Origin: an uncultured bacterium
GTDB lineage: Bacteria > Desulfobacterota_D > UBA1144 > Nemesobacterales > UBA2774
Reading direction: 5' to 3'
DNA: 64,000 nt
Assembly (NCBI GenBank): GCA_963825135.1
Contig: CAWGRW010000009.1
Span: forward strand, 1,696,001-1,760,000
Shown here: piece by piece, positions 1-64,000 of the stretch
How positions within the stretch are numbered: the first letter of the stretch is position 1
Layout of the letters: every line of letters starts with the position of its first letter
The notes under the pieces: generated by a model
What the model was told of the DNA's origin: nothing
The model's input: the letters and a program-made list of their open reading frames with translations, nothing else
The model's database searches: none
Made by a program: the position numbers and the translations under genes

Positions 1-1639
1 TCTGAGTCGTGACCTCCTGCTCCACTATCTTGCCGGTATGCGCGCCGGGCAGCTTCACGATGAGCGGGACATGAATCAGCTCGTTATATAGCGTGTGGCC
101 GTGCTCGAACCCGTCATGGTCCCAGAACTCCTCGCCGTGATCGCTCGTCAGGATTATGAGAGAGCTCTTGTACAGGCTCTGCTCTTTAAAGGCGTCAAGC
201 AGTCTCCCGATGTTCGCGTCTACATAGCGGACCTCACCGTTATAAAGCTCTTTTATCCATTTCCTTTGTGATGCGTTCGGGGCGAAATGCCCGGACCTGA
301 TTGTCGCCGCGCTGCTTAACTCGTATCCGATGGATTCGTCGGGCACGGCATTCTTTGATATATATTCCCTCGGCGGGGTATAGGGTAAATGCGGGTCATA
401 ATAATGTACCCAGAGGAAGAAATCGGAGTCCTGGTTCTTCCCGATCCAGTCGATAGCCATGTCGGTGAGCTCCCCGGTCGAGGCGTAGATTTTCAGCTTA
501 TCCGGGAACGTTTTTTTTATCACGGTCATGCCGAAAGAGTTAACTATTGCCTCGCGCTTCGGGTAAAAATCATATTGCAGGAACCCCTGGTCCATATTGA
601 ATTCCGGCTGGAGATAGAAATTGTCGCCTATAGCCTGTGTGTAATATCCCGAATCCCGCAGGTATTCGGCGAGCGTACGGAATTTATCGGGGAGTACGGA
701 ATCAGCGGCGTATGTCTTATGAACGGTGGGCGAGAGTCCGGTCATCATAGACGAGAACGACGGCAGAGTCCACGGGGCCGCCGAGAACGCGTTTTTAAAC
801 AATGTCCCGTCTGTAGCCAGCGAGTCGATGTTCGGGGTCGAAGTCTCCTTGCCGCCGTATGAAGAGAGAGCGTCCGCCCTCAGGGTGTCTATCGTAATCA
901 GTATCACATGTTTTATCTTGTGATTTGCCGAAGATTTGAAATTATTCACGGCAGGCTCGTATTTTTCTCTTGTCGAAACGAAAATTACGGGGCAGACGAC
1001 CAGCGCCACAACCATCAAAACGGAGAGCGGGATTATCGTGTCGAATTCGGTTTTCGCGAAAACAAAAAATAATCCCAGCGTCAAAAGGGCGATCGAGAAA
1101 AACCCGAGGGACAAATCATAATCCGTCAGCTCGCTGTGTTTATTCAGCCAGACTAGCAGCATGACTTCGGTGAGCACGAGCGGCAGCAGGATGCTCAGCA
1201 TGGAGCCTGCGAGTCCCCCGTATTGAGAGCGGTTTATTTTTTTTGCGGTATAGTAAGTTATGAGTAGCGCGAAAACCGAAATAATGAGGAAGACCAGCAG
1301 CTCCATCCTGTAAGACGCCCAGTTCGCATCGAAATCGTGATAATTGATCGAGATAAGCAGCTCCGTGACCCCGATAAATACCCCGAGCGATATCGCGGCC
1401 GGAACCGCGTCCAGGCCGAATCTCTTTACGAGCCTTGCTCCCAAGAGATACCACAAGACCAGTAGCAGAATGAGAGAGAACCCGGCGGTTACCGCTATCG
1501 GCAGCAGGATTGCCCTGAACATTATGAATTTGGCGTCGGTAATGATTATCCCTATCGATGCGTCAAGGGCGGCTATCGAGAGAGACAGGGCTAGTGCCGT
1601 TATGATTATAAGTCTGGTCGAGCGATCGGATTCCCGCAT
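1..1639 (-). CDS. Membrane-anchored sulfatase-like (alkaline phosphatase superfamily) protein, 3' end runs off the window
   Basis: Not in ORF track; manually translated from ATG at 1639 (MRESDRSTRLIIITALALSLS...). Several hydrophobic N-terminal helices, then VILITIDTLRAD, APWTLPSFSSMMTG, FFLWVHYYDPHLPY, IILTSDHGEEF and HGHTLYNELIHVPLI. Frame stays open to the window edge. Confidence 0.85.
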   Translation of the reverse strand, partial: MRESDRSTRLIIITALALSLSIAALDASIGIIITDAKFIMFRAILLPIAVTAGFSLILLLVLWYLLGARLVKRFGLDAVPAAISLGVFIGVTELLISINYHDFDANWASYRMELLVFLIISVFALLITYYTAKKINRSQYGGLAGSMLSILLPLVLTEVMLLVWLNKHSELTDYDLSLGFFSIALLTLGLFFVFAKTEFDTIIPLSVLMVVALVVCPVIFVSTREKYEPAVNNFKSSANHKIKHVILITIDTLRADALSSYGGKETSTPNIDSLATDGTLFKNAFSAAPWTLPSFSSMMTGLSPTVHKTYAADSVLPDKFRTLAEYLRDSGYYTQAIGDNFYLQPEFNMDQGFLQYDFYPKREAIVNSFGMTVIKKTFPDKLKIYASTGELTDMAIDWIGKNQDSDFFLWVHYYDPHLPYTPPREYISKNAVPDESIGYELSSAATIRSGHFAPNASQRKWIKELYNGEVRYVDANIGRLLDAFKEQSLYKSSLIILTSDHGEEFWDHDGFEHGHTLYNELIHVPLIVKLPGAHTGKIVEQEVTTQ

Positions 1640-1728
1640 TTCGCTATATTATTCCCTTCCGGAAGTACCGTAGTCAATTGTATATAATCTGTAGATTATG
1701 CCCCGAAGTCTGCGAATGGCTAATTCCC

Positions 1729-3160
1729 CTAATTCCAAATCTTCTTCAGTCTGCCGAATAATCCCCCGTTCCTGTAGTTCGTGAGGCTTTTGCCAATCGT
1801 TTCCCCTTCGAGTCTCATCCCGAATAAATCGAGAACCGTGGGGGCTATATCATAAATCTTTATTCCATCCGTATAACCCTGCGTCAGGTTTCCGGTCCTG
1901 CAACCGTTCTCGTTAAGAATGAATATGCCGTTCCAGTCGTGGTTGGCTTCGTCAGAGCCGGTATCGTTCTCGAATGTGTGTATGTTTCCGAGACCCACGC
2001 TCCCGACGGAGCGCCAGCCGAGGGCTCCGAAATAGACTATGAGGTCGGGGGGGACGCCGTTTGCCTCCCTGTAGATGTCCTGTGGCCTGTATGCCCTCGT
2101 TCCGATATTCTCGCCGTCCGGTCCGGGGATCGCCTCGATCCTGCGGACGAGCTCCGAGCGGATCTTTTCATAATCCCCGGGCTCTATTATCCCCTCGGGC
2201 TCCCTGCCTTTCACGTTCATGAAGAGGCGCCCGTAATACCCGCCGTCCCCCCACGCGAGCGTCTTCCGCCAGTCGATTTCCACGTCGGCGATTCTCGTCT
2301 GCTCCCGCGGGTAGTCCTTCAGCGTCAGATACCCCTCCTTGATAAGCCATTCGTTGAAGCATATGCCCCCTTCCATTTTCCTCGCCCCGTGATCCGATAC
2401 CACTATCACGACCGTATCTTCGGGGACGAGCGACAATAACTCTCCGATTTCTCTGTCGCAGTATTTATAATAATCCTTGATCGAATTCTCGAACGGATTG
2501 CCCGGCTCGAATTTCCTGTGCTCGGGGTCTATGAAGCTCCAGAACCCGTGATGTATGCGGTCTACCCCCATTTCGACGAGCATGAAGAAGTCCCAGGGTT
2601 TTGTTTTAATGAGGTGCTTCGCCACCTTGAAATGTTTTTCGGTCTTTTCGTATATCCTTCCCAGGAGAGCCTCCTTGTCGTCCGTCCTGAAGTTCTCGAC
2701 GTCGAGCACATATCCGCCCGATACCTCTTCTATCTCGTCCTTCAGCGGGGCGGGGTAGGTGTAGTTGCTCTCCGTCGACGGGGCGAGAAAACCGCTAACG
2801 ACGCATCCGTTGACGGGCTTTGGAGGGTATGTTTGGGGCACGCCGAGGAGGACTACTTTCTTTCCGGCGCGGGAAAGTATGTCCCACACCCTGTCGCATT
2901 TTACCGCCGTCGCGTTGGCGATCGTGTAGCCGTCATAGGAATAGTCCTTCCTGTTTCTGAAGCCATAATACCCGAGCTGACCCGGGTCCTTTCCGCTCAT
3001 CATCACCGGCCCATGCGGGGACGGTGATCGGAGGATGGCAGGACAGCATGGGCCCGTACGCGCCCTTTTCCATGAGTTTATTGAGGTTAGGCAGCTCTTC
3101 TTTCCATCCGAATACGAACCTAGGGTCGGCGCAGTCAAGCCCGATAATAAGAAGCTTCAT
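1729..3160 (-). pseudogene. Type I phosphodiesterase/nucleotide pyrophosphatase (AlkP superfamily), split by a one-base insertion near 3007 (pseudogene or sequencing error)
   Basis: N-terminus MKLLIIGLDCAD...PPITVPAW lies in ORF 2933..3160. The continuation VMMSGKDPGQLGYYGF...DRIHHGFW...VVSDHG...ANH lies in ORF 1729..3138. Minus-strand junction reads TGG GCC G GTG ATG ATG. Confidence 0.8.
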
Positions 3161-5125
3161 TCACTGCTTCCTTCTTCTGAGGAGAGTGAGCGCCGTTACA
3201 AAGGCCGGAATAAGCAGGATAAACGTATTTGTAAAGGCAGTTCCTGTAACGTCGGCATTCGCGGGGCCGTAAACGGAGCAGCCGCCGCTGTCGTTTGAAC
3301 CATCGTTACCGGGGGGAGGAGTCGGGCCGGGACCACCGCTGTCTCCTACAGCCTCCTGGACCGCGGCAAAGGCGTTTATGCTGCCGAAACCGGAGATATC
3401 ATCGAACCCGGCGGGAGTAATGTCGTCAGCCGTGCCTGTTATTATGTCGGTGACCTCTTCCACCTGTCTGGTTGCGGCAATGGAGGACTCCGCGGAATTC
3501 GAAGCGTTGAAATCAGCCCCGAAACCGAGGGCCTGGAGCACGAGCGCCGCTACTCCCGCAGCGTGGGGAGCCGAGGCCGACGTGCCGGCGAAATTGAAGA
3601 ACCCCGGAACGGTCGTCGATACCCTGTTCGGGGCGACGATTGTGGGGGTATCCCTGTCTTCGAGAAGCGGAGCGGCCCGTAGGGACGATGCATCCGAGAT
3701 TGTAACTGTAGGAGGAAAGAATATTGAAGACGGGCCTTCAGAGCTGAAGGACTCTACATCGCCTTCGGAGGTGGCGCCTACGGATATGACTCCGGGCGCC
3801 GCCGGATGGCCGTAGACGCTGTTCCCGGGGACGTTGAACTCTACTGGCGTGCCGCCAAGATTAAAGAATATCTCTAGCGTCTGGTCTCCACCGCTGAATT
3901 TATTGATAACTATATCGAAAAAGCCCGTACCGGGTCCTTCGTTCGAAACCGATGCTATTTCAATCGGGTCGTCGTCTCCGTTCTGAGTATCCGTGCTCGA
4001 ACCGAGAATATCACCGGTATCGGGATCGACGAGGAAGAGGTCGTAGTCGTCAGAGGCCTCCCCGAAGGGGTTACTCCACTGGAGCACGACGACCGAGCTC
4101 CTATTAGGCGGAAGCGCGATTGTCATGCCTACGTCACTCCCTTCGCCGGCCGCCAGCCCGAAATCGTGGAGATCGGTATCCGCATCCCCAGGGTCCGTAT
4201 CCACGTAGAGGGCCTGGTAATGGGCCCCACCGTCATTGCCCGCAGAGGATACATAAACAATCCCGTCCTCCACCGCCTGAGCCACCGCCTGGGCTACCGG
4301 TCCGTCCTGGAAGAAGGGCTCCGAGAGAAACCCTACATCGTCTATTATCACGTCGACGCCGTTATTTTTGAAGAAGTCTATTGCCTGTATGAAATTCAAG
4401 GTGCTTGTGCCGTTATGAAACGCCAGGTCGGCACCCGGAGCTATGTCGTGCACGATTTCGAGGATGGCCGTGCCCTCGTCCCCGCTGCCGGGATCGCCTA
4501 CCTGCACTACATTCGGGAGGTCTCCCGTAAGCTGGGAAGCGGCGATGCTGTCGACTCCGTCCGAAATGACGCCCACTTTTATTCCCGAGCCGTCCACTCC
4601 GAATGTCTCCCTCGCCGCGTCAGACCCCATGATCCCGTCCCCTTCGGTGGTAACTGAGCCCGCTCTTGGATACCCGTAGCTGGGCGGGGTGATTCTGGAG
4701 ACGAATCCGAGCTCGGCCGCCTTCTCGAGGCTGCCGCCGGGCAGCCAGCCCTGGACGATTTTCAATTTTTCATTTATGACATCGGGTATTAGACCGAGCG
4801 CTGTCAGCTGCCCGATGTCCTCGCCGCTCGATTCACTCATGTGGACGTAAACCTCGATGTTCCCGGAATCGTCCACCTTTACGAGCGGCGTGGAAAAATC
4901 CTCCGCGCTAAGGCTTTGGGCACCATTTCTCGATGACGTCGCATCGGCCATGTTATTAAGGACATTGGTCAGACTCGGGCTTATTTTGGAACTACCAGCG
5001 GTTTTATCTTTCCGGGCTCTGAGGACGGACACGTCCGGATTCTGAAGGGCCGATGCGTCAGGGACGAATTCAAAATAGAGGGACGAAGAGCATAAAATTA
5101 TAAGAGCAACAAGGGCTTTTCTCAT
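3161..5125 (-). CDS. Secreted subtilase-clan (S8/S53-like) serine peptidase with C-terminal GGC + TM + basic sorting signal
   Basis: Signal peptide from ATG 5125 (MRKALVALIIL); VGVISDG, DEGTAILEIVHDIAPGA, SSAGND, FAGTSASAPHAAG; C-terminus SGGCS...FILLIPAFVTALTLLRRRKQ. Confidence 0.85.
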   Translation of the reverse strand: MRKALVALIILCSSSLYFEFVPDASALQNPDVSVLRARKDKTAGSSKISPSLTNVLNNMADATSSRNGAQSLSAEDFSTPLVKVDDSGNIEVYVHMSESSGEDIGQLTALGLIPDVINEKLKIVQGWLPGGSLEKAAELGFVSRITPPSYGYPRAGSVTTEGDGIMGSDAARETFGVDGSGIKVGVISDGVDSIAASQLTGDLPNVVQVGDPGSGDEGTAILEIVHDIAPGADLAFHNGTSTLNFIQAIDFFKNNGVDVIIDDVGFLSEPFFQDGPVAQAVAQAVEDGIVYVSSAGNDGGAHYQALYVDTDPGDADTDLHDFGLAAGEGSDVGMTIALPPNRSSVVVLQWSNPFGEASDDYDLFLVDPDTGDILGSSTDTQNGDDDPIEIASVSNEGPGTGFFDIVINKFSGGDQTLEIFFNLGGTPVEFNVPGNSVYGHPAAPGVISVGATSEGDVESFSSEGPSSIFFPPTVTISDASSLRAAPLLEDRDTPTIVAPNRVSTTVPGFFNFAGTSASAPHAAGVAALVLQALGFGADFNASNSAESSIAATRQVEEVTDIITGTADDITPAGFDDISGFGSINAFAAVQEAVGDSGGPGPTPPPGNDGSNDSGGCSVYGPANADVTGTAFTNTFILLIPAFVTALTLLRRRKQ

Positions 5126-5463
5126 TAAGTCACTTCCCACCCGCACGATTCGGTTACTTTAATATTATAACCAATCGTTTACGATGTATACGTATTAATT
5201 AGCGAGGGCAGGATTTGATAAATTATTCCTGATTCTAGTGGTTTACCAACACCTAATTAGGCATCCGATAAAAGAGCGCGCCCTCGGCAAGTTTAAGCCC
5301 GGAGGCCCGGTTTACTACCCGGCGACCATCGTTAATTCTTTAATCAAACGCTCGGGATCATCGGTTACATCCGTATTAATTACGGGCGCTCCGGCATATG
5401 CGCCTCCCCTGACGTATTCCGACGTTTCATCGGGCGGCATTTTACCGGAGTCAATTCGAATTT

Positions 5464-5550
5464 CGGAGGGGGTGGGATTTGAACCCACGAGAGCCTTTCG
5501 ACTCTACTGGTTTTCGAGACCAGCGCCTTCGGCCGCTCGGCCACCCCTCC
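5464..5550 (-). tRNA. tRNA-Ser(CGA), CCA not encoded
   Basis: GGAGGGG acceptor stem, anticodon arm CTGGT-CTCGAAA-ACCAG, long variable arm, GGTTCAAATCC T-loop, discriminator G. Confidence 0.95.
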
Positions 5551-5567
5551 AGGCAATTCAACGAGAT

Positions 5568-5596
5568 AACGTACCAAAACTGATTTGTTTAAGCAA
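5568..5596 (-). promoter_or_regulatory. Putative sigma70 promoter of tRNA-Ser
   Basis: TTGCTT-N17-TACGTT with TGn extended -10, just upstream of the tRNA. Confidence 0.5.
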
Positions 5597-5652
5597 TAAG
5601 CGGCGTGTTTGGCCGTCTGTGAAAGTCTCCCAAATAATGTAGACTTTTTCCC

Positions 5653-8175
5653 GTGCAGAGGGATATCCTTACAAACCGCGTTAAAAACCAGATCAGGATA
5701 AGCATTGAAGAGGCCTCGGGAAACGAGGTCTTTTTCGTAGGCTCCTTCACCGAAGGCAGCGTCGTCGACGACGTGCGGGTCGTCGCCCGCGGAAATAATA
5801 GCTCGGTCCCAGCCGTGATCGATTCGGCCTTTCCGGGAGAGGTCGTCATTCACAACCACCCTTCCGGAAACCTCACGCCATCCGACCACGATATACAGAT
5901 AGCCTCCATATTCGGGAATCAGGGGATCGGCTTCTACATAGTGGATAATTCCGTTTCCCAGGTATATGTGGTCGTGGAGCCCTACTCCGAAAGAGAAATA
6001 GAGCCCCTCGACATCGGGAGGGCGAGAGGATTTCTCCTCCCCGAAGGCGGTGTCGCGGAATTGATGGGGGATAAGTACGAGCTCAGGGACGAGCAGCTGA
6101 CGATGCTCGATGCCGTCGCCTGGGCGTTTAACGAGAGCCGCATATCGCTTATAGAGGCAGGGACGGGGACCGGCAAGACACTTTCCTATCTGATACCCGC
6201 CGTTGCCTGGTCGATTCAGAACGGCGAGAGGGTGGTAGTATCGACCAATACCATTAACCTCCAGGAGCAGCTGATTGATAAAGACATACCCCTCGTGCAT
6301 AAAATTTTTGACGGGGAATTCAACTATTCACTGGTCAAGGGCATGGGGAATTACCTCTGCCTTCTCCGCGCTGAAACGGTAAACGACGGGCTCTTCGAAA
6401 TCGCGGACGAGGACGAAGTGGACGCTATATCGAATATTCTCGAATGGGCGAAGGTCACGGACGACGGGTCGCTCTCAGACCTCAGCTTCACCCCGCCCGA
6501 CGACGTGTGGGACAAGGTGTCCGCGGAGAGCGACAGCTGCCTGAGGGCGAGATGCCCTTATTATTCACGATGTTTTTTTTACAAGTCCCGGAGGGAGATC
6601 GCCTCTTCCCAGATCCTCGTCGTAAACCATCACCTCCTCTTTTCCGACCTCTCGATCAAAGGCGCGTCCGAGAAGAGTGACGCCGGCATTCTGCCCCCGT
6701 TCAAGAGGGTAATTTTCGACGAGGCCCATCATATCGTTGACGCTGCGACCTCTCACTTCGGGATGAGGGCCACGAAATTCGGGATTATCAGGATTCTGAG
6801 GCGGATGAAGAGGAGGGGTAAGGGTGGGGAATCGAAGGGTCTCATCTACTACAGCGCGGCTCTTGCGACAAAGCTCACCGGGGCTGCGAGAAAGGGCATC
6901 GTGAATGACGTGCTGAGGAGAGTGGAGCAGAACCTCACTCCCAGGGTGGACGCCGCGGAAGAATACGTTGCGGACGCTTTCGACGCCCTCTATTATTTTT
7001 CGCTTTCTCTCATGCAGGAGAAGGAGCCCGAAAGCCAGGAGGTGAGCATCAGGATTACGGAGGCGGCCTTTTCCCGCGAGGGGTGGGTAGAGATAGACAG
7101 GAAGTTCTCGGTCCTGAGAATAAGGCTTAAGGAGCTCTATGAGGAGATAAAGTCGTTTACGGATTTTCTGATAGACTACGAATCGGAGAGCGATTTCGCG
7201 AAGCTCATAGTGGAGTTCAGGGGCGTCGCCAATAAGCTCGACTATTACTCGGAGGTTATCGCGACGTTCCTAAGCCCCGAAGACGACGGATACGTGAGGT
7301 GGGTGGAAGGAAGGACGGGCAGGGGGACGGTCGTCTCAGGACTGGGACTATCCCCGCTGGATATATCACAGCCCTTAAAAGAGAGGCTCTACTCAAGATG
7401 CGGCACGGTCGTGATGACCTCGGCCACTATGGCCGTGAGAAAGGACTTCGAATTCCTTAAGTCAGGGCTCGGTCTTCAGGACGAGACCAGGGTGTCCGAG
7501 CTCATTCTGCCCTCTCCCTTTAATTACGAGGAGCAGCTCCTTCTCGCGATACCGACCGATATGCCAGAGCCTGGCACGAAGGAATACTCAAGGACCATCG
7601 CTCCGCTGATACTTGAAGCCGTTAAAGCCTCGCGGGGCAACGCCCTTATTCTCTTCACCTCGTACTCTCTTCTAGAGAGCGTGTACAGGCAGATTAACGA
7701 AGAACTCGAATCGTCCGGCATACACGCCCTCAAACAGGGCGCTCTGCCGAGGGGGAGGCTCCTCGATAAGTTGAGGGTAGAGGACGGGTCGGTCCTGTTC
7801 GCGACCGACAGTTTCTGGGAGGGAGTCGACGTGCCCGGGAACGCGCTCAGGCTGGTAGTGATTTCGAGACTCCCGTTCAGGGTGCCTACCGAGCCCATTA
7901 TCGAGGCCCGCGTCGAGCATATGGAGAGTATGGGCGTGAATTCGTTTACCGATTACAGCGTCCCCGTGGCCGTCCTTAAATTCAAGCAGGGATTCGGGAG
8001 GCTCATCCGGACAAGGAGCGACCGGGGGGCGGTGCTCGTGCTCGACAGGAGGATAATCAGCAAGTTCTACGGGAAGTACTTTCTCGATTCGCTGCCCGAG
8101 AGCGGCAGGCTGATAGCAGGCTCGGAAGAGGTAATTTCCGGGCTCGAAAGGTTTTTTTCCGAACAACCCTCCTGA
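5653..8175 (+). CDS. dinG: DinG/YoaA-family Fe-S helicase with N-terminal RadC-like JAB domain
   Basis: N-terminal EVFFVG...HNHPSGNLTPSDHD; Walker A EAGTGTGKT; Cys cluster YLC...CLRARCPYYSRC; DEAH; SFWEGVDVPG; QGFGRLIR. Confidence 0.88.
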   Translation: MQRDILTNRVKNQIRISIEEASGNEVFFVGSFTEGSVVDDVRVVARGNNSSVPAVIDSAFPGEVVIHNHPSGNLTPSDHDIQIASIFGNQGIGFYIVDNSVSQVYVVVEPYSEREIEPLDIGRARGFLLPEGGVAELMGDKYELRDEQLTMLDAVAWAFNESRISLIEAGTGTGKTLSYLIPAVAWSIQNGERVVVSTNTINLQEQLIDKDIPLVHKIFDGEFNYSLVKGMGNYLCLLRAETVNDGLFEIADEDEVDAISNILEWAKVTDDGSLSDLSFTPPDDVWDKVSAESDSCLRARCPYYSRCFFYKSRREIASSQILVVNHHLLFSDLSIKGASEKSDAGILPPFKRVIFDEAHHIVDAATSHFGMRATKFGIIRILRRMKRRGKGGESKGLIYYSAALATKLTGAARKGIVNDVLRRVEQNLTPRVDAAEEYVADAFDALYYFSLSLMQEKEPESQEVSIRITEAAFSREGWVEIDRKFSVLRIRLKELYEEIKSFTDFLIDYESESDFAKLIVEFRGVANKLDYYSEVIATFLSPEDDGYVRWVEGRTGRGTVVSGLGLSPLDISQPLKERLYSRCGTVVMTSATMAVRKDFEFLKSGLGLQDETRVSELILPSPFNYEEQLLLAIPTDMPEPGTKEYSRTIAPLILEAVKASRGNALILFTSYSLLESVYRQINEELESSGIHALKQGALPRGRLLDKLRVEDGSVLFATDSFWEGVDVPGNALRLVVISRLPFRVPTEPIIEARVEHMESMGVNSFTDYSVPVAVLKFKQGFGRLIRTRSDRGAVLVLDRRIISKFYGKYFLDSLPESGRLIAGSEEVISGLERFFSEQPS

Positions 8176-8246
8176 ACGCTCCATTCAGTTAAACATCGAT
8201 GAGGCACTTCCGAATCGGGCCTGGCAGCCTGTTTAATGTAACAATG

Positions 8247-8390
8247 CTAAATTTGAGTCGAGGACTTACTTTTAGGAACATCGACTGAGCCCGAACACTT
8301 CATAATCCCCGGCGCGACAAAAACCACGGCCAGACTTAAGAAGATGAGGGACGTCCTGAGGATTTTGGCTACTCTTGCTGACAGTTTCAT
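8247..8390 (-). CDS. Small exported/lipoprotein-like protein, 47 aa
   Basis: MKLSARVAKILRTSLIFLSLAVVFVAPGIMKCSGSVDVPKSKSSTQI; strong GAGGAGGA RBS; basic N-terminus, hydrophobic core, then Cys. Confidence 0.55.
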   Translation of the reverse strand: MKLSARVAKILRTSLIFLSLAVVFVAPGIMKCSGSVDVPKSKSSTQI

Positions 8391-8420
8391 TTTATGAATC
8401 CTCCTCTAGCTGTTTTCGCT

Positions 8421-8588
8421 CTACTTTGTGTCAAGCGCTGCGGCGGTTACACCGACGCTTCCGGTGTTATTAGCTTTTGTGCCTATCTCCCCTTCACACT
8501 GGCACGCATATACGAAAAAGAGGGCCAGCAGGCACAGTAATAGAAGAGCCGGCCTTTGATTACCCTTGATTGATTTAAAGATATTCAT
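8421..8588 (-). CDS. Small putative lipoprotein, 55 aa
   Basis: MNIFKSIKGNQRPALLLLCLLALFFVYACQCEGEIGTKANNTGSVGVTAAALDTK; lipobox-like VYAC; GGGGA upstream. Confidence 0.55.
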   Translation of the reverse strand: MNIFKSIKGNQRPALLLLCLLALFFVYACQCEGEIGTKANNTGSVGVTAAALDTK

Positions 8589-8739
8589 GCGCTCATCCCC
8601 GTTCTATGGTATTTAATCTGTCCCTAAACGATACCCATTAATACGAAATCTAATCATATCACAGCGGATACCCGAGAGCAATCGATTTATTATTCGTTTT
8701 CGATTCACAAAGAAAACCCGGGACATACGAGTATATTTT

Positions 8740-9513
8740 TCAGGATTGAAGAGATTTTACTATCTTCCTCACGAGGAACCGGGGCGTGAATCTCAAAAGG
8801 AACGGTATCAGCTTTTGTTTAATCCCGGGCAGAACGATGACGTCCCCCCTCCTGAAACCCTCATACCCGGCCTTAACCACGGGCTCGACGTCCATGAGGC
8901 TCAACTTGAATAAAAGCGAGTCGTCGAGATCGGACTTCGTTCCGAATTCGGTCCTCACGGGGCCCGGCGCCAGGCACGTGATTTTTATATTCGGGTTCTT
9001 TATCTCCTCGGAGAGGGCTTCGGTGAAGGACAGCACGTAGGCTTTGGTTGCGTAATAGACGGCGAGGTTCGGCCCCGGCTGGAAACCCGCGAGGGAGCCG
9101 ACGTTTAGTATACCGCCCCGCCCCCTTTCGATGATGCCCGGAAGGAAGAGTCTAGTTAAATGGGTGAGCGCTACTATGTTTACCTGAAGCATATCGATCT
9201 GTGCCTGTTCGCCCAGTTCAGCGAAGCTCCCGCGTGCGCCGAAGCCCGCGTTGTTTACGACCACGTCGACTTGTATGCCCACTTTCTGAAGCGCCTCGAA
9301 TATCTCTCTCGGGGCGTTTTTTCCCGAGAGGTCTTTCGGCAGAATAAATACGTCGACGCCGAAATCGGATTTGAGCTCGTCCGCGAGCGCTTTGAGCCTG
9401 TCTTCTCTTCGCGCGACGAGCACGAGGTTGGAATCGTCCGCCGCGAAAAGTCTCGCCAACTCAAGGCCGATCCCCGAGGAAGCCCCTGTTATAAGCGCTG
9501 TTTCATTTGCCAT
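8740..9513 (-). CDS. Short-chain dehydrogenase/reductase
   Basis: TGASSGIG, NNAGFG, YYATK (YxxxK). Confidence 0.92.
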   Translation of the reverse strand: MANETALITGASSGIGLELARLFAADDSNLVLVARREDRLKALADELKSDFGVDVFILPKDLSGKNAPREIFEALQKVGIQVDVVVNNAGFGARGSFAELGEQAQIDMLQVNIVALTHLTRLFLPGIIERGRGGILNVGSLAGFQPGPNLAVYYATKAYVLSFTEALSEEIKNPNIKITCLAPGPVRTEFGTKSDLDDSLLFKLSLMDVEPVVKAGYEGFRRGDVIVLPGIKQKLIPFLLRFTPRFLVRKIVKSLQS

Positions 9514-9549
9514 GTGAGTGCTCTCTTTCTCCCGCGAAATGTATCCACT

Positions 9550-9578
9550 GTTTTACACCTCGTCCGTTACCCTGTCAA
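9550..9578 (-). promoter_or_regulatory. Putative sigma70 promoter of the SDR gene
   Basis: TTGACA-N17-TAAAAC. Confidence 0.45.
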
Positions 9579-9619
9579 TCGGCGGACGGGTATGTATTCC
9601 GCTTATTTATTATCGCGGA

Positions 9620-10306
9620 TTATTTTATCCTCTTCAAATAGCCGGTCCCCAGATTATCCATCTGACCGATTATCCACGCCTGCCGTTCGAGCACGTACCG
9701 GGAGGGGTTGACGGGGGACATGCGTACGGGGTTCGGAAGTACGGCCGCTATCAGAGCGGATTCCTCTTCGGTGAGGTTCCCGGCCGATTCTCCGAAATAA
9801 ATCTTACTCGCTTTCCCGACGCCGTATACGCCCCTTCCCGTCTCTATCACGTTCAAGTACACCTCGAGAATTCTTTTCTTGCTCCATAGCTTTTCGATGA
9901 GGAACGTGAAATAGGCCTCGGCGGCCTTTCTCATCCAGCTCCTCGACGGCCAGAGGAATACGTTCTTCGCGGTCTGCTGGCTTATCGTGCTCGCCCCCCT
10001 GAGCCTGTCTCCGCCTATCTTGTCGTCTATAGCGCTTTTAATTGACTCTATATCGAACCCCTCGTGTAAGGGGAATTTCTGGTCCTCCGCGGCGATTACC
10101 GCGAGCTTCATGTAATTCGAGATTCTCGCGTAATCTCTCCACTCCTTTCTTATCGCCCTGCCGTCTTTGAAGTGCTCTATGACCATGAGGGGCGTAAGCG
10201 GGGGGTTCACGTACCTGTAGAGCGCCGCCCAGGCTATGGTCGCGAGGATAATCAGCAGGACCGTTTTTAGTATAAATTTAATTACTCCGAGGAGAAATTT
10301 TCTCAT
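9620..10306 (-). CDS. mtgA: Monofunctional biosynthetic peptidoglycan transglycosylase
   Basis: N-terminal TM; AAEDQKFPLHEGFD, RGASTISQQTAKNVFLW, KKRILEVYLN. Confidence 0.95.
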   Translation of the reverse strand: MRKFLLGVIKFILKTVLLIILATIAWAALYRYVNPPLTPLMVIEHFKDGRAIRKEWRDYARISNYMKLAVIAAEDQKFPLHEGFDIESIKSAIDDKIGGDRLRGASTISQQTAKNVFLWPSRSWMRKAAEAYFTFLIEKLWSKKRILEVYLNVIETGRGVYGVGKASKIYFGESAGNLTEEESALIAAVLPNPVRMSPVNPSRYVLERQAWIIGQMDNLGTGYLKRIK

Positions 10307-10414
10307 TTATTCGCAGTGTTCCGGGCTCTGACCGCGGCCGGCCCTGTTCTTAAGGTCTTTCGGGGAACGCATTGCATTAAACGTAACTTATAGTACAATC
10401 CCGCCGCAAATCAA

Positions 10415-10443
10415 TTGACTCTTACCGTCCTCTCATATAACCT
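10415..10443 (+). promoter_or_regulatory. Putative sigma70 promoter of gyrA
   Basis: TTGACT-N17-TAACCT, followed by AGGAGG RBS before ATG 10485. Confidence 0.55.
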
Positions 10444-10484
10444 TATTAGCCAATATTTATAGACATTTAGGAGGCCCGCAATAA

Positions 10485-12917
10485 ATGACAATGCCGTCTC
10501 AAATACTGCCTGTCAACATCGAAGACGAGATGAAGGAGTCGTATCTCAGTTATTCGATGAGCGTAATCATCGGACGTGCCCTTCCGGACGTAAGGGATGG
10601 TTTGAAGCCTGTGCACAGGCGCATCCTTTACGGGATGGAAGAGGTCGGGAACCAGTGGAACAGGCCCTATAAAAAATCGGCGAGGATAGTCGGGGACGTG
10701 ATGGGTAAGTACCATCCCCACGGGGACGCCGCAATCTACGACGCGCTCGTCAGAATGGCGCAGGACTTCTCCATGCGGTACACGCTCGTCGACGGTCAGG
10801 GCAACTTCGGCTCTATCGACGGCGACCCCCCCGCGGCGATGAGGTACACGGAGGTCAGGCTCGACAGGATAGCGAGCGAGATACTGGCCGACCTCGATAA
10901 GGAGACCGTGGATTTCGTGCCGAATTACGACGGAGGCGAGAGGGAGCCCCTCGTGCTTCCGGCCAAGATACCGAACCTGCTGTTAAACGGCTCGTCGGGC
11001 ATCGCCGTCGGGATGTCTACCAATATCCCCCCTCACAACCTGAGTGAGCTTATAGACGCGATAGCGGCGCAGGCCGCCAATCCCGACATAACTCTCGACG
11101 AGCTCATGACGCACCTCCCCGGCCCCGATTTCCCCACCGGGGGCTTCATCACGGGCAGGGCCCCGATAAGAGAGGCTTACGAGACGGGCAGGGGAATAAT
11201 ACGAATAAGGGCCAAAGCCAGGATAGAGAGACAGAAGAAGGGAGACAAGGAAATAATAATAGTCAGCGAGATCCCTTATCAGGTGAACAAGGTCAAGCTG
11301 ATCGAGCGCATAGCGGAGCTCGTCAAGGACGAGAAGATAAAAGGCATATCCGATATAAGAGACGAGTCCGACAGAGAGGGGATAAGGCTGGTCATAGATA
11401 TCAAGCGCGGCGATATCGCAGACGTCGTATTGAACCAGCTTTACAAGCACACCCAGATGGACATGTCCTTCGGCATTATCATGCTCGCGCTAGTGAGGAA
11501 CCAGCCCCGAGTGCTCCCGCTCAAGGAGACGATTACCCACTTCATCGAGCACAGGAAGGAGGTCGTGACCAGGCGCACCCAGTATGAGCTGGGCAAGGCT
11601 GAAGAGAGGCTCCATATACTGGAAGGTCTCAAGATAGCGCTCGACCACCTGGACGAGGTCATAGCCCTCATCCGCAAGTCGGCGAGCCCTCAGGAAGCGA
11701 AAGACGGGCTAATGCAGAAACTCGCGCTATCGGCCGTCCAGGCCCAGGCTATACTCGACATGAGGCTCCAGCGCCTTACTGCGCTTGAGAGGGACAAGAT
11801 ACTCGAGGAAAGGAACGAGCTCATTAACACCGTTAAGCGCCTGAAGGAAATACTCGAGCACGAGCACCTGATCCTTGGGATAGTCACCGATGAGCTGAAA
11901 GAGATAAAGGATAAGTACGGGGACGAGAGGCGGACCGAAATTCTCGAGAGCTCCGAGGAAATCTCGATAGAGGACCTCATCGCGGATGAGGACATGGTCG
12001 TAACCATTACACACGAGGGCTATGTGAAAACGACCCCGCTCAGCATATACAGGAGTCAGAGAAGAGGGGGCAAGGGGAGGACGGGCATCACGACGAAGGA
12101 GCTCGATTTCGTCGAGACCCTTTTTATAGCGTCGAAGCACAACTACGTTCTCTTCTTCACGAACCTCGGCCGGTGTTACTGGATAAAGGTCCACGAGATA
12201 CCCGAAGCGGGCCCTACCGCTAGGGGAAAAGCCCTCGTCAACCTCCTGAGCTTGTCCGAAGGCGAGAAGGTCGCCGCGGTGCTCCCGGTGAGGGAATTCA
12301 AGGAAAACCAGTACATCATCATGGCTACCCGGAAGGGAGTGGTTAAGAAAACCAAGCTCATGGCTTATTCCAACCCCCGTGTGGGCGGCATAATTGCGCT
12401 CAACATCAGAGAGGACGACGAGCTTATAGCTGCCAGGATTACGAGCGGAAAAGACGAGATACTCATCACGTCCCATTTCGGCCAGGCGATAAGGTTCGAG
12501 GAAGACGACGTGAGGGATATGGGCAGGACTGCCACGGGCGTAATCGGCATCAGGCTCGACAAAGGGGACCAGGTCGTAAGCCTGGAGGTGATAGAGAACC
12601 CCGAGGCCCAGATCCTTACCGTCACCGAAATGGGTTACGGCAAGAGGACCCTCGTATCCGCGTACAGGGTAACGGGGCGGGGAGGAAAGGGCGTAATCAC
12701 GATCAAGACCTCCGGAAGGAACGGAAGGGTCGTTGGCGCTTTTCAGGTGACTAACGATACCCAGATAATGATAATAACGACACACGGCGGGAAGGTTATC
12801 AGGATGAACGCTTCGGAGATAAGCGTATTCGGGAGAGGGACTCAGGGCGTCACGCTCATCGATCTCGAGTCCGACGAAAAGGTAGCCGCAGTGGCAAAGG
12901 TGGTGGAGAGGGATTAG
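10485..12917 (+). CDS. gyrA: DNA gyrase subunit A
   Basis: [24 protein letters not shown], catalytic AAMRYTE, GyrA-box QRRGGKG and beta-pinwheel repeats. Confidence 0.98.
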
Positions 12918-12955
12918 TCCGGATATTTTTTCTTTGGCATATCCCCGGCGCGCAG

Positions 12956-13447
12956 ATGATCCGCGAGATTGAAAATATATTCCTCGATTTCCCCGGGTAC
13001 GGGTGCTTCGCCTGCGACCCGCGCAATACCCACGGGCTCCGGCTCAGATTCTACGCCGACGACGAAAAGGGGGATGTCTTCACCCGCACCACGCCCGAAA
13101 AACACCTCCAGGGCTTCCCGGGGATACTACACGGGGGCATACAGTGCGCGCTCGTCGACGAAGTAGCTTTCTGGACCATGTTCGACAGGTACAAAAAGAT
13201 CGCTCTGACCGCAAAGATAGACATGGAGTTCCTGAGGCCGGTGGGGACGGCGTCGGAGCTCGAGGTGAGGGGCAGGATAGCCGGGGAGGACGGGCGTAAA
13301 GTCGGGGTCGAGGTGATTATCTATGAGCAAAACAAGGTTTGCACCAGGAGCAGGGTAGATTATATTATCCCGAAGAAAGAAGTGACCTTGAGGGTAATGG
13401 GTAAAGAGAGGTTCACCGAAAAATTCAAAAAGTACCTGGATGACTGA
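12956..13447 (+). CDS. PaaI-family (hotdog fold) thioesterase
   Basis: CFACDPRNTHGL, GFPGILHGG...LVDE. Confidence 0.88.
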   Translation: MIREIENIFLDFPGYGCFACDPRNTHGLRLRFYADDEKGDVFTRTTPEKHLQGFPGILHGGIQCALVDEVAFWTMFDRYKKIALTAKIDMEFLRPVGTASELEVRGRIAGEDGRKVGVEVIIYEQNKVCTRSRVDYIIPKKEVTLRVMGKERFTEKFKKYLDD

Positions 13448-13449
13448 CG

Positions 13450-14055
13450 ATGCTGAAACTATACGATAATCCGCTCTCCGGGAATTGCTACAAGGTCAGG
13501 CTGGCTTTGAACCAGCTCGGGGTCGAATACGAGAGAGAGTACCTCGACATATTTAAAGGAGAGCAGCACACCCGCGATTATGAATCGCTGAATCCGAACA
13601 GGAAGATACCGGTCCTCATAGACGACGGATTCCATATGTGGGAGTCAAACGCCATACTTTTATACCTGGGCAAGAAATACTCCCCTAACCGGTTATACCC
13701 GGAGGACCTCCGGGGGTTCGGCGCCATGGCTCAGTGGCTCTTTTACGGCAAGACCTCGGTCGATCCGAACCTGGCTGTAGCCAGGTACCTTATGAAATTC
13801 ATGAGCCCCGCGGATAGGGACGAAAAGAAGCTTAACGATCTCCGCGCACAGGGCGGCGGCGTGCTCAGGGTTCTCGATGCTCACCTCGAACACAAAGAAT
13901 TTCTTGCCGGGACGTATTCGATAGCTGATATAGCGTGTTACCCGTACGTAAGCCTGGCGCCCGAGGGAGGCATCGACCTTTCACCCTACCCGAGCGTAAT
14001 ATTGTGGTGCGACCGAATCAGGTCCCAGCCGGGTTATATTTCCATGGAGGATTGA
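13450..14055 (+). CDS. Glutathione S-transferase family protein
   Basis: SGNCYKVRL, NPNRKIPVL, WESNAIL, YSIADIA. Confidence 0.93.
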   Translation: MLKLYDNPLSGNCYKVRLALNQLGVEYEREYLDIFKGEQHTRDYESLNPNRKIPVLIDDGFHMWESNAILLYLGKKYSPNRLYPEDLRGFGAMAQWLFYGKTSVDPNLAVARYLMKFMSPADRDEKKLNDLRAQGGGVLRVLDAHLEHKEFLAGTYSIADIACYPYVSLAPEGGIDLSPYPSVILWCDRIRSQPGYISMED

Positions 14056-14060
14056 ACGGA

Positions 14061-14137
14061 TGGAGCGGGAAACGGGATTCGAACCCGCGACCTTCTCCTT
14101 GGCAAGGAGACGCTCTAGCCAGCTGAGCTATTCCCGC
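14061..14137 (-). tRNA. tRNA-Gly(GCC), CCA encoded
   Basis: GCGGGAATAGCTCAG...TCTCC-TTGCCAA-GGAGA...GGTTCGAATCCC...TCCCGCTCCA, 77 nt. Confidence 0.97.
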
Positions 14138-14151
14138 TTAGCAGAAGAACT

Positions 14152-14180
14152 AAGATAGCCAGGCCGGGGCTCGTTGTCAA
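14152..14180 (-). promoter_or_regulatory. sigma70 promoter of tRNA-Gly
   Basis: TTGACA-N17-TATCTT directly upstream of the tRNA. Confidence 0.65.
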
Positions 14181-14234
14181 GAAAATACGTGAATTCGGGC
14201 TCGATATTTAAAAAATATAATTTGTCGGGATTAC

Positions 14235-15377
14235 ATGAAAAAATCTGACAGAAAGTCGATTATCTCCGGGGTTAAAAGGGTTATTGTCAAAATAGGAAGC
14301 AGTGTCCTTACGGATAAGAAGGGCAGTTTGTCCGAGAGCGTTTTCGATCTCCTCGCGGGTGAGATATCCAAAATCAAGTCCCGACATATCGAGGTCGTAG
14401 TCGTATCGTCCGGGGCTATAGCGTCGGGGATGAAGAAGCTCCATATCAGCAGGAAGCCGACCGAGATATCGATGAAACAAGCTATAGCGGCCTGCGGACA
14501 GAGTACGCTCATCTGGAATTACGAAAGGGCGTTTTCGTCTTTCGGGCTTATCGTCGCGCAGATACTTATCACCCATGACGGTCTTGCGGACAGGAAGAGG
14601 TTCTTAAACGCCCGGAAGACCCTGACCACGCTCCTCGGAATGGGAATAATTCCGATCATAAACGAGAACGATACGGTGGCCGTTGAAGAAATAATGCTCG
14701 GCGACAACGATAACCTCGCGGCGCTCGTGACCTCGCTCGTGGAAGCGGACCTCCTCATACTGCTTACCGATATAGAGGGCCTCTATAACAAAGACCCCAG
14801 AATGAACAAGGACGCGGAATTCATATCCCTGATAGACCGGATAGGCGAGGAGATAGAGTCGGTCGCGGGCGATACCCTCGGCAGCACGACCACGGGAGGG
14901 ATGATAACGAAGATCCAGGCCGCAAGGGCTGCGGCCGCCTTCGGCGTGCCGACTATCATCGCAAACGGGAAATCCAAGAACACGCTAGCCGATATATTCG
15001 ACGGCAGGGATGTCGGCACTATTTTCCTCCCGTCGAAGAAGAGCCTACGCGGCAGGAAACACTGGATTGCATTTACGCTTAAGTCCTCGGGCGAGCTCGT
15101 CATAGACGGGGGAGCGGAGAAGGCCATCACGACTCAAGGCAAGAGCCTCCTCCCTTCGGGCATAAAGGACGTGCGCGGAAAGTTCGGGATCGGGGATTCG
15201 ATAACGTGCGTTGACGAGGATGGGGTCGCGGTCGCGAGGGGGCTCACGTCGTACAGCTCTGAGGAAATACGCCGGATAATGGGACGGAGCACGAAAGAGG
15301 TCGAGAGCATTCTCGGGTACAAATACAGTGATGAGGTCATCCATCGGGATGATCTGGCAGTCATTGAAAAGCGCTGA
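14235..15377 (+). CDS. proB: Glutamate 5-kinase with PUA domain
   Basis: VKIGSS, VSSGAIASG, INENDTV, GDND, TGGMITKI, C-terminal PUA (GKSLLPSGI...VIHRDDL). Confidence 0.97.
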   Translation: MKKSDRKSIISGVKRVIVKIGSSVLTDKKGSLSESVFDLLAGEISKIKSRHIEVVVVSSGAIASGMKKLHISRKPTEISMKQAIAACGQSTLIWNYERAFSSFGLIVAQILITHDGLADRKRFLNARKTLTTLLGMGIIPIINENDTVAVEEIMLGDNDNLAALVTSLVEADLLILLTDIEGLYNKDPRMNKDAEFISLIDRIGEEIESVAGDTLGSTTTGGMITKIQAARAAAAFGVPTIIANGKSKNTLADIFDGRDVGTIFLPSKKSLRGRKHWIAFTLKSSGELVIDGGAEKAITTQGKSLLPSGIKDVRGKFGIGDSITCVDEDGVAVARGLTSYSSEEIRRIMGRSTKEVESILGYKYSDEVIHRDDLAVIEKR

Positions 15378-15395
15378 TGGGTTTAATCTCTTGAA

Positions 15396-16397
15396 ATGGG
15401 TTCCGGAAAATTAAAGATAGCCTCTCTTGCGGTTCTAATAATAGCGCTACTCGGCGCTTCTGTTGCGCTCGGCGTTTACTACTACATCAACTTCATCACT
15501 TCCGTCTCTGCAGACAAAGTCGTCGACATACCTAAAGGCAAGGGCTTGAGGAAGATATCGTCGTTACTCGAGGAAAACGGGGTAATCGGCAGCCGCGACC
15601 TCTTTATGGTCTATGTAATCGGCAAAGGCTGGCAGGACAGGCTTAAAGCTGGAGAGTATGAGTTTAAAAAGGGTGATACCACGGCGAAAGTGGCCCTTAA
15701 GCTCTCGGTAGGGGACGTTATCGTCCACAAGGTCACTATCCCCGAGGGGCTCACCGTGAGGGAGACCGCGGAGCTCCTGGGCAGGAACGGCGTGCTTGAC
15801 CCGGACGAGTTCCTTGCCGCGACCCGCGACCCGAAGATACTGGACAGCCTGCCCGGACGCTCTGTCCCCGGTATCGAAGGTTATCTCTTTCCCGACACCT
15901 ATTCGTATGCCAAGGGGATAACAGCCCCGGAATTTGTCCGGATGATGGTGAGCAGGTTCAAAAAGGTGTATAGCTCGCTCGGCGGATTGAAGAACAGGGT
16001 AAACCTTACGGACAACGAGGTAATTACGCTCGCCTCCATTATTGAAAAAGAAACCGGCGCCCCTGCCGAGAGGCCGCTCGTTTCGGCTGTTTTCCATAAC
16101 CGTTTGAAGCTCGGCATGCGGCTCGAGAGCGACCCGACGGTTATCTACGGAATGGGGGAGGAATTCGACGGCGACCTTACGAGAGACGACCTGAATACTA
16201 TGACCGAGTACAACACATATCTGTTGAAAGGCCTCCCCCCCGGCCCGATCTCCAATCCCGGCAGGGAGTCGATTATCGCCGCCTTAAGCCCGGCACCCGT
16301 CGATTATATTTATTTCGTGGCGAGGGGAGACGGCACCCACTACTTCTCGAATAATTACCAGGACCACCTGAGGGCCGTATCCGAATATCAGAAATAA
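15396..16397 (+). CDS. mltG: Endolytic transglycosylase MltG (YceG)
   Basis: N-terminal TM; LKAGEY, TIPEG, EGYLFPDTY, LASIIEKET, YNTY...GLPPGPISNPG. Confidence 0.96.
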   Translation: MGSGKLKIASLAVLIIALLGASVALGVYYYINFITSVSADKVVDIPKGKGLRKISSLLEENGVIGSRDLFMVYVIGKGWQDRLKAGEYEFKKGDTTAKVALKLSVGDVIVHKVTIPEGLTVRETAELLGRNGVLDPDEFLAATRDPKILDSLPGRSVPGIEGYLFPDTYSYAKGITAPEFVRMMVSRFKKVYSSLGGLKNRVNLTDNEVITLASIIEKETGAPAERPLVSAVFHNRLKLGMRLESDPTVIYGMGEEFDGDLTRDDLNTMTEYNTYLLKGLPPGPISNPGRESIIAALSPAPVDYIYFVARGDGTHYFSNNYQDHLRAVSEYQK

Positions 16398-16401
16398 GAG
16401 G

Positions 16402-17577
16402 CTAGGAAAATACCCTGCCGAAAGGATCGACCTGCGATTTGTCTTCATTTACGGGAACAACGAGCTTGTTGTCCCTCCTCTCGATCCTTATTGTCCCGTC
16501 CTTTCTCCGTGTGGCAATGAACTGCGTCCCGCTGGTCTCGCCGGATATCCTCTGGAGTATGCGGGGATAGTTCTTTGAGCCGATGAAGATCGAGTGTATG
16601 CACACGCCTAATTTTTTTGCCCTCCCCCGTTCTTCGAGCACGTCGCAATCGCCCGAGGTCGGGATGCCGTCCGTAATAAACAGTATGTGCTTGTTCCTGA
16701 GCCCTCGCCCCCTGAATTCGGTCAGAGCGTCCTTCAACGCGTCTTCGTAATTCGTGTTTCCCGAACACTCGGTCTTGGAGGCGAGCTCCAGCATCCACTG
16801 GTAATCCCTGGTGAAGAATTTGGAGTTCCTCTTGTATTTATACGAGCGGTGGTTGAATTCCACATAGCCGACCATCATCTTTTTCGCCCTGGCGAGCTCT
16901 ACCACTCCCCTCACGACGGACGACGACCATTCGCTGTACACGCCCATCATAGACGTGCTTACGTCCCTGAGGATCGCTATCTCGCCTCCCATCATCTCTT
17001 TTTCCCGTTTATGTACCCTCGGGAGAGTCGGCGTGGTGTACTCGGACCAGAACATTACCTCAAACGGATCGACGTCCTCAACTTCGTCGAAATAATTCAT
17101 CCTCTTCCATGTCCTCGGCATTCCCCCGGGATGGGGGGCCCTCAAGGCTATGCTCCTCTGGAAATTTCCTTCGAGGACTTTCATTATTACCTTTACGTTG
17201 TCCGCGGACTCGAGGTTCCTTTTGCCGCCTATCCAGTAATCCTCTTCGTCGCCCGGGTCCGGGGACTTGCTTGCGAATACCTTGCTCGTCTTAGGGGGCT
17301 GCTTCTCGTTTCTCTTCGTACCGTCGTCAGAGAGCTGACCCTCGGGGTCAGACGGAATGTTCATATCCTCGGGCGGAGCCATGGAGCTCTCCTTCTGGAT
17401 GTTTTCCTTGAGTTCTTTTAAGGCTTGAAAGAAGGTCTTTCGGGCTTCGGTAAGCTGGTCCTGGGATTCTTTTTTCCCCCGGTCATCTGGGGAATCCTGT
17501 TTCTGCTCTTGGGGGGCGTCGTTGTCAAACTCTGATGACGGCTGCGGCTCTAGCTCGCTCCCCCTGTCCCTGTCTTT
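16402..17577 (-). CDS. Acidic linker + VWA domain frame; first ATG at 17382, but the frame is open back across the A11 slippery run (candidate C-terminal half of a frameshift fusion)
   Basis: MIDAS motif DVSTS, GNTNY, FITDG. No stop codon in this frame from 17676 down to the stop at 16402. Confidence 0.8.
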   Translation of the reverse strand, partial: KDRDRGSELEPQPSSEFDNDAPQEQKQDSPDDRGKKESQDQLTEARKTFFQALKELKENIQKESSMAPPEDMNIPSDPEGQLSDDGTKRNEKQPPKTSKVFASKSPDPGDEEDYWIGGKRNLESADNVKVIMKVLEGNFQRSIALRAPHPGGMPRTWKRMNYFDEVEDVDPFEVMFWSEYTTPTLPRVHKREKEMMGGEIAILRDVSTSMMGVYSEWSSSVVRGVVELARAKKMMVGYVEFNHRSYKYKRNSKFFTRDYQWMLELASKTECSGNTNYEDALKDALTEFRGRGLRNKHILFITDGIPTSGDCDVLEERGRAKKLGVCIHSIFIGSKNYPRILQRISGETSGTQFIATRRKDGTIRIERRDNKLVVPVNEDKSQVDPFGRVFS

Positions 17578-18512
17578 TTTTTTTTGGACGTGAGGTCCTC
17601 GATAATCTGGTCGAGCTGCAGAAACACCTCTTCGGGAATTCGGAAAGCAGTCATGTATTTCAGCGCTTTTAAGTCCTCAACCGTGCACGCGTCCCTTCCG
17701 TTGAGAAGAGCGTGCGCCCTCATTATCTTGAGTGACTTTACGAAGAACGTTCTGTCGGAAATGAGGGAATTGGTCTCGTTGCACCCATAGTCCTCTATGA
17801 GCGTCTCGACGAACCTTGCGAGCCCTTCCTGGACTTCGAGCGGTATTTCAAGACTGCCCAGTTTTTTGTAGTAATCATCGAACACTTCCCTGCTGACCCT
17901 TGCAGGTACATGGTATTCAAGGGGTCTTTGAGTATATAGCTTGATGACCTCCCTTGCCTCGTCCCATTTCTTCCCGTATGACAGGCCCTGCGCGTTTATC
18001 TGTAGGACGAACCTGTCGAGGTTGGCCGGGTCGAGGGGCTCGTTATAGTACTCGTCCGCCGTCGGGTTGGAGGTAGCGATTGCGGTCAAAAGCGGTATGT
18101 CCTCGTCAAAGAACTTTCTTTCGTTAAGAATCCTGAGGAGTACGTTCAGCGATTCGCCCGGAGCCCTGGATATATCGTCCAGGAGGCAGATCTCGGCTGT
18201 CAGAATTCCGCCCTTCACAACCTTTTGTTTTATCACTTCGCCGGTATCGGTGATTTCTTTAGAAATGACCAGGTCCCCGATCAGCTCCGAGAGCCTGGTG
18301 TCCCTGTGAAGCTGGTAGAAGAAGAATTTCAACTGTGCCGCTCCCGAGACGATTTCGGCGAGCATTGTCTTGGCCGTCCCGGGCGGTCCTTCCACATAGA
18401 TATGCTCTCTGGCTATTATGCCGAGGAGGAGCGATATCTTGACCCCCTCGTGTCCGATAACCAATTTATCCATTTCTTCTTTCAGAGCTACGAATGGATT
18501 CTGTGATGTCAT
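17550..18512 (-). CDS. MoxR/RavA-type AAA+ ATPase
   Basis: Walker A GPPGTAKT, Walker B variant LLDD, LNVLLRILNER, ATSN, R-finger LDRF, ISDRT. Confidence 0.9.
   Translation of the reverse strand: MTSQNPFVALKEEMDKLVIGHEGVKISLLLGIIAREHIYVEGPPGTAKTMLAEIVSGAAQLKFFFYQLHRDTRLSELIGDLVISKEITDTGEVIKQKVVKGGILTAEICLLDDISRAPGESLNVLLRILNERKFFDEDIPLLTAIATSNPTADEYYNEPLDPANLDRFVLQINAQGLSYGKKWDEAREVIKLYTQRPLEYHVPARVSREVFDDYYKKLGSLEIPLEVQEGLARFVETLIEDYGCNETNSLISDRTFFVKSLKIMRAHALLNGRDACTVEDLKALKYMTAFRIPEEVFLQLDQIIEDLTSKKKKTGTGGAS
17574..17585 (-). other. A11G homopolymer / A_AAA_AAG slippery site, candidate -1 recoding signal
   Basis: Minus strand reads TCC AAA AAA AAA AAG ACA in the AAA+ frame; the -1 frame gives AAA GAC AGG GAC..., which is the VWA frame. 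Confidence 0.6.
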
Positions 18513-18554
18513 TATCTGGTATTGCCTCCGTAGAATTCCTTACGCTATGGGATA

Positions 18555-18583
18555 ATTGTACATAAGCGGGTTTTTTTTTGCAA
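18555..18583 (-). promoter_or_regulatory. Putative sigma70 promoter of the AAA+/VWA locus, with an A9 tract
   Basis: TTGCAA-N17-TACAAT; A9 run (plus-strand T 18571-18579) spans the -35/spacer junction. Confidence 0.55.
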
Positions 18584-18714
18584 TAATTACCGCCCGGATG
18601 CATGTAAGCGGAGTTCTCGTGATCCGGCAAGCCGGAATCGAATTCCTGTCATTTTCAAAAATTCCTTAAATATGATAAGTTTCTAGCCTCGGCAAATCCA
18701 ACGAGGAAAAACAG

Positions 18715-20067
18715 ATGCAAGAAACCATCACATCGTTCTTATCTCAGTTAAGCGGCATAATCTGGGGCATGCCGCTTATAGTGCTGCTTCTGGGTACGGG
18801 CATATACCTGACTGTTATCTTAAAGGGGCTTCAGTTCCGGACTTTAATTCCTTCCCTCTACCTCGCGTTTGTAAAGAGACACGAGGAGGGGGAGGGGGAT
18901 ATCTCCCATTTCCAGGCCCTCATGACCGCGCTTTCCGCGACGGTGGGGGTGGGGAACATAGCAGGCGTCGCAACCGCGATAGCCGTGGGCGGCCCTGGGG
19001 CCATGTTCTGGATGTGGATTACGGGGTTGCTGGGCATGGCCACGAAATACTCCGAAGCGGTCCTTGCGGTCAAATACAGGGAAGTCGACAAGCTCGGAAC
19101 GATGAGCGGCGGCCCGATGTACTACATCTCGAAGGGTCTCGGGCTTAAATGGCTCGGAATGCTCTTTGCCATTTTCGCCTCTATCGCCGCTTTCGGCATA
19201 GGGAACATGGTTCAGTCGAACTCGGTCGCCGACGCCATGCAGACGGCATTCGGAATTTCCCCATGGATATCCGGTCTCGTTATGTGTGTCGGGACGGGGC
19301 TCGTTATAGTCGGAGGTATCCAGAGCATAGCGAAAGCGACCAGCGCGATAGTGCCGTTCATGCTGATATTCTATGTGGTCGGGTCTTCGATAATCTTGTT
19401 CGCGTACAGGGAGAACATACCCCATGCTTTTTACCTGATTTTTGCCAACGCATTTTCGCCCTCCGCAGCGGCGGGGGGGTTCCTGGGCGCAACCATCAGT
19501 CAGACGATCAGGATAGGGGTGGCGAGGGGGATCTTTTCAAACGAATCCGGGCTCGGCAGCTCGCCGATCGCCGCGGCGGCCGCCAAGACCCAAAACCCCG
19601 TGGGTCAGGCTCTCGTATCCATGACCCAGACCTTTATCGATACAATAGTCATTTGCACGTTTACGGGCGTGGTGATTATTTCGAGCGGCTTCTGGTCGAG
19701 CGGGAAAACCGGCGCCGCGCTCACGGCGCTTGCTTTTGAAAGCAGGATTCCAGAGGGGATGGGGGCGGCCATACTGGGAATCAGTCTCGCCTTCTTTGCC
19801 TATTCCACCCTGCTCGGCTGGTGTTATTACGGCGAGAAAGCGATAGAATATATCTTCAAGGAGAGAGCCGTAAAGCCATACAGGGTCTTCTTTACAATAG
19901 CCGTGCTGATAGGGGCGGTAGTGAAGCTTGAGCTGGTCTGGACCTTCGCCGACGTGATGAACGGGCTCATGGCATTCCCGAACCTGGTGGGTCTTCTGGG
20001 GTTATCGAAGGTGGTGGTCGAGGAGACCAGGAAATATCTCGATCACGAGATCGCCCGCGCCAGGTGA
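18715..20067 (+). CDS. Sodium:alanine/glycine symporter (AGCS family)
   Basis: [49 protein letters not shown]. Confidence 0.95.
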
Positions 20068-20174
20068 AAAGCCCAATCCCGGACTCCCGTCTATTTCCGT
20101 AACAGGCGGAGAATCCTGTTTTTACGAAGCTTCGTTTTAATACAGATAATATTTAGCTACAATATAGGTTTTAG

Positions 20175-20609
20175 ATGCATATGAAAGCACTACTCAGCGG
20201 TGTTATTTTTACATCATTGGTTTTATTCATGCCTACCTGGGCCCGCGCGGCCGTATGGCAGCCTGTAGGTTTCGGCACCGTGGACGCCACTTCCAGATTC
20301 AGGGTTTTTATCGATACGGACAGCATACAGGGTTTTGGAGGAAAGGTCAGGTTCTGGCAGGGGCATGTGTTTAACGAGGAGCAGCCTCTACCGTCCGGAA
20401 AAACGTTCGTGAGGGTTTCGATCTCGCGCGTGGTCGACTGTGACGAGAAGAGCGATTCGAGCCTGCAAGCTATATTCTACGGTGCGGGTGGGGCTATCGT
20501 CGATAAATACGATACACGCGGCGTGATGAACTTTAGTCCGGTCAAGCCCGCTACGATAAGCGAAGCGGTTTTAACTTATGTCTGTAACTACGTAAATCGG
20601 AAAGGGTAG
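20175..20609 (+). CDS. Exported protein, surface-adhesin E-like pattern
   Basis: Signal peptide ending ARA; W...FIDTDSI...VRFW...VDC...FY...LTYVC pattern. Confidence 0.6.
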   Translation: MHMKALLSGVIFTSLVLFMPTWARAAVWQPVGFGTVDATSRFRVFIDTDSIQGFGGKVRFWQGHVFNEEQPLPSGKTFVRVSISRVVDCDEKSDSSLQAIFYGAGGAIVDKYDTRGVMNFSPVKPATISEAVLTYVCNYVNRKG

Positions 20610-20618
20610 GAGTTCTTA

Positions 20619-21053
20619 ATGTACAGAAGATCGCCGTTAGCTATTGTGATGCTTTTTTCCGTACTGACTTTATTCTTTTCGTGCCGCGGGGACGAGTCCG
20701 AGAAGGACGGCTGGAAATACGTCGGTCCGATAAATGACGAGAAGGGGGCCAGCGTCCAGGTATATCTGGATGTGGCGAACATGGAAATCAATGGGAATAA
20801 AAGGAAGTTCTGGATCAAGTATGTGGCCAAGATAGAGAATGAAGGGGGGGCTCCGGAGGAATACATACGTCAGACGGGGTATTGGGAGATTGACTGCTTT
20901 GACAGGTCGTTATTCAGGCTTGCGGAGGAATATTACAGCCCCGGCGGCAAGCTGCTCGGGAGAACGGAAAAAAGGGTGAGAGAGGAATATAGCTCTTATG
21001 AGTCCCTCGGGGCTAAAATGTCGGACGCAGCCTGCCGGTATGCGGGGAAGTAG
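20619..21053 (+). CDS. Lipoprotein, surface-adhesin E-like pattern
   Basis: Lipobox-like FFSC; W...YLDVANM...KFW...EIDC...YY...DAAC pattern. Confidence 0.6.
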   Translation: MYRRSPLAIVMLFSVLTLFFSCRGDESEKDGWKYVGPINDEKGASVQVYLDVANMEINGNKRKFWIKYVAKIENEGGAPEEYIRQTGYWEIDCFDRSLFRLAEEYYSPGGKLLGRTEKRVREEYSSYESLGAKMSDAACRYAGK

Positions 21054-21148
21054 CGGACCGAGGTTTGAATATATTTGTTTGATTGCTTATAGCCTAACTA
21101 CTCCCCGTTCTTCACTGCTGAAATTTCGGGCTTTTTGATATCAACTCC

Positions 21149-21379
21149 TCAATGCTTAACGTCGCTCGGCAGCAACACCATTTCCCATATCGAAATCATT
21201 ACCTCTTCCTTTTCGGTCAGCACGGGCTTATTTCCCGTCATGATCTCTTTCGCGTACTTGTTGGCGAACTCGTTCAAGTCGCTTATGCTGACTTCCAATT
21301 CTTCCGGATGGTCATGAAACATCACACGGAATCCGACCTCCGTCTGTGTAGCCGTGAATTCGTTTAGTTCCCTGTTCAT
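21149..21379 (-). CDS. Hypothetical acidic protein, 76 aa
   Basis: GGAGA RBS upstream of ATG; protein-like composition; no family recognised. Confidence 0.6.
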   Translation of the reverse strand: MNRELNEFTATQTEVGFRVMFHDHPEELEVSISDLNEFANKYAKEIMTGNKPVLTEKEEVMISIWEMVLLPSDVKH

Positions 21380-21679
21380 GTTTTATCTCCAATACTTACT
21401 TTAACCAAAATATAATCACGGGTTTCTCGTTTTAAAGGGGTGGATTGCGCATAACCGCCGGGCCTGTGTTCCGGATGGAATTATCCCATAATATGAAGAT
21501 CTTGCCCGTGCTATTCAGCCGAGTTTGATTCTGACCTTTCCGTTTGTGGCCAGGAGGCCGCATCTCCTCCACTGCCTGAGGCCTTCTTTCGAGCTCGTTC
21601 ATGGACAACCCCCCCCCGGTAGCGTTCATTCCGGCTACGTAATAATGTAAAATTAATAATATCAGATTCGGGAGGAGAT

Positions 21680-21958
21680 ATGGGCGGCCCATACTTCGAG
21701 GGAGATAAGGCGCTTGAGCGGCTTGGAGACTTGGCGGGGCTTATATGCGGGATAGCCGAGGGCGGGGGCCTCGATCACGGGGACAAGACGCTCCTCGAGG
21801 AGCTGCTTCGGGATATGGGCGCCGCGCTCAGGCAGAGGGACGTCGCCCGAGCGAAGGGGCTCGTGACGCGTATGCTGTCGGACGTACTCGGATATGACGA
21901 GGTACGGGCCAGATTCGTTATGAACAACCACCTGAACAAGAACGCCGGGTGGGAATGA
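21680..21958 (+). CDS. Hypothetical helical protein, 92 aa
   Basis: GGAGGAG RBS; ORF fills the gap; no family recognised. Confidence 0.55.
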   Translation: MGGPYFEGDKALERLGDLAGLICGIAEGGGLDHGDKTLLEELLRDMGAALRQRDVARAKGLVTRMLSDVLGYDEVRARFVMNNHLNKNAGWE

Positions 21959-21969
21959 GGGGCTCCCAC

Positions 21970-22536
21970 TTAGTCCCGATCCTCTGTTTCTTTCAATATC
22001 CTGTTGACCGCGTTAACGAGGTCGGTTTCGATGAAGTCGGCCTGGGGGGAAGTAATGTCGGAGCCTGTCAGGACCTGAATCGTTCTCAAACCCGAGCTCT
22101 TTCCGGCCAGCATGTCGATGTGCGAATCCCCGACCATCCATGATAACGGTTTACTGATGTCGCGGGAATCGCATATCACGTCGATCATACCCGTCTTTGG
22201 CTTCCGGCATTCGCAGGCCACGTTGTAAGGGGGCAAGCTGCCGCGGGGGTTATGGGGACAATATTCGTAATCCGTGATAAAAACGCCGTTATACTTGAGT
22301 ATCAAATCCAGGCAGTCGTGGAGCTCTTCCACGTCCCTCTCCGTGAGGTGTCCCTTCGCTATCCTGCCCTGGTTCGTCACGACGAACAGGAGGAATTCCT
22401 CCTCGATCAATTTCCTGAGCGCCGCGATATAGCTTTCCGGGATGAAGAAGTCCTCGACCCTGTAGATATACCTCTCGCCGCCCTGGGGCAGAAGTATAGT
22501 TTTATCCCTGTCGAGAAAAACCGCCTTTAAGTTCAT
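21970..22536 (-). CDS. gmhB: HAD-IIIA phosphatase, D,D-heptose 1,7-bisphosphate phosphatase-like
   Basis: FLDRD, VVTNQ, CPH...CECRKP, MVGD. Confidence 0.8.
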   Translation of the reverse strand: MNLKAVFLDRDKTILLPQGGERYIYRVEDFFIPESYIAALRKLIEEEFLLFVVTNQGRIAKGHLTERDVEELHDCLDLILKYNGVFITDYEYCPHNPRGSLPPYNVACECRKPKTGMIDVICDSRDISKPLSWMVGDSHIDMLAGKSSGLRTIQVLTGSDITSPQADFIETDLVNAVNRILKETEDRD

Positions 22537-22702
22537 GTGGCTTTGCCATATCTCCTGAAATTAACTGTAACCGCTTAGTGAAACACAGCCAATAACCGGA
22601 CGCCGTTACCGGCTTTCAGGATAATTTGTCGGGTTATCGGGTTCGACGGGCTCTTCTGAAAAATGATAGATAGCGAGCGGTTGCTGGATATGGGGCCGCG
22701 GC

Positions 22703-22918
22703 TTATTTGCCCGCGGTCTTGAAATACTTATCTCTGGCTTCTTTTGGAAGGTGCTTTTTCAGATATTCCGTCACGGCTTCCCTTACGATCTGCGCGGGCC
22801 TCATCTGCAGGTGCCACTGCGACTCGTTCAGCATATCCACAAACTCCTGGGAAGCTTTGACATATATGGCTTTTTCGAGGGTTTCTTTCTTACTCTTTTC
22901 TTTCTTCTTGGTAACCAT
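22703..22918 (-). CDS. Ribbon-helix-helix (CopG-like) DNA-binding protein
   Basis: Basic N-terminus, alternating strand AIYVKA, helix, then AQIVREAVTEYL. Confidence 0.6.
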   Translation of the reverse strand: MVTKKKEKSKKETLEKAIYVKASQEFVDMLNESQWHLQMRPAQIVREAVTEYLKKHLPKEARDKYFKTAGK

Positions 22919-23276
22919 ATTTTAAATATATAACATAGTCCGGATATAAAATGAATAGACGATTTTCCGCTGTTATTCTTTTTGCTGCATGCCCGGGCGA
23001 CGGGGGAATATTGTTTAATAAATATTTGTAATGTTTTCTGTATATTATCGGGGCGGACAAAAAGTGAAGAAATCCTCCTGAATTTTTGTGCCCGGCCGCC
23101 CGGATAAGGCTGTTGACATATTGTTTATGACGGAAAGATGAATAAAGTATATGTGTATAGTCCGGAGCGAGAGGCTTCCAGTACGTTACGATTCGGTGCT
23201 GCGCCGCTCCTGCAGGAATCGATTTCGGCTGTCAAGCGTCCTAATCTATGAAGGGTCCGCGCCGAGGGGGTAAGCG

Positions 23277-24368
23277 ATGAAGTGGTCATGGAAGATAGGC
23301 GAGTTCGCGGGCATAGGGGTCTACGTGCATGCGACTTTTATGCTCATTATCGCCTGGGTGATTCTGATTCACTGGAGCTCGGGACATGACGTGGCGACTA
23401 TCGTATCGGGGGTCGTGTTTGTTCTCTCCCTTTTCTTCTGTATCGTGCTCCACGAATTCGGACACGCCCTCACGGCGAGGAGGTACGGAATAAAAACCCG
23501 AGATATAACCCTCCTGCCCATAGGGGGCGTGGCCCGTCTCGAGCGCATGCCCGATGACCCAATGCAGGAGTTCTGGGTGGCTCTCGCGGGTCCTGCGGTG
23601 ACGGCAGCTATCGCGGCGCTTTTGTATCTCTGGCTTCAGCTGACAAACGGATTTATCCCCATAGACAAGCTCACTCTGGCTCAGGGCTCGTTCGTCGAGC
23701 GTCTCATGTTAGTGAATGTATTCCTTCTTGTCTTTAATATTATCCCTGCGTTTCCGATGGATGGTGGCCGGGTGTTGAGAGCGCTCCTCGCATTGCGCTG
23801 GGATTACACGAAAGCTACTCAAACGGCCGCTACCATAGGACAGGCTATCGCCTTGATTTTCGGCTTTGTCGGTCTTTTTACCAACCCTTTCCTTATTTTC
23901 ATAGCACTTTTCGTGTGGATAGGGGCCGCTCAGGAGGCGAGCATGGTAAAGATAAAATCCGCCCTGGGCGGAATTCCGGTGTATAAAGCCATGCTTACCG
24001 ATTATAAAACAATAAGCCCCGGGGATAAGTTAACGTATGTTGTGGAGCTCACAATGTCGGGCTCACAGCAGGACTTTCCCGTTGTCGACAACGGAGGACT
24101 GGTTGGGATAGTCCCGCACGCGGACTTCATAAAGGGACTTGCAGAAAAAGGCGAATCTGCTTATGTCGGAGATATAATGAGGCGGGAGTTCGAGGTCGTG
24201 GACCCCGGAGAGATGCTGGAGTATGCGTTCGCTCGTCTGAAGACGAGCGATTTCTATACCATTCCTGTTGTTAAGAACGGCAGTTTGGTAGGACTGCTGA
24301 CTCTGGATAACGTGGGAGAATTCATGAGGATCCAGTCGGCCGTGACGGGCTCGGGCACGCATATATAA
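23277..24368 (+). CDS. Site-2 protease (M50) with tandem CBS domains
   Basis: HEFGH, NIIPAFPMDGGR, C-terminal CBS pair. Confidence 0.93.
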   Translation: MKWSWKIGEFAGIGVYVHATFMLIIAWVILIHWSSGHDVATIVSGVVFVLSLFFCIVLHEFGHALTARRYGIKTRDITLLPIGGVARLERMPDDPMQEFWVALAGPAVTAAIAALLYLWLQLTNGFIPIDKLTLAQGSFVERLMLVNVFLLVFNIIPAFPMDGGRVLRALLALRWDYTKATQTAATIGQAIALIFGFVGLFTNPFLIFIALFVWIGAAQEASMVKIKSALGGIPVYKAMLTDYKTISPGDKLTYVVELTMSGSQQDFPVVDNGGLVGIVPHADFIKGLAEKGESAYVGDIMRREFEVVDPGEMLEYAFARLKTSDFYTIPVVKNGSLVGLLTLDNVGEFMRIQSAVTGSGTHI

Positions 24369-24488
24369 TAAGTCGAAGCCCGTTTGGAAAGCTCTCCCGC
24401 CGGGGCCGATCCGGTTATACGGGCGGGACGGAGGTATTATAGCCTTAATGAGATCAATTGAATTCGCGGGATTGATCCGGGTGCGATA

Positions 24489-26741
24489 ATGGAAGAAAAG
24501 ACTCAAGACATAAAGACGGGACCGCAGGCTACCAGGCGCCTCCATGTAACGGACATGAGCTGCGCGGGCTGCGTTGAGACAGTCGAAAAGACCCTGAAAT
24601 CGGTCCCCGGGGTATGCGAAGCTCAGGTTAACTTTGCCGAGAGGACGGCTACCGTCACGGGAGACGTTTCTCCGGACGAACTCGTAAAAGCCGTCGGCAA
24701 GGCCGGCTATACCGCGTCGCTTCTTGAGGACGAGGACTCCGAATCGGAAAAGGAAAATGCGGAGCTCGCGCATTACAGGACGCTACTCCGTCAGACCGTG
24801 GTTTCAGGCGCAATAAGCGTAATAATATTCGCGGTAAGCATGTTTGATGTGCTCCCTTCCCTCGATTCCGCTTCGGGGAGGATTTCATGGGGCGTCGTCT
24901 CCCTGCTAACCCTTTTCGTTCTCGCATACGGCGGCGGCCGCTTTTTCACGGGCGCCTGGAAATCCTTCCGGAACCACAACGCGAACATGGATACGTTGAT
25001 TGCCATCGGCACGGGAGTCGCGTGGCTGTATTCGTCTTTCGTGATTCTTTTCCCGGGCGCCGTGGGCGAGATCGCGAGACACCTTTATTTTGAGACGGCG
25101 GCGTTGATAATAGCCTTTATCAACCTTGGCTCAGCCCTCGAAATGAGAGCCCGCGGCAAGACCTCCCAGGCGATAAAGCGTCTCATAGGTCTTCAGCCCA
25201 GGACGGCGCGGGTCATAAGAGGGCCTGAGGAGGTCGATATCCCGATCGGGCTCGTAGTTTCAGGCGATATCGTGCGCGTCAGGCCGGGCGAGAAGATACC
25301 CGTTGACGGAGAGGTGACGGAGGGCTCTTCACATGTCGATGAATCGATGCTCACGGGCGAGCCTATCCCCGTCGAGAAGAAGAAGGGAGACCCTGTCGTG
25401 GGCGGGGCAATAAATAAATCCGGGAGCTTTTTGTTCAGGGCGACCCGTATCGGCAAAGACACTGCTCTCGCCCGGATTATCGATATGGTTCGTAAGGCGC
25501 AGAATACGAAGCCCGAGATCGGGAGGCTTGCGGACAGGGTCTCCGGCATATTCGTCCCGTCCGTCCTTATCATAGCCGTAATCACGATGCTCGCGTGGTT
25601 TAATTTCGGCCCCTCTCCCCGGATCACGTATATGCTGGTCACGACCATGGCCGTGCTTATCATAGCGTGCCCCTGCGCGCTCGGTCTTGCGACCCCTATA
25701 TCGGTGATGGTCGGTGTGGGCAAAGCGGCCGAATACGGGGTGCTCATAAGGAAAGGGGACGCGTTACAGCTGGCGGGTCAGCTTACGACGATCGTGCTCG
25801 ATAAGACGGGGACGATTACCGAGGGGAAACCCGTTTTAACCGCGGTTGAGCCGGTTTCGGGAATATTGAGCGAAGAGGCGTTGCTGGCGCTCGCGGCGAG
25901 CGCGGAAAGCGGATCCGAACATCCTCTTGCTCAGGCGATTGTCGAAGCTGCAAAATTGAAGAACGTGGAGCTGAAACCCGCGGAGTCGTTCGAGGCCTTA
26001 TCGGGACACGGCGTTAGGGCGGTCCACGGCGGAGATACGGTGCTGCTCGGCAACAGGAAGCTGATGGCTGATAATAAGATCGATACGGCGCAGATGAATG
26101 ACGCTGCCGAGAGCATGTCGAGGCGCGGAAATACAGTGGTGTTTGTAGCTGTTAACGGGACAGCGGCCGGCGTGCTGGGTATCTCCGACCCCGTCAAGCC
26201 TGATTCGAGGGAAGCCGTGGAGAGGCTCCGTAAACAGGGGATCAGGGTGATAATGCTCACCGGGGACAACCGGGTCACGGCGCAGTCCGTGGCGGAGCAG
26301 GTGGGTGTGGATGATTTCATCGCCGAGGTGCTGCCGGAAGACAAGGCCAGGGAGATTTCCAGGCTTCGGGAAAGCGGAGAGAAGGTGGGCATGGTAGGGG
26401 ACGGAATTAACGATGCCCCCGCCCTGGCTGGAGCGGATGTAGGGTTCGCTATAGGTACGGGGACGGATGTCGCGATTGAGAGCGCCGATATAACGCTAAT
26501 GAGGGGATCGCTCCACGGAGTCGCCGATGCCGTGGGGATTTCAAAAGCGACATTGAAAAACATCAAAGAGAATCTATTGGGGGCATTCGCTTACAATGCT
26601 TTAGCCATACCGGTTGCGGCCGGGATACTGTTCCCGTTTACGGGGCTCCTGCTCAATCCCGTCATAGCGGGGGCCGCGATGGCCCTCTCTTCGGTAACGG
26701 TCGTAACGAACGCGAACAGGCTCAGGTGGTTTAAGCCGTGA
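24489..26741 (+). CDS. copA: Copper-translocating P1B-1 ATPase
   Basis: [34 protein letters not shown] and MALSS Cu(I)-site motifs. Confidence 0.94.
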
Positions 26742-26754
26742 GCACGGAGAGAGC

Positions 26755-27129
26755 ATGGATATCGTAGTCAACATACTCGGGGTTGTGACGGCCGCATACA
26801 TAGTGTGGTGGTTCTGGATTTCGAAAACCGGGAGTGAGGCGCGTACCCGGGGCGATGTAATCAATGTTGTCGTTGACGGCGGGGTGTACACGCCTTCAGT
26901 GCTCCGCGTACCCGCGGGAACGCCCGTTACCCTGCGTTTTGTAAGGAAGGACCCGAGCCCGTGCGCTGAAAAGGTTATATTCAGCGGCCTCGATATAAGC
27001 GCCGATCTCCCGCTCGGAAAACCCTACGACCTCAGTTTCACTCCCGGGAAAGCGGGGGAATACGATTTCACGTGCCAGATGGCGATGTACCGCGGCAGAC
27101 TTATAGTTGAAGAGAAGAAGAAATCCTGA
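26755..27129 (+). CDS. Membrane-anchored cupredoxin-domain protein (CupA-like)
   Basis: N-terminal TM WWFW; GGVYTP, SPCAE, FTCQMAMYRG. Confidence 0.85.
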   Translation: MDIVVNILGVVTAAYIVWWFWISKTGSEARTRGDVINVVVDGGVYTPSVLRVPAGTPVTLRFVRKDPSPCAEKVIFSGLDISADLPLGKPYDLSFTPGKAGEYDFTCQMAMYRGRLIVEEKKKS

Positions 27130-27291
27130 AATGGGCGGACTGTTTCTCAAAACCCGTCCTATGACCAAGAATTCGGTACTCTCTTCTCAGGCCCGGCCTT
27201 TAATACCGATCCCAAATGCGGATATCGGGAAGCGCCGGTTCTTTTATTCTGACAAAAAGGAGAGCTTCCCGGGATACGGCACGGGTAAGAC

Positions 27292-27495
27292 CTACTGGGA
27301 AACCTTGTTGACCTTGCTGGCTTGAAGTCCCTTGGGACTTTCGACTACCTCGAACTCGACTTCATCGCCTTCGGCCAGGGTTCTGAAGCCGGATCCTTCG
27401 ATGGCGCTGTAATGAACGAATACATCTTTACCGTTGTCCTGCTCGATGAATCCGAAACCCTTGGACTCGTTGAACCATTTAACCTTACCTTTCAA
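27292..27495 (-). CDS. csp: Cold-shock protein
   Basis: [28 protein letters not shown] start at 27495 after GGAGG RBS. Confidence 0.95.
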
Positions 27496-27590
27496 AATTA
27501 ATTCCTCCAAAAATATGATTTATGCAAGAGTACATACTTTTATTTTTTAGTCAACAGGATGTAAATTATTTTTATTCGGCCGCACTGTAT

Positions 27591-27619
27591 TTGACTTTAA
27601 AATATAATCTATATAGCCT
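27591..27619 (+). promoter_or_regulatory. Putative sigma70 promoter of tpx
   Basis: TTGACT-N17-TAGCCT in the AT-rich divergent csp/tpx intergenic region. Confidence 0.45.
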
Positions 27620-27676
27620 AAATCCAGCTGATCGTATATGACTAAAATTTGAAGAAATGTTGGAGGTATTTAAATA

Positions 27677-28195
27677 ATGGCAAACGAAAGACCGAATGTT
27701 GTTAAGATGAAGGGCAACCCCGTGACCCTGCTCGGAAATGAAGTGAAGGTCGGGGACAAAGCGCCTGATTTCACGGCGCTTGCCGGTCTCGGGGCGCCCG
27801 TCGGACTCGGCGATCTCAAGGATAAGGTTAAGGTATTCAACGTCGTCATTTCGGTTGATACGCCTGTTTGCGACGTTCAGACGAAGAGGTTTAACAAAGA
27901 GGCCGCCGGTCTCGGGGACGGCGTCGAGATCGTAACGTTGAGCATGGACCTCCCGTTCGCGCTCAAGCGCTACTGCGCTGCCGAGGGGATCGACAGGGTG
28001 AAGACGTTATCCGATTATCAGAATGCGTCCTTCGGGGAAGCGTACGGTGTGCTTATAAAAGAAAACAGGCTCCTGGCCAGATCGATTTTCGTCGTGGATA
28101 AAAATAACACGGTCAGACACGCGGAATATGTCGACGACATAACGCACGAGCCAAACTACGACGCGGCAATAAAAGCCGTTAAAGAGTCTCTTTAA
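27677..28195 (+). CDS. tpx: Thiol peroxidase (atypical 2-Cys peroxiredoxin)
   Basis: SVDTPVC, SMDLPFALKRYC, LLARSIFV, EPNYD. Confidence 0.95.
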   Translation: MANERPNVVKMKGNPVTLLGNEVKVGDKAPDFTALAGLGAPVGLGDLKDKVKVFNVVISVDTPVCDVQTKRFNKEAAGLGDGVEIVTLSMDLPFALKRYCAAEGIDRVKTLSDYQNASFGEAYGVLIKENRLLARSIFVVDKNNTVRHAEYVDDITHEPNYDAAIKAVKESL

Positions 28196-28363
28196 ACCTG
28201 AAACGAACGGAATAATAATAGCACTCCCCTGATCGTTTGCGGAATAGAAGCCTGATTCCGTGCGGTCGGGGGCTAGGATTACGTTCCGGCAGATACGCCT
28301 TTAAAATTCCTTCCCCTGTATGTATCCTAAAGATAGAGGCAAATCAGCTAAGGAGGCTCCGCC

Positions 28364-28909
28364 ATGGGGTTTGGTAAAATGATTTCCGGCCTTTTTAAAA
28401 AGGACGCAGAGGATGATGTACGGGCGAATAAGAGCGATACCGATGCCGTTTCTTCTGCCGGGGTTTTAGAAGAAAATAAAGATTCGACCACGTTACCGGC
28501 GGGTGAAAGTAAGGACAATCATATTCCCGAAGATGTGCGGGAAGCCGCTTCAGACGGGGGGGGGCATGAGGACTCGGGCGTAGACTCATCCGGCGGTTCC
28601 GCCCCGGGCGGTGTAACCGAGGAGAAGATCCTCGAGGTTCTGGGTAACGTATACGATCCTGAAATACCCATAGATATTGTAAATCTCGGACTGATATACG
28701 GTATAGATATAAAAGACGGGAACGTACGAATAACCATGACGATGACGGCTCCGGGATGCCCCGCTTCCACGCAGATAGTCGGGGAATCGAAGATACTGGT
28801 CGAGGAGATTCCCGGCGTGGAAAGCGTGGAGATAGATCTGGTCTGGGACCCGCCATGGGACCCGAGCAAGATGAGCGACGATGCCCAGCAGAGCATGGGG
28901 ATATTCTGA
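28364..28909 (+). CDS. DUF59/SufT-like Fe-S assembly protein with long acidic N-terminal extension
   Basis: VYDPEIPIDIVNLGLIY, MTMTAPGCP, WDPPWDPSKMS. Confidence 0.88.
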   Translation: MGFGKMISGLFKKDAEDDVRANKSDTDAVSSAGVLEENKDSTTLPAGESKDNHIPEDVREAASDGGGHEDSGVDSSGGSAPGGVTEEKILEVLGNVYDPEIPIDIVNLGLIYGIDIKDGNVRITMTMTAPGCPASTQIVGESKILVEEIPGVESVEIDLVWDPPWDPSKMSDDAQQSMGIF

Positions 28910-28957
28910 TCGAAGTTCCATCCGGCTCTGTCAGTTCCGAAACGGCGCAATAAACAT

Positions 28958-29698
28958 ATGTCCCCCCTTACTAATGGTGTTTTCATAACCGGTACGGATA
29001 CGGGCGTCGGTAAAACCGTGATAACCGCCGCTCTGGCCTGGACCATGGTTCAGGCGGGCAGGAAGGTGGCCGTGATGAAACCGGTACAGACCGGGACCGG
29101 GCTTCCCGGGCTCACGGACATCGAATTTATAGAACGCGTGCTTGGTGCTAAATATGATGTCGACGATGTATGCCCTTATAGATTCCGGGAACCGCTTTCT
29201 CCGCTGTCGGCTTCAAAAATTTCCGGAATAAAAATTGATACCGAGAGAATTAAGCAGGCTTATCACAAACTTCGTTCTATGAGCGACCTCGTCGTCGTCG
29301 AAGGCGCGGGAGGTCTTCTCGTTCCGATACTCGACAATTATTTGATGGCGGACCTCGCTTCGGACCTCGGCCTTCCCCTTCTTATAGTCACGCGCCCGGA
29401 CCTCGGCACGTTGAACCACACGGCCCTTACGGTCGAGTCCGCGAGAAGGAGAGGCATAGATGTAATCGGGATCGTCATTAACCGTTTTCCTCCGTCTCCG
29501 GGATTGGCCGAACGCACCAACCCCGAGCTCATCGCAAGTATGACCGGAGCGCCTATCGCGGGGGTCTTTCCGTTGGACCGTTCAATGTCTGTCGAGGAAG
29601 GCAGGACTGGAGGCATACGAGAGCTTGCCCGCCCCGCTTTCGCCCCCTCCCTGGGCGGGACGTTCGACTTTCAGGAATTTCTCGGGCGTCTGCGTTAG
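28958..29698 (+). CDS. bioD: Dethiobiotin synthase
   Basis: TGTDTGVGKT, KPVQTG, VEGAGG, LGTLNHT. Confidence 0.96.
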   Translation: MSPLTNGVFITGTDTGVGKTVITAALAWTMVQAGRKVAVMKPVQTGTGLPGLTDIEFIERVLGAKYDVDDVCPYRFREPLSPLSASKISGIKIDTERIKQAYHKLRSMSDLVVVEGAGGLLVPILDNYLMADLASDLGLPLLIVTRPDLGTLNHTALTVESARRRGIDVIGIVINRFPPSPGLAERTNPELIASMTGAPIAGVFPLDRSMSVEEGRTGGIRELARPAFAPSLGGTFDFQEFLGRLR

Positions 29699-29893
29699 AC
29701 CTTACCTTTTGCCATCAAAAAATCGCAATATTGCGGGATTGCCTGTCTCCATATGTGTCCGCAGGGATTCGCATTTTAAGGCCGCACGGCGGAACTTGAC
29801 AGATTTCCTTGGTATGATATACATACTAGGCGTTTTTTGAGTACTTTGATTTAACTTTCCAAATGGACACACTCCAGAGCTAAGGTAAATAGG

Positions 29894-30469
29894 ATGAGAA
29901 AACGGATTACATTGCTTTCAGTGCCTGTTCTGACACTGGCTATTTTTCTGGGTTTGTATTTTTTCGATAACGCTGAAAGCAGCAGCAGGGGGCCAGTTCA
30001 GCCGGTCAGGTTCAGCCACAAAATCCACGCCGGAAGCGAGAACGATAACATTCCCTGTCAGTACTGCCACAGCTTCGTGGACGTTTCACCTAACCCCGGG
30101 ATACCTTCGGTCAAAAAATGCATGGGGTGCCATACTCATATTGCGGGTCGCGACGTCGACTATGACTTCGACGGCACTACGATCAATCTCAAGAACGAAA
30201 TAGCTAAAGTCAGAGAGCATTGGGCGAAGAAAGAGCCTATACCATGGAACAAGGTCAACTCCATGCCCGGGTATGTCCACTTTAACCATAAGAGGCATAT
30301 CAAGCGCGGCTTTGAATGCGCGGCCTGCCATGGGGACATAGCGAACATGAACCAGGTGTATCAGGTAAACAGGCTCAACATGGGATTCTGTATTACCTGC
30401 CATGCCCAGAATGCAAAAGATCATGAGGAATTGACACACCTCAAAGACTGTCTTACGTGTCATTATTAA
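29894..30469 (+). CDS. actA: Alternative complex III pentaheme cytochrome c
   Basis: One N-terminal TM; five CxxCH (CQYCH, CMGCH, CAACH, CITCH, CLTCH); PVQPVRFSHKIHAG. Confidence 0.9.
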   Translation: MRKRITLLSVPVLTLAIFLGLYFFDNAESSSRGPVQPVRFSHKIHAGSENDNIPCQYCHSFVDVSPNPGIPSVKKCMGCHTHIAGRDVDYDFDGTTINLKNEIAKVREHWAKKEPIPWNKVNSMPGYVHFNHKRHIKRGFECAACHGDIANMNQVYQVNRLNMGFCITCHAQNAKDHEELTHLKDCLTCHY

Positions 30470-30481
30470 TTGGAGGAGGAA

Positions 30482-33418
30482 ATGTCTCAAGATAAAAAGG
30501 GCGGTATCAAGAGAAGGGATTTCCTAAAGATCATAGGAGTAGCCGGAGGCACGGCCGCTGTGGCCGGGGCCTGCTCCAATCCGGCCGAGCAGATAATCCC
30601 TTATGTGATCCCGCCTGAGGGAATTATTCCGGGGGTTCCTAATTGGTACGCCAGCACCTGCAGGGAATGTCCTGCGGGCTGCGGAATCCTCGTGAAGAAC
30701 CGCGAGGGGAGAGCGATTAAGATTGAGGGGAATCCCCTGAATCCGATTAACAAGGGGGGGAGCTGCGCGCAGGGTCAGGCTATGCTCCAGGGTCTATATA
30801 ACCCGGACCGCATACGTTCCCCGCTCGTCAGAAACGACCTCGGAAGGCTCGAGCCGCAGGGCTGGGACAACGCCCAGAAGATGCTGGCGGAAAAGATCGA
30901 AGAGGTCAGAAAAAAGGGCGGCAGCGGGAATATAGTTTTCCTGTCCGACCACAATGAAGGGACTCTCGGGAATCTCATAGGCGACTGGATGGCCGCGCTA
31001 GGCGGAAAACACATCACTTACGAGGCTTTCTCGTACGAGCCCCTGAAAGAAGCAAACCGTATCGTATTCGGAATAGATAAAATACCTACATACAACATCG
31101 ATAAGTCGAAGTACCTGCTGTCGTTCGGCGCCGATTTCCTGGAAACATGGCTGTCGCCGACGTTATATACGACACAGTTCAGCGAGATGCACGGCATTAA
31201 GGACAAATCCATGGGGAAATTCGTGTACGTGGATCCGAGGGCGGGGCTTACGGGCGTAAACGCGGACGAATGGATTTCCATAAAGCCCGGGACAGAAGCA
31301 GTCCTCGCGCTTGGGATAGCGAACGTAATCGTCAGCGAGGGCATGTCCGCAAACGGCGGCGGCGGTTTCGCTGGGCTCCTCAGCGGTTATACCGTCGATC
31401 AGGTTTCTGCGGTGACCGATGTGCCGGCGGATACGATTAAAGAGATAGCGAAGGAATTCTCGGCCATGCAGCCGAGTCTTGCTATCGGCGGCGGCATCGC
31501 CAACACGTCGACGAATGCCACGGAAACACTCGTAGCGATAAATATCCTCAATTATGTGGCCGGGAACGTAGGACAGACAATCGATTTCGGAAATACCCTT
31601 ACACTATCAAATGTAAGCTCCTTCAAGGAGATATCATCGCTTGTGGACTCGATGTCCAAAGGGCAGGTCGACCTCTTATTCATATACAATGTGAATCCTG
31701 TATTCACACTTCCGAAAACGCTCGGATTTGAAGATGCCCTCGGCAAGGTCCCATATGTCGTGAGCTTTTCGAGCTTCACGGACGAGACGACCGATAAGGC
31801 CAATATGGTGCTCCCCGACAACACTCCTCTCGAATCCTGGGGGGACTTCATACCGGATGAAAGGGTTCACGGTCTGGTACAGCCCGTGATGACGCCCGTT
31901 TTCAATACAAAGGGCACGGGGGACGTAATTCTAGCCGTAACCGCGCAGTTGGAAGGCCTGAAAGGCAGATATACGCAGGTCTCGTATTACGATTACCTGA
32001 GGGATTCATGGAAGAAGGTCTGGACCGGCGTCTCGGGAGGCGGAGATTTTGAAACCTTCTGGAGCGGCGCGCTCGAAAAAGGCGGGATATACAGGGATAC
32101 GACTCCCGTTCAGGTATCCGCGTCCGGAAATATTGCCGGAATGAGTTTTTCGGAGCCCGAATTTAAAGGGGACGGCGAATTTTATTTTATGGCCTACCCG
32201 TCCTACAAATACTACGACGGCAGGGGGGCGAACAAGCCCTGGCTCCAGGAGCTGCCCGACGCCATCACTACGGGGGTCTGGGACTCATGGGTCGAGATAA
32301 ACCCTGATACGGCCAAAAAGCTCGGAGTTAAACTCGGGGATTTCGTCAAGATAGATTCGCCTTACGGGACAATAGAGACGCAGGCTTATGTCTATCAGGG
32401 AATAAGGCCGGATACGATCGCCGTGATGATCGGACAGGGCCATACGAGCTACGGCAGGTACGCGAAAGACAGGGGAGTAAACCCACTGTCGATTCTTCCC
32501 GTTTCTACCGACAAGCTCACCGGCAGCCTTGCGTGGCTCACCACGAAAGTAAAGGCCTCAGGCACCGGAAGGAACGCGCAGTTCGTTCAGACGCAATACA
32601 CGACGGATCAGCACGATAGGGAAGTGGCTCAGCTGGTAACGCTCACGCAGCTCGAGCAAGGCCTGCATAAAGAGGAAAACGAGGAGCCCGATTTTTACCC
32701 GCCCGTGGAGTACGCCCGGTACCAGTGGGGCATGTCCATCGACCTCCAGAAATGCACCGGATGCGGCGCATGTATCACAGCCTGTTACGCGGAGAACAAT
32801 ATCCCGTTTGTCGGCAAGGAGCTCGTGGCGAAAAGACGCGACATGGCCTGGCTCAGAATCGACAGGTTCTTCGAGAAATCGGACAACAAGGCCGGGTTCG
32901 AGACTAGGTTCCTCCCGATGCTCTGCCAGCAGTGCAACAACGCTCCCTGCGAGCCCGTGTGCCCGGTATTTGCGACCTACCACAACCCGGAAGGGCTGAA
33001 CGGAATGGTTTATAACAGGTGCGTCGGGACCAGGTACTGTTCGAACAACTGCACATATAGCGTAAGGAAATTCAACTGGTTCTCGTACAAGCTTCCCGAA
33101 CCCCTCAACTGGCAGCTTAACCCCGACGTCACTGTCAGGGACAAGGGCGTCATGGAGAAATGTACATTCTGCATACAGAGGATTAATTTCGCCAAGGACC
33201 AGGCTAAGGACAAGGGCAGGGACGTGCAGGACGGAGAGTTCCAGGTCGCGTGCCAGCAGTCGTGTGCCTCGGGCGCGATCGTCTTTGGGAATTTAAAGGA
33301 TACGAACTCCGTAGTGTCAAAACTTTCCGGCGACGAAAGAGGTTATAAAGTGCTAAATCAGCTTAATACGAAGCCTAACATTACGTATCTAAAAAAAGTC
33401 AAATGGGATAAAGCATAA
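30482..33418 (+). CDS. actB: Alternative complex III ActB (molybdopterin-oxidoreductase-like domain + Fe-S domain)
   Basis: Tat signal KRRDFLK with lipobox-like AGAC; C-terminal CTGCGACITAC, CQQCNNAPCEPVCP, CVGTRYCSNNC, KCTFC; ATG 30482 after GGAGGAGG. Confidence 0.93.
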   Translation: MSQDKKGGIKRRDFLKIIGVAGGTAAVAGACSNPAEQIIPYVIPPEGIIPGVPNWYASTCRECPAGCGILVKNREGRAIKIEGNPLNPINKGGSCAQGQAMLQGLYNPDRIRSPLVRNDLGRLEPQGWDNAQKMLAEKIEEVRKKGGSGNIVFLSDHNEGTLGNLIGDWMAALGGKHITYEAFSYEPLKEANRIVFGIDKIPTYNIDKSKYLLSFGADFLETWLSPTLYTTQFSEMHGIKDKSMGKFVYVDPRAGLTGVNADEWISIKPGTEAVLALGIANVIVSEGMSANGGGGFAGLLSGYTVDQVSAVTDVPADTIKEIAKEFSAMQPSLAIGGGIANTSTNATETLVAINILNYVAGNVGQTIDFGNTLTLSNVSSFKEISSLVDSMSKGQVDLLFIYNVNPVFTLPKTLGFEDALGKVPYVVSFSSFTDETTDKANMVLPDNTPLESWGDFIPDERVHGLVQPVMTPVFNTKGTGDVILAVTAQLEGLKGRYTQVSYYDYLRDSWKKVWTGVSGGGDFETFWSGALEKGGIYRDTTPVQVSASGNIAGMSFSEPEFKGDGEFYFMAYPSYKYYDGRGANKPWLQELPDAITTGVWDSWVEINPDTAKKLGVKLGDFVKIDSPYGTIETQAYVYQGIRPDTIAVMIGQGHTSYGRYAKDRGVNPLSILPVSTDKLTGSLAWLTTKVKASGTGRNAQFVQTQYTTDQHDREVAQLVTLTQLEQGLHKEENEEPDFYPPVEYARYQWGMSIDLQKCTGCGACITACYAENNIPFVGKELVAKRRDMAWLRIDRFFEKSDNKAGFETRFLPMLCQQCNNAPCEPVCPVFATYHNPEGLNGMVYNRCVGTRYCSNNCTYSVRKFNWFSYKLPEPLNWQLNPDVTVRDKGVMEKCTFCIQRINFAKDQAKDKGRDVQDGEFQVACQQSCASGAIVFGNLKDTNSVVSKLSGDERGYKVLNQLNTKPNITYLKKVKWDKA

Positions 33419-34755
33419 TGAGTGAACAGAATTCATTGACTTATGCGAAAGTAAACGAAGATGTAATGCGGATGCTCGAAAAGCCGACCATAAAATGGCT
33501 CGCGCTTTTCCTGCCTGTCCTCGGTTTTGTGGGCTTCGGTATGTTTTGCTTCCTGTATCAGGTATATACCGGACTCGGTGTCGCGGGATACAGACACCCC
33601 GTTTTCTGGGGCGTTTACATTACGGACTTCGTTTTCTGGGTCGGTATCGCCCACTCGGGAACGCTCATATCGGCGATACTTTACCTTTTCAGGGCTAATT
33701 TCAGGGTTTCGATTTACAGGATTGCGGAGGCTATGACGGTTTTCGCAGTTTTGACTGCGGGGCTTTTCCCTATCATACACCTTGGGCGGCCCTGGTTTTT
33801 CTACTGGCTCTTCCCTTATCCGAACCAGCGGGAACTATGGGTGAATTTTAAATCCCCGCTCCTCTGGGACGTGTTCGCCGTCAGCACTTATCTTACCGTA
33901 AGCTCCGTGTTCTTTTTCGTCGGAATGATTCCCGACATAGCCGCGATCAGGGACAAGGTAAAAGAAGTACCCCGCAAGATCGCATACACGATACTATCGC
34001 TCGGATGGAAGGGGTCGAACTGGGAATGGCTCCACTATTCGAGGGCATATCTCTATTTCGCCGCGTTCGCGACACCGCTGGTTTTGTCGGTGCACAGCGT
34101 CGTATCATGGGACTTCGCGATGGCCGACCTGCCCGGGTGGCACACAACGATTTTCGCCCCCTATTTCGTAGCGGGGGCCATATTCTCGGGGCTCGGCATG
34201 GTTATAACGCTCACAATTCCGATAAGAAAAATCTTCGCGCTCGAGGATTACATAACGCTCGACAATTACGACGGCATGGCGAAGATGATAATTCTCACTT
34301 CGCTGATAGTCGGGTACGCGTACGGATGCGAGTTCTTCATGGCCTGGTACAGCGGAAACCCCTCGGAATGGGGCCAGTTTTATTACAGGGCGACCGGGCA
34401 GTACGCGCCCTTTTACTGGATAATGGTTGTCTGCAACGTGCTGATACCTATCCCGCTCTGGTTCAAGAGCGTGAGAAGGAATATCAAGGCATTATTCATC
34501 ATATCGATCTTCATCAACATCGGCATGTGGTTTGAAAGGTTTAATATCATCGTGATTTCGCTGTCCCGGGGCTTCGAGCCGGGGGCCTGGGGAATCTATA
34601 AAGTGTCCTGGGTCGAAATGGGTATTACAGTAGGCAGCTTCGCCTGGTTCTTCATGTTCTTTCTCCTTTTTATCAAGACACTGCCTGCTATATCTATTTC
34701 CGAGATAAAGGAAATTTTGCCTGTACCGAAAAAGGAGGCAAAACACCATGGATAA
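33418..34755 (+). CDS. actC: Alternative complex III ActC (NrfD/PsrC family)
   Basis: FVFWVGIAHSGTLISAIL, HLGRPW, NFKSPLLWD, SVHSVVSWDFA, WHTTIFAPYFVAGAIFSG. Confidence 0.95.
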   Translation: MSEQNSLTYAKVNEDVMRMLEKPTIKWLALFLPVLGFVGFGMFCFLYQVYTGLGVAGYRHPVFWGVYITDFVFWVGIAHSGTLISAILYLFRANFRVSIYRIAEAMTVFAVLTAGLFPIIHLGRPWFFYWLFPYPNQRELWVNFKSPLLWDVFAVSTYLTVSSVFFFVGMIPDIAAIRDKVKEVPRKIAYTILSLGWKGSNWEWLHYSRAYLYFAAFATPLVLSVHSVVSWDFAMADLPGWHTTIFAPYFVAGAIFSGLGMVITLTIPIRKIFALEDYITLDNYDGMAKMIILTSLIVGYAYGCEFFMAWYSGNPSEWGQFYYRATGQYAPFYWIMVVCNVLIPIPLWFKSVRRNIKALFIISIFINIGMWFERFNIIVISLSRGFEPGAWGIYKVSWVEMGITVGSFAWFFMFFLLFIKTLPAISISEIKEILPVPKKEAKHHG

Positions 34756-35257
34756 TCAGGGAGTCCTGGGGATATTCTCTTACGTCGATCTAACCGTTAA
34801 AGCCGTCAAGAAGCTTAAGGACGAGGGGTACAAGAACCTTCGTGTTTTTTCCCCCGTGCCTAACCACGAGATAGAAGACGCGATCGGAGAACCCGAGAGC
34901 ATCGTACGTTTCTTCACCCTGTTCGGCGCCATGCTGGGCGCGGCGTGCGGTGTCGGTTTTACGGTCCTTACGGCCTCGGATTGGCCTATTCCGGTGAGCG
35001 CGAAGCCGGTCGTATCGATACCCCCTTTCATCGTAATCATGTTCGAGCTCACTATTCTTATTGGTGCGCTTTCGACACTGCTGGGGTTGCTCATAAATTC
35101 ACGCCTCAGGCGGAACGCCCCTAGGAGCATGTATGATCCGAGGTTTACGTCGGACAAATTCGGCGTGATGGTTACCTGCGGTAAGGATAACGTGAAGAAG
35201 GTAGAAGAGATTCTAAATTCCCAGGGGGCTGAAGAAATAAAATTCGACGGTATCTAG
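34748..35257 (+). CDS. actD: Alternative complex III ActD (DUF3341)
   Basis: FSPVP, DWPIPVSAKP, FELTIL, YDPRFTSDKF; position in the operon. Confidence 0.9.
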   Translation: MDNQGVLGIFSYVDLTVKAVKKLKDEGYKNLRVFSPVPNHEIEDAIGEPESIVRFFTLFGAMLGAACGVGFTVLTASDWPIPVSAKPVVSIPPFIVIMFELTILIGALSTLLGLLINSRLRRNAPRSMYDPRFTSDKFGVMVTCGKDNVKKVEEILNSQGAEEIKFDGI

Positions 35258-35288
35258 CCGTCGCGGCCTCTCAGGAGGAAATGCGGGA

Positions 35289-35852
35289 ATGTCAGTGAAG
35301 AATATGAAATATTATACGATATTAATTGTGTTGTTGAGTCTGATGGGGACTTCGAAGGCGGGCGCATTCCCATGGAACTTCGATATGTACATTCAGCCGT
35401 CGATACTCCCCTATGAAGAGCCGATCCCGTATCCGCTGCTTTCGGTTACGACGACGGGTCTCAGGATCGAGCCTATGCCGAGGGCGGACTACGAGAGTCT
35501 CACGGTAAACCCCGTGCCCGCTTCGGAGCAGTCTCTCAAAAACGGGGAGAAGCTGTTCAATACGTACTGCATCGTCTGTCACGGGAAAGAGGCTAAGGGG
35601 GACGGACCCGTAATCAAGCGGGGTTTCTATCCGATGAACCTTACGACCCCGGCAGTTATAGCGAGGACCAACGGCTATATATACGCCTACATCAGATACG
35701 GCGGAAAGGTAATGATGCCGAGCTATAGAGAAAGCATCAGTTCGGACAGCGCATGGGACGTGGTCAATTACGTAAGGAAACTGCAGGGAAATCCGAACAC
35801 AGCGCCGGCTAAACCCCAGAACGGGAATACAGCAGAGGAGAAAGCCCAGTAA
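35289..35852 (+). CDS. actE: Alternative complex III monoheme cytochrome c
   Basis: DMYIQP, CIVCHG, MMPSY, WDVVNYVRKLQ. Confidence 0.88.
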   Translation: MSVKNMKYYTILIVLLSLMGTSKAGAFPWNFDMYIQPSILPYEEPIPYPLLSVTTTGLRIEPMPRADYESLTVNPVPASEQSLKNGEKLFNTYCIVCHGKEAKGDGPVIKRGFYPMNLTTPAVIARTNGYIYAYIRYGGKVMMPSYRESISSDSAWDVVNYVRKLQGNPNTAPAKPQNGNTAEEKAQ

Positions 35853-35853
35853 T

Positions 35854-37098
35854 ATGGATCAGCATATAAGAGATGAAATACTTGCTAAAAGGTCGGGCAT
35901 ACCGACTTTAGGCATATACATATTTCTAATCATCGCCGTAATCGGTTTCGGCACGTTCATATCTCAGATTTTAGGGTCTGATCCGAAGAGCGCCTGGGAG
36001 ATATTTTTAATCAATTTCCTATTCTGGACCGGCATAGCGCAGGCGGGTGTGGTTTTTTCTTGCATACTCCGTATCACAAACGCCAGGTGGGCGAGACCGC
36101 TGCTCCGCGTGAGCGAGGGCCTTGGCTCGTTTCTGCCTATATCCCTGATTCTTCTCCTCGTGGTCTTCGCCGGGAGGGATTACATACTCCCTTATGCTAC
36201 GGAGCACTATCACCATCCGAAGGACGTATGGCTCAACATGAAGTTCGTATTCGGCCGTGACGTTATCGGATTCGTAGTCCTGCTTATCGTGAGCTCGTGC
36301 TACCTCTACTATTCCCTTAGACAGGACCTGGGAGGTGTGAGCCAGAAACTGAGCGGCCTCGCGGGATGGGTTTCCTCCGGATGGACCGGAGAGGAAGAGC
36401 GTAAGCGGATCTGGGTTAAGATAGGCAAATTCGCCCCGGCCGTGATTATATTATACGCCGTCGTCTTTAGCTGCTTTGCCTGGGATTTTATGATGTCGCT
36501 CGACCCGAACTGGTTCAGCACTCTATTCGGCCCGTTCTACTTCATGGGGAGCTTTGTCTCCGCGATCGGTACGACTATAATATTTTCGATACTCGTGAGG
36601 AGAAGGCTCGGCTTAGAGGATTATCTTAACGACAATCAGTATCACGACATAGGCAAGCTCCTTCAGGGCTTTTCGCTCTTCTGGGTTTACCTCTTTTTCT
36701 CGCAGTTCCTTCCGATATGGTACGCGAACATGCCCGAGGAGACGTCATTCGTAATCAAGAGGGTGCAGGAAGAGCCTTTCAGGTCGCTCGCATGGGCGGT
36801 GCTGACGTGCTGCTTCATTTTCCCTTTTATTTCCCTCCTTCCCAGGACGAACAAGGTGGTGAAGCCCATAGTCGTATTCATAGCTTCCGTATCCCTGACC
36901 GGGTTCTGGCTGGAAAAGTATGTGCTGATAATACCTTCACTATCGAATACCGTGGGAATAAGCTTAATGCAGATACTCATAACACTGGGTTTCCTGGGCG
37001 CATTCGTTATGACTTTCCTTATCTTCATGAGGACGTTTCCGTCAATACCTGTAGGTGACCCGTTCTTCGGCGGGAAATCCGGTTCTGGAGGACACTAA
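35854..37098 (+). CDS. actF: Alternative complex III ActF
   Basis: Polytopic membrane protein; WDFMMSLDPNWFSTLFG, HDIGKLL, SQFLPIWYANMPEET. Confidence 0.9.
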   Translation: MDQHIRDEILAKRSGIPTLGIYIFLIIAVIGFGTFISQILGSDPKSAWEIFLINFLFWTGIAQAGVVFSCILRITNARWARPLLRVSEGLGSFLPISLILLLVVFAGRDYILPYATEHYHHPKDVWLNMKFVFGRDVIGFVVLLIVSSCYLYYSLRQDLGGVSQKLSGLAGWVSSGWTGEEERKRIWVKIGKFAPAVIILYAVVFSCFAWDFMMSLDPNWFSTLFGPFYFMGSFVSAIGTTIIFSILVRRRLGLEDYLNDNQYHDIGKLLQGFSLFWVYLFFSQFLPIWYANMPEETSFVIKRVQEEPFRSLAWAVLTCCFIFPFISLLPRTNKVVKPIVVFIASVSLTGFWLEKYVLIIPSLSNTVGISLMQILITLGFLGAFVMTFLIFMRTFPSIPVGDPFFGGKSGSGGH

Positions 37099-37241
37099 TG
37101 GACGAAAGACATTTGGATATGATATGTCAGGTGGCCGTCGCCGCTCTGTGTCTCGGCGTTGCGGGATTTATATCGCTTATCGCGAGCGTGGCCCTTTTCG
37201 GACCGCATATCGCGCCTCTTATGAATAAGCTCCCCTGGTAG
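37098..37241 (+). CDS. 47-aa single-TM protein translationally coupled to actF
   Basis: TAATG stop/start overlap with GGAGGA upstream; MDERHLDMICQVAVAALCLGVAGFISLIASVALFGPHIAPLMNKLPW. Confidence 0.65.
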   Translation: MDERHLDMICQVAVAALCLGVAGFISLIASVALFGPHIAPLMNKLPW

Positions 37242-37401
37242 CCGGGATCAGGCACGGACTCTCCCGTGCGCGCGGGACTTTCAAATACCGTCGCGCGTAA
37301 TCCGATTTTTCCATAGCCCCGGGAAATAATCCATTTGACATACCGCGTCATCCGGTGCAAAAATCATAAAGAACGCATTCTAATAACGTCAGGAGGTCAT
37401 C

Positions 37402-38250
37402 ATGGCTAAAAAACCGTCGGCTTCGGCAAAAGAAAACGGGACTAAACCCGCGAAAAAGAAAACCGGGCTAAAACTCACGTACATTCTCTATGAAAAGAAG
37501 GACAGGGTTGCGCGGGTGACGATTAACCGTCCGGAGGTGCGTAACGCCCTTAATTCGGAGGTCAGGGAGGAGCTTGCAATGGCCATTGAGGACGCGTGGC
37601 TCGACGATGAAATAGGGGTTATCGTCCTTACGGGCGCGGGCGGCAAGGCGTTTTCAGCCGGAGGGGACCTGTCCTGGATTGTCGATCCCAAGAAAAAGGT
37701 CGACGCAAAGTACATGCTAGTTCATTACAGGCTCGCGACGGCGATGAGGTGCTGCGGAAAACCGATTATCGCGCGGGTAGACGGTTATTGCGTCGGGGGT
37801 GGGAACGAGCTCAACATGCTCTGCGACCTTACGGTAGCTTCCGATACGTCGGTATTCGCGCAGGCGGGCCCGCTCGTGGGGAGTGCGCCCATATGGTACG
37901 GGCTCCAGCAGCTCCAGCATTCGGTCGGGGACAAGAAGGCGAGGGAGATCGTATACCTTTGCAACAGATACACGGCGCAGGAAGCCATGAACATGGGCTG
38001 GGTCAATAAGGTGGTGCCCCAGGATAAGCTAGACGAGGAAGTGGACGCATGGTGCCGGAGTCTTCTGGAGAAGAGCAGGCAGTCGCTCAGGATCGCGAAG
38101 CTGCAGATAAATTTCATATCCGATATGGCTTATCCTCAGATAACGCACGGGCTCGAGCTCGCGCGGTTCTTCATGAAGGCGCCCGAGATGGTAGAAGGCG
38201 CTACGGCGTTCCTCGAAAAGAGGAAGCCCGATTTCTGGGGCGTGGAATAA
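37402..38250 (+). CDS. Crotonase-superfamily enzyme, MenB/BadI/Oah-like
   Basis: INRPEVRNAL, AFSAGGDL, VGGGNEL, QAGPLVGS, AFLEKRKPDF. Confidence 0.85.
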   Translation: MAKKPSASAKENGTKPAKKKTGLKLTYILYEKKDRVARVTINRPEVRNALNSEVREELAMAIEDAWLDDEIGVIVLTGAGGKAFSAGGDLSWIVDPKKKVDAKYMLVHYRLATAMRCCGKPIIARVDGYCVGGGNELNMLCDLTVASDTSVFAQAGPLVGSAPIWYGLQQLQHSVGDKKAREIVYLCNRYTAQEAMNMGWVNKVVPQDKLDEEVDAWCRSLLEKSRQSLRIAKLQINFISDMAYPQITHGLELARFFMKAPEMVEGATAFLEKRKPDFWGVE

Positions 38251-38273
38251 TTATTCGTATTAAGGGGTGATCG

Positions 38274-38618
38274 ATGTCGAAAGAGGCGGAAATAAAGTTT
38301 CTGATAAAGCTCGACGATAATGGCGCGCCAGATGAGATATTCTGGAGCGCGAGCGATTCCGATCTCGAAGGCTTCGTGCCCTGCGATTCTCTCCTGATAT
38401 CGGTGTGGGACCGCTCGGAGAAGAATACGATGAGCGTCGATCTCTGGACTGACGACATGCAGGTGGGAGAGATGAACGCGCATTTCTATTTCACGCTGAT
38501 GAAGATGGCGGATACGTACGATAGAGCGACCAGCAACCGGGAGCTCTCGGACATGATAAGAAATTTCGCGGGCGAGTTCGCAAAGAGGGTTGAGGACTTC
38601 GCCGTGAAGCCCGGCTGA
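38274..38618 (+). CDS. gldC: GldC-family protein
   Basis: EIKF..KLDDN..PDEIFWSASD, LLISVWD, DLWTDDM, MADTYDRAT match the GldC pattern as I recall it from Bacteroidota. Confidence 0.75.
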   Translation: MSKEAEIKFLIKLDDNGAPDEIFWSASDSDLEGFVPCDSLLISVWDRSEKNTMSVDLWTDDMQVGEMNAHFYFTLMKMADTYDRATSNRELSDMIRNFAGEFAKRVEDFAVKPG

Positions 38619-38634
38619 TATCCGGCCTCAATTT

Positions 38635-39564
38635 TCAGAAGGCCGATAACACCTCTCGCGCAAAGAATTTGAGCGTAGCGTGGTTCATGATATCAGAGAA
38701 GAATATCGTATACTTCGTTATCCCTTTCTCCTCGTTCTCTTCGATCTTCCTTATGCACTGGTCGGGTGTTCCGACTATGCCCAGTTTCTCCACGTCCCCG
38801 AAAAATCCGTACCTCATCTGAGCCTTGGGCAGCTTTTCGGCGAGCTCAGCTTTGTCTTTTGCGAGGACGCAAACCGTCTGCTGGGATATCTTGATATCGT
38901 CCGGGCTTCTGCCGACCGCACTGCAGTGTTTTTTTAGCACTTGGAGCTTTCTATCTATAGAGAGGGAGTGGTTCGCCGGGCAGTTCCACTCGTCAGCGTG
39001 CTCCGCTACGACCCTCAGGAGATGTTTTTCGCCGGCCCCTCCGATGATGACCGGGGGGTGGGGTTTCTGTACGGGCTTCGGGTTGCAGTAGGCGTCTTTG
39101 ATACGGTAATACCTTCCGTCGACGCCCGGCTTCTCTTCGGTCCAGAGAGCTTTTATGATTTTGACGGATTCGGCGAGCTGTTTTATTCTGGTCGCATGGT
39201 CCGGGAAATCATATCCGTATGCCCTGTATTCGGGCTCGAACCATCCGGCGCCTATCGCGAATTCGAGCCTGCCCATGCTTATAACGTCGAGGGTGGATGC
39301 CATTTTAGCGAGCAGGGCCGGGGGCCTGAACGAATTGCAGAGCACCATGGTGCCGAGCCTCACGTTCGATGTGACTGTGGAGAGGGCGGACATGAGAGTC
39401 CACGATTCGAATATATCCAGGTCGAGTTCCCCCATGCCTAGTATGTGGTCGTAGAACCAAACAGAGTGGTAGCCGAGCTCGTCGCAGAGCTCCGCCGTTT
39501 TTCTTATCTCCCCGAATTCAATCTTCTGCTGGCGCAGCATTACGCCGAAATCTATTCTGGGCAT
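38635..39564 (-). CDS. LLM-class (luciferase-like) flavin- or F420-dependent oxidoreductase
   Basis: SVWFYDH, RLGTMVLCNSFRPPALLAKMASTLD, GAGWFEPEY, PKPVQKPHPPVIIGG. Confidence 0.9.
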   Translation of the reverse strand: MPRIDFGVMLRQQKIEFGEIRKTAELCDELGYHSVWFYDHILGMGELDLDIFESWTLMSALSTVTSNVRLGTMVLCNSFRPPALLAKMASTLDVISMGRLEFAIGAGWFEPEYRAYGYDFPDHATRIKQLAESVKIIKALWTEEKPGVDGRYYRIKDAYCNPKPVQKPHPPVIIGGAGEKHLLRVVAEHADEWNCPANHSLSIDRKLQVLKKHCSAVGRSPDDIKISQQTVCVLAKDKAELAEKLPKAQMRYGFFGDVEKLGIVGTPDQCIRKIEENEEKGITKYTIFFSDIMNHATLKFFAREVLSAF

Positions 39565-39717
39565 GTTTATTACCTCTCTCGCATTCGGGTTCCGGAAGAA
39601 TCACTTTAACAGAGTGCCGTCTGGGATTCAAATACGCCTCTCCGTTTCGCTCCCGTTTGACACCGGGTCTGAAATGCTATAATTTTAGTGCCCGATAAAG
39701 CAGGAGGAAGAAGGCAT

Positions 39718-40386
39718 ATGAAAAAAGGATTCTTACATTTATTCCCGGAAGCGAAACCTTTCCGGTTCCGCCGGGCGGCGGTTCTGTTTTTAGCCATACT
39801 GCTTATTCCGTCTCTGTTTCTTACGGCCGGGTGCAAGCAGGAGAACTCGAAGCAGGGTAAGAGTGAGAATATAAAAAGCGAAGCAGAAGGAGGCAACCCG
39901 GTGGTTATAATGTCGACATCGAAAGGGGATATAAAGATCGAGCTCTATAAGGACAAGGCTCCGATCACAGTCGAGAATTTTCTCGCGTACGCCAATGACG
40001 GGTTTTACAACGGGACTATCTTTCATCGAGTGATACCGAATTTCATGATCCAGGGAGGAGGGTTTACGCCCGACCTCAATCAGAAGCCTACGAAGCCCCC
40101 GATTAAAAACGAGGCAAAAAACGGGCTCAAGAACGAAAGGGGTACCCTGGCGATGGCGAGGACTCAGGTCGTGGACAGCGCCACTTCGCAATTCTTCATC
40201 AACCTGGTTGACAATAGCTTCCTCGATAACGGCATCAGGGACTACGGATACGCCGTGTTCGGCAAGGTAATCGACGGCATGAACGTAGTCGACAAGATAG
40301 CCGCGGTTGAGACAGGCAGCAAGGGTATGTACGGGGACGTGCCGCAGGAAGACGTAGTTATTACGTCGGTGAAGGTAGTCGAATAA
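39718..40386 (+). CDS. Cyclophilin-type peptidyl-prolyl isomerase, lipoprotein
   Basis: Lipobox [36 protein letters not shown] 39718 after GGAGG. Confidence 0.93.
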
Positions 40387-40397
40387 GCGAGACTAAC

Positions 40398-41042
40398 TCA
40401 ATAGCCGGGACCGGATGGATCAGGCTGAAGCACTCCCCTGAAGCTCACCCTGTGGATCGGACAGGGGCCGTACTTTCTGATAGCTTCCAGGTGCTCTTTC
40501 GTCGGATACCCCTTGTGCGACCTGAAATTATATTCGGGGTAGAGCTCGTGGTATTCGTCCATGATCTCGTCCCTCCTGACCTTGGCCACAATAGACGCAG
40601 CGGCGATCGAGCAGCACCTGGCGTCACCCCTTACGACTGTTTGCTGGGGAATGAGCAGGGAAGTCCTCTGATTCCCGTCGATCAGGAGGAAGTCGGGCCT
40701 TTTCTCGAGCTTGTTAACCGCTATCTCCATCGCAAGCAAAGAAGCCCTGAGTATGTTGATCCTGTCGATTTCCTGGTGTCCCACAATACCTATGGCAAGC
40801 GAGAGGGCGCTTGAGGCTATGCGGTCCAGCATTTCGACTCTTTGCCGATGGGTCAGTTTTTTGGAATCGTCGAGACCCTTGAGCGAGAATACTTCGGGAA
40901 GGATTACAGCCGCCGCCACTACGGGCCCCGCGAGAGGCCCTCTCCCGGCTTCATCTACCCCTGCGGGCGTCCTCCCCCCGGCCCAAATTCGTTTTTCCAT
41001 TTCGTGATCCGGGGGACTCATCTCCTCCTCCGTCAGCCCCAA
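40398..41042 (-). CDS. rnhB: Ribonuclease HII (start uncertain)
   Basis: GVDEAGRGPLAGPV, DSKKL, IDGN, SIAAASIVAKV, HKGYPT. Confidence 0.96.
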   Translation of the reverse strand: MGLTEEEMSPPDHEMEKRIWAGGRTPAGVDEAGRGPLAGPVVAAAVILPEVFSLKGLDDSKKLTHRQRVEMLDRIASSALSLAIGIVGHQEIDRINILRASLLAMEIAVNKLEKRPDFLLIDGNQRTSLLIPQQTVVRGDARCCSIAAASIVAKVRRDEIMDEYHELYPEYNFRSHKGYPTKEHLEAIRKYGPCPIHRVSFRGVLQPDPSGPGY

Positions 41043-41104
41043 GCCCTGTTGTTTTAAGTTGACGCGGCGACACTCGATACTCTAGCTATCTGAAAAAGAC
41101 TATT

Positions 41105-41983
41105 TCAATTGATGATCCCGTAATCCGTGAGCGCTTTCTTGAGCTCAAGGTAATTATGCTCCGACATCCGGCAGAGGGGATACCTGTATTCGTAGGCGAT
41201 TCTATCCATCATGCTGAGAGCGGCTTTGACCGGGATGGGGTTTGTTTCGATAAAGAGCGCGTCGTTCAGGGGGAGGAGCCGGTAGTGCAGGTCCCTTGCC
41301 TTGTCGAACTCTCCCCTGATATACAATTCGTAGAGATCGGCCACGTCCCTTGGGGCTACGTTCGCGGTTACGGTTATGAACCCCCTGGCGCCTATAGCCA
41401 GGAGCGGGAAATTCAGCGCGTCCTCTCCCGAATAGAGCAGAAAGTCCTTACCGCAGAGGTAAAGTATCTTGCTCGCCTGCGTGAGCGACCCCGAAGCTTC
41501 CTTCACCCCGATTATATTCTTACAGTCTTTTGCGAGTCTCAATATTGTTTCGGGGTTCATGTTGACGCCCGACCTCCCCGGGATGTTGTAGAGAATAAGC
41601 GGGATGCGGACCTGTGAGGCTATCTGCTTGAAATGGAGATATAGCCCTTCCTGTGTAGGCTTGTTGTAGTAGGGCACGACCAGGAGGGCGGCGTCCGCCC
41701 CTATCTGCTCCGCGAACCTCGTCAGCCTGATTGCTTCTTTAGTGCTGTTAGAGCCCGTCCCCGCTATTACAGGGACTCGCTTTTTTACGGTTTTTACGGT
41801 TAACTCGATGACGTATTCGTGCTCTTCGTGCGACAGGGTAGGCGACTCTCCGGTAGTTCCGCACGGCACGATGCCGTGAGTGCCGTTTTCGATCTGGAAT
41901 TCGATAAGCTTCTTGAGCGCGTCTTCATCGATCGTGTCATTTTTAAAGGGAGTAACTATGGCGACCAGTGAGCCGTGAATCAT
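41105..41983 (-). CDS. dapA: 4-hydroxy-tetrahydrodipicolinate synthase
   Basis: GTTGES, PYYNKP, YNIPGR, GVKEASG, ETNPIPVK. Confidence 0.97.
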   Translation of the reverse strand: MIHGSLVAIVTPFKNDTIDEDALKKLIEFQIENGTHGIVPCGTTGESPTLSHEEHEYVIELTVKTVKKRVPVIAGTGSNSTKEAIRLTRFAEQIGADAALLVVPYYNKPTQEGLYLHFKQIASQVRIPLILYNIPGRSGVNMNPETILRLAKDCKNIIGVKEASGSLTQASKILYLCGKDFLLYSGEDALNFPLLAIGARGFITVTANVAPRDVADLYELYIRGEFDKARDLHYRLLPLNDALFIETNPIPVKAALSMMDRIAYEYRYPLCRMSEHNYLELKKALTDYGIIN

Positions 41984-42103
41984 ATAAAGCCTCCTTCTTA
42001 GGATTGCTTTTCATTATATTGAAGCTGCCGTGTAAATCAAGGAATCGACCCCTCGGATCGATAAGAGCGTCGGAGATCGGATTTTCTCCGGCATACGGTT
42101 TTG

Positions 42104-42652
42104 TTAAGGGCTCTGCAGTTTAGCCCCGCATTCGGAACAATAATGACTCCGCCTGAGGATTCTGCCCCCGCACGCCCCGCAGTATACAAACTCGCCTTCC
42201 GGTGAATTTTGAAGCTCGGCTCTCGCATTGCCTATTGCTTCGTTGATTATTTCTTCGAGACTCCCGCAGTGGTGTGAAGCCTGCTTCGGGAATTCTATAA
42301 TGTCTTCATGACCCGGGGAGGCAATCGTTATCCTGGGCTTTGAATGATCGAGTTCGTAGAATATCTGCGAAATACCGGACAACGGTATGTCCCTGAATCT
42401 CTTGAACACGGATGAATTTCTGGCGATTATCATTCTATCATTTGTGAGGATGAACCAGGAATTAAAAAACGTGTTACTGTCCACGAACTTCGGCGCCTTA
42501 TAGATGGCCCTCCAGTCAAGGAGCGTGAAGAGTATGCTCTCTCCTTCGTTAATGTATTTCTCGACCCCTGCCCTTATCCCGTCGGGGAGCTCGGTGTGGT
42601 TCCTGGTTTCTATAATGCCCATCAGGTTTTTAACCGCTTCCATTATCGTCAT
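42104..42652 (-). CDS. PH-like domain protein with C-terminal zinc ribbon
   Basis: ILTNDRMII...DIPLSGI; CGACG...YCSECG; start overlaps the asd stop. Confidence 0.65.
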   Translation of the reverse strand: MTIMEAVKNLMGIIETRNHTELPDGIRAGVEKYINEGESILFTLLDWRAIYKAPKFVDSNTFFNSWFILTNDRMIIARNSSVFKRFRDIPLSGISQIFYELDHSKPRITIASPGHEDIIEFPKQASHHCGSLEEIINEAIGNARAELQNSPEGEFVYCGACGGRILRRSHYCSECGAKLQSP

Positions 42653-43674
42653 TATATGTAGTCTCTCACGAGGATCTCCGCTATCTGTATAGCGTTGAGA
42701 GCGGCCCCCTTCCTGAGCTGGTCACCTACTACCCAGAAGCTCAAACCGGCGGGTACGGTGTAATCCTCCCTGATCCTGCCCACGAGGCATTCATCCTTTC
42801 CGGCTGCGTCGATCGGCATTGGATATTTCAGGTTCTGCGGCTCGTCGACCACTTTAACACCCGGGAACTTGTTGAGGGCTTCCCTCGCCTCTCTTATCGT
42901 GATCCGCTTTTCGGTCTCGATATTGACCGACACGGAATGCGCTCTGAACACGGGCACCCTGACGGTGGTTGCAGTTACCGATATGGTGTCGTCTTCGAGG
43001 ATCTTCCGTGTTTCGTTATGGAGCTTCATTTCCTCCTTTGTATATCCGTTTTCGAGGAAGCTGTCTATGTGGGGTAGCAGATTGAACGCTATCTGGTGCG
43101 GGAATGCCCTAACCTTTATTTCCTCTGAATTCGCCCACGCGAGGGTCTGGTTCCTGAGCTCCTCTATAGCCTGGGCTCCTGCGCCCGAGACGGCCTGGTA
43201 GCTCGATGCGACGACCCTCCTTATCCTGCCCAGGTCGTGAAGAGGCTTGAGCGCCATGATCGTGACTGCGGTCGTGCAGTTGGGGTTCGCGATAATTCCT
43301 CTTTTCTTGTATCCGGCGACTGCGTGAGGGTTGATCTCCGGCACCACTAGCGGTACGTCCTCTTCCATTCGGAACGCGGAGCTGTTATCGACGACCACGG
43401 CCCCCGCTTCGACGGCGGCCGGCGCGAATTCCTTACTCCTCGACCCTCCGGCGGAAAAGAGCGCTATATCAATGCCTCCGAAGGAATTTTCATCGAGCTT
43501 CTCTATTTCTTTCCTGCTGCCGTTATATTCGATTTCCCTGCCCGCCGACCTTTCGGACGCAAGGAGTCTCAGCTCCTTCACGGGAAAATTCCGTTCCCTG
43601 AGTATATCCATCATTTCCTGTCCCACTGCTCCCGTCGCGCCCACAATTGCGACGTTATAACCGTCACTCTTCAT
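42652..43674 (-). CDS. asd: Aspartate-semialdehyde dehydrogenase
   Basis: GATGAVG, DNSSAFRM, ANPNCTT, YQAVSGAG, RVPVFRAHS, LRKGAALNA. Confidence 0.97.
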   Translation of the reverse strand: MKSDGYNVAIVGATGAVGQEMMDILRERNFPVKELRLLASERSAGREIEYNGSRKEIEKLDENSFGGIDIALFSAGGSRSKEFAPAAVEAGAVVVDNSSAFRMEEDVPLVVPEINPHAVAGYKKRGIIANPNCTTAVTIMALKPLHDLGRIRRVVASSYQAVSGAGAQAIEELRNQTLAWANSEEIKVRAFPHQIAFNLLPHIDSFLENGYTKEEMKLHNETRKILEDDTISVTATTVRVPVFRAHSVSVNIETEKRITIREAREALNKFPGVKVVDEPQNLKYPMPIDAAGKDECLVGRIREDYTVPAGLSFWVVGDQLRKGAALNAIQIAEILVRDYI

Positions 43675-43710
43675 TTCTTCCTCCGGATTTAAACGCTTAA
43701 TCCCGGTGTG

Positions 43711-44154
43711 CTACCGGCAATATTTTTTTTCGATCTCGCTTACCTTGTCGATGTTCCTTTTCTCGCCCGCCTCGGGCTCCGAGCCCAACCAGGCGTCCAG
43801 TATCTCCCTCGCCACCACGGGGGAGGTAGACCTCAAGCTCAGGGCGAGCACGTTGGCGTCATTCCATTTCCTCGCCCCTTCCGCGGTCCTGGCGTCCGGG
43901 CATAGGGCGGCCCTGATACCGGGCACTTTGTTTGCGGCGATGCTGACCCCGGTCCCGGTCCAGCAGAAGAGTATACCCTGATCGCAGGCTCCTTCCCTCA
44001 CCCTTTCGGAGACCCTCTCGGCGATGTCCGTCCATTCGAGCTTTTCTCCATCGAGCGGCCCGTGGAGCTCGACTTCAATCCCTTTGCCCCGAAGCTCCTC
44101 GATCACAAAGTCAGTCAAGTATGTCCTCTCGTCGCTGCCAACCGCTATCTTCAT
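43711..44154 (-). CDS. RpiB/LacA/LacB family sugar-phosphate isomerase
   Basis: MKIAVGSD, CWTGTGVSIAANKVPGIRAA, WNDANVL. Confidence 0.88.
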   Translation of the reverse strand: MKIAVGSDERTYLTDFVIEELRGKGIEVELHGPLDGEKLEWTDIAERVSERVREGACDQGILFCWTGTGVSIAANKVPGIRAALCPDARTAEGARKWNDANVLALSLRSTSPVVAREILDAWLGSEPEAGEKRNIDKVSEIEKKYCR

Positions 44155-44268
44155 ATAATCAACCCTTATATATCTGTTTCTCAAGTATTTTAAATGTGTC
44201 GCATCGAGGCTTCAAGCTCCGGCCGGCGATAACAAATTTCGATTCGTGGTAAACCGGGCTGGATGGGT

Positions 44269-44598
44269 CTAACCGCGGTACTTTATTACTTTAATCTTTT
44301 CCATTGTGACGATTCCGTTCCCGATGTTCTCATCGAGAAAGGGCAGGAGCTTTTTAATATTCTCTTCATCGTCTACTATCTCTATGATAATCGGCAAGTC
44401 CTCGGAGAGGCGGAGTATCTTTGCAGAGTGTATTTTACTATTGGCTCCGTACCCCATTATGCCCCTGATAACCGTAACCCCCGCTATATGGAGCTCCCTA
44501 GCCTTATATACGATTTGCTCATAGAGCGCCTTCCCTTTATGGTTGTCACTCTCGCCGATGAATATCCTGAGCAGCTGCTCTTCTTTGAAAATGTTCAT
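44269..44598 (-). CDS. DUF190 (PII-like) protein
   Basis: LRIFIGESD, AGVTVIRGIMGYG, LSEDLPIIIEIVD; typical neighbour of crcB. Confidence 0.9.
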   Translation of the reverse strand: MNIFKEEQLLRIFIGESDNHKGKALYEQIVYKARELHIAGVTVIRGIMGYGANSKIHSAKILRLSEDLPIIIEIVDDEENIKKLLPFLDENIGNGIVTMEKIKVIKYRG

Positions 44599-44607
44599 TC
44601 ATACCTC

Positions 44608-44994
44608 CTACCTGACGATACCAGACAGGTATCTGGCCGCTATGAAGCCTAAAAATACCATTCCAATACCCAGAATGTTGCTTGCGAGGAAATTTAGCAG
44701 GACGTAACCTATTTCTCTCTCTCTCAGGAGGTTGAACGTCTCCAGACCGTACGTTGAGAAAGTCGTATAGGCTCCAAGGATACCGATGAACAAAAACGAT
44801 CTCATGTTGGGCGTAAAAGAGAAGTTCTCAAACAACTGCCAGAGAAAGCCTATAACCAGACAGCCGCTGAGATTAACCACCAGGGTCCCCCAGGGATACG
44901 CTCCGCCCGAGAAGTTGTGTATAAAGCCCGATACGGCATACCTCAGCAGGGCCCCTGCTGCCCCCCCTATAGCAATGTATAATAAATGCGTCAT
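44608..44994 (-). CDS. crcB: Fluoride channel Fluc/CrcB
   Basis: GGAAGALLRY, PWGTLVVN, GILGAYTTFST. Confidence 0.95.
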   Translation of the reverse strand: MTHLLYIAIGGAAGALLRYAVSGFIHNFSGGAYPWGTLVVNLSGCLVIGFLWQLFENFSFTPNMRSFLFIGILGAYTTFSTYGLETFNLLREREIGYVLLNFLASNILGIGMVFLGFIAARYLSGIVR

Positions 44995-45130
44995 TCGAGC
45001 CCCCGGACTGCATTAAACGGCTACCGGATGGGGGAAAATGATAACACATAAATAATTAAATGTACCCTGGTGGAAATTAACCGTTTGTTAAAGTAGTTTT
45101 AATTCCTTGGGGAGGCTCGAAGGTCTAACA

Positions 45131-45901
45131 ATGTCCTGGAATCCTGAGCTTTATCATAAATTTCAGTCCGAAAGATTCGCGCCCTTCGAAGACCTCATGA
45201 GTCTGATCGTCGTCAGGGAAGGGCTCACGGTAATAGATCTCGGGTGCGGTACGGGCGAGCTTACGGAGATGCTGTCCGACAGGCTGCCCGGAAGCGACGT
45301 GCTGGGAATAGATTCTTCTCCCGAGATGCTTGAGCAGGCGAAAGCGAAAGAGAGGGACGGGCTGAGATTCGAGCTTAGGGCGATAGAGGATGCTACGGGC
45401 GAGTGGGACATCGTATTTTCAAACGCGGCGATACATTGGGTGGAGAATCACGCGGCTCTGGTCCCGGCGTTATTTAAACTCGTGAGCCCCGGAGGCCAGA
45501 TCGCGGTTCAGCTCCCGTCTAACCATAACCACGAAACACAGCTGCTGGTGCACGAGATCGCGAAAGAACCCCCTTTCGCGACCGCGCTCAGGGGGTGGTC
45601 GAGGAAATCCCCGGTATTGTCGATAAATGCGTACGCCGAGATTCTGTATCAATGCGGAGGTATGAACATCGATGTGTTCGAGAAGGTATTCCCTCACGTG
45701 ATGAGGGATACCGATGCGGTGGCGGACTGGCTTTCGGGTACGATGCTGAGGCCTTATTTCGAGCGCCTGCCCGAGGAGCTTCGGGGAAAGTTCGTGGATA
45801 TATACAGGAAGAGGTTGAGGGAGATTTATCCGTCTGATCCTGTCTTCTATCCCTTCAGACGCATATTCTTTTCGGCGGTAAAAACAAATTTACAGGGATA
45901 G
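45131..45901 (+). CDS. tam: Trans-aconitate 2-methyltransferase-like SAM methyltransferase
   Basis: MSWNPELY..F..ER..PF, DLGCGTG, SNAAIHW, YPFRRIF. Confidence 0.8.
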   Translation: MSWNPELYHKFQSERFAPFEDLMSLIVVREGLTVIDLGCGTGELTEMLSDRLPGSDVLGIDSSPEMLEQAKAKERDGLRFELRAIEDATGEWDIVFSNAAIHWVENHAALVPALFKLVSPGGQIAVQLPSNHNHETQLLVHEIAKEPPFATALRGWSRKSPVLSINAYAEILYQCGGMNIDVFEKVFPHVMRDTDAVADWLSGTMLRPYFERLPEELRGKFVDIYRKRLREIYPSDPVFYPFRRIFFSAVKTNLQG

Positions 45902-45970
45902 GAATATCAGAGGCGGGCAATTGGAGTGTAATGTTTTATATACTCAGCGATAATGCAGGTTTGAAAGGAG

Positions 45971-46645
45971 ATGCTGATGCCGGTAAAGAGATTCTCAAAA
46001 AGAGAGGCAATCGAGTTCGGATGGCGGACTATGAGAGCCAACCTGGCTATTTTTATCGTCTTCCTCGTCGTCTCGATGGTGGCGGGTTTTTTCTTCAGCG
46101 GATTCGCGGGACTATTTGAAAAACGCCTGCCTTTTTTATCCCTTATTTTCAACCTCGGGTATATCCTGCTGACCATTGCGGTAAATATCGTCGGCATCAA
46201 GATTGCCTTGAAGTTCTGTGATAATGACGAACGGGCGATATCGGAGGTAATACCATTTACGCCCGCTTTGTTCCTGAGGTTTGCCGCCGGATATATTCTC
46301 TACAGTCTATTGATCGTGGCGGGCTTCGTATTGCTGATAGTCCCCGGTCTGATCTTCATGGTCAAATATCAATACGTGATCTATTTCATTGCCGACAAGG
46401 ATACGGAAATCGGCGAAGCGTTTACAAAGAGCTCCGCTCTCACAAACGGGATCAAGTGGGAGCTGTTCTTGTTCCTGATACTGTTATCGTTGATCAACCT
46501 GGCCGGTCTCATATGCTTCTTCGTGGGCTTATTTGTCACAATACCCGTTACAATGGTCGCGATGGCGTACGTTTATAGAAAGTTGTCAGGCCCCTCGGCG
46601 GCCGAAGCGCTCGACCCGTTTCAGTCGCCTCATCAAGCGGTCTGA
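45971..46645 (+). CDS. Integral membrane protein (DUF975-like)
   Basis: Several TM helices; LLIVPG, S..LTNGIKWELF pattern. Confidence 0.65.
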   Translation: MLMPVKRFSKREAIEFGWRTMRANLAIFIVFLVVSMVAGFFFSGFAGLFEKRLPFLSLIFNLGYILLTIAVNIVGIKIALKFCDNDERAISEVIPFTPALFLRFAAGYILYSLLIVAGFVLLIVPGLIFMVKYQYVIYFIADKDTEIGEAFTKSSALTNGIKWELFLFLILLSLINLAGLICFFVGLFVTIPVTMVAMAYVYRKLSGPSAAEALDPFQSPHQAV

Positions 46646-46674
46646 ATCTAAATCATGGAGAGGTAAATCCGGAA

Positions 46675-47121
46675 TTGGGCAGGGTCTACAAGCACACGCA
46701 AATCGGTTATGTGATGTTTCTGATAATCGGGACAGGGCTTTATCTACTGTTGAACTTCTTCTATCTGCACGGGTTCATTATCGTATTCGTCGCCGTTTTT
46801 GTATTGCTCGCCGTCTGCCTGGTTTTGTTTGCCGCATTGAGGGTGGAAGTTGACGACAGGGAAATCTCGGTTCGTTTCGGAATCGGGATCATCCGCAAGA
46901 AATTTCCGGTAAGCGGGATCGAGTCTGCCGCGATAGTCAGGAACCCCTGGTATTACGGATGGGGGATAAGGAAAACGCCCGATGGCTGGCTCTACAATGT
47001 ATCCGGATTAATCGCGGTCGAGCTGCGGATGAGGAGCGGGGAAAGATTCCTGATCGGGACCGACGACCCCATGGGGCTCCTGAATGCGGTGCAAGGGGTT
47101 ATTCCCGGAAAAAGCGTGTGA
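46675..47121 (+). CDS. Two-TM membrane protein with PH-like C-terminal domain
   Basis: YKHTQIG, two TM helices, WYYGWGIR...YNVSG...IGTDDP; TTG start. Confidence 0.65.
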   Translation: MGRVYKHTQIGYVMFLIIGTGLYLLLNFFYLHGFIIVFVAVFVLLAVCLVLFAALRVEVDDREISVRFGIGIIRKKFPVSGIESAAIVRNPWYYGWGIRKTPDGWLYNVSGLIAVELRMRSGERFLIGTDDPMGLLNAVQGVIPGKSV

Positions 47122-47134
47122 AGCGGATTACATC

Positions 47135-47692
47135 ATGGACGATCAATTCAAATTAAGGATAGAGGGCGGTATCGAGCTCGAACTCCTGTGTGAGGACCAT
47201 GCAGAGGAGTTATTCGAGCTTACTGACAGGAACAAAGGGTATCTCCGGAAGTGGCTGCCCTGGCTCGACAGCAACAAATACATTCAGAACACCATTGATT
47301 TCATTCAATACAGCAGTAAACAATATGAAGAGAATAACGGGTTACAGTTCTGTATCCGGTCCGGCGGGGGTTTGGCCGGGATGATCGGCTTTCACAGGGT
47401 GGATTGGCTGAATCATTCGACAAGCATCGGATACTGGCTTGCGGAGGATTTTCAGGGTAAAGGGATTATGACCGCATCGTGCCGGTGTCTTCTGGACTAT
47501 GCTTTCGGCAACCTCGGAATGAACCGTGTCGAAATCAGGTGCGCTACCGAAAACAAGCGCAGCAGGGCGGTTCCGGAAAGGCTGGGGTTCACCGAAGAGG
47601 GGACCATCCGGCAGGCCGAGTGGTTGTATGACCACTATGTGGACCACATCGTCTACGGTATGCTGAGGGAGGAATGGAAGTGCAGGATATGA
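47135..47692 (+). CDS. RimL/YdaF-like GNAT acetyltransferase
   Basis: YLRKWLPW, IGYWL...QGKGIMT, N.RSRAVPERLGF. Confidence 0.9.
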   Translation: MDDQFKLRIEGGIELELLCEDHAEELFELTDRNKGYLRKWLPWLDSNKYIQNTIDFIQYSSKQYEENNGLQFCIRSGGGLAGMIGFHRVDWLNHSTSIGYWLAEDFQGKGIMTASCRCLLDYAFGNLGMNRVEIRCATENKRSRAVPERLGFTEEGTIRQAEWLYDHYVDHIVYGMLREEWKCRI

Positions 47693-47693
47693 A

Positions 47694-47731
47694 AAACCCT
47701 CCTAGATCCTATTAAGGAAATAAGAGGGTTT
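47694..47731. terminator. Hairpin between convergent genes, possible terminator
   Basis: AAACCCTC...GAGGGTTT inverted repeat with inner TCCT/AGGA pairing. Confidence 0.45.
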
Positions 47732-47761
47732 AAGAGAAGCAAAAGGCAAGATGTAGTTAAG

Positions 47762-47842
47762 CTAGGAAAAAAGCACTATTATTAATCCGGCGAATATCGT
47801 CGAATATAGCACCAAATCCGCAAACCCGTACGTTTTATTCAT
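47762..47842 (-). CDS. 26-aa single-TM small protein
   Basis: MNKTYGFADLVLYSTIFAGLIIVLFS; AGGAGAGG RBS 8 nt upstream; promoter-like and terminator-like flanks. Confidence 0.5.
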   Translation of the reverse strand: MNKTYGFADLVLYSTIFAGLIIVLFS

Positions 47843-47861
47843 TAACTCATCCTCTCCTAGA

Positions 47862-47891
47862 ATCATAGACTATAAATACATAGTCTCTCAA
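47862..47891 (-). promoter_or_regulatory. Putative promoter with a palindrome filling the spacer
   Basis: TTGAGA-N18-TATGAT; AGACTAT-N6-ATAGTCT at 47867-47886. Confidence 0.5.
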
Positions 47892-47980
47892 GGTTTAATT
47901 TCTGATAATTTAAAAGATTGATCGCGGGGATTGCTATCATACTTTAGTATTACTACTTAAGTTAGCGGTGTCAGGCAGGA

Positions 47981-48808
47981 TCAGGGCTTTTTGGATATGA
48001 TGAGGTGATTGGCAGCCTTTCCCTCGTCGATCAGCTGGAGGTATGTGTCGAAATACTCGATATGGTAATCGGTGTTTTCCCTGCCCTGTTCCTTTACGAT
48101 TTCCTCATAGTGTTTCTTGTACGCGTCGCCCCATTTCTTGTTCTGAACCCTGAAGTCCGACACATACTCGGTAATCTCCTCTATCTGAAAGCCCGCTTCC
48201 TTGAGCATGCGGCGGTAATTCGGAAGAGAGTCGTAGTACTGAGGGATCAGGTATCCGCGCGCCATTTTTCTTGTTACTTCCGGATCGTCGGGCATGTCGA
48301 ATGTCCCGCTCAGAAACGCCCATGTTCCGTCCTTCTTCAGTACCCTGAGCACTTCCCTGAAAAGCCCGACCTTGTTCTTGAATACATTCATTACGTTTAA
48401 ACTTATCGCGATGTCGAACGTGTTATCGGGGAAGGGGGTCTTCATCGCGTCCCCGAGATGAAATTCCGCTTGTCCCTCGAGACCCGATTTTTTAGCCAGC
48501 TTCACCGACATATCCACACCCACGTTTGAAATATCGACACCTGCTATTCTGCACCCGGTCTTGCTCGCAATGTACAGGGCCGGGCCGCCGACGCCGCTTC
48601 CTATGTCGAGCATGTAATTATTTTCACTGATACGAAGCCTTCTTACGAGGTCGTCAAGGTACCTGGGAGTGGTGAACGATTGCTGACCGATGTCGTTTTC
48701 CTTGCCCCAGATAGAATCCCTTATTAGCCTGTTGGCCGGGCTGTCTATCTGATGAAGTATCGAATAATCGACGCCGATTTTTTTCTCCTTCATCTTTTTA
48801 TCCTCCAT
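47981..48808 (-). CDS. Class I SAM-dependent methyltransferase
   Basis: MLDIGSGVGG, GVDIS, GDAMKTPF...FD, RVLKKDG. Confidence 0.9.
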   Translation of the reverse strand: MEDKKMKEKKIGVDYSILHQIDSPANRLIRDSIWGKENDIGQQSFTTPRYLDDLVRRLRISENNYMLDIGSGVGGPALYIASKTGCRIAGVDISNVGVDMSVKLAKKSGLEGQAEFHLGDAMKTPFPDNTFDIAISLNVMNVFKNKVGLFREVLRVLKKDGTWAFLSGTFDMPDDPEVTRKMARGYLIPQYYDSLPNYRRMLKEAGFQIEEITEYVSDFRVQNKKWGDAYKKHYEEIVKEQGRENTDYHIEYFDTYLQLIDEGKAANHLIISKKP

Positions 48809-48902
48809 GGAATCGCTTCGGAAGCAGTCATTATGGGAGGTTGTGCCAATGGAATATTATCCGATCCCGATTACGCTATAAAGGTCTAATTTTAGTAATA
48901 TA

Positions 48903-49667
48903 TTATTTTGCGCTCATCCCTCCGTCCACGGAGAGCATCGCTCCGGTAATGAACCTGATTTTATCGTCGCATAGAAACAAGACCGCGCGGGCTATTTCCT
49001 CGGGCTGTGCCAGGCGTCCTATGGGGTGTACAGAGATATAACGCTTTTCACCGAGTTCCCTGTCCCCCCATTCCTCAAACAGCGCGTCCATCATTGGGGT
49101 GTATATGGTCCCGGGGCAGACGGCGTTTACCCTGATCCCCTTATCCGCGTATTCGAGCGCCATGCTTCTCGTGAGCTGGTTCACGGCTCCTTTGGAGGCG
49201 CTGTAGGCGGCAAAGCCCGCCGGGGACGCCTTTAATCCCAGTATCGACGAGTTATTCACTATAGCGCCCTCCCCCTGCCTGATCATGTGGGGTAGCGCGT
49301 GCTTGGACATAAGATAAACGCCCTTAACGTTGATATCGAAAGTCTCGTCCCACATGCCGGTATCCGTTTCGTGTGTGTTCGATTTGTAGCAAACCCCTGC
49401 GTTATTGAAGAGTATGTCTATGCGGCCGTAGCTGCGCATTGTGCTTTCTACGGTCTTTACGCAGTCCGACTCCTTTGAGACGTCGCTTAGGATGTAGCTG
49501 ATTTCAATACCGTCTTCTTCCATCTCGTCGGCCGCTTCCTTTAATGTTTTTTCGGTTCTGCCCGTAATGACTACGTTTGCACCCTCTGCGGCAAACAGGC
49601 GGGCTGTCGCCTTTCCGATCCCCGTACCGCCCCCCGTGATTATGGCCGTCTTGCCTTTCAGTTTCAT
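48903..49667 (-). CDS. Short-chain dehydrogenase/reductase
   Basis: TGGGTGIG, NNAG, YSASK, RVNAVCPG, VDGG. Confidence 0.93.
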   Translation of the reverse strand: MKLKGKTAIITGGGTGIGKATARLFAAEGANVVITGRTEKTLKEAADEMEEDGIEISYILSDVSKESDCVKTVESTMRSYGRIDILFNNAGVCYKSNTHETDTGMWDETFDINVKGVYLMSKHALPHMIRQGEGAIVNNSSILGLKASPAGFAAYSASKGAVNQLTRSMALEYADKGIRVNAVCPGTIYTPMMDALFEEWGDRELGEKRYISVHPIGRLAQPEEIARAVLFLCDDKIRFITGAMLSVDGGMSAK

Positions 49668-49738
49668 TTCGTGTCGTCGGTTTATTTCCGGATGCTAATA
49701 ATTATGGGGGAGATTAAGGCGTTATCAATATAGGGCTG

Positions 49739-51166
49739 TTACCGGATATCGCCTGGATTTATCTCCTCCAGGGATCTCCCAGTGGTGTGTACCTGGAATA
49801 TGGCCGTTACGAGGAGTCCCAAAATCGTGGTAGCGGCGACTACGATTAGGGTCGATGGTATGCCCACGGAAGATCTAAGTATGGGCATTAAGAAGATGCC
49901 GAACGCGGCGCCCAGCTTTGCGGCCGATGTGGCGATCCCGTGCGCGGACGCACGCATGCTCGTGGGGAACAGCTCGGCTGGCAGAATGAAGGTCGTGGCG
50001 TTGGGTCCCATGTTCATCAGAAGGTTAAATAGAATAAAGCCGGGTATTACGAGGAAGGGGTTTGCATCACCCTGCGATCCCGTCGCCGTGGCTATCGCCA
50101 GTATGGAGAGTCCGAGCGCCATACCCCCGAAGCCCAGAATCTGGAGCCTGATTCTCCCCCATTTGTCCACGAGCAGGATGTTCAGGAGGAACCCGACGAT
50201 AAGGAATGTATCCAGATAGGCGGCGCCTTTTGTGGCTGCCAGGTCTTTCAGAATGAAATTCGTCTCTTTATCGTATGTAATTATCGCAAGAATCGTCGGG
50301 GTGAATAACCCGATACCATACGTTGCGATATCCATGCAGAACCACGGCACGACAGCGAGGACGGTCCTCCGCATATACTTCTTGGCAAGCAGCTGGCCGT
50401 ACCGGAATTTCTTTGCTTTTACTTTTTTTGCGTGCGCCGCGGCATCGGCCACTAATGTGTTAATCTGGTCTTTCAGGGCTGGTACGATCATGGCCATGAC
50501 GGCCCCCGCTTTTTCAAAATACCCCTTGTCTATAAGCCACCTGGGACTTTCGGGTACGGTCGTACGCAACACTAAAACAATTACTGCGGGCACTATCCCA
50601 AGGCCCAGCATCCACCGCCATGCCCCGGATTCGGGAAATAAATTGAGCACGACGACGCCTACTACAGCGCCGGTTAGCATTCCCGCGGCCTGGAAGCTGA
50701 AAGCCCCTATCAGCATCTTTCCCCTGATACGGCTCGGCATGAATTCTGAAACATAGGAGGCGCAAATAGGGTAATCGACCCCGACCCCGAGTCCGAGGAA
50801 GAACCTGAACACGACGAGGGACCATACGTCCCATGAAAATGCGGTAAGTAATCCGAAGATGATAAAGAAAGCCAGGTCGACAAGGTATAGGGCTTTTCTC
50901 CCGTAACGGTCTGTAAACCATCCCCCGAGGATGCCCCCGAATATCGAACCCAATACCGCCGCGGCCCCAATGAGTCCGGTCACGAATGGCCCGGGAGAGA
51001 ATTCCCGGCTAATGAGCGGCAGGGCGACGCCGATAATAAACAGGTCAAAACCGTCGAGGAAAACGCCCATTGCGGACAGAAACCATACCCTCCAATGCAG
51101 ACCCCCGAGTTTCGTTTCTTCCAGGGCTTGATTCATCGAGGTTATTACATTTTGTTTTTCAGGCAT
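49739..51166 (-). CDS. MFS transporter (sugar porter/PHS-like)
   Basis: DGFDL, DRYGRK, GVGVDYP, PESPRW, GPNATTFILPAELFPT. Confidence 0.92.
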   Translation of the reverse strand: MPEKQNVITSMNQALEETKLGGLHWRVWFLSAMGVFLDGFDLFIIGVALPLISREFSPGPFVTGLIGAAAVLGSIFGGILGGWFTDRYGRKALYLVDLAFFIIFGLLTAFSWDVWSLVVFRFFLGLGVGVDYPICASYVSEFMPSRIRGKMLIGAFSFQAAGMLTGAVVGVVVLNLFPESGAWRWMLGLGIVPAVIVLVLRTTVPESPRWLIDKGYFEKAGAVMAMIVPALKDQINTLVADAAAHAKKVKAKKFRYGQLLAKKYMRRTVLAVVPWFCMDIATYGIGLFTPTILAIITYDKETNFILKDLAATKGAAYLDTFLIVGFLLNILLVDKWGRIRLQILGFGGMALGLSILAIATATGSQGDANPFLVIPGFILFNLLMNMGPNATTFILPAELFPTSMRASAHGIATSAAKLGAAFGIFLMPILRSSVGIPSTLIVVAATTILGLLVTAIFQVHTTGRSLEEINPGDIR

Positions 51167-51332
51167 GACCCTCCCCCGCTCATCTCAGGAACCTACCTTC
51201 TGATTTCTTCTCGATGCGTTAAGGGGGCATGAAATTTCGATTAAGCTGATTTATAATCTCTTAACGGATTTTCACCGAAAAGGGCGATATAATAAGTGAC
51301 CGAATTTATTCGAATACGGAGAGGATGAGCAT

Positions 51333-54300
51333 ATGGATAATTCTTCAGAAAATAGACCCGCTTTCAGAGACCCGAAAAATGTAGCAATAGCGCTCCTTGT
51401 TTTGATAGTCCTCATTATGGGACTCCTCCTGGCCAAAAACAATCTACCCGTGACGGGCGCGAAAAAGGTTTTGACCGGAATAAGCGGCGGCGTATCGGTC
51501 GTGGAGGTCAAATTCGATACCCAGGACAACACTTTTGTCGACATAATATTCAACAAGCCCATCGGGAAGAGCGAGGAGGGCGAGATTCTGGGACGCGACC
51601 CCGCCGTCATAAATCCCCCCGTTAACGGCTCCTGGACCTGGAAAACGCCCAACGTGCTTAGCTTTCAGGCGTCCTACAGGTTTAACATGGCCACCGATTA
51701 CACGATTACACTGAAGCCGGATAATTTTCTAAAGCCAGGCGAGGCTCTCGGCGGAAAGACCGAGTTCGAGATACGCACGGATAAATTTAAAATCGAGCAG
51801 GCTACCGTGGCGGAAGAGCCGGTGCCGGACCGGAAGAATACTGTGACGCTCGTCGGCACGATTGACTTCAACTACACGGTCGATCCGACTGTGATGGCTC
51901 GGAAAATCAGCCTGATAGAGCTCCCTGCGGAGAAAGACGGAGAGGAAAAGCTGATACCCATTAAGCTCATCACCGACTATTGGAATACCACTATCAAGTG
52001 GAGCAGCGACCCCATCGAGAAGATGGCGGCGGAACGGGAGCTCAAGCTGGTCATCGTAGGCGACCTCACGCCCGCAGAAGGGAACGTCGCTCTCGGGGAA
52101 GATTATGTCGAGAAGATCACGCTCGGATCAAAAGACAAGCTCGCAGTGAGGAGTGCCGAGCCCAAATCCGAATACCCGAAATCCTCTATCGACCTGGGCT
52201 TTTCTTCCTCCGTGAGCCCCGACATAGCGGCCGATTACATCTCTGTCGACCCCAAGGTGAATTACACCGTAAAAAGGGTCCAGAACGACCTTATCTTGAC
52301 CGGTGATTTCGTCCCCGGGAGTAAATACCAGCTCTCGATAGCGAAGGGGCTTCCTGCACTCGACGACGCCGTCCTCAGGGAGGAATACAAAAAGGAGATT
52401 CAGTTCGCCGATCTCACTCCGAAGCTTGAGTTCGAAAGCCCGGGGATGTTCCTCGACTCCAAGGGCACACGGGCCGTAGTGCTGAAATCTATAAATATGG
52501 AGAGCGTCGAGCTGACGGTCGACCGCGTTTATCTCAACAACATCTTCTTTCTCTTTCAGTCCTACGGATACTCGGTCTGGCGGGACGAATTCTATCAGGG
52601 CACCGTCGGGGATTTCATGGGCGGCCTTGTTGCTGAACAGCTCGATTACAAAATAGCGAACAAGAAGAACGAGGAAGTCTCCACAGTCCTTGATCTTCAG
52701 AAATACATACCTCAGAACGAGCCCGGCCTCTATCAGGTAGGCGTGCTGCCCTCAGGGGAGTATCAGGGCGTGCAGAAGTGGGTGCTGATTACGGATATAG
52801 GCATCGTCGCCAAGAAAGGCAAGGACGATTTCCTTGTCTGGACCTCGTCGTTTTCGAACCTCGAACCGATAGCGGGCGCGGATGTGAGGGTCATCAGCAG
52901 CCAGAACCAGCTTATCGCGAGGGGGTTGACGGACAAAAAAGGTATCTTCAGAGCGTCTGGGCTCACACAGAAATTTATCGATAACAAACCCTATATGGTG
53001 ACCGTGCAGAAAGGCGCCGATTTCAGTTTCCTCATTCTCGACAATATGCAGATAGACACGTCGGGGCTCGACGTCGGGGGCGCGGTGCCGTCGACTCTGG
53101 GGTATACCGCCTACGTATACGGCGAGAGGGATATATACCGCCCCGGAGAGACGGTAGAGGGCGTCGCGATAGTGAGAGATTCCAACCTCAATACGCCCTC
53201 GTCGATGCCCATCGTACTCAAGCAGAAGGACGCGAGAGGGCGTGAAGTCAAGACGATAAAGGAAACCATAAACGATGAAGGTATCGTATCATTCTCGATA
53301 CTGATACCCGAATTCGCTCCGACCGGGAACAATACAATCGAAGTGCTGGCCGGAGACGAGCTCATAGGGCAGTACCTCTTTCAGGTGGAGGAATTCATCC
53401 CGGACCGCATAAAGGTCAAGATCGAGACGGACGAGGACAACGTCCCCCTGGGTAAAGAACTCGAGTACGACGTAAGAAGCTCATATCTCTTCGGTCCCCC
53501 TGCCTCGGGACTCTCTGTACAGACGCTCATAGACCTTGTGGAGAACCCTTTCCTTCCCGAGGGCTACGACGGGTACGTCTTCACCAACCCTGACAGGAAA
53601 TACGATTCCAAGGAGATTTTCCGCTCGGAAGGTTATCTCGATGCCGAGGGTGTAAAAAAATTCACCGTCAAGATACCCGAAGGGCTAAGGCCCGCCTCGT
53701 CCCTTCAGGCCCAGATAACCGCGCGAGTCCAGGAAACGGGCGGCCGCGGCGTGAACTCGCTCAGGCGGGTAAATGTCGATCCTTATCCCTATTACCTGGG
53801 GCTCAAGCGGAAGACCCCTGATGAATTTGCCGAGCCCGGGAAAGAGGTAGAGTTCGAGTACGTCGCCCTCTCCCCGAAAGGCGAAGGTACTGAGGAGGTA
53901 AAAACCGGGGCATTAAAGGCGGAATTTTATAAAGATGTATGGAATACCGTATTGAGGAGGACGTCCAGCGGGAACTACAGCTACGAATCGAAGCGCGATT
54001 CCGTGCTTCTGAATTCGATGACTATAGACAGCGGGGTGTCCAAAGGCAGCTTCACTTTTACCGCTCCCGAATTCGGGAGCTACCGGGTGGTACTGACCGA
54101 TCCGAAGGGCGGCGCCTCCACTCAGATCCAGTTCTATGCGAGCGGATGGGGGTTTTCACCCTGGGCGATCGAGAACCCTGCGCGCATAGACCTCGACCTA
54201 GAAAAGGCTGAGTATATGCCGGGCGAGACGGCCAAGCTTCAGGTGCGTGCGCCGTTCTCGGGGAAACTCCTCATTACCGTCGAGCGGGAAGGCGTGTACT

Positions 54301-56852
54301 ACACCGAAACGCATACTCTCGACGGCAACACAGCGACAATCGACATACCGATCAGCGAGAAATTCAGGCCTAACGCATACGTCACGGCTACCCTCGTCAG
54401 GGGCGTAAAGGAGCTTGAGCCCGGCTCGGCGGGGAGGGCTTTCGGAGCAATTCCGATAAACGTGGACCGCACGGCTAACAAGATAAACGTCGAAATCACG
54501 GCGCCCGAGGAAATCAGGCCCCTCACTCCTCTGGAGATAGGGGTTAAAACGGTTCCCGGCGCGACAGTCACGATCGCGGCCGTGGATGAAGGCATATTGC
54601 AGCTCATTGACCAGAAGACCGCCGACCCGTTTACCTATTTTTACAGGAAGCTCGCGCTCGAAGTGACCGCATATGACACGTTTTCGCTCCTCCTGCCGGA
54701 CGTATCTCTCGGGTTATCGCCCCCGGGCGGCGGATTCGGAGCCAGAAAAGAATTGCAGTTCCTGAGCACCCAGGGCATAAGGAGGGTAAAGCCGGTCGCC
54801 TACTGGTCGGGCGTGCTGAAAGCGGACGCCCAGGGGAAGGCCGTGTTCAAATTCGATATGCCTCAGTTCCAGGGAGCCGTCCGTATCATGGCCGTGGCCG
54901 AAAAGGGCGAGGAGTTCGGCTCGTCCGAGAAATTCACACGCGTGAAATCCCCTATAGTGCTTCTCCCGACAGCGCCCAGGTTCTTTTCGCTCAACGAAAG
55001 CGTCGTCATACCGGTCTCCGTCAGGAACGACACTAAGAAGGACGGCGTATTTGCCATAAATACCGTGATAACCGGACCCGGTTCCGTCGCAGAGATGAAA
55101 AGCGGCGGGGATGCAAAGGAAAAAGCCGGCAACGCAAAGGAAGCGAAAATAGAGGCCGAGATTCCGAACGGCGGAGAGAAGACGATATATTTCGTCGTTG
55201 ATACGGCCGACGAGACGGGCGCGATCGGTCTCAATATCTCCGCGTCTGGTAACGGCGAATCCACAAACTCCGACATGGACGTTCCGGTCCTCCCCGACCT
55301 CCCCATGAGCAGGGCGGAGAACCTCGGCAGCATAAAAAATGCCGACACTGAGCTCGCAATCGAAAATACGGAATCTTACCGCGCGGGGACTATAAACAGA
55401 GAGCTCTATATAAGCAAGCTCCCTCTGATAGAGTTCTCCGGGAAACTCGAATACCTGCTTCAATACCCGTACGGGTGTCTCGAACAGGTCACTTCCCGCG
55501 TATTCCCGCTCGTATACCTTTCCGATATTGCAAAAGAGATAGACCCCGATCTGTTCAAGAAAGCCGACCCCGCGGCCATGGTTCAGGAAGGGATAAGACA
55601 GATAGGCACGATGCAGGTGGCGGGGGGAGGATTCTCTCTCTGGCCGGGAGGCGTCGAGCCCGAGCCGTGGGTGAGCATATACGCCGCGCATTTCCTCGTC
55701 GAGGCCCGTAAGGCGGGATACTTCGTCGATGACTCCTTGTATTCGGGAATGATCGAATATTTGAAGAACGTCGCCAAAGCGAAGCCCGATTACAGCACGG
55801 GAGAGCTCGAGAGGGCGGTCTACGCGTTATACGTCCTTAGCCGTGACGGGAAGCCGGATATGAGCACCATGGATTTCATCAGGGACCGTCACATAGGCGA
55901 GCTCACAGTCGAATCGAAGGCGCTCTTGGGCGGCGCATACGCCGCCGCAGGGAACGCGGCCGCTCTGGAAGGGCTGCTCAAGGGCCTGGACGACGTGGAA
56001 GAGGTGGCGAGGCAGACCGGAGGCAATTTCAATTCCACTATCAGGAACCGCGCCATACTGCTCATGGCTATACTAGATGTCAACCCCGAGGACCCGAGAG
56101 TCCCAGCGCTCGTCGAGCGGCTGTCGAGGGACGCACAGTTAAACGCATGGTGGACCACTCAGGAGAGCTCTTTCGCACTCCTGGCCATAGGCCAGTTCGT
56201 CAAGAGACAGAGCGAGACCCCGCCTTACACGGGGAAGGTATACGTGGGGGACGAGGAGAAAGCGAGCTTCAGCAGCGAAGCGACCCTGAGTCTCACAGGC
56301 ATTACGGGCGACAAACCGGTTAGCATAAAGATGGACGCCGGGTTTAAGGAAGGGAGCGCGTTCTATACCCTGATAACGAGCGGCTTCCCGACGAAAAAGG
56401 GGTTCAAGCCCGTACAGGACGGGCTCCTCGTGGAGAGGGAATTCCTGACGAGGGACGGCGCCCCGCTCGATCCCAATAACATCGTTCAGGGCGACCTTGT
56501 GGTAGTCAGGACGAAGATACAGAGCGCGTCCGGAAGTCTTCAAAACGTGGTGATAGAGAACCTGCTGCCTTCGGGGTTCGAGGTGGAGAACCCGAGGCTC
56601 AAGACGACTGAGACCCTTTCCTGGGCGACGGGCGACAGTATAGAACCCGGATACCTCGACATAAGGGACGACCGCATACTGATATTCACGGACCTGCCCG
56701 ACGCCAAATGGTACAACTACTACGCTCTTCTGCGCGTCGTTAATCCCGGCACATTCAATGTGCCGCCCGTTCAGGCGGAGGCGATGTATTCGCCCAATAT
56801 CAGGTATACGGGAAAACTCGGGAACCCGTTCGTCGTTAAGATGAGACAATAG
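51333..56852 (+). CDS. Bacterial alpha-2-macroglobulin (YfhM-like) with thioester motif
   Basis: 1839 aa; N-terminal TM; ERDIYRPGE, VEEFIPDR, AAVDEGIL, YPYGCLEQ, WWTTQE, DIRDDR, AEAMY. Confidence 0.95.
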   Translation: MDNSSENRPAFRDPKNVAIALLVLIVLIMGLLLAKNNLPVTGAKKVLTGISGGVSVVEVKFDTQDNTFVDIIFNKPIGKSEEGEILGRDPAVINPPVNGSWTWKTPNVLSFQASYRFNMATDYTITLKPDNFLKPGEALGGKTEFEIRTDKFKIEQATVAEEPVPDRKNTVTLVGTIDFNYTVDPTVMARKISLIELPAEKDGEEKLIPIKLITDYWNTTIKWSSDPIEKMAAERELKLVIVGDLTPAEGNVALGEDYVEKITLGSKDKLAVRSAEPKSEYPKSSIDLGFSSSVSPDIAADYISVDPKVNYTVKRVQNDLILTGDFVPGSKYQLSIAKGLPALDDAVLREEYKKEIQFADLTPKLEFESPGMFLDSKGTRAVVLKSINMESVELTVDRVYLNNIFFLFQSYGYSVWRDEFYQGTVGDFMGGLVAEQLDYKIANKKNEEVSTVLDLQKYIPQNEPGLYQVGVLPSGEYQGVQKWVLITDIGIVAKKGKDDFLVWTSSFSNLEPIAGADVRVISSQNQLIARGLTDKKGIFRASGLTQKFIDNKPYMVTVQKGADFSFLILDNMQIDTSGLDVGGAVPSTLGYTAYVYGERDIYRPGETVEGVAIVRDSNLNTPSSMPIVLKQKDARGREVKTIKETINDEGIVSFSILIPEFAPTGNNTIEVLAGDELIGQYLFQVEEFIPDRIKVKIETDEDNVPLGKELEYDVRSSYLFGPPASGLSVQTLIDLVENPFLPEGYDGYVFTNPDRKYDSKEIFRSEGYLDAEGVKKFTVKIPEGLRPASSLQAQITARVQETGGRGVNSLRRVNVDPYPYYLGLKRKTPDEFAEPGKEVEFEYVALSPKGEGTEEVKTGALKAEFYKDVWNTVLRRTSSGNYSYESKRDSVLLNSMTIDSGVSKGSFTFTAPEFGSYRVVLTDPKGGASTQIQFYASGWGFSPWAIENPARIDLDLEKAEYMPGETAKLQVRAPFSGKLLITVEREGVYYTETHTLDGNTATIDIPISEKFRPNAYVTATLVRGVKELEPGSAGRAFGAIPINVDRTANKINVEITAPEEIRPLTPLEIGVKTVPGATVTIAAVDEGILQLIDQKTADPFTYFYRKLALEVTAYDTFSLLLPDVSLGLSPPGGGFGARKELQFLSTQGIRRVKPVAYWSGVLKADAQGKAVFKFDMPQFQGAVRIMAVAEKGEEFGSSEKFTRVKSPIVLLPTAPRFFSLNESVVIPVSVRNDTKKDGVFAINTVITGPGSVAEMKSGGDAKEKAGNAKEAKIEAEIPNGGEKTIYFVVDTADETGAIGLNISASGNGESTNSDMDVPVLPDLPMSRAENLGSIKNADTELAIENTESYRAGTINRELYISKLPLIEFSGKLEYLLQYPYGCLEQVTSRVFPLVYLSDIAKEIDPDLFKKADPAAMVQEGIRQIGTMQVAGGGFSLWPGGVEPEPWVSIYAAHFLVEARKAGYFVDDSLYSGMIEYLKNVAKAKPDYSTGELERAVYALYVLSRDGKPDMSTMDFIRDRHIGELTVESKALLGGAYAAAGNAAALEGLLKGLDDVEEVARQTGGNFNSTIRNRAILLMAILDVNPEDPRVPALVERLSRDAQLNAWWTTQESSFALLAIGQFVKRQSETPPYTGKVYVGDEEKASFSSEATLSLTGITGDKPVSIKMDAGFKEGSAFYTLITSGFPTKKGFKPVQDGLLVEREFLTRDGAPLDPNNIVQGDLVVVRTKIQSASGSLQNVVIENLLPSGFEVENPRLKTTETLSWATGDSIEPGYLDIRDDRILIFTDLPDAKWYNYYALLRVVNPGTFNVPPVQAEAMYSPNIRYTGKLGNPFVVKMRQ

Positions 56853-56900
56853 CCCCGCGGGTATCGGGCCCGCGCGATAGTCGTACGGAGATAAATAGTA

Positions 56901-59276
56901 ATGCCGAGAGCTGCCGGGCGATATAAGAAAATAGCGGCGATAGTTTTTCTATCGTCGTCCGCATTTGTCCTCTCCGCGCTCATACTTTTTTTGGCGCTCG
57001 ATTCCTTATTCCCTTTTCCGGTGGAATCGCTCCGAAGAGAGCCGACGGCCGTTATCACGGACAGGGACGGCAGGCCTCTCAGGTTCTTTCTGCCCGGGGA
57101 CAAGCGCTGGCGCTTCCCCGTAAAGCTCGCGGACGTTTCCCCGAAGCTCACCCGAGCCGTGATCGCCTCTGAAGACAGGTGGTTCCACGCGCATCCGGGC
57201 GTGAATCCTTTCGCTCTTATGAGGGCCTTTTACACCAACATAAAAGAGGGAAGGGTCGTCTCGGGCGCGTCCACGATACCGATGCAGATTGCCCGCATGA
57301 CCGACCCTAAGCCGAGGACTATCTTCTCTAAAGCGGAAGAGGCGTTCCGCGCAATTCAGCTGAAGCGAATTTTTAGAGACGACGAGCTCCTCGAAATCTA
57401 CCTGAACCTGGCCCCCTATGGCGGCAACATAGAGGGAGTGGGCGCTGCGTCTTATTTTTACTTCGGGAAGAGCCCGCGCGCGCTTTCGCCGGGCGAGATA
57501 GCACTGCTCACGGCACTCCCGCGCTCGCCCGCGGCCTACGACCCGATCAGGAACCCGAAGGACTCGGAGAGGGAGAGAAATAAAGTCCTGGGTCAGCTTG
57601 CCGCAAGTGGGGTTATTTCGGCGGATGAGGCGGCGGAGGGCAGGAAAGAGTCTGTGCCCCGAAGAAGAAAACCCCAGCCCTTCTCGGCGCCGCACTTCTC
57701 GGAATACGTGTACAGAGATATTTCGAAAGGCGGAAGCCTGAAAACTTCGCTCGATTCGTCAATTCAGAAGATAGCCGAGGAAGTGGCCAGGCGGCACATC
57801 GGACTATTGAGGAACGACGGCATAGACAACCTGGCGATTGTCGTTATAGAGAACGACACGAGGAAATTGAGAGCCATGGTGGGATCGGCGGATTACTTCG
57901 ATAAGGCGCATTCGGGTCAGTTCAATTTCACGCTCGCCAAACGCTCACCCGGCTCCGCCCTTAAGCCGTTTCTTTACGCTATGGCGCTTGACGAGGGTAT
58001 AGCAGTGCCCGATTCCTACGTGCTCGACATACCCACCGACTTCTCGGGATACGTCGCCGAGAATTACGACAGCAAATACAGGGGGAGGATAACCCTCGAG
58101 AACGCCCTGATACTTTCATTAAACGCCCCGGCCGTGAGGATGCTGGCCAGGGTCGGCCTCAAGGATTTTCACAATTTGCTTTTAAAGGCCGGTCTGTCGA
58201 CACTCGACAGGCCGTCTAATAAGTACGGGCTTCCGCTTATACTCGGATCAGGGGAAGTGAGGCTTCTCGATCTGGCGAACCTCTACGCGACGCTCGCCGG
58301 GGGGGGTGAGCACGAGCCATTGATTGTCGCCGAAGACGCGAAACACGACGGCGAGGCAACTGAACTGTTCTCCCCCGAGGCATCATACCTTATAACGGAA
58401 ATACTTACCGGTCTCAAGCGCCCCGATATGCCGGCCAACACATGGGCGCTCACGGAGGACATACCGGAAGTCGCGTGGAAAACGGGCACGTCGTACGGAC
58501 ACAAGGACGCGTGGTCCCTCGGGTTCTCCAGCAAATACACCATAGGCGTCTGGGTCGGCAATCCTGACGGCAGGGGACAGAAAGGCATCTCGGGCTCCGA
58601 GCACGCCGCGCCCATTCTATTCGATGTTTTCAGGGGGATCGAGGGGGACGGCTCGAGAATAGGCAGGCCCGAAGGACTCAACCTCGGCACGATCGAGGTC
58701 TGCAGGGAGAGCCACCTGCTCCCGACGCCGTACTGCGAGGATAGGGACAAAATCACGTACATAAAAGGCGTATCCAGAATTCCGAGAGACAATTACTCGA
58801 AGAAGATATTTGTAGATTCGGAGACCGGAGATTTACTTCTTGGTGATTGTATCGGAGAGCGCCCTCACGAATCGCGTGTTGTTACAACGTATCCCCCGGA
58901 GCTCGTCGCCTGGTGGGTGGCCGAGGGCAAACGGTCTGATGCTATCCCTCCCCTGAGTCCCCACTGCAAAGACGTCTCTTCCGAGCGCCCCCCTCAGATA
59001 TTATCGCCGGATAAATCGACCCCTTACCGCGTGCTCAAAGGCATGCCGGCCGAGTATCAGAGGGTCGAGCTCATAGCAGGGGTGAGCGAGGAGGTAAACG
59101 CGCTCTACTGGTATCAGGACGGGGAGCTCGTGGCCTCGACGCGTCCTTACAAGAAAACGTTCATACCGCTCACAGCGGGCACACACCGCCTCGTCGTAGT
59201 GGATTCCTCGGGGCGTTCCGACAGCATCAAGTACGGGGTCGAGAGCCGGGACAGCGTTGAAGTCGTGGTGAAATGA
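56901..59276 (+). CDS. pbpC: Penicillin-binding protein 1C
   Basis: SEDRWF..HPGVN, SGASTIPMQ, SPGSALKPF (SxxK), SLN, KTGTS; adjacent to alpha-2-macroglobulin. Confidence 0.95.
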   Translation: MPRAAGRYKKIAAIVFLSSSAFVLSALILFLALDSLFPFPVESLRREPTAVITDRDGRPLRFFLPGDKRWRFPVKLADVSPKLTRAVIASEDRWFHAHPGVNPFALMRAFYTNIKEGRVVSGASTIPMQIARMTDPKPRTIFSKAEEAFRAIQLKRIFRDDELLEIYLNLAPYGGNIEGVGAASYFYFGKSPRALSPGEIALLTALPRSPAAYDPIRNPKDSERERNKVLGQLAASGVISADEAAEGRKESVPRRRKPQPFSAPHFSEYVYRDISKGGSLKTSLDSSIQKIAEEVARRHIGLLRNDGIDNLAIVVIENDTRKLRAMVGSADYFDKAHSGQFNFTLAKRSPGSALKPFLYAMALDEGIAVPDSYVLDIPTDFSGYVAENYDSKYRGRITLENALILSLNAPAVRMLARVGLKDFHNLLLKAGLSTLDRPSNKYGLPLILGSGEVRLLDLANLYATLAGGGEHEPLIVAEDAKHDGEATELFSPEASYLITEILTGLKRPDMPANTWALTEDIPEVAWKTGTSYGHKDAWSLGFSSKYTIGVWVGNPDGRGQKGISGSEHAAPILFDVFRGIEGDGSRIGRPEGLNLGTIEVCRESHLLPTPYCEDRDKITYIKGVSRIPRDNYSKKIFVDSETGDLLLGDCIGERPHESRVVTTYPPELVAWWVAEGKRSDAIPPLSPHCKDVSSERPPQILSPDKSTPYRVLKGMPAEYQRVELIAGVSEEVNALYWYQDGELVASTRPYKKTFIPLTAGTHRLVVVDSSGRSDSIKYGVESRDSVEVVVK

Positions 59277-59292
59277 GATTCCGCAAGAAGGG

Positions 59293-60144
59293 GTGAATTT
59301 GGGCGCCAGGACGATACTCGATAAATTTATTCGGCTTCTATCATTTTCCATTGCTCTCTTCCTGTTGACCGGCTTCTTGCAATATTCCCGTTCGGCGGAA
59401 GAGAGCCCCGGACTTAAATTTCTTGTTTCCGGTAAGGCGGTAAAGGAGATAGGCCTGGGCGAGCTAAAGACGAAGCTCGAGGCGCAACGTATCGAGCTAT
59501 ACGATACGGAGTATAAGAAGTCCAAGAGGTACGAGGGGTTCAAGGTCGAGGACGTGCTCAGGCTGGCGTACGGCGACTTATTGGACAGCCCTGACTATAC
59601 CGATATCGCGTTTACGGCGCTCGACGGCTATGAAAGCGTGTCCGTTCTCTCCAAAATGGAAGAGAAGGGGGGGTACTTGGTTTTTGCCGATCTCGACTCG
59701 AATAATTGGGAGCCCATAGGCAGGACCGGGGCGAGCCCCGGCCCGTTTTATCTCGTATGGACCGGCAAAGACCAGCTTCCGGAAAACGAATACCCGTGGC
59801 CCTGGCAGATAGCATCCATCAATATCATGCGCTTTTCAGACCAGTACCCTCTCGTCTATCCGGACGGTGCGGAAATGGATTCAGCCGCGTATAAGGGTTA
59901 CGAGATATACAAGGGGAGGTGCGTCAGGTGTCATTCGATGAACCGGCAGGGCGGCAAGGTGGGCCCCGACTTAAACGCTCCCCGGAGTATCGTTACTTAC
60001 CGCTCGGAATATATGATAAAGGAGTTTATCAAGCACCCGTCCGAGTATCGATATACCCAGATGCCCGACCACCCCGATCTGAGCGATCAGGACTTGAATG
60101 ACTTGATCGCGTATTTCCGTTACATGAACAGTCACAGGAAATAG
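59293..60144 (+). CDS. Exported protein: oxidoreductase-like N-domain fused to a C-terminal monoheme cytochrome c
   Basis: Signal/TM; FTALDGY, GPFYLVW, WPWQ; CVRCH, GPDLN, QMP. Confidence 0.8.
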   Translation: MNLGARTILDKFIRLLSFSIALFLLTGFLQYSRSAEESPGLKFLVSGKAVKEIGLGELKTKLEAQRIELYDTEYKKSKRYEGFKVEDVLRLAYGDLLDSPDYTDIAFTALDGYESVSVLSKMEEKGGYLVFADLDSNNWEPIGRTGASPGPFYLVWTGKDQLPENEYPWPWQIASINIMRFSDQYPLVYPDGAEMDSAAYKGYEIYKGRCVRCHSMNRQGGKVGPDLNAPRSIVTYRSEYMIKEFIKHPSEYRYTQMPDHPDLSDQDLNDLIAYFRYMNSHRK

Positions 60145-60147
60145 AAC

Positions 60148-61515
60148 CTACCTCTTCTCGACTGTCATCCTCATCCCGTACTTCGGGCGGATAGTGATAA
60201 GCGGGTCAGGCTCGACCCTCTGGCCCGGAGCGAGGCTCATCTTCCACCGGGAGGCGATTGCGGCGATCAGAAGCACGCCCTCCATCCACGCGAAGGGCTC
60301 CCCTATACAGCGCCTGGGCCCTCCACCGAACGGGAAGTAGGCGAATTTGGGGAGGCGCGAATCCTCTTCCGATCCCCACCTTTCGGGGTCATATTTGAGC
60401 GGGTCCGGATAAAAACGCCCGTCACGGTGCACGACGAACTGGCTCATGTATATATCCGCCCCCGCGGGGACTACATATCCGCCGACCCGGTAATCCTCTA
60501 TAGCGCGCCGGGCGAGCGTCCATGCCGCGGGATAGAGCCTGAGGGCCTCCTTGAAAACCCCGTGCGTATATGGGAGCTTGCCGAGGTCGTTCATGGAAGG
60601 AAGCCGCCCGCCCAGAACGGTGTCGATCTCTTCGTGGAGCTTCTTTTCGGCTCCGGGGTTTTGAGAGAGGAGATACCACGTCCACGTGAGGGAATTGGCC
60701 ATCGTCTCCTGCCCGGCAAGGAATAGGGTTATCGCCTCGTCTCTCACCTGCCTATCGCTCATACCCTTCCCGTCCCCCTCTTCGTCCCTCGCTTCGAGCA
60801 GCATCGAGAGGAGGTCGTCTTTCTGCCCCGCATCCCTCCGTCTTTCGTCTATGAGTCTGTAAATCACGTTGTCGAGCCGGCTCACCGCAAGAAGCCCGCG
60901 TTTATTCCCCGGGAGGGGCAGGTAGTCGAGGATTTCGGAGAACGGGAATACGAACCTCGGAAAAAGGTTCACAATTTCCGTGAGTGATTTGACGATCTCG
61001 TCCGATTCGGATTCGACGTCGGCGTCGAAGAGGGTCTTGCTCACGACTGCGAGCGTGAGCCTCGTCATCTCCGCGTGCATATCGACCGTGTCTCCATTCT
61101 TCCATCCCCCGCCCGTGCGCGAGCCGTGTTCAGCCATAACGTCGCCGTAGGATTTTATCCTCTTGTAGTGAAATACCGGCTGAACGATTCTCCTCTGTCT
61201 CAGGTGTAACTCCCCTTCGCTCGTGAGAAGCCCATCGCCCAGGACTATCCTGGCCCGGTTAAGCGCGCGGCTCTTGGTGAAGTTGCGGTTGTGTGTGACG
61301 AGCACGTCCTTGATGTGCTCCGGGTCGTTCAGGAGGTATAACCTCCGCGAGCCCAGTCTGAAGTAAACGATGTCCCCGAACTCTTCTGAAATCTTTGTGA
61401 GGAAACCGAGCGGGTCTCTGAAATAGTCGAGAAGGGAGCCTATGAAAGGCAGGCCCCTCGGCCCCGGAGGCAGCTGCGGTTTATTAATCCGGTACTCTTT
61501 TTTCGCGGCTTCCAT
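60148..61515 (-). CDS. Cytochrome P450
   Basis: PPGP, AGQET, EALR (ExxR), PERW, FGGGPRRCIG; start placed at ATG 61515 because a promoter overlaps the longer ORF start. Confidence 0.95.
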   Translation of the reverse strand: MEAAKKEYRINKPQLPPGPRGLPFIGSLLDYFRDPLGFLTKISEEFGDIVYFRLGSRRLYLLNDPEHIKDVLVTHNRNFTKSRALNRARIVLGDGLLTSEGELHLRQRRIVQPVFHYKRIKSYGDVMAEHGSRTGGGWKNGDTVDMHAEMTRLTLAVVSKTLFDADVESESDEIVKSLTEIVNLFPRFVFPFSEILDYLPLPGNKRGLLAVSRLDNVIYRLIDERRRDAGQKDDLLSMLLEARDEEGDGKGMSDRQVRDEAITLFLAGQETMANSLTWTWYLLSQNPGAEKKLHEEIDTVLGGRLPSMNDLGKLPYTHGVFKEALRLYPAAWTLARRAIEDYRVGGYVVPAGADIYMSQFVVHRDGRFYPDPLKYDPERWGSEEDSRLPKFAYFPFGGGPRRCIGEPFAWMEGVLLIAAIASRWKMSLAPGQRVEPDPLITIRPKYGMRMTVEKR

Positions 61516-61525
61516 GATTAGTTCA

Positions 61526-61554
61526 AGAATATGGAATCGCGGATAGAGTGTCAA
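61526..61554 (-). promoter_or_regulatory. sigma70 promoter of the P450 gene
   Basis: TTGACA-N17-TATTCT, ending 10 nt before ATG 61515. Confidence 0.6.
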
Positions 61555-61643
61555 CAACGCTCCGGGCTGTAATCCCCCCTTAGCTAATATTCTTGTAATG
61601 GAACCGCTCTCTGGTGTAAATTATTCCGGGAGAGGAGACGGTA

Positions 61644-62111
61644 ATGGAAGACATAAAGACACTCCGCCGGATATTGAACGATTATAAAACAATTGCCGTC
61701 GTCGGGCTCTCCGACAAATGGAACCGACCGAGCTATTTCGCCGCCAAGTACCTCCAGGAGCACGGCTACAGGATAATTCCGGTCAACCCCGGGCATAAAG
61801 AGATCCTCGGTGAGAAGTGTTATGCGAGCCTCCTGGACATTCCGGAGAAGGTCGAAGTCGTCGAGATATTCAGGAAGTCAGAAGACGTCCCGCCCATAGT
61901 CGAAGACGCGATAAAGATAGGGGCGAAAGTCGTATGGATGCAGCTCGGGATTATTAACGAGGAGGCCGCGAAGCGCGCGAGGGAGGCGGGGCTCGAGGTC
62001 GTCATGAACAGGTGCATGAAGATAGAGCACGGACGGCTCTTCGGGGGGATTAATTTTATCGGGGTCAACCGCGGGATAATTTCGTCCAAAAGGCCGAAAC
62101 ATGTCCCGTAG
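61644..62111 (+). CDS. CoA-binding protein (YccU-like)
   Basis: IAVVGLS, IIPVNP, VWMQLG, VVMNRCMKIEH. Confidence 0.92.
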   Translation: MEDIKTLRRILNDYKTIAVVGLSDKWNRPSYFAAKYLQEHGYRIIPVNPGHKEILGEKCYASLLDIPEKVEVVEIFRKSEDVPPIVEDAIKIGAKVVWMQLGIINEEAAKRAREAGLEVVMNRCMKIEHGRLFGGINFIGVNRGIISSKRPKHVP

Positions 62112-62142
62112 CTTATTTGCCGTGAAGACGCCGGGGCGTTAA

Positions 62143-63492
<1,350 letters not shown>

Positions 63493-63546
63493 CCGGATCA
63501 AAATACCCTCGGGCTTCCCGTACGGCTTGCGCAAGATGAAATTCTC

Positions 63547-64000
63547 ATGGAAAAAGATATGAAAGTAGGGATCGCGCTCGGAGGGGGAGGGGCCAAAGGG
63601 TTCGCCCATATAGGCGTACTCAAGGCTCTCGGGCAGGCGGGCATTGAATTCGACATCGTAGCGGGCACGAGCATCGGGGCGCTCGTAGGCGCGGTTTACG
63701 CTTCGGGGAAGCTCTCCGAATTAGAGCGCATCTCGAGACGGTACGGAGTAAAGGACCTCCCATTTCTTCTCGGCCCCACATGGCCGCGGAAGGGCCTCTT
63801 CAGCGGCAACTATATAGAGCGCCTGCTGAACGATATAGTGCATGTGAAAAATATAGAGGATTTAGGAAAACCCTTCGCCGCTCTCGCGGTCGATCTGAAT
63901 AAAGCCGAAATCGTTACTTTTACGCGCGGGAATCTTTACAGGGCCGTACACGCCAGCATGTCTATTCCGGGTCTGTTCAAGCCCGTAATAGACGGGGGTA
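63547..64000 (+). CDS. Patatin-like phospholipase, truncated by the window end
   Basis: Manual translation: IALGGGGAKGFAHIGVL, VAGTSIGA, ASMSIPGLF; start is 63547 or 63559. Confidence 0.88.
   Translation, partial: MEKDMKVGIALGGGGAKGFAHIGVLKALGQAGIEFDIVAGTSIGALVGAVYASGKLSELERISRRYGVKDLPFLLGPTWPRKGLFSGNYIERLLNDIVHVKNIEDLGKPFAALAVDLNKAEIVTFTRGNLYRAVHASMSIPGLFKPVIDGG

Follow-up and report, generated by a model that had tools for sequence, protein, structure and literature searches.

CbbQ-CbbO and RavA-ViaA are pairs of a MoxR AAA+ ATPase and a VWA protein in which the two partners are encoded as two genes. Apart from dnaX, prfB and mobile elements, few conserved recoding sites are known in cellular genes. 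In the frameshifted chlD genes of the class I Mg/Co chelatases, according to the available portions of three sources (PMC3711429, PMC9227772, PMC5009743), the ATPase subunit is the shorter of the two products and an ATPase-VWA protein the longer, and in-frame fused homologues are found in other species. In case of dnaX, the accessible parts of two of these sources (PMC5009743, PMC3711429) describe ribosomal -1 frameshifting at A_AAA_AAG in E. coli and transcriptional slippage on a 9-nt run in Thermus thermophilus; both polarities are known, the long form being either in frame or in need of the shift. Bacterial RNA polymerase slips efficiently on 9 A/T, as stated in the consulted section of Atkins 2016 (PMC5009743), and in Antonov 2013 (PMC3711429) the shifted product in E. 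coli rose from 10% with a poly-A cassette of 7 A's to 40% with 9 and 63% with 11. For NorQD, a single VWA finger is described in the pore of the NorQ hexamer in the excerpted text of PMC13036017, and this is a reason for wanting fewer VWA domains than ATPase subunits.

In our study, a locus has been analysed on the minus strand of the window, i.e. the whole stretch of 64,000 nucleotides of bacterial DNA under examination. With a probability of roughly 85%, it appears to be a single ancestral gene for a MoxR-type AAA+ module, a linker and a VWA domain, in which a conserved poly-A run links the two halves and slippage on it would give both products. Slippage is the most likely explanation because the A run has been kept in every relative examined. 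The initial annotation of this DNA had proposed recoding into a 320-aa ATPase and a 703-aa AAA-linker-VWA protein, and the conserved run, the selection on the linker, its motif and the phylogenetic tree now support that proposal.

Architecture of the locus and protein family

The upstream ORF (17550..18512, minus strand, as are all features below) was identified from its reading frame, Pfam matches and motifs as a MoxR-class AAA+ ATPase of 320 aa, the short product of the 0 frame. Its Walker A sequence GPPGTAKT lies at 18389..18366 and a Walker B-like LLDD, with D-D where the canonical pair is D-E, at 18185..18174. The 3' end of the ORF reads TCC AAA AAA AAA AAG ACA GGG ACA GGG GGA GCG AGC TAG. 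The A11 tract at 17575..17585 is the proposed site of a one-base shift; read in the 0 frame with the adjoining G17574, it gives KKKK, and the TAG at 17550..17552 closes the short product 7 codons past the tract, within the conserved -1-frame linker codons GAG CTA GAG. The -1 frame has zero stops between 17676 and 16402 and is hence open across the A run, and its first ATG, GTG or TTG is ATG 17382, 192 nt (64 codons) past the run. Re-reading of the sequence and re-scanning of the frame agreed with the initial annotation on these points, namely the ORF (18512..17550) ending 7 codons after the A11 run (17585..17575) and the stop-free -1 frame lacking a start until ATG 17382.

The 64 codons without a start codon of their own (17383..17574) encode in the -1 frame an acidic linker, predicted to be disordered and then helical, and a near-invariant motif, TEARKTFFQALKELKENIQ (17395..17451), forms a predicted helix upstream of Met17382. 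AAGGAG followed by 6 nt and ATG 17382 (17380..17394) is a possible internal start of a stand-alone 326-aa VWA protein, and a GAGGA sits 10 nt 5' of the A run. The remaining -1 frame (16402..17382) carries a second conserved helix (17205..17143), a PHPGG motif and the VWA domain, with the MIDAS elements DVSTS at 16965..16951, T in 16764..16747 and D in 16680..16666, and ends with the stop codon at 16404..16402. A shift inside the A run would give 313 + 390 = 703 aa, and natural in-frame homologues have 700-714 aa. The gene is monocistronic and is flanked by housekeeping genes of opposite orientation.

The upstream ORF matched the Pfam models bpMoxR (74 bits, 1e-20), AAA_5 (69 bits) and AAA_3 (44 bits), each above cut-off, and the downstream frame matched VWA_3, VWA and VWA_2. 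The MIDAS residues D209, S211, S213, T279 and D307 are invariant in an alignment of 83 sequences; together with the Pfam matches, this bears out the earlier description of a 64-codon linker running into a VWA ORF with an intact MIDAS. The predicted structure of the downstream part has a VWA fold, with NorD among the Foldseek matches. D-E is the norm for Walker B in MoxR proteins; in this family Walker B is an invariant LLD-D (D112, D113), and the canonical hhhhD-E is not found. The nearest PDB sequence matches of the AAA+ part were 2r44 (2.3e-17) and RavA (7e-14), and there were no chelatases among these matches.

A chlD/bchD-type chelatase was rejected, as PF01078 scored 17.6 bits, short of its cut-off of 20.3, in a match covering just 39 residues, and the protein was absent from the PF01078 matches of the genome, while TIGR02442 gave 28 bits against a cut-off of 779 when a fused homologue was scored. 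Moreover, CobN/ChlH (PF02514) gave 0 matches in the window's genome (94% complete), and five of 14 control genomes gave matches. RavA was likewise rejected, its equivalog model NF010054 scoring 64.8 bits against a cut-off of 681. As judged from these comparisons, the protein is a MoxR-class AAA+ ATPase with a VWA partner, which is neither a chlD chelatase nor RavA and falls in no named subfamily; the earlier preference for MoxR over a chelatase was thus upheld by profile models, PDB sequence matches and the lack of CobN/ChlH matches. A MoxR-VWA-beta-propeller ternary system, the source of the PF20030 model, was also considered and set aside, there being no beta-propeller gene in the flanks of the window or of 6 distant relatives. 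The conserved neighbourhood consists only of a convergent housekeeping block (gyrA, thioesterase, GST, proB, mltG) with varying upstream neighbours, and no substrate clue was found in the gene neighbourhood of the window's locus and of these 6 relatives.

Conservation of the A run and of the linker

Of 120 genomes of the phylum examined, 117 have an orthologue; 116 loci were fetched, and 115 hold both halves. An uninterrupted run of A9-A12 is present at the junction in all 115, the frame state being -1 in 94, in frame in 18 and +1 in 3. The orthologue alignment envisaged at the outset therefore shows full conservation of the run and only partial conservation of the -1 offset, and the orthologues are neither uniformly in-frame fusions nor run-less separate genes, as both the -1 genes and the natural in-frame homologues of 700-714 aa retain A9-A12. 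Among the 94 loci at -1, the run is A9 in 4, A10 in 62 and A11 in 28. Elsewhere in the same genes, Lys is encoded by AAA in only 55% of cases (3332 AAA : 2730 AAG). In many loci, T and the first two A's of the run form a TAA, so that the -1 frame becomes open only within it; the 0-frame stop follows 2-8 codons later, and the shift would therefore be confined to the run.

Outside the phylum, the A run is retained in all 17 loci from three additional clades, which comprise 10 Entotheonellaceae/Tectimicrobiota-labelled loci (2 of them at -1), 2 Nitrospinota-labelled loci and 5 loci of a clade with a Poribacteria-labelled MAG, and across these clades the peptide varies (RKKK, NKKKI, QKKN) while the A run stays. 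In a tree of 133 rows built on the AAA+ part, no loss of the run was seen among 123 rows, with at least 7 changes between in-frame and out-of-frame states. In the window's own genome (3.13 Mb, 53% G+C), the A11 is the sole A/T homopolymer of at least 11, the counts of A/T runs being 25 of length 9, 2 of length 10 and 1 of length 11, and its presence exceeds chance expectation. The other A9 runs of this genome that fall in long ORFs are found in a HisRS-like gene, an oligopeptidase F gene and an uncharacterized ORF of 620 aa; all of them are in frame, and a dnaX-like use of these runs was rejected.

The linker is under purifying selection, as estimated from dN/dS values of 0.06-0.17 in 5 of 14 compared pairs, those in which dS was estimable. 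Its motif is near-invariant (F in 110/110, L in 109/110 and A in 108/110), and no ATG, GTG or TTG occurs upstream of it in 47 of 93 out-of-frame loci, that of the window included. The low dN/dS, the near-invariant motif upstream of the Met and the lack of starts indicate that the linker is translated, and the position of the motif upstream of Met17382 means that it is translatable only after a shift. These observations make it highly improbable that the locus holds two ordinary genes as in ravA-viaA, i.e. an ATPase and a VWA adaptor separately started at ATG 17382 from the SD AAGGAG, with an incidental A run. Such an arrangement would agree with the SD-like sequence 6 nt before the ATG, with the separately encoded VWA partners that MoxR ATPases usually have (NorQ/NorD; available text of PMC13036017) and with the public gene calls, which annotate exactly the 326-aa VWA ORF and place it in a 90% cluster with 73 members, where 326 aa is the length of most of the 15 listed. 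But purifying selection acts on the 64 codons before the Met, 19 of 93 out-of-frame loci lack the equivalent of Met17382, a strong SD precedes it in only 8 of the 74 that have it, all 115 loci keep the run, and there are in-frame fusions. A stand-alone VWA product may additionally be made in the genus of the window, to which the SD-like site is confined; the internal start pointed out in the initial annotation is thus possible there, whereas neither its SD nor Met17382 is conserved beyond.

Heritable phase variation, in which DNA replication slippage would switch a population between fused and split genotypes, is also considered very unlikely. The at least 7 changes of frame state on the tree and the one-A differences between close relatives (A10 in L024 and A11 in L049/L052; A12 in L046 and A11 in L044; A10 in L042 and A11 in L013) would be expected from it, but frame states are stable across large clades, the in-frame state would not need the run, and the gene is a conserved cytoplasmic one of housekeeping type, found in 117 of 120 genomes including those of 0.8-1.0 Mb, and not a surface or contingency gene. 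The least probable explanation is an assembly or sequencing error hiding a true A12 and a plain in-frame fusion: homopolymer length is error-prone in sequencing, the assembled contigs of three public DNA runs end at or beside the A run with none bridging 17575-17585, the close relative L046 has A12 in frame, each of the three +1 loci has a run one A shorter than its close relatives, and the assembly of one locus (L116) has numerous frame breaks and indels, but the -1 state recurs in 94 of 115 independent species-level assemblies with run lengths that follow the clades, A11 is found in 9 of 9 tree loci from the window's genus and A10 throughout a 34-locus clade of another family, the 326-aa VWA call recurs on many contigs, and contig names suggest that short-read and single-chromosome assemblies are both represented.

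Proposed slippage by polymerase or ribosome

Under the favoured reading of a single slipping gene, standard decoding of the A11 mRNA would yield the 320-aa ATPase alone, and a fraction of molecules would shift by one base within the run to give the 703-aa ATPase-linker-VWA fusion. Most likely, RNA polymerase would add one A, producing A12 transcripts, and ribosomal -1 slippage on A_AAA_AAG may contribute. The locus had no coverage in the single RNA run that was compared. In the in-frame relatives the run would act in reverse, with the fusion as the default and the short ATPase coming from slipped molecules. As the short and long products share the AAA+ module, they may co-assemble into mixed rings, which would therefore contain fewer VWA/MIDAS adaptor domains than subunits, and this picture would fit MoxR systems with one VWA finger in the hexamer pore.

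RNA polymerase slippage seems at least as likely as ribosomal -1 frameshifting, because the conserved element is the run, and the heptamer, the GAGGA and a hairpin are not conserved. Nowhere is the run shorter than 9 A's, although in some codon phases 7 or 8 would suffice for a ribosomal heptamer. The A_AAA_AAG heptamer stressed in the initial annotation does have an in-phase A_AAA_AAR counterpart in every -1 locus, but what is conserved is a run of at least 9 A's in any codon phase; ribosome and polymerase are not separated by sequence alone. Similarly, the GAGGA 10 nt before the run, also pointed out there, is present in the window but is not conserved, an SD-like 4-mer occurring upstream of the run in only 21 of 97 out-of-frame loci. 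The reported lack of a convincing stimulatory hairpin was confirmed, RNAalifold giving no conserved RNA structure from 60 nt upstream to 80 nt downstream of the run in 24 representatives, and single-sequence folding z-scores around the run scatter about zero. Prompt stops in both shifted frames of in-frame genes were considered as a signature of polymerase slippage. Such stops do occur in the in-frame loci of the phylum itself, but they do not stand out there, being matched by 9-55% of positions in the same genes; they are distinctive only in Poribacteria-type and some Entotheonellaceae-type loci (0.5-3%), the median being 0.145 (n=31).

A wider reading, tentative and given slightly less than even weight, is that the A tract would be a polymerase-slippage device older than the phylum, common to the Entotheonellaceae-, Nitrospinota- and Poribacteria-labelled lineages and fixing the ratio of bare to VWA-tethered subunits in the MoxR ring, with slippage on 9-12 A's so frequent that lineages flip the default genotype yet keep both products. 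If this is true, the frequent slippage would explain the at least 7 frame-state changes without loss of the run.

Significance and comparison with known systems

This study points to a recoding site which is nearly universal in a phylum (the gene being present in 117 of 120 genomes, 0.8-1-Mb genomes included) and reaches other phyla. No description of the site was found in the published literature on recoding or slippage in MoxR, in AAA+ and VWA proteins and in Dadabacteria; the full cluster list of Antonov 2013 may bear on this. Annotation pipelines report two genes here, an 'AAA family ATPase' and a 'vWA domain-containing protein' truncated at its 5' end, and the linker with its conserved helix is lost. 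The in-frame and -1 genotypes with the same run lend themselves to experiments that tell polymerase slippage from ribosomal frameshifting, and the locus bears on the recruitment of a sub-stoichiometric VWA adaptor by MoxR rings. Should the device be as ancient as tentatively suggested, it would offer, in a phylum-wide housekeeping gene, a natural paired experiment on how transcriptional slippage controls stoichiometry.

The solution of one gene for a short ATPase and a long ATPase-VWA protein, known from chlD, would thus also occur in the MoxR branch, the device itself being known from chlD and dnaX. As far as the available portions of the chlD sources (PMC3711429, PMC9227772, PMC5009743) describe, the present locus resembles frameshifted chlD in its order of AAA+, acidic linker and VWA/MIDAS, in the poly-A or A_AAA_AAR site that closes the AAA+ part, the VWA part following at -1, and in its pair of products and in-frame fused homologues; the runs of 7-11 A's tested there gave 10-63% shifted product. 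It differs from chlD in its protein family, which here is MoxR (bpMoxR, AAA_5, AAA_3), the chelatase models having failed, and in its run, which here always has at least 9 A's and is retained in the in-frame genes too. With dnaX tau/gamma, in the accessible text of PMC5009743 and PMC3711429, it shares the making of long and short AAA+ forms from one gene via poly-A and, if the forms co-assemble here as they do there, a ring-like complex of both. Family and function are unrelated to those of dnaX, and the C-terminal extension here is a VWA adaptor domain. Like NorQ-NorD in the excerpted part of PMC13036017, it combines a MoxR-class ATPase with a MIDAS-bearing VWA partner; whereas NorQ and NorD come from two genes with their own starts, slippage here would set the dose of a partner that is covalently attached to the ATPase.

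The MoxR-VWA locus and its predicted products

On the minus strand, the AAA+ ORF (320 aa, 18512..17550) was found to match bpMoxR (1e-20), AAA_5 (5.8e-19) and AAA_3 (2.2e-11), and its 3' end reads ...TCC AAA AAA AAA AAG ACA GGG ACA GGG GGA GCG AGC TAG, with the A11 run at 17585..17575 and the 0-frame TAG stop at 17552..17550. The -1 frame on this strand is stop-free from 17676 to 16402 and carries a VWA domain (VWA_3 4.7e-08, VWA 6.1e-08) whose MIDAS residues are invariant in an alignment of 83 sequences; its first ATG, GTG or TTG is ATG 17382, lying 192 nt past the run. Shifting frame inside the run would join 313 and 390 residues into a product of 703. All elements described in the initial annotation were recovered in place, including GAGGA 10 nt 5' of the run and AAGGAG 5' of ATG 17382. 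The 3.13-Mb genome (53% G+C) has 25 A/T homopolymers of length 9, two of 10 and one of 11, the A11 run being its sole A/T homopolymer of 11 or more, and contigs assembled from public sequencing runs end at this run. A second long run, A9 at 18571-18579 (minus), is one among just 28 A/T runs of at least 9 in the genome; it sits about 60 nt 5' of the AAA+ start codon, in a divergent intergenic region shared with a Na:alanine symporter gene, and is a candidate for a promoter or leader role (reiterative transcription or UP-like element).

The nearest PDB matches of the AAA+ part were the MoxR-like 2r44 (2.3e-17), RavA (7e-14) and midasin, and no chelatase was present among its PDB sequence matches. 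A chelatase identity was rejected from the scores of PF01078 (17.6 bits, cut-off 20.3) and TIGR02442 (28 against 779), as was the RavA equivalog (65 bits, cut-off 681). The PF01078 matches of the genome are located elsewhere, and a profile search of this 94% complete genome found no CobN/ChlH. The Walker B motif usually reads D-E; here it reads LLD-D (18174-18185 minus, AAA+ residues 110-113) and does not vary among 15 diverse homologues; slow or regulated ATPase activity is possible.

The gene has oppositely oriented genes on both sides and stands alone. The convergent block gyrA - 4HBT thioesterase - GST - proB - mltG (YceG), at 10485-16397 on the plus strand, is syntenic in six distant phylum genomes, in which the upstream neighbours vary; no third component gene was found beside MoxR-VWA in the window flanks or in these six relatives. 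Tandem 144-aa ORFs at 20175-20609 and 20619-21053 (plus) both match Adhesin_E (surface-adhesin protein E).

A PDB sequence search with the 395-aa linker-VWA piece found no match. The AlphaFold2 model of this piece (83-row alignment, mean pLDDT 71.6) predicts a disordered acidic stretch (residues 1-43), a helix on the conserved linker motif (44-67), another disordered segment, another helix (126-145) and then a confident VWA fold. Foldseek matched this model to VWA domains of a generic kind; NorD from the NorQD complex came in at ranks 31 and 36.

Conservation of the run in both frame states

A search of 120 genomes of the phylum (E <= 1e-60) found an orthologue in 117. After leaving out G005, in which a contig end cuts the gene, 116 loci were fetched, and 115 have both halves (L115 is likewise cut). 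In all 115 the junction holds a run of A9-A12 without a break. The VWA half lies at -1 in 94 (A9 in 4, A10 in 62, A11 in 28), in frame in 18 and at +1 in 3; N's adjoin the run in L039 and L113. One of the 18, L116 (G073:C6:499-2994), was dropped from later counts; it has many frame breaks (garbled stretches, three in-frame TGA) and is either an error-rich assembly or a pseudogene. The +1 loci, L038 (G035), L042 (G098) and L106 (G111), each fall a single A short of their nearest relatives and may be homopolymer assembly errors or real variants.

Many natural fusions of 700-714 aa are present in the database (<=83% identity in the AAA+ part), and their DNA retains A9-A12 at the same position. 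Close relatives differ in frame state because their runs differ by one A: L024 has A10 at -1 and L049/L052 have A11 in frame, while L046 has A12 in frame and L044 A11 at -1. Elsewhere in the orthologous genes lysine is encoded by 3332 AAA and 2730 AAG codons, therefore three to four successive AAA codons in every species are not a matter of codon usage.

Another scan, built around distant homologues, added 31 loci belonging to other lineages. All ten Entotheonellaceae/Tectimicrobiota-labelled loci have A10, eight in frame and two at -1; in the latter pair (L203 and L204, Entotheonella-labelled) a TAG follows the A10 at once, and the eight loci nearest to them carry an identical A10 but read on in frame. 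The in-frame state is also found with A10 in two Nitrospinota-labelled loci, and with A10-A11 in a clade of five loci that includes a Poribacteria-labelled MAG. The junction peptide of this clade is QKKN, whereas the others have RKKK or NKKKI; hence it is the nucleotide run that is conserved rather than its translation. The run is missing from twelve in-frame fusions (SAR324-, Lambdaproteobacteria-labelled and others), and L234 and L237 look like another, AAA-only gene. In a FastTree phylogeny of the AAA+ part (133 rows; six loci skipped for N's, stops or short length, plus L115 and L116), one branch (support 100) separates off the run-less genes, the remaining 123 rows show no loss of the run, and the change between in-frame and out-of-frame states is needed at least seven times. 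Comparison among these loci shows the run itself to be under selection in both frame states.

Evidence for translation of the linker and the candidate internal start

In -1 loci the 0-frame stop lies 2-8 codons 3' of the run, and in many loci the run is where the -1 frame first opens, a TAA being formed from T and the first two A's; the frame change must therefore occur in the run. When the -1-frame products were aligned from the run on, a near-invariant motif emerged, (S/T)EA(R/Q)KTFFQALKELKxN(I/L) (F 110/110, L 109/110, A 108/110), located 5' of the sole candidate Met. Among 14 pairs compared, nine more distant ones were saturated at synonymous sites, and linker dN/dS was 0.08, 0.09, 0.17 and 0.12 for the window against L006, L009, L010 and L014, and 0.06 for L036 against L094. 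No start codon occurs from frame opening to motif in 47 of 93 out-of-frame loci (four with N's omitted). The same gene comparison shows a shift within the run to be required for making this predicted conserved, selected protein.

Public gene calls annotate exactly the 326-aa VWA ORF starting at ATG 17382 (a cluster of 73 members). This column holds Met in 74 of the 93 out-of-frame loci, but also in 11 of 17 in-frame genes, so what is conserved is the Met residue rather than a start codon. In 4 of those 11 this Met has a strong SD core ahead of it. Judged from these genes, a VWA protein made on its own is not what the family conserves, because 19/93 out-of-frame loci have S, L, G or I at this position and only 8/74 with Met have a strong SD core; as all eight belong to the window's genus, such a protein is possible there.

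Proposed polymerase or ribosome slippage and known recoding systems

RNA polymerase slippage is favoured over ribosomal frameshifting as the main contributor at roughly 60:40, and both may act. The preference comes from the run always having at least 9 A's, even in codon phases where 7 or 8 would form a ribosomal heptamer (the run starts at codon position 2 in 20 of the -1 loci; in 6 loci it starts at position 3), together with the finding of no conserved RNA structure flanking the run and of an SD-like element 5' of it in only 21/97 out-of-frame loci, hence not conserved. Further, the +1 loci, if real, would count for the polymerase: restoring their frame would take a deletion or a two-base insertion, and polymerase slippage alone could rescue them. 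Bacterial RNA polymerase is reported to slip efficiently on 9 A/T (PMC5009743). Counting for the ribosome, an in-phase A_AAA_AAR heptamer is present in every -1 locus. For chelatase junctions in E. coli reporters, 7, 9 and 11 A's are reported to give 10, 40 and 63% shifted product, transcription and translation levels not being separated there (PMC3711429). Early stop codons in the two shifted frames of in-frame genes, a possible slippage signature, were not distinctive within the phylum. Outside the window, A9/T9 runs lie in frame within long ORFs at C9:529376-529384, 801747-801755 and 1778629-1778637, in a HisRS-like gene, an unknown 620-aa ORF and an oligopeptidase F gene. Should nine A's be enough for efficient polymerase slippage in this organism, truncated by-products would be expected from these three genes.

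The short and long products share one AAA+ module and would be expected to co-assemble. In NorQD, a single VWA finger is described as entering the pore of the NorQ hexamer (PMC13036017). With fusions alone, a ring would have six VWA domains to a single pore; mixing short with long subunits is thus a plausible purpose of the proposed recoding.

A full-text literature search, with one Antonov 2013 supplement outside its reach, found no description of a slip site in MoxR-VWA genes or in this phylum. The device and the architecture have been published for chlD (PMC3711429; PMC9227772), and the slippage device for dnaX, the T. thermophilus gene being reported to use RNA polymerase slippage on 9 A/T (PMC5009743).
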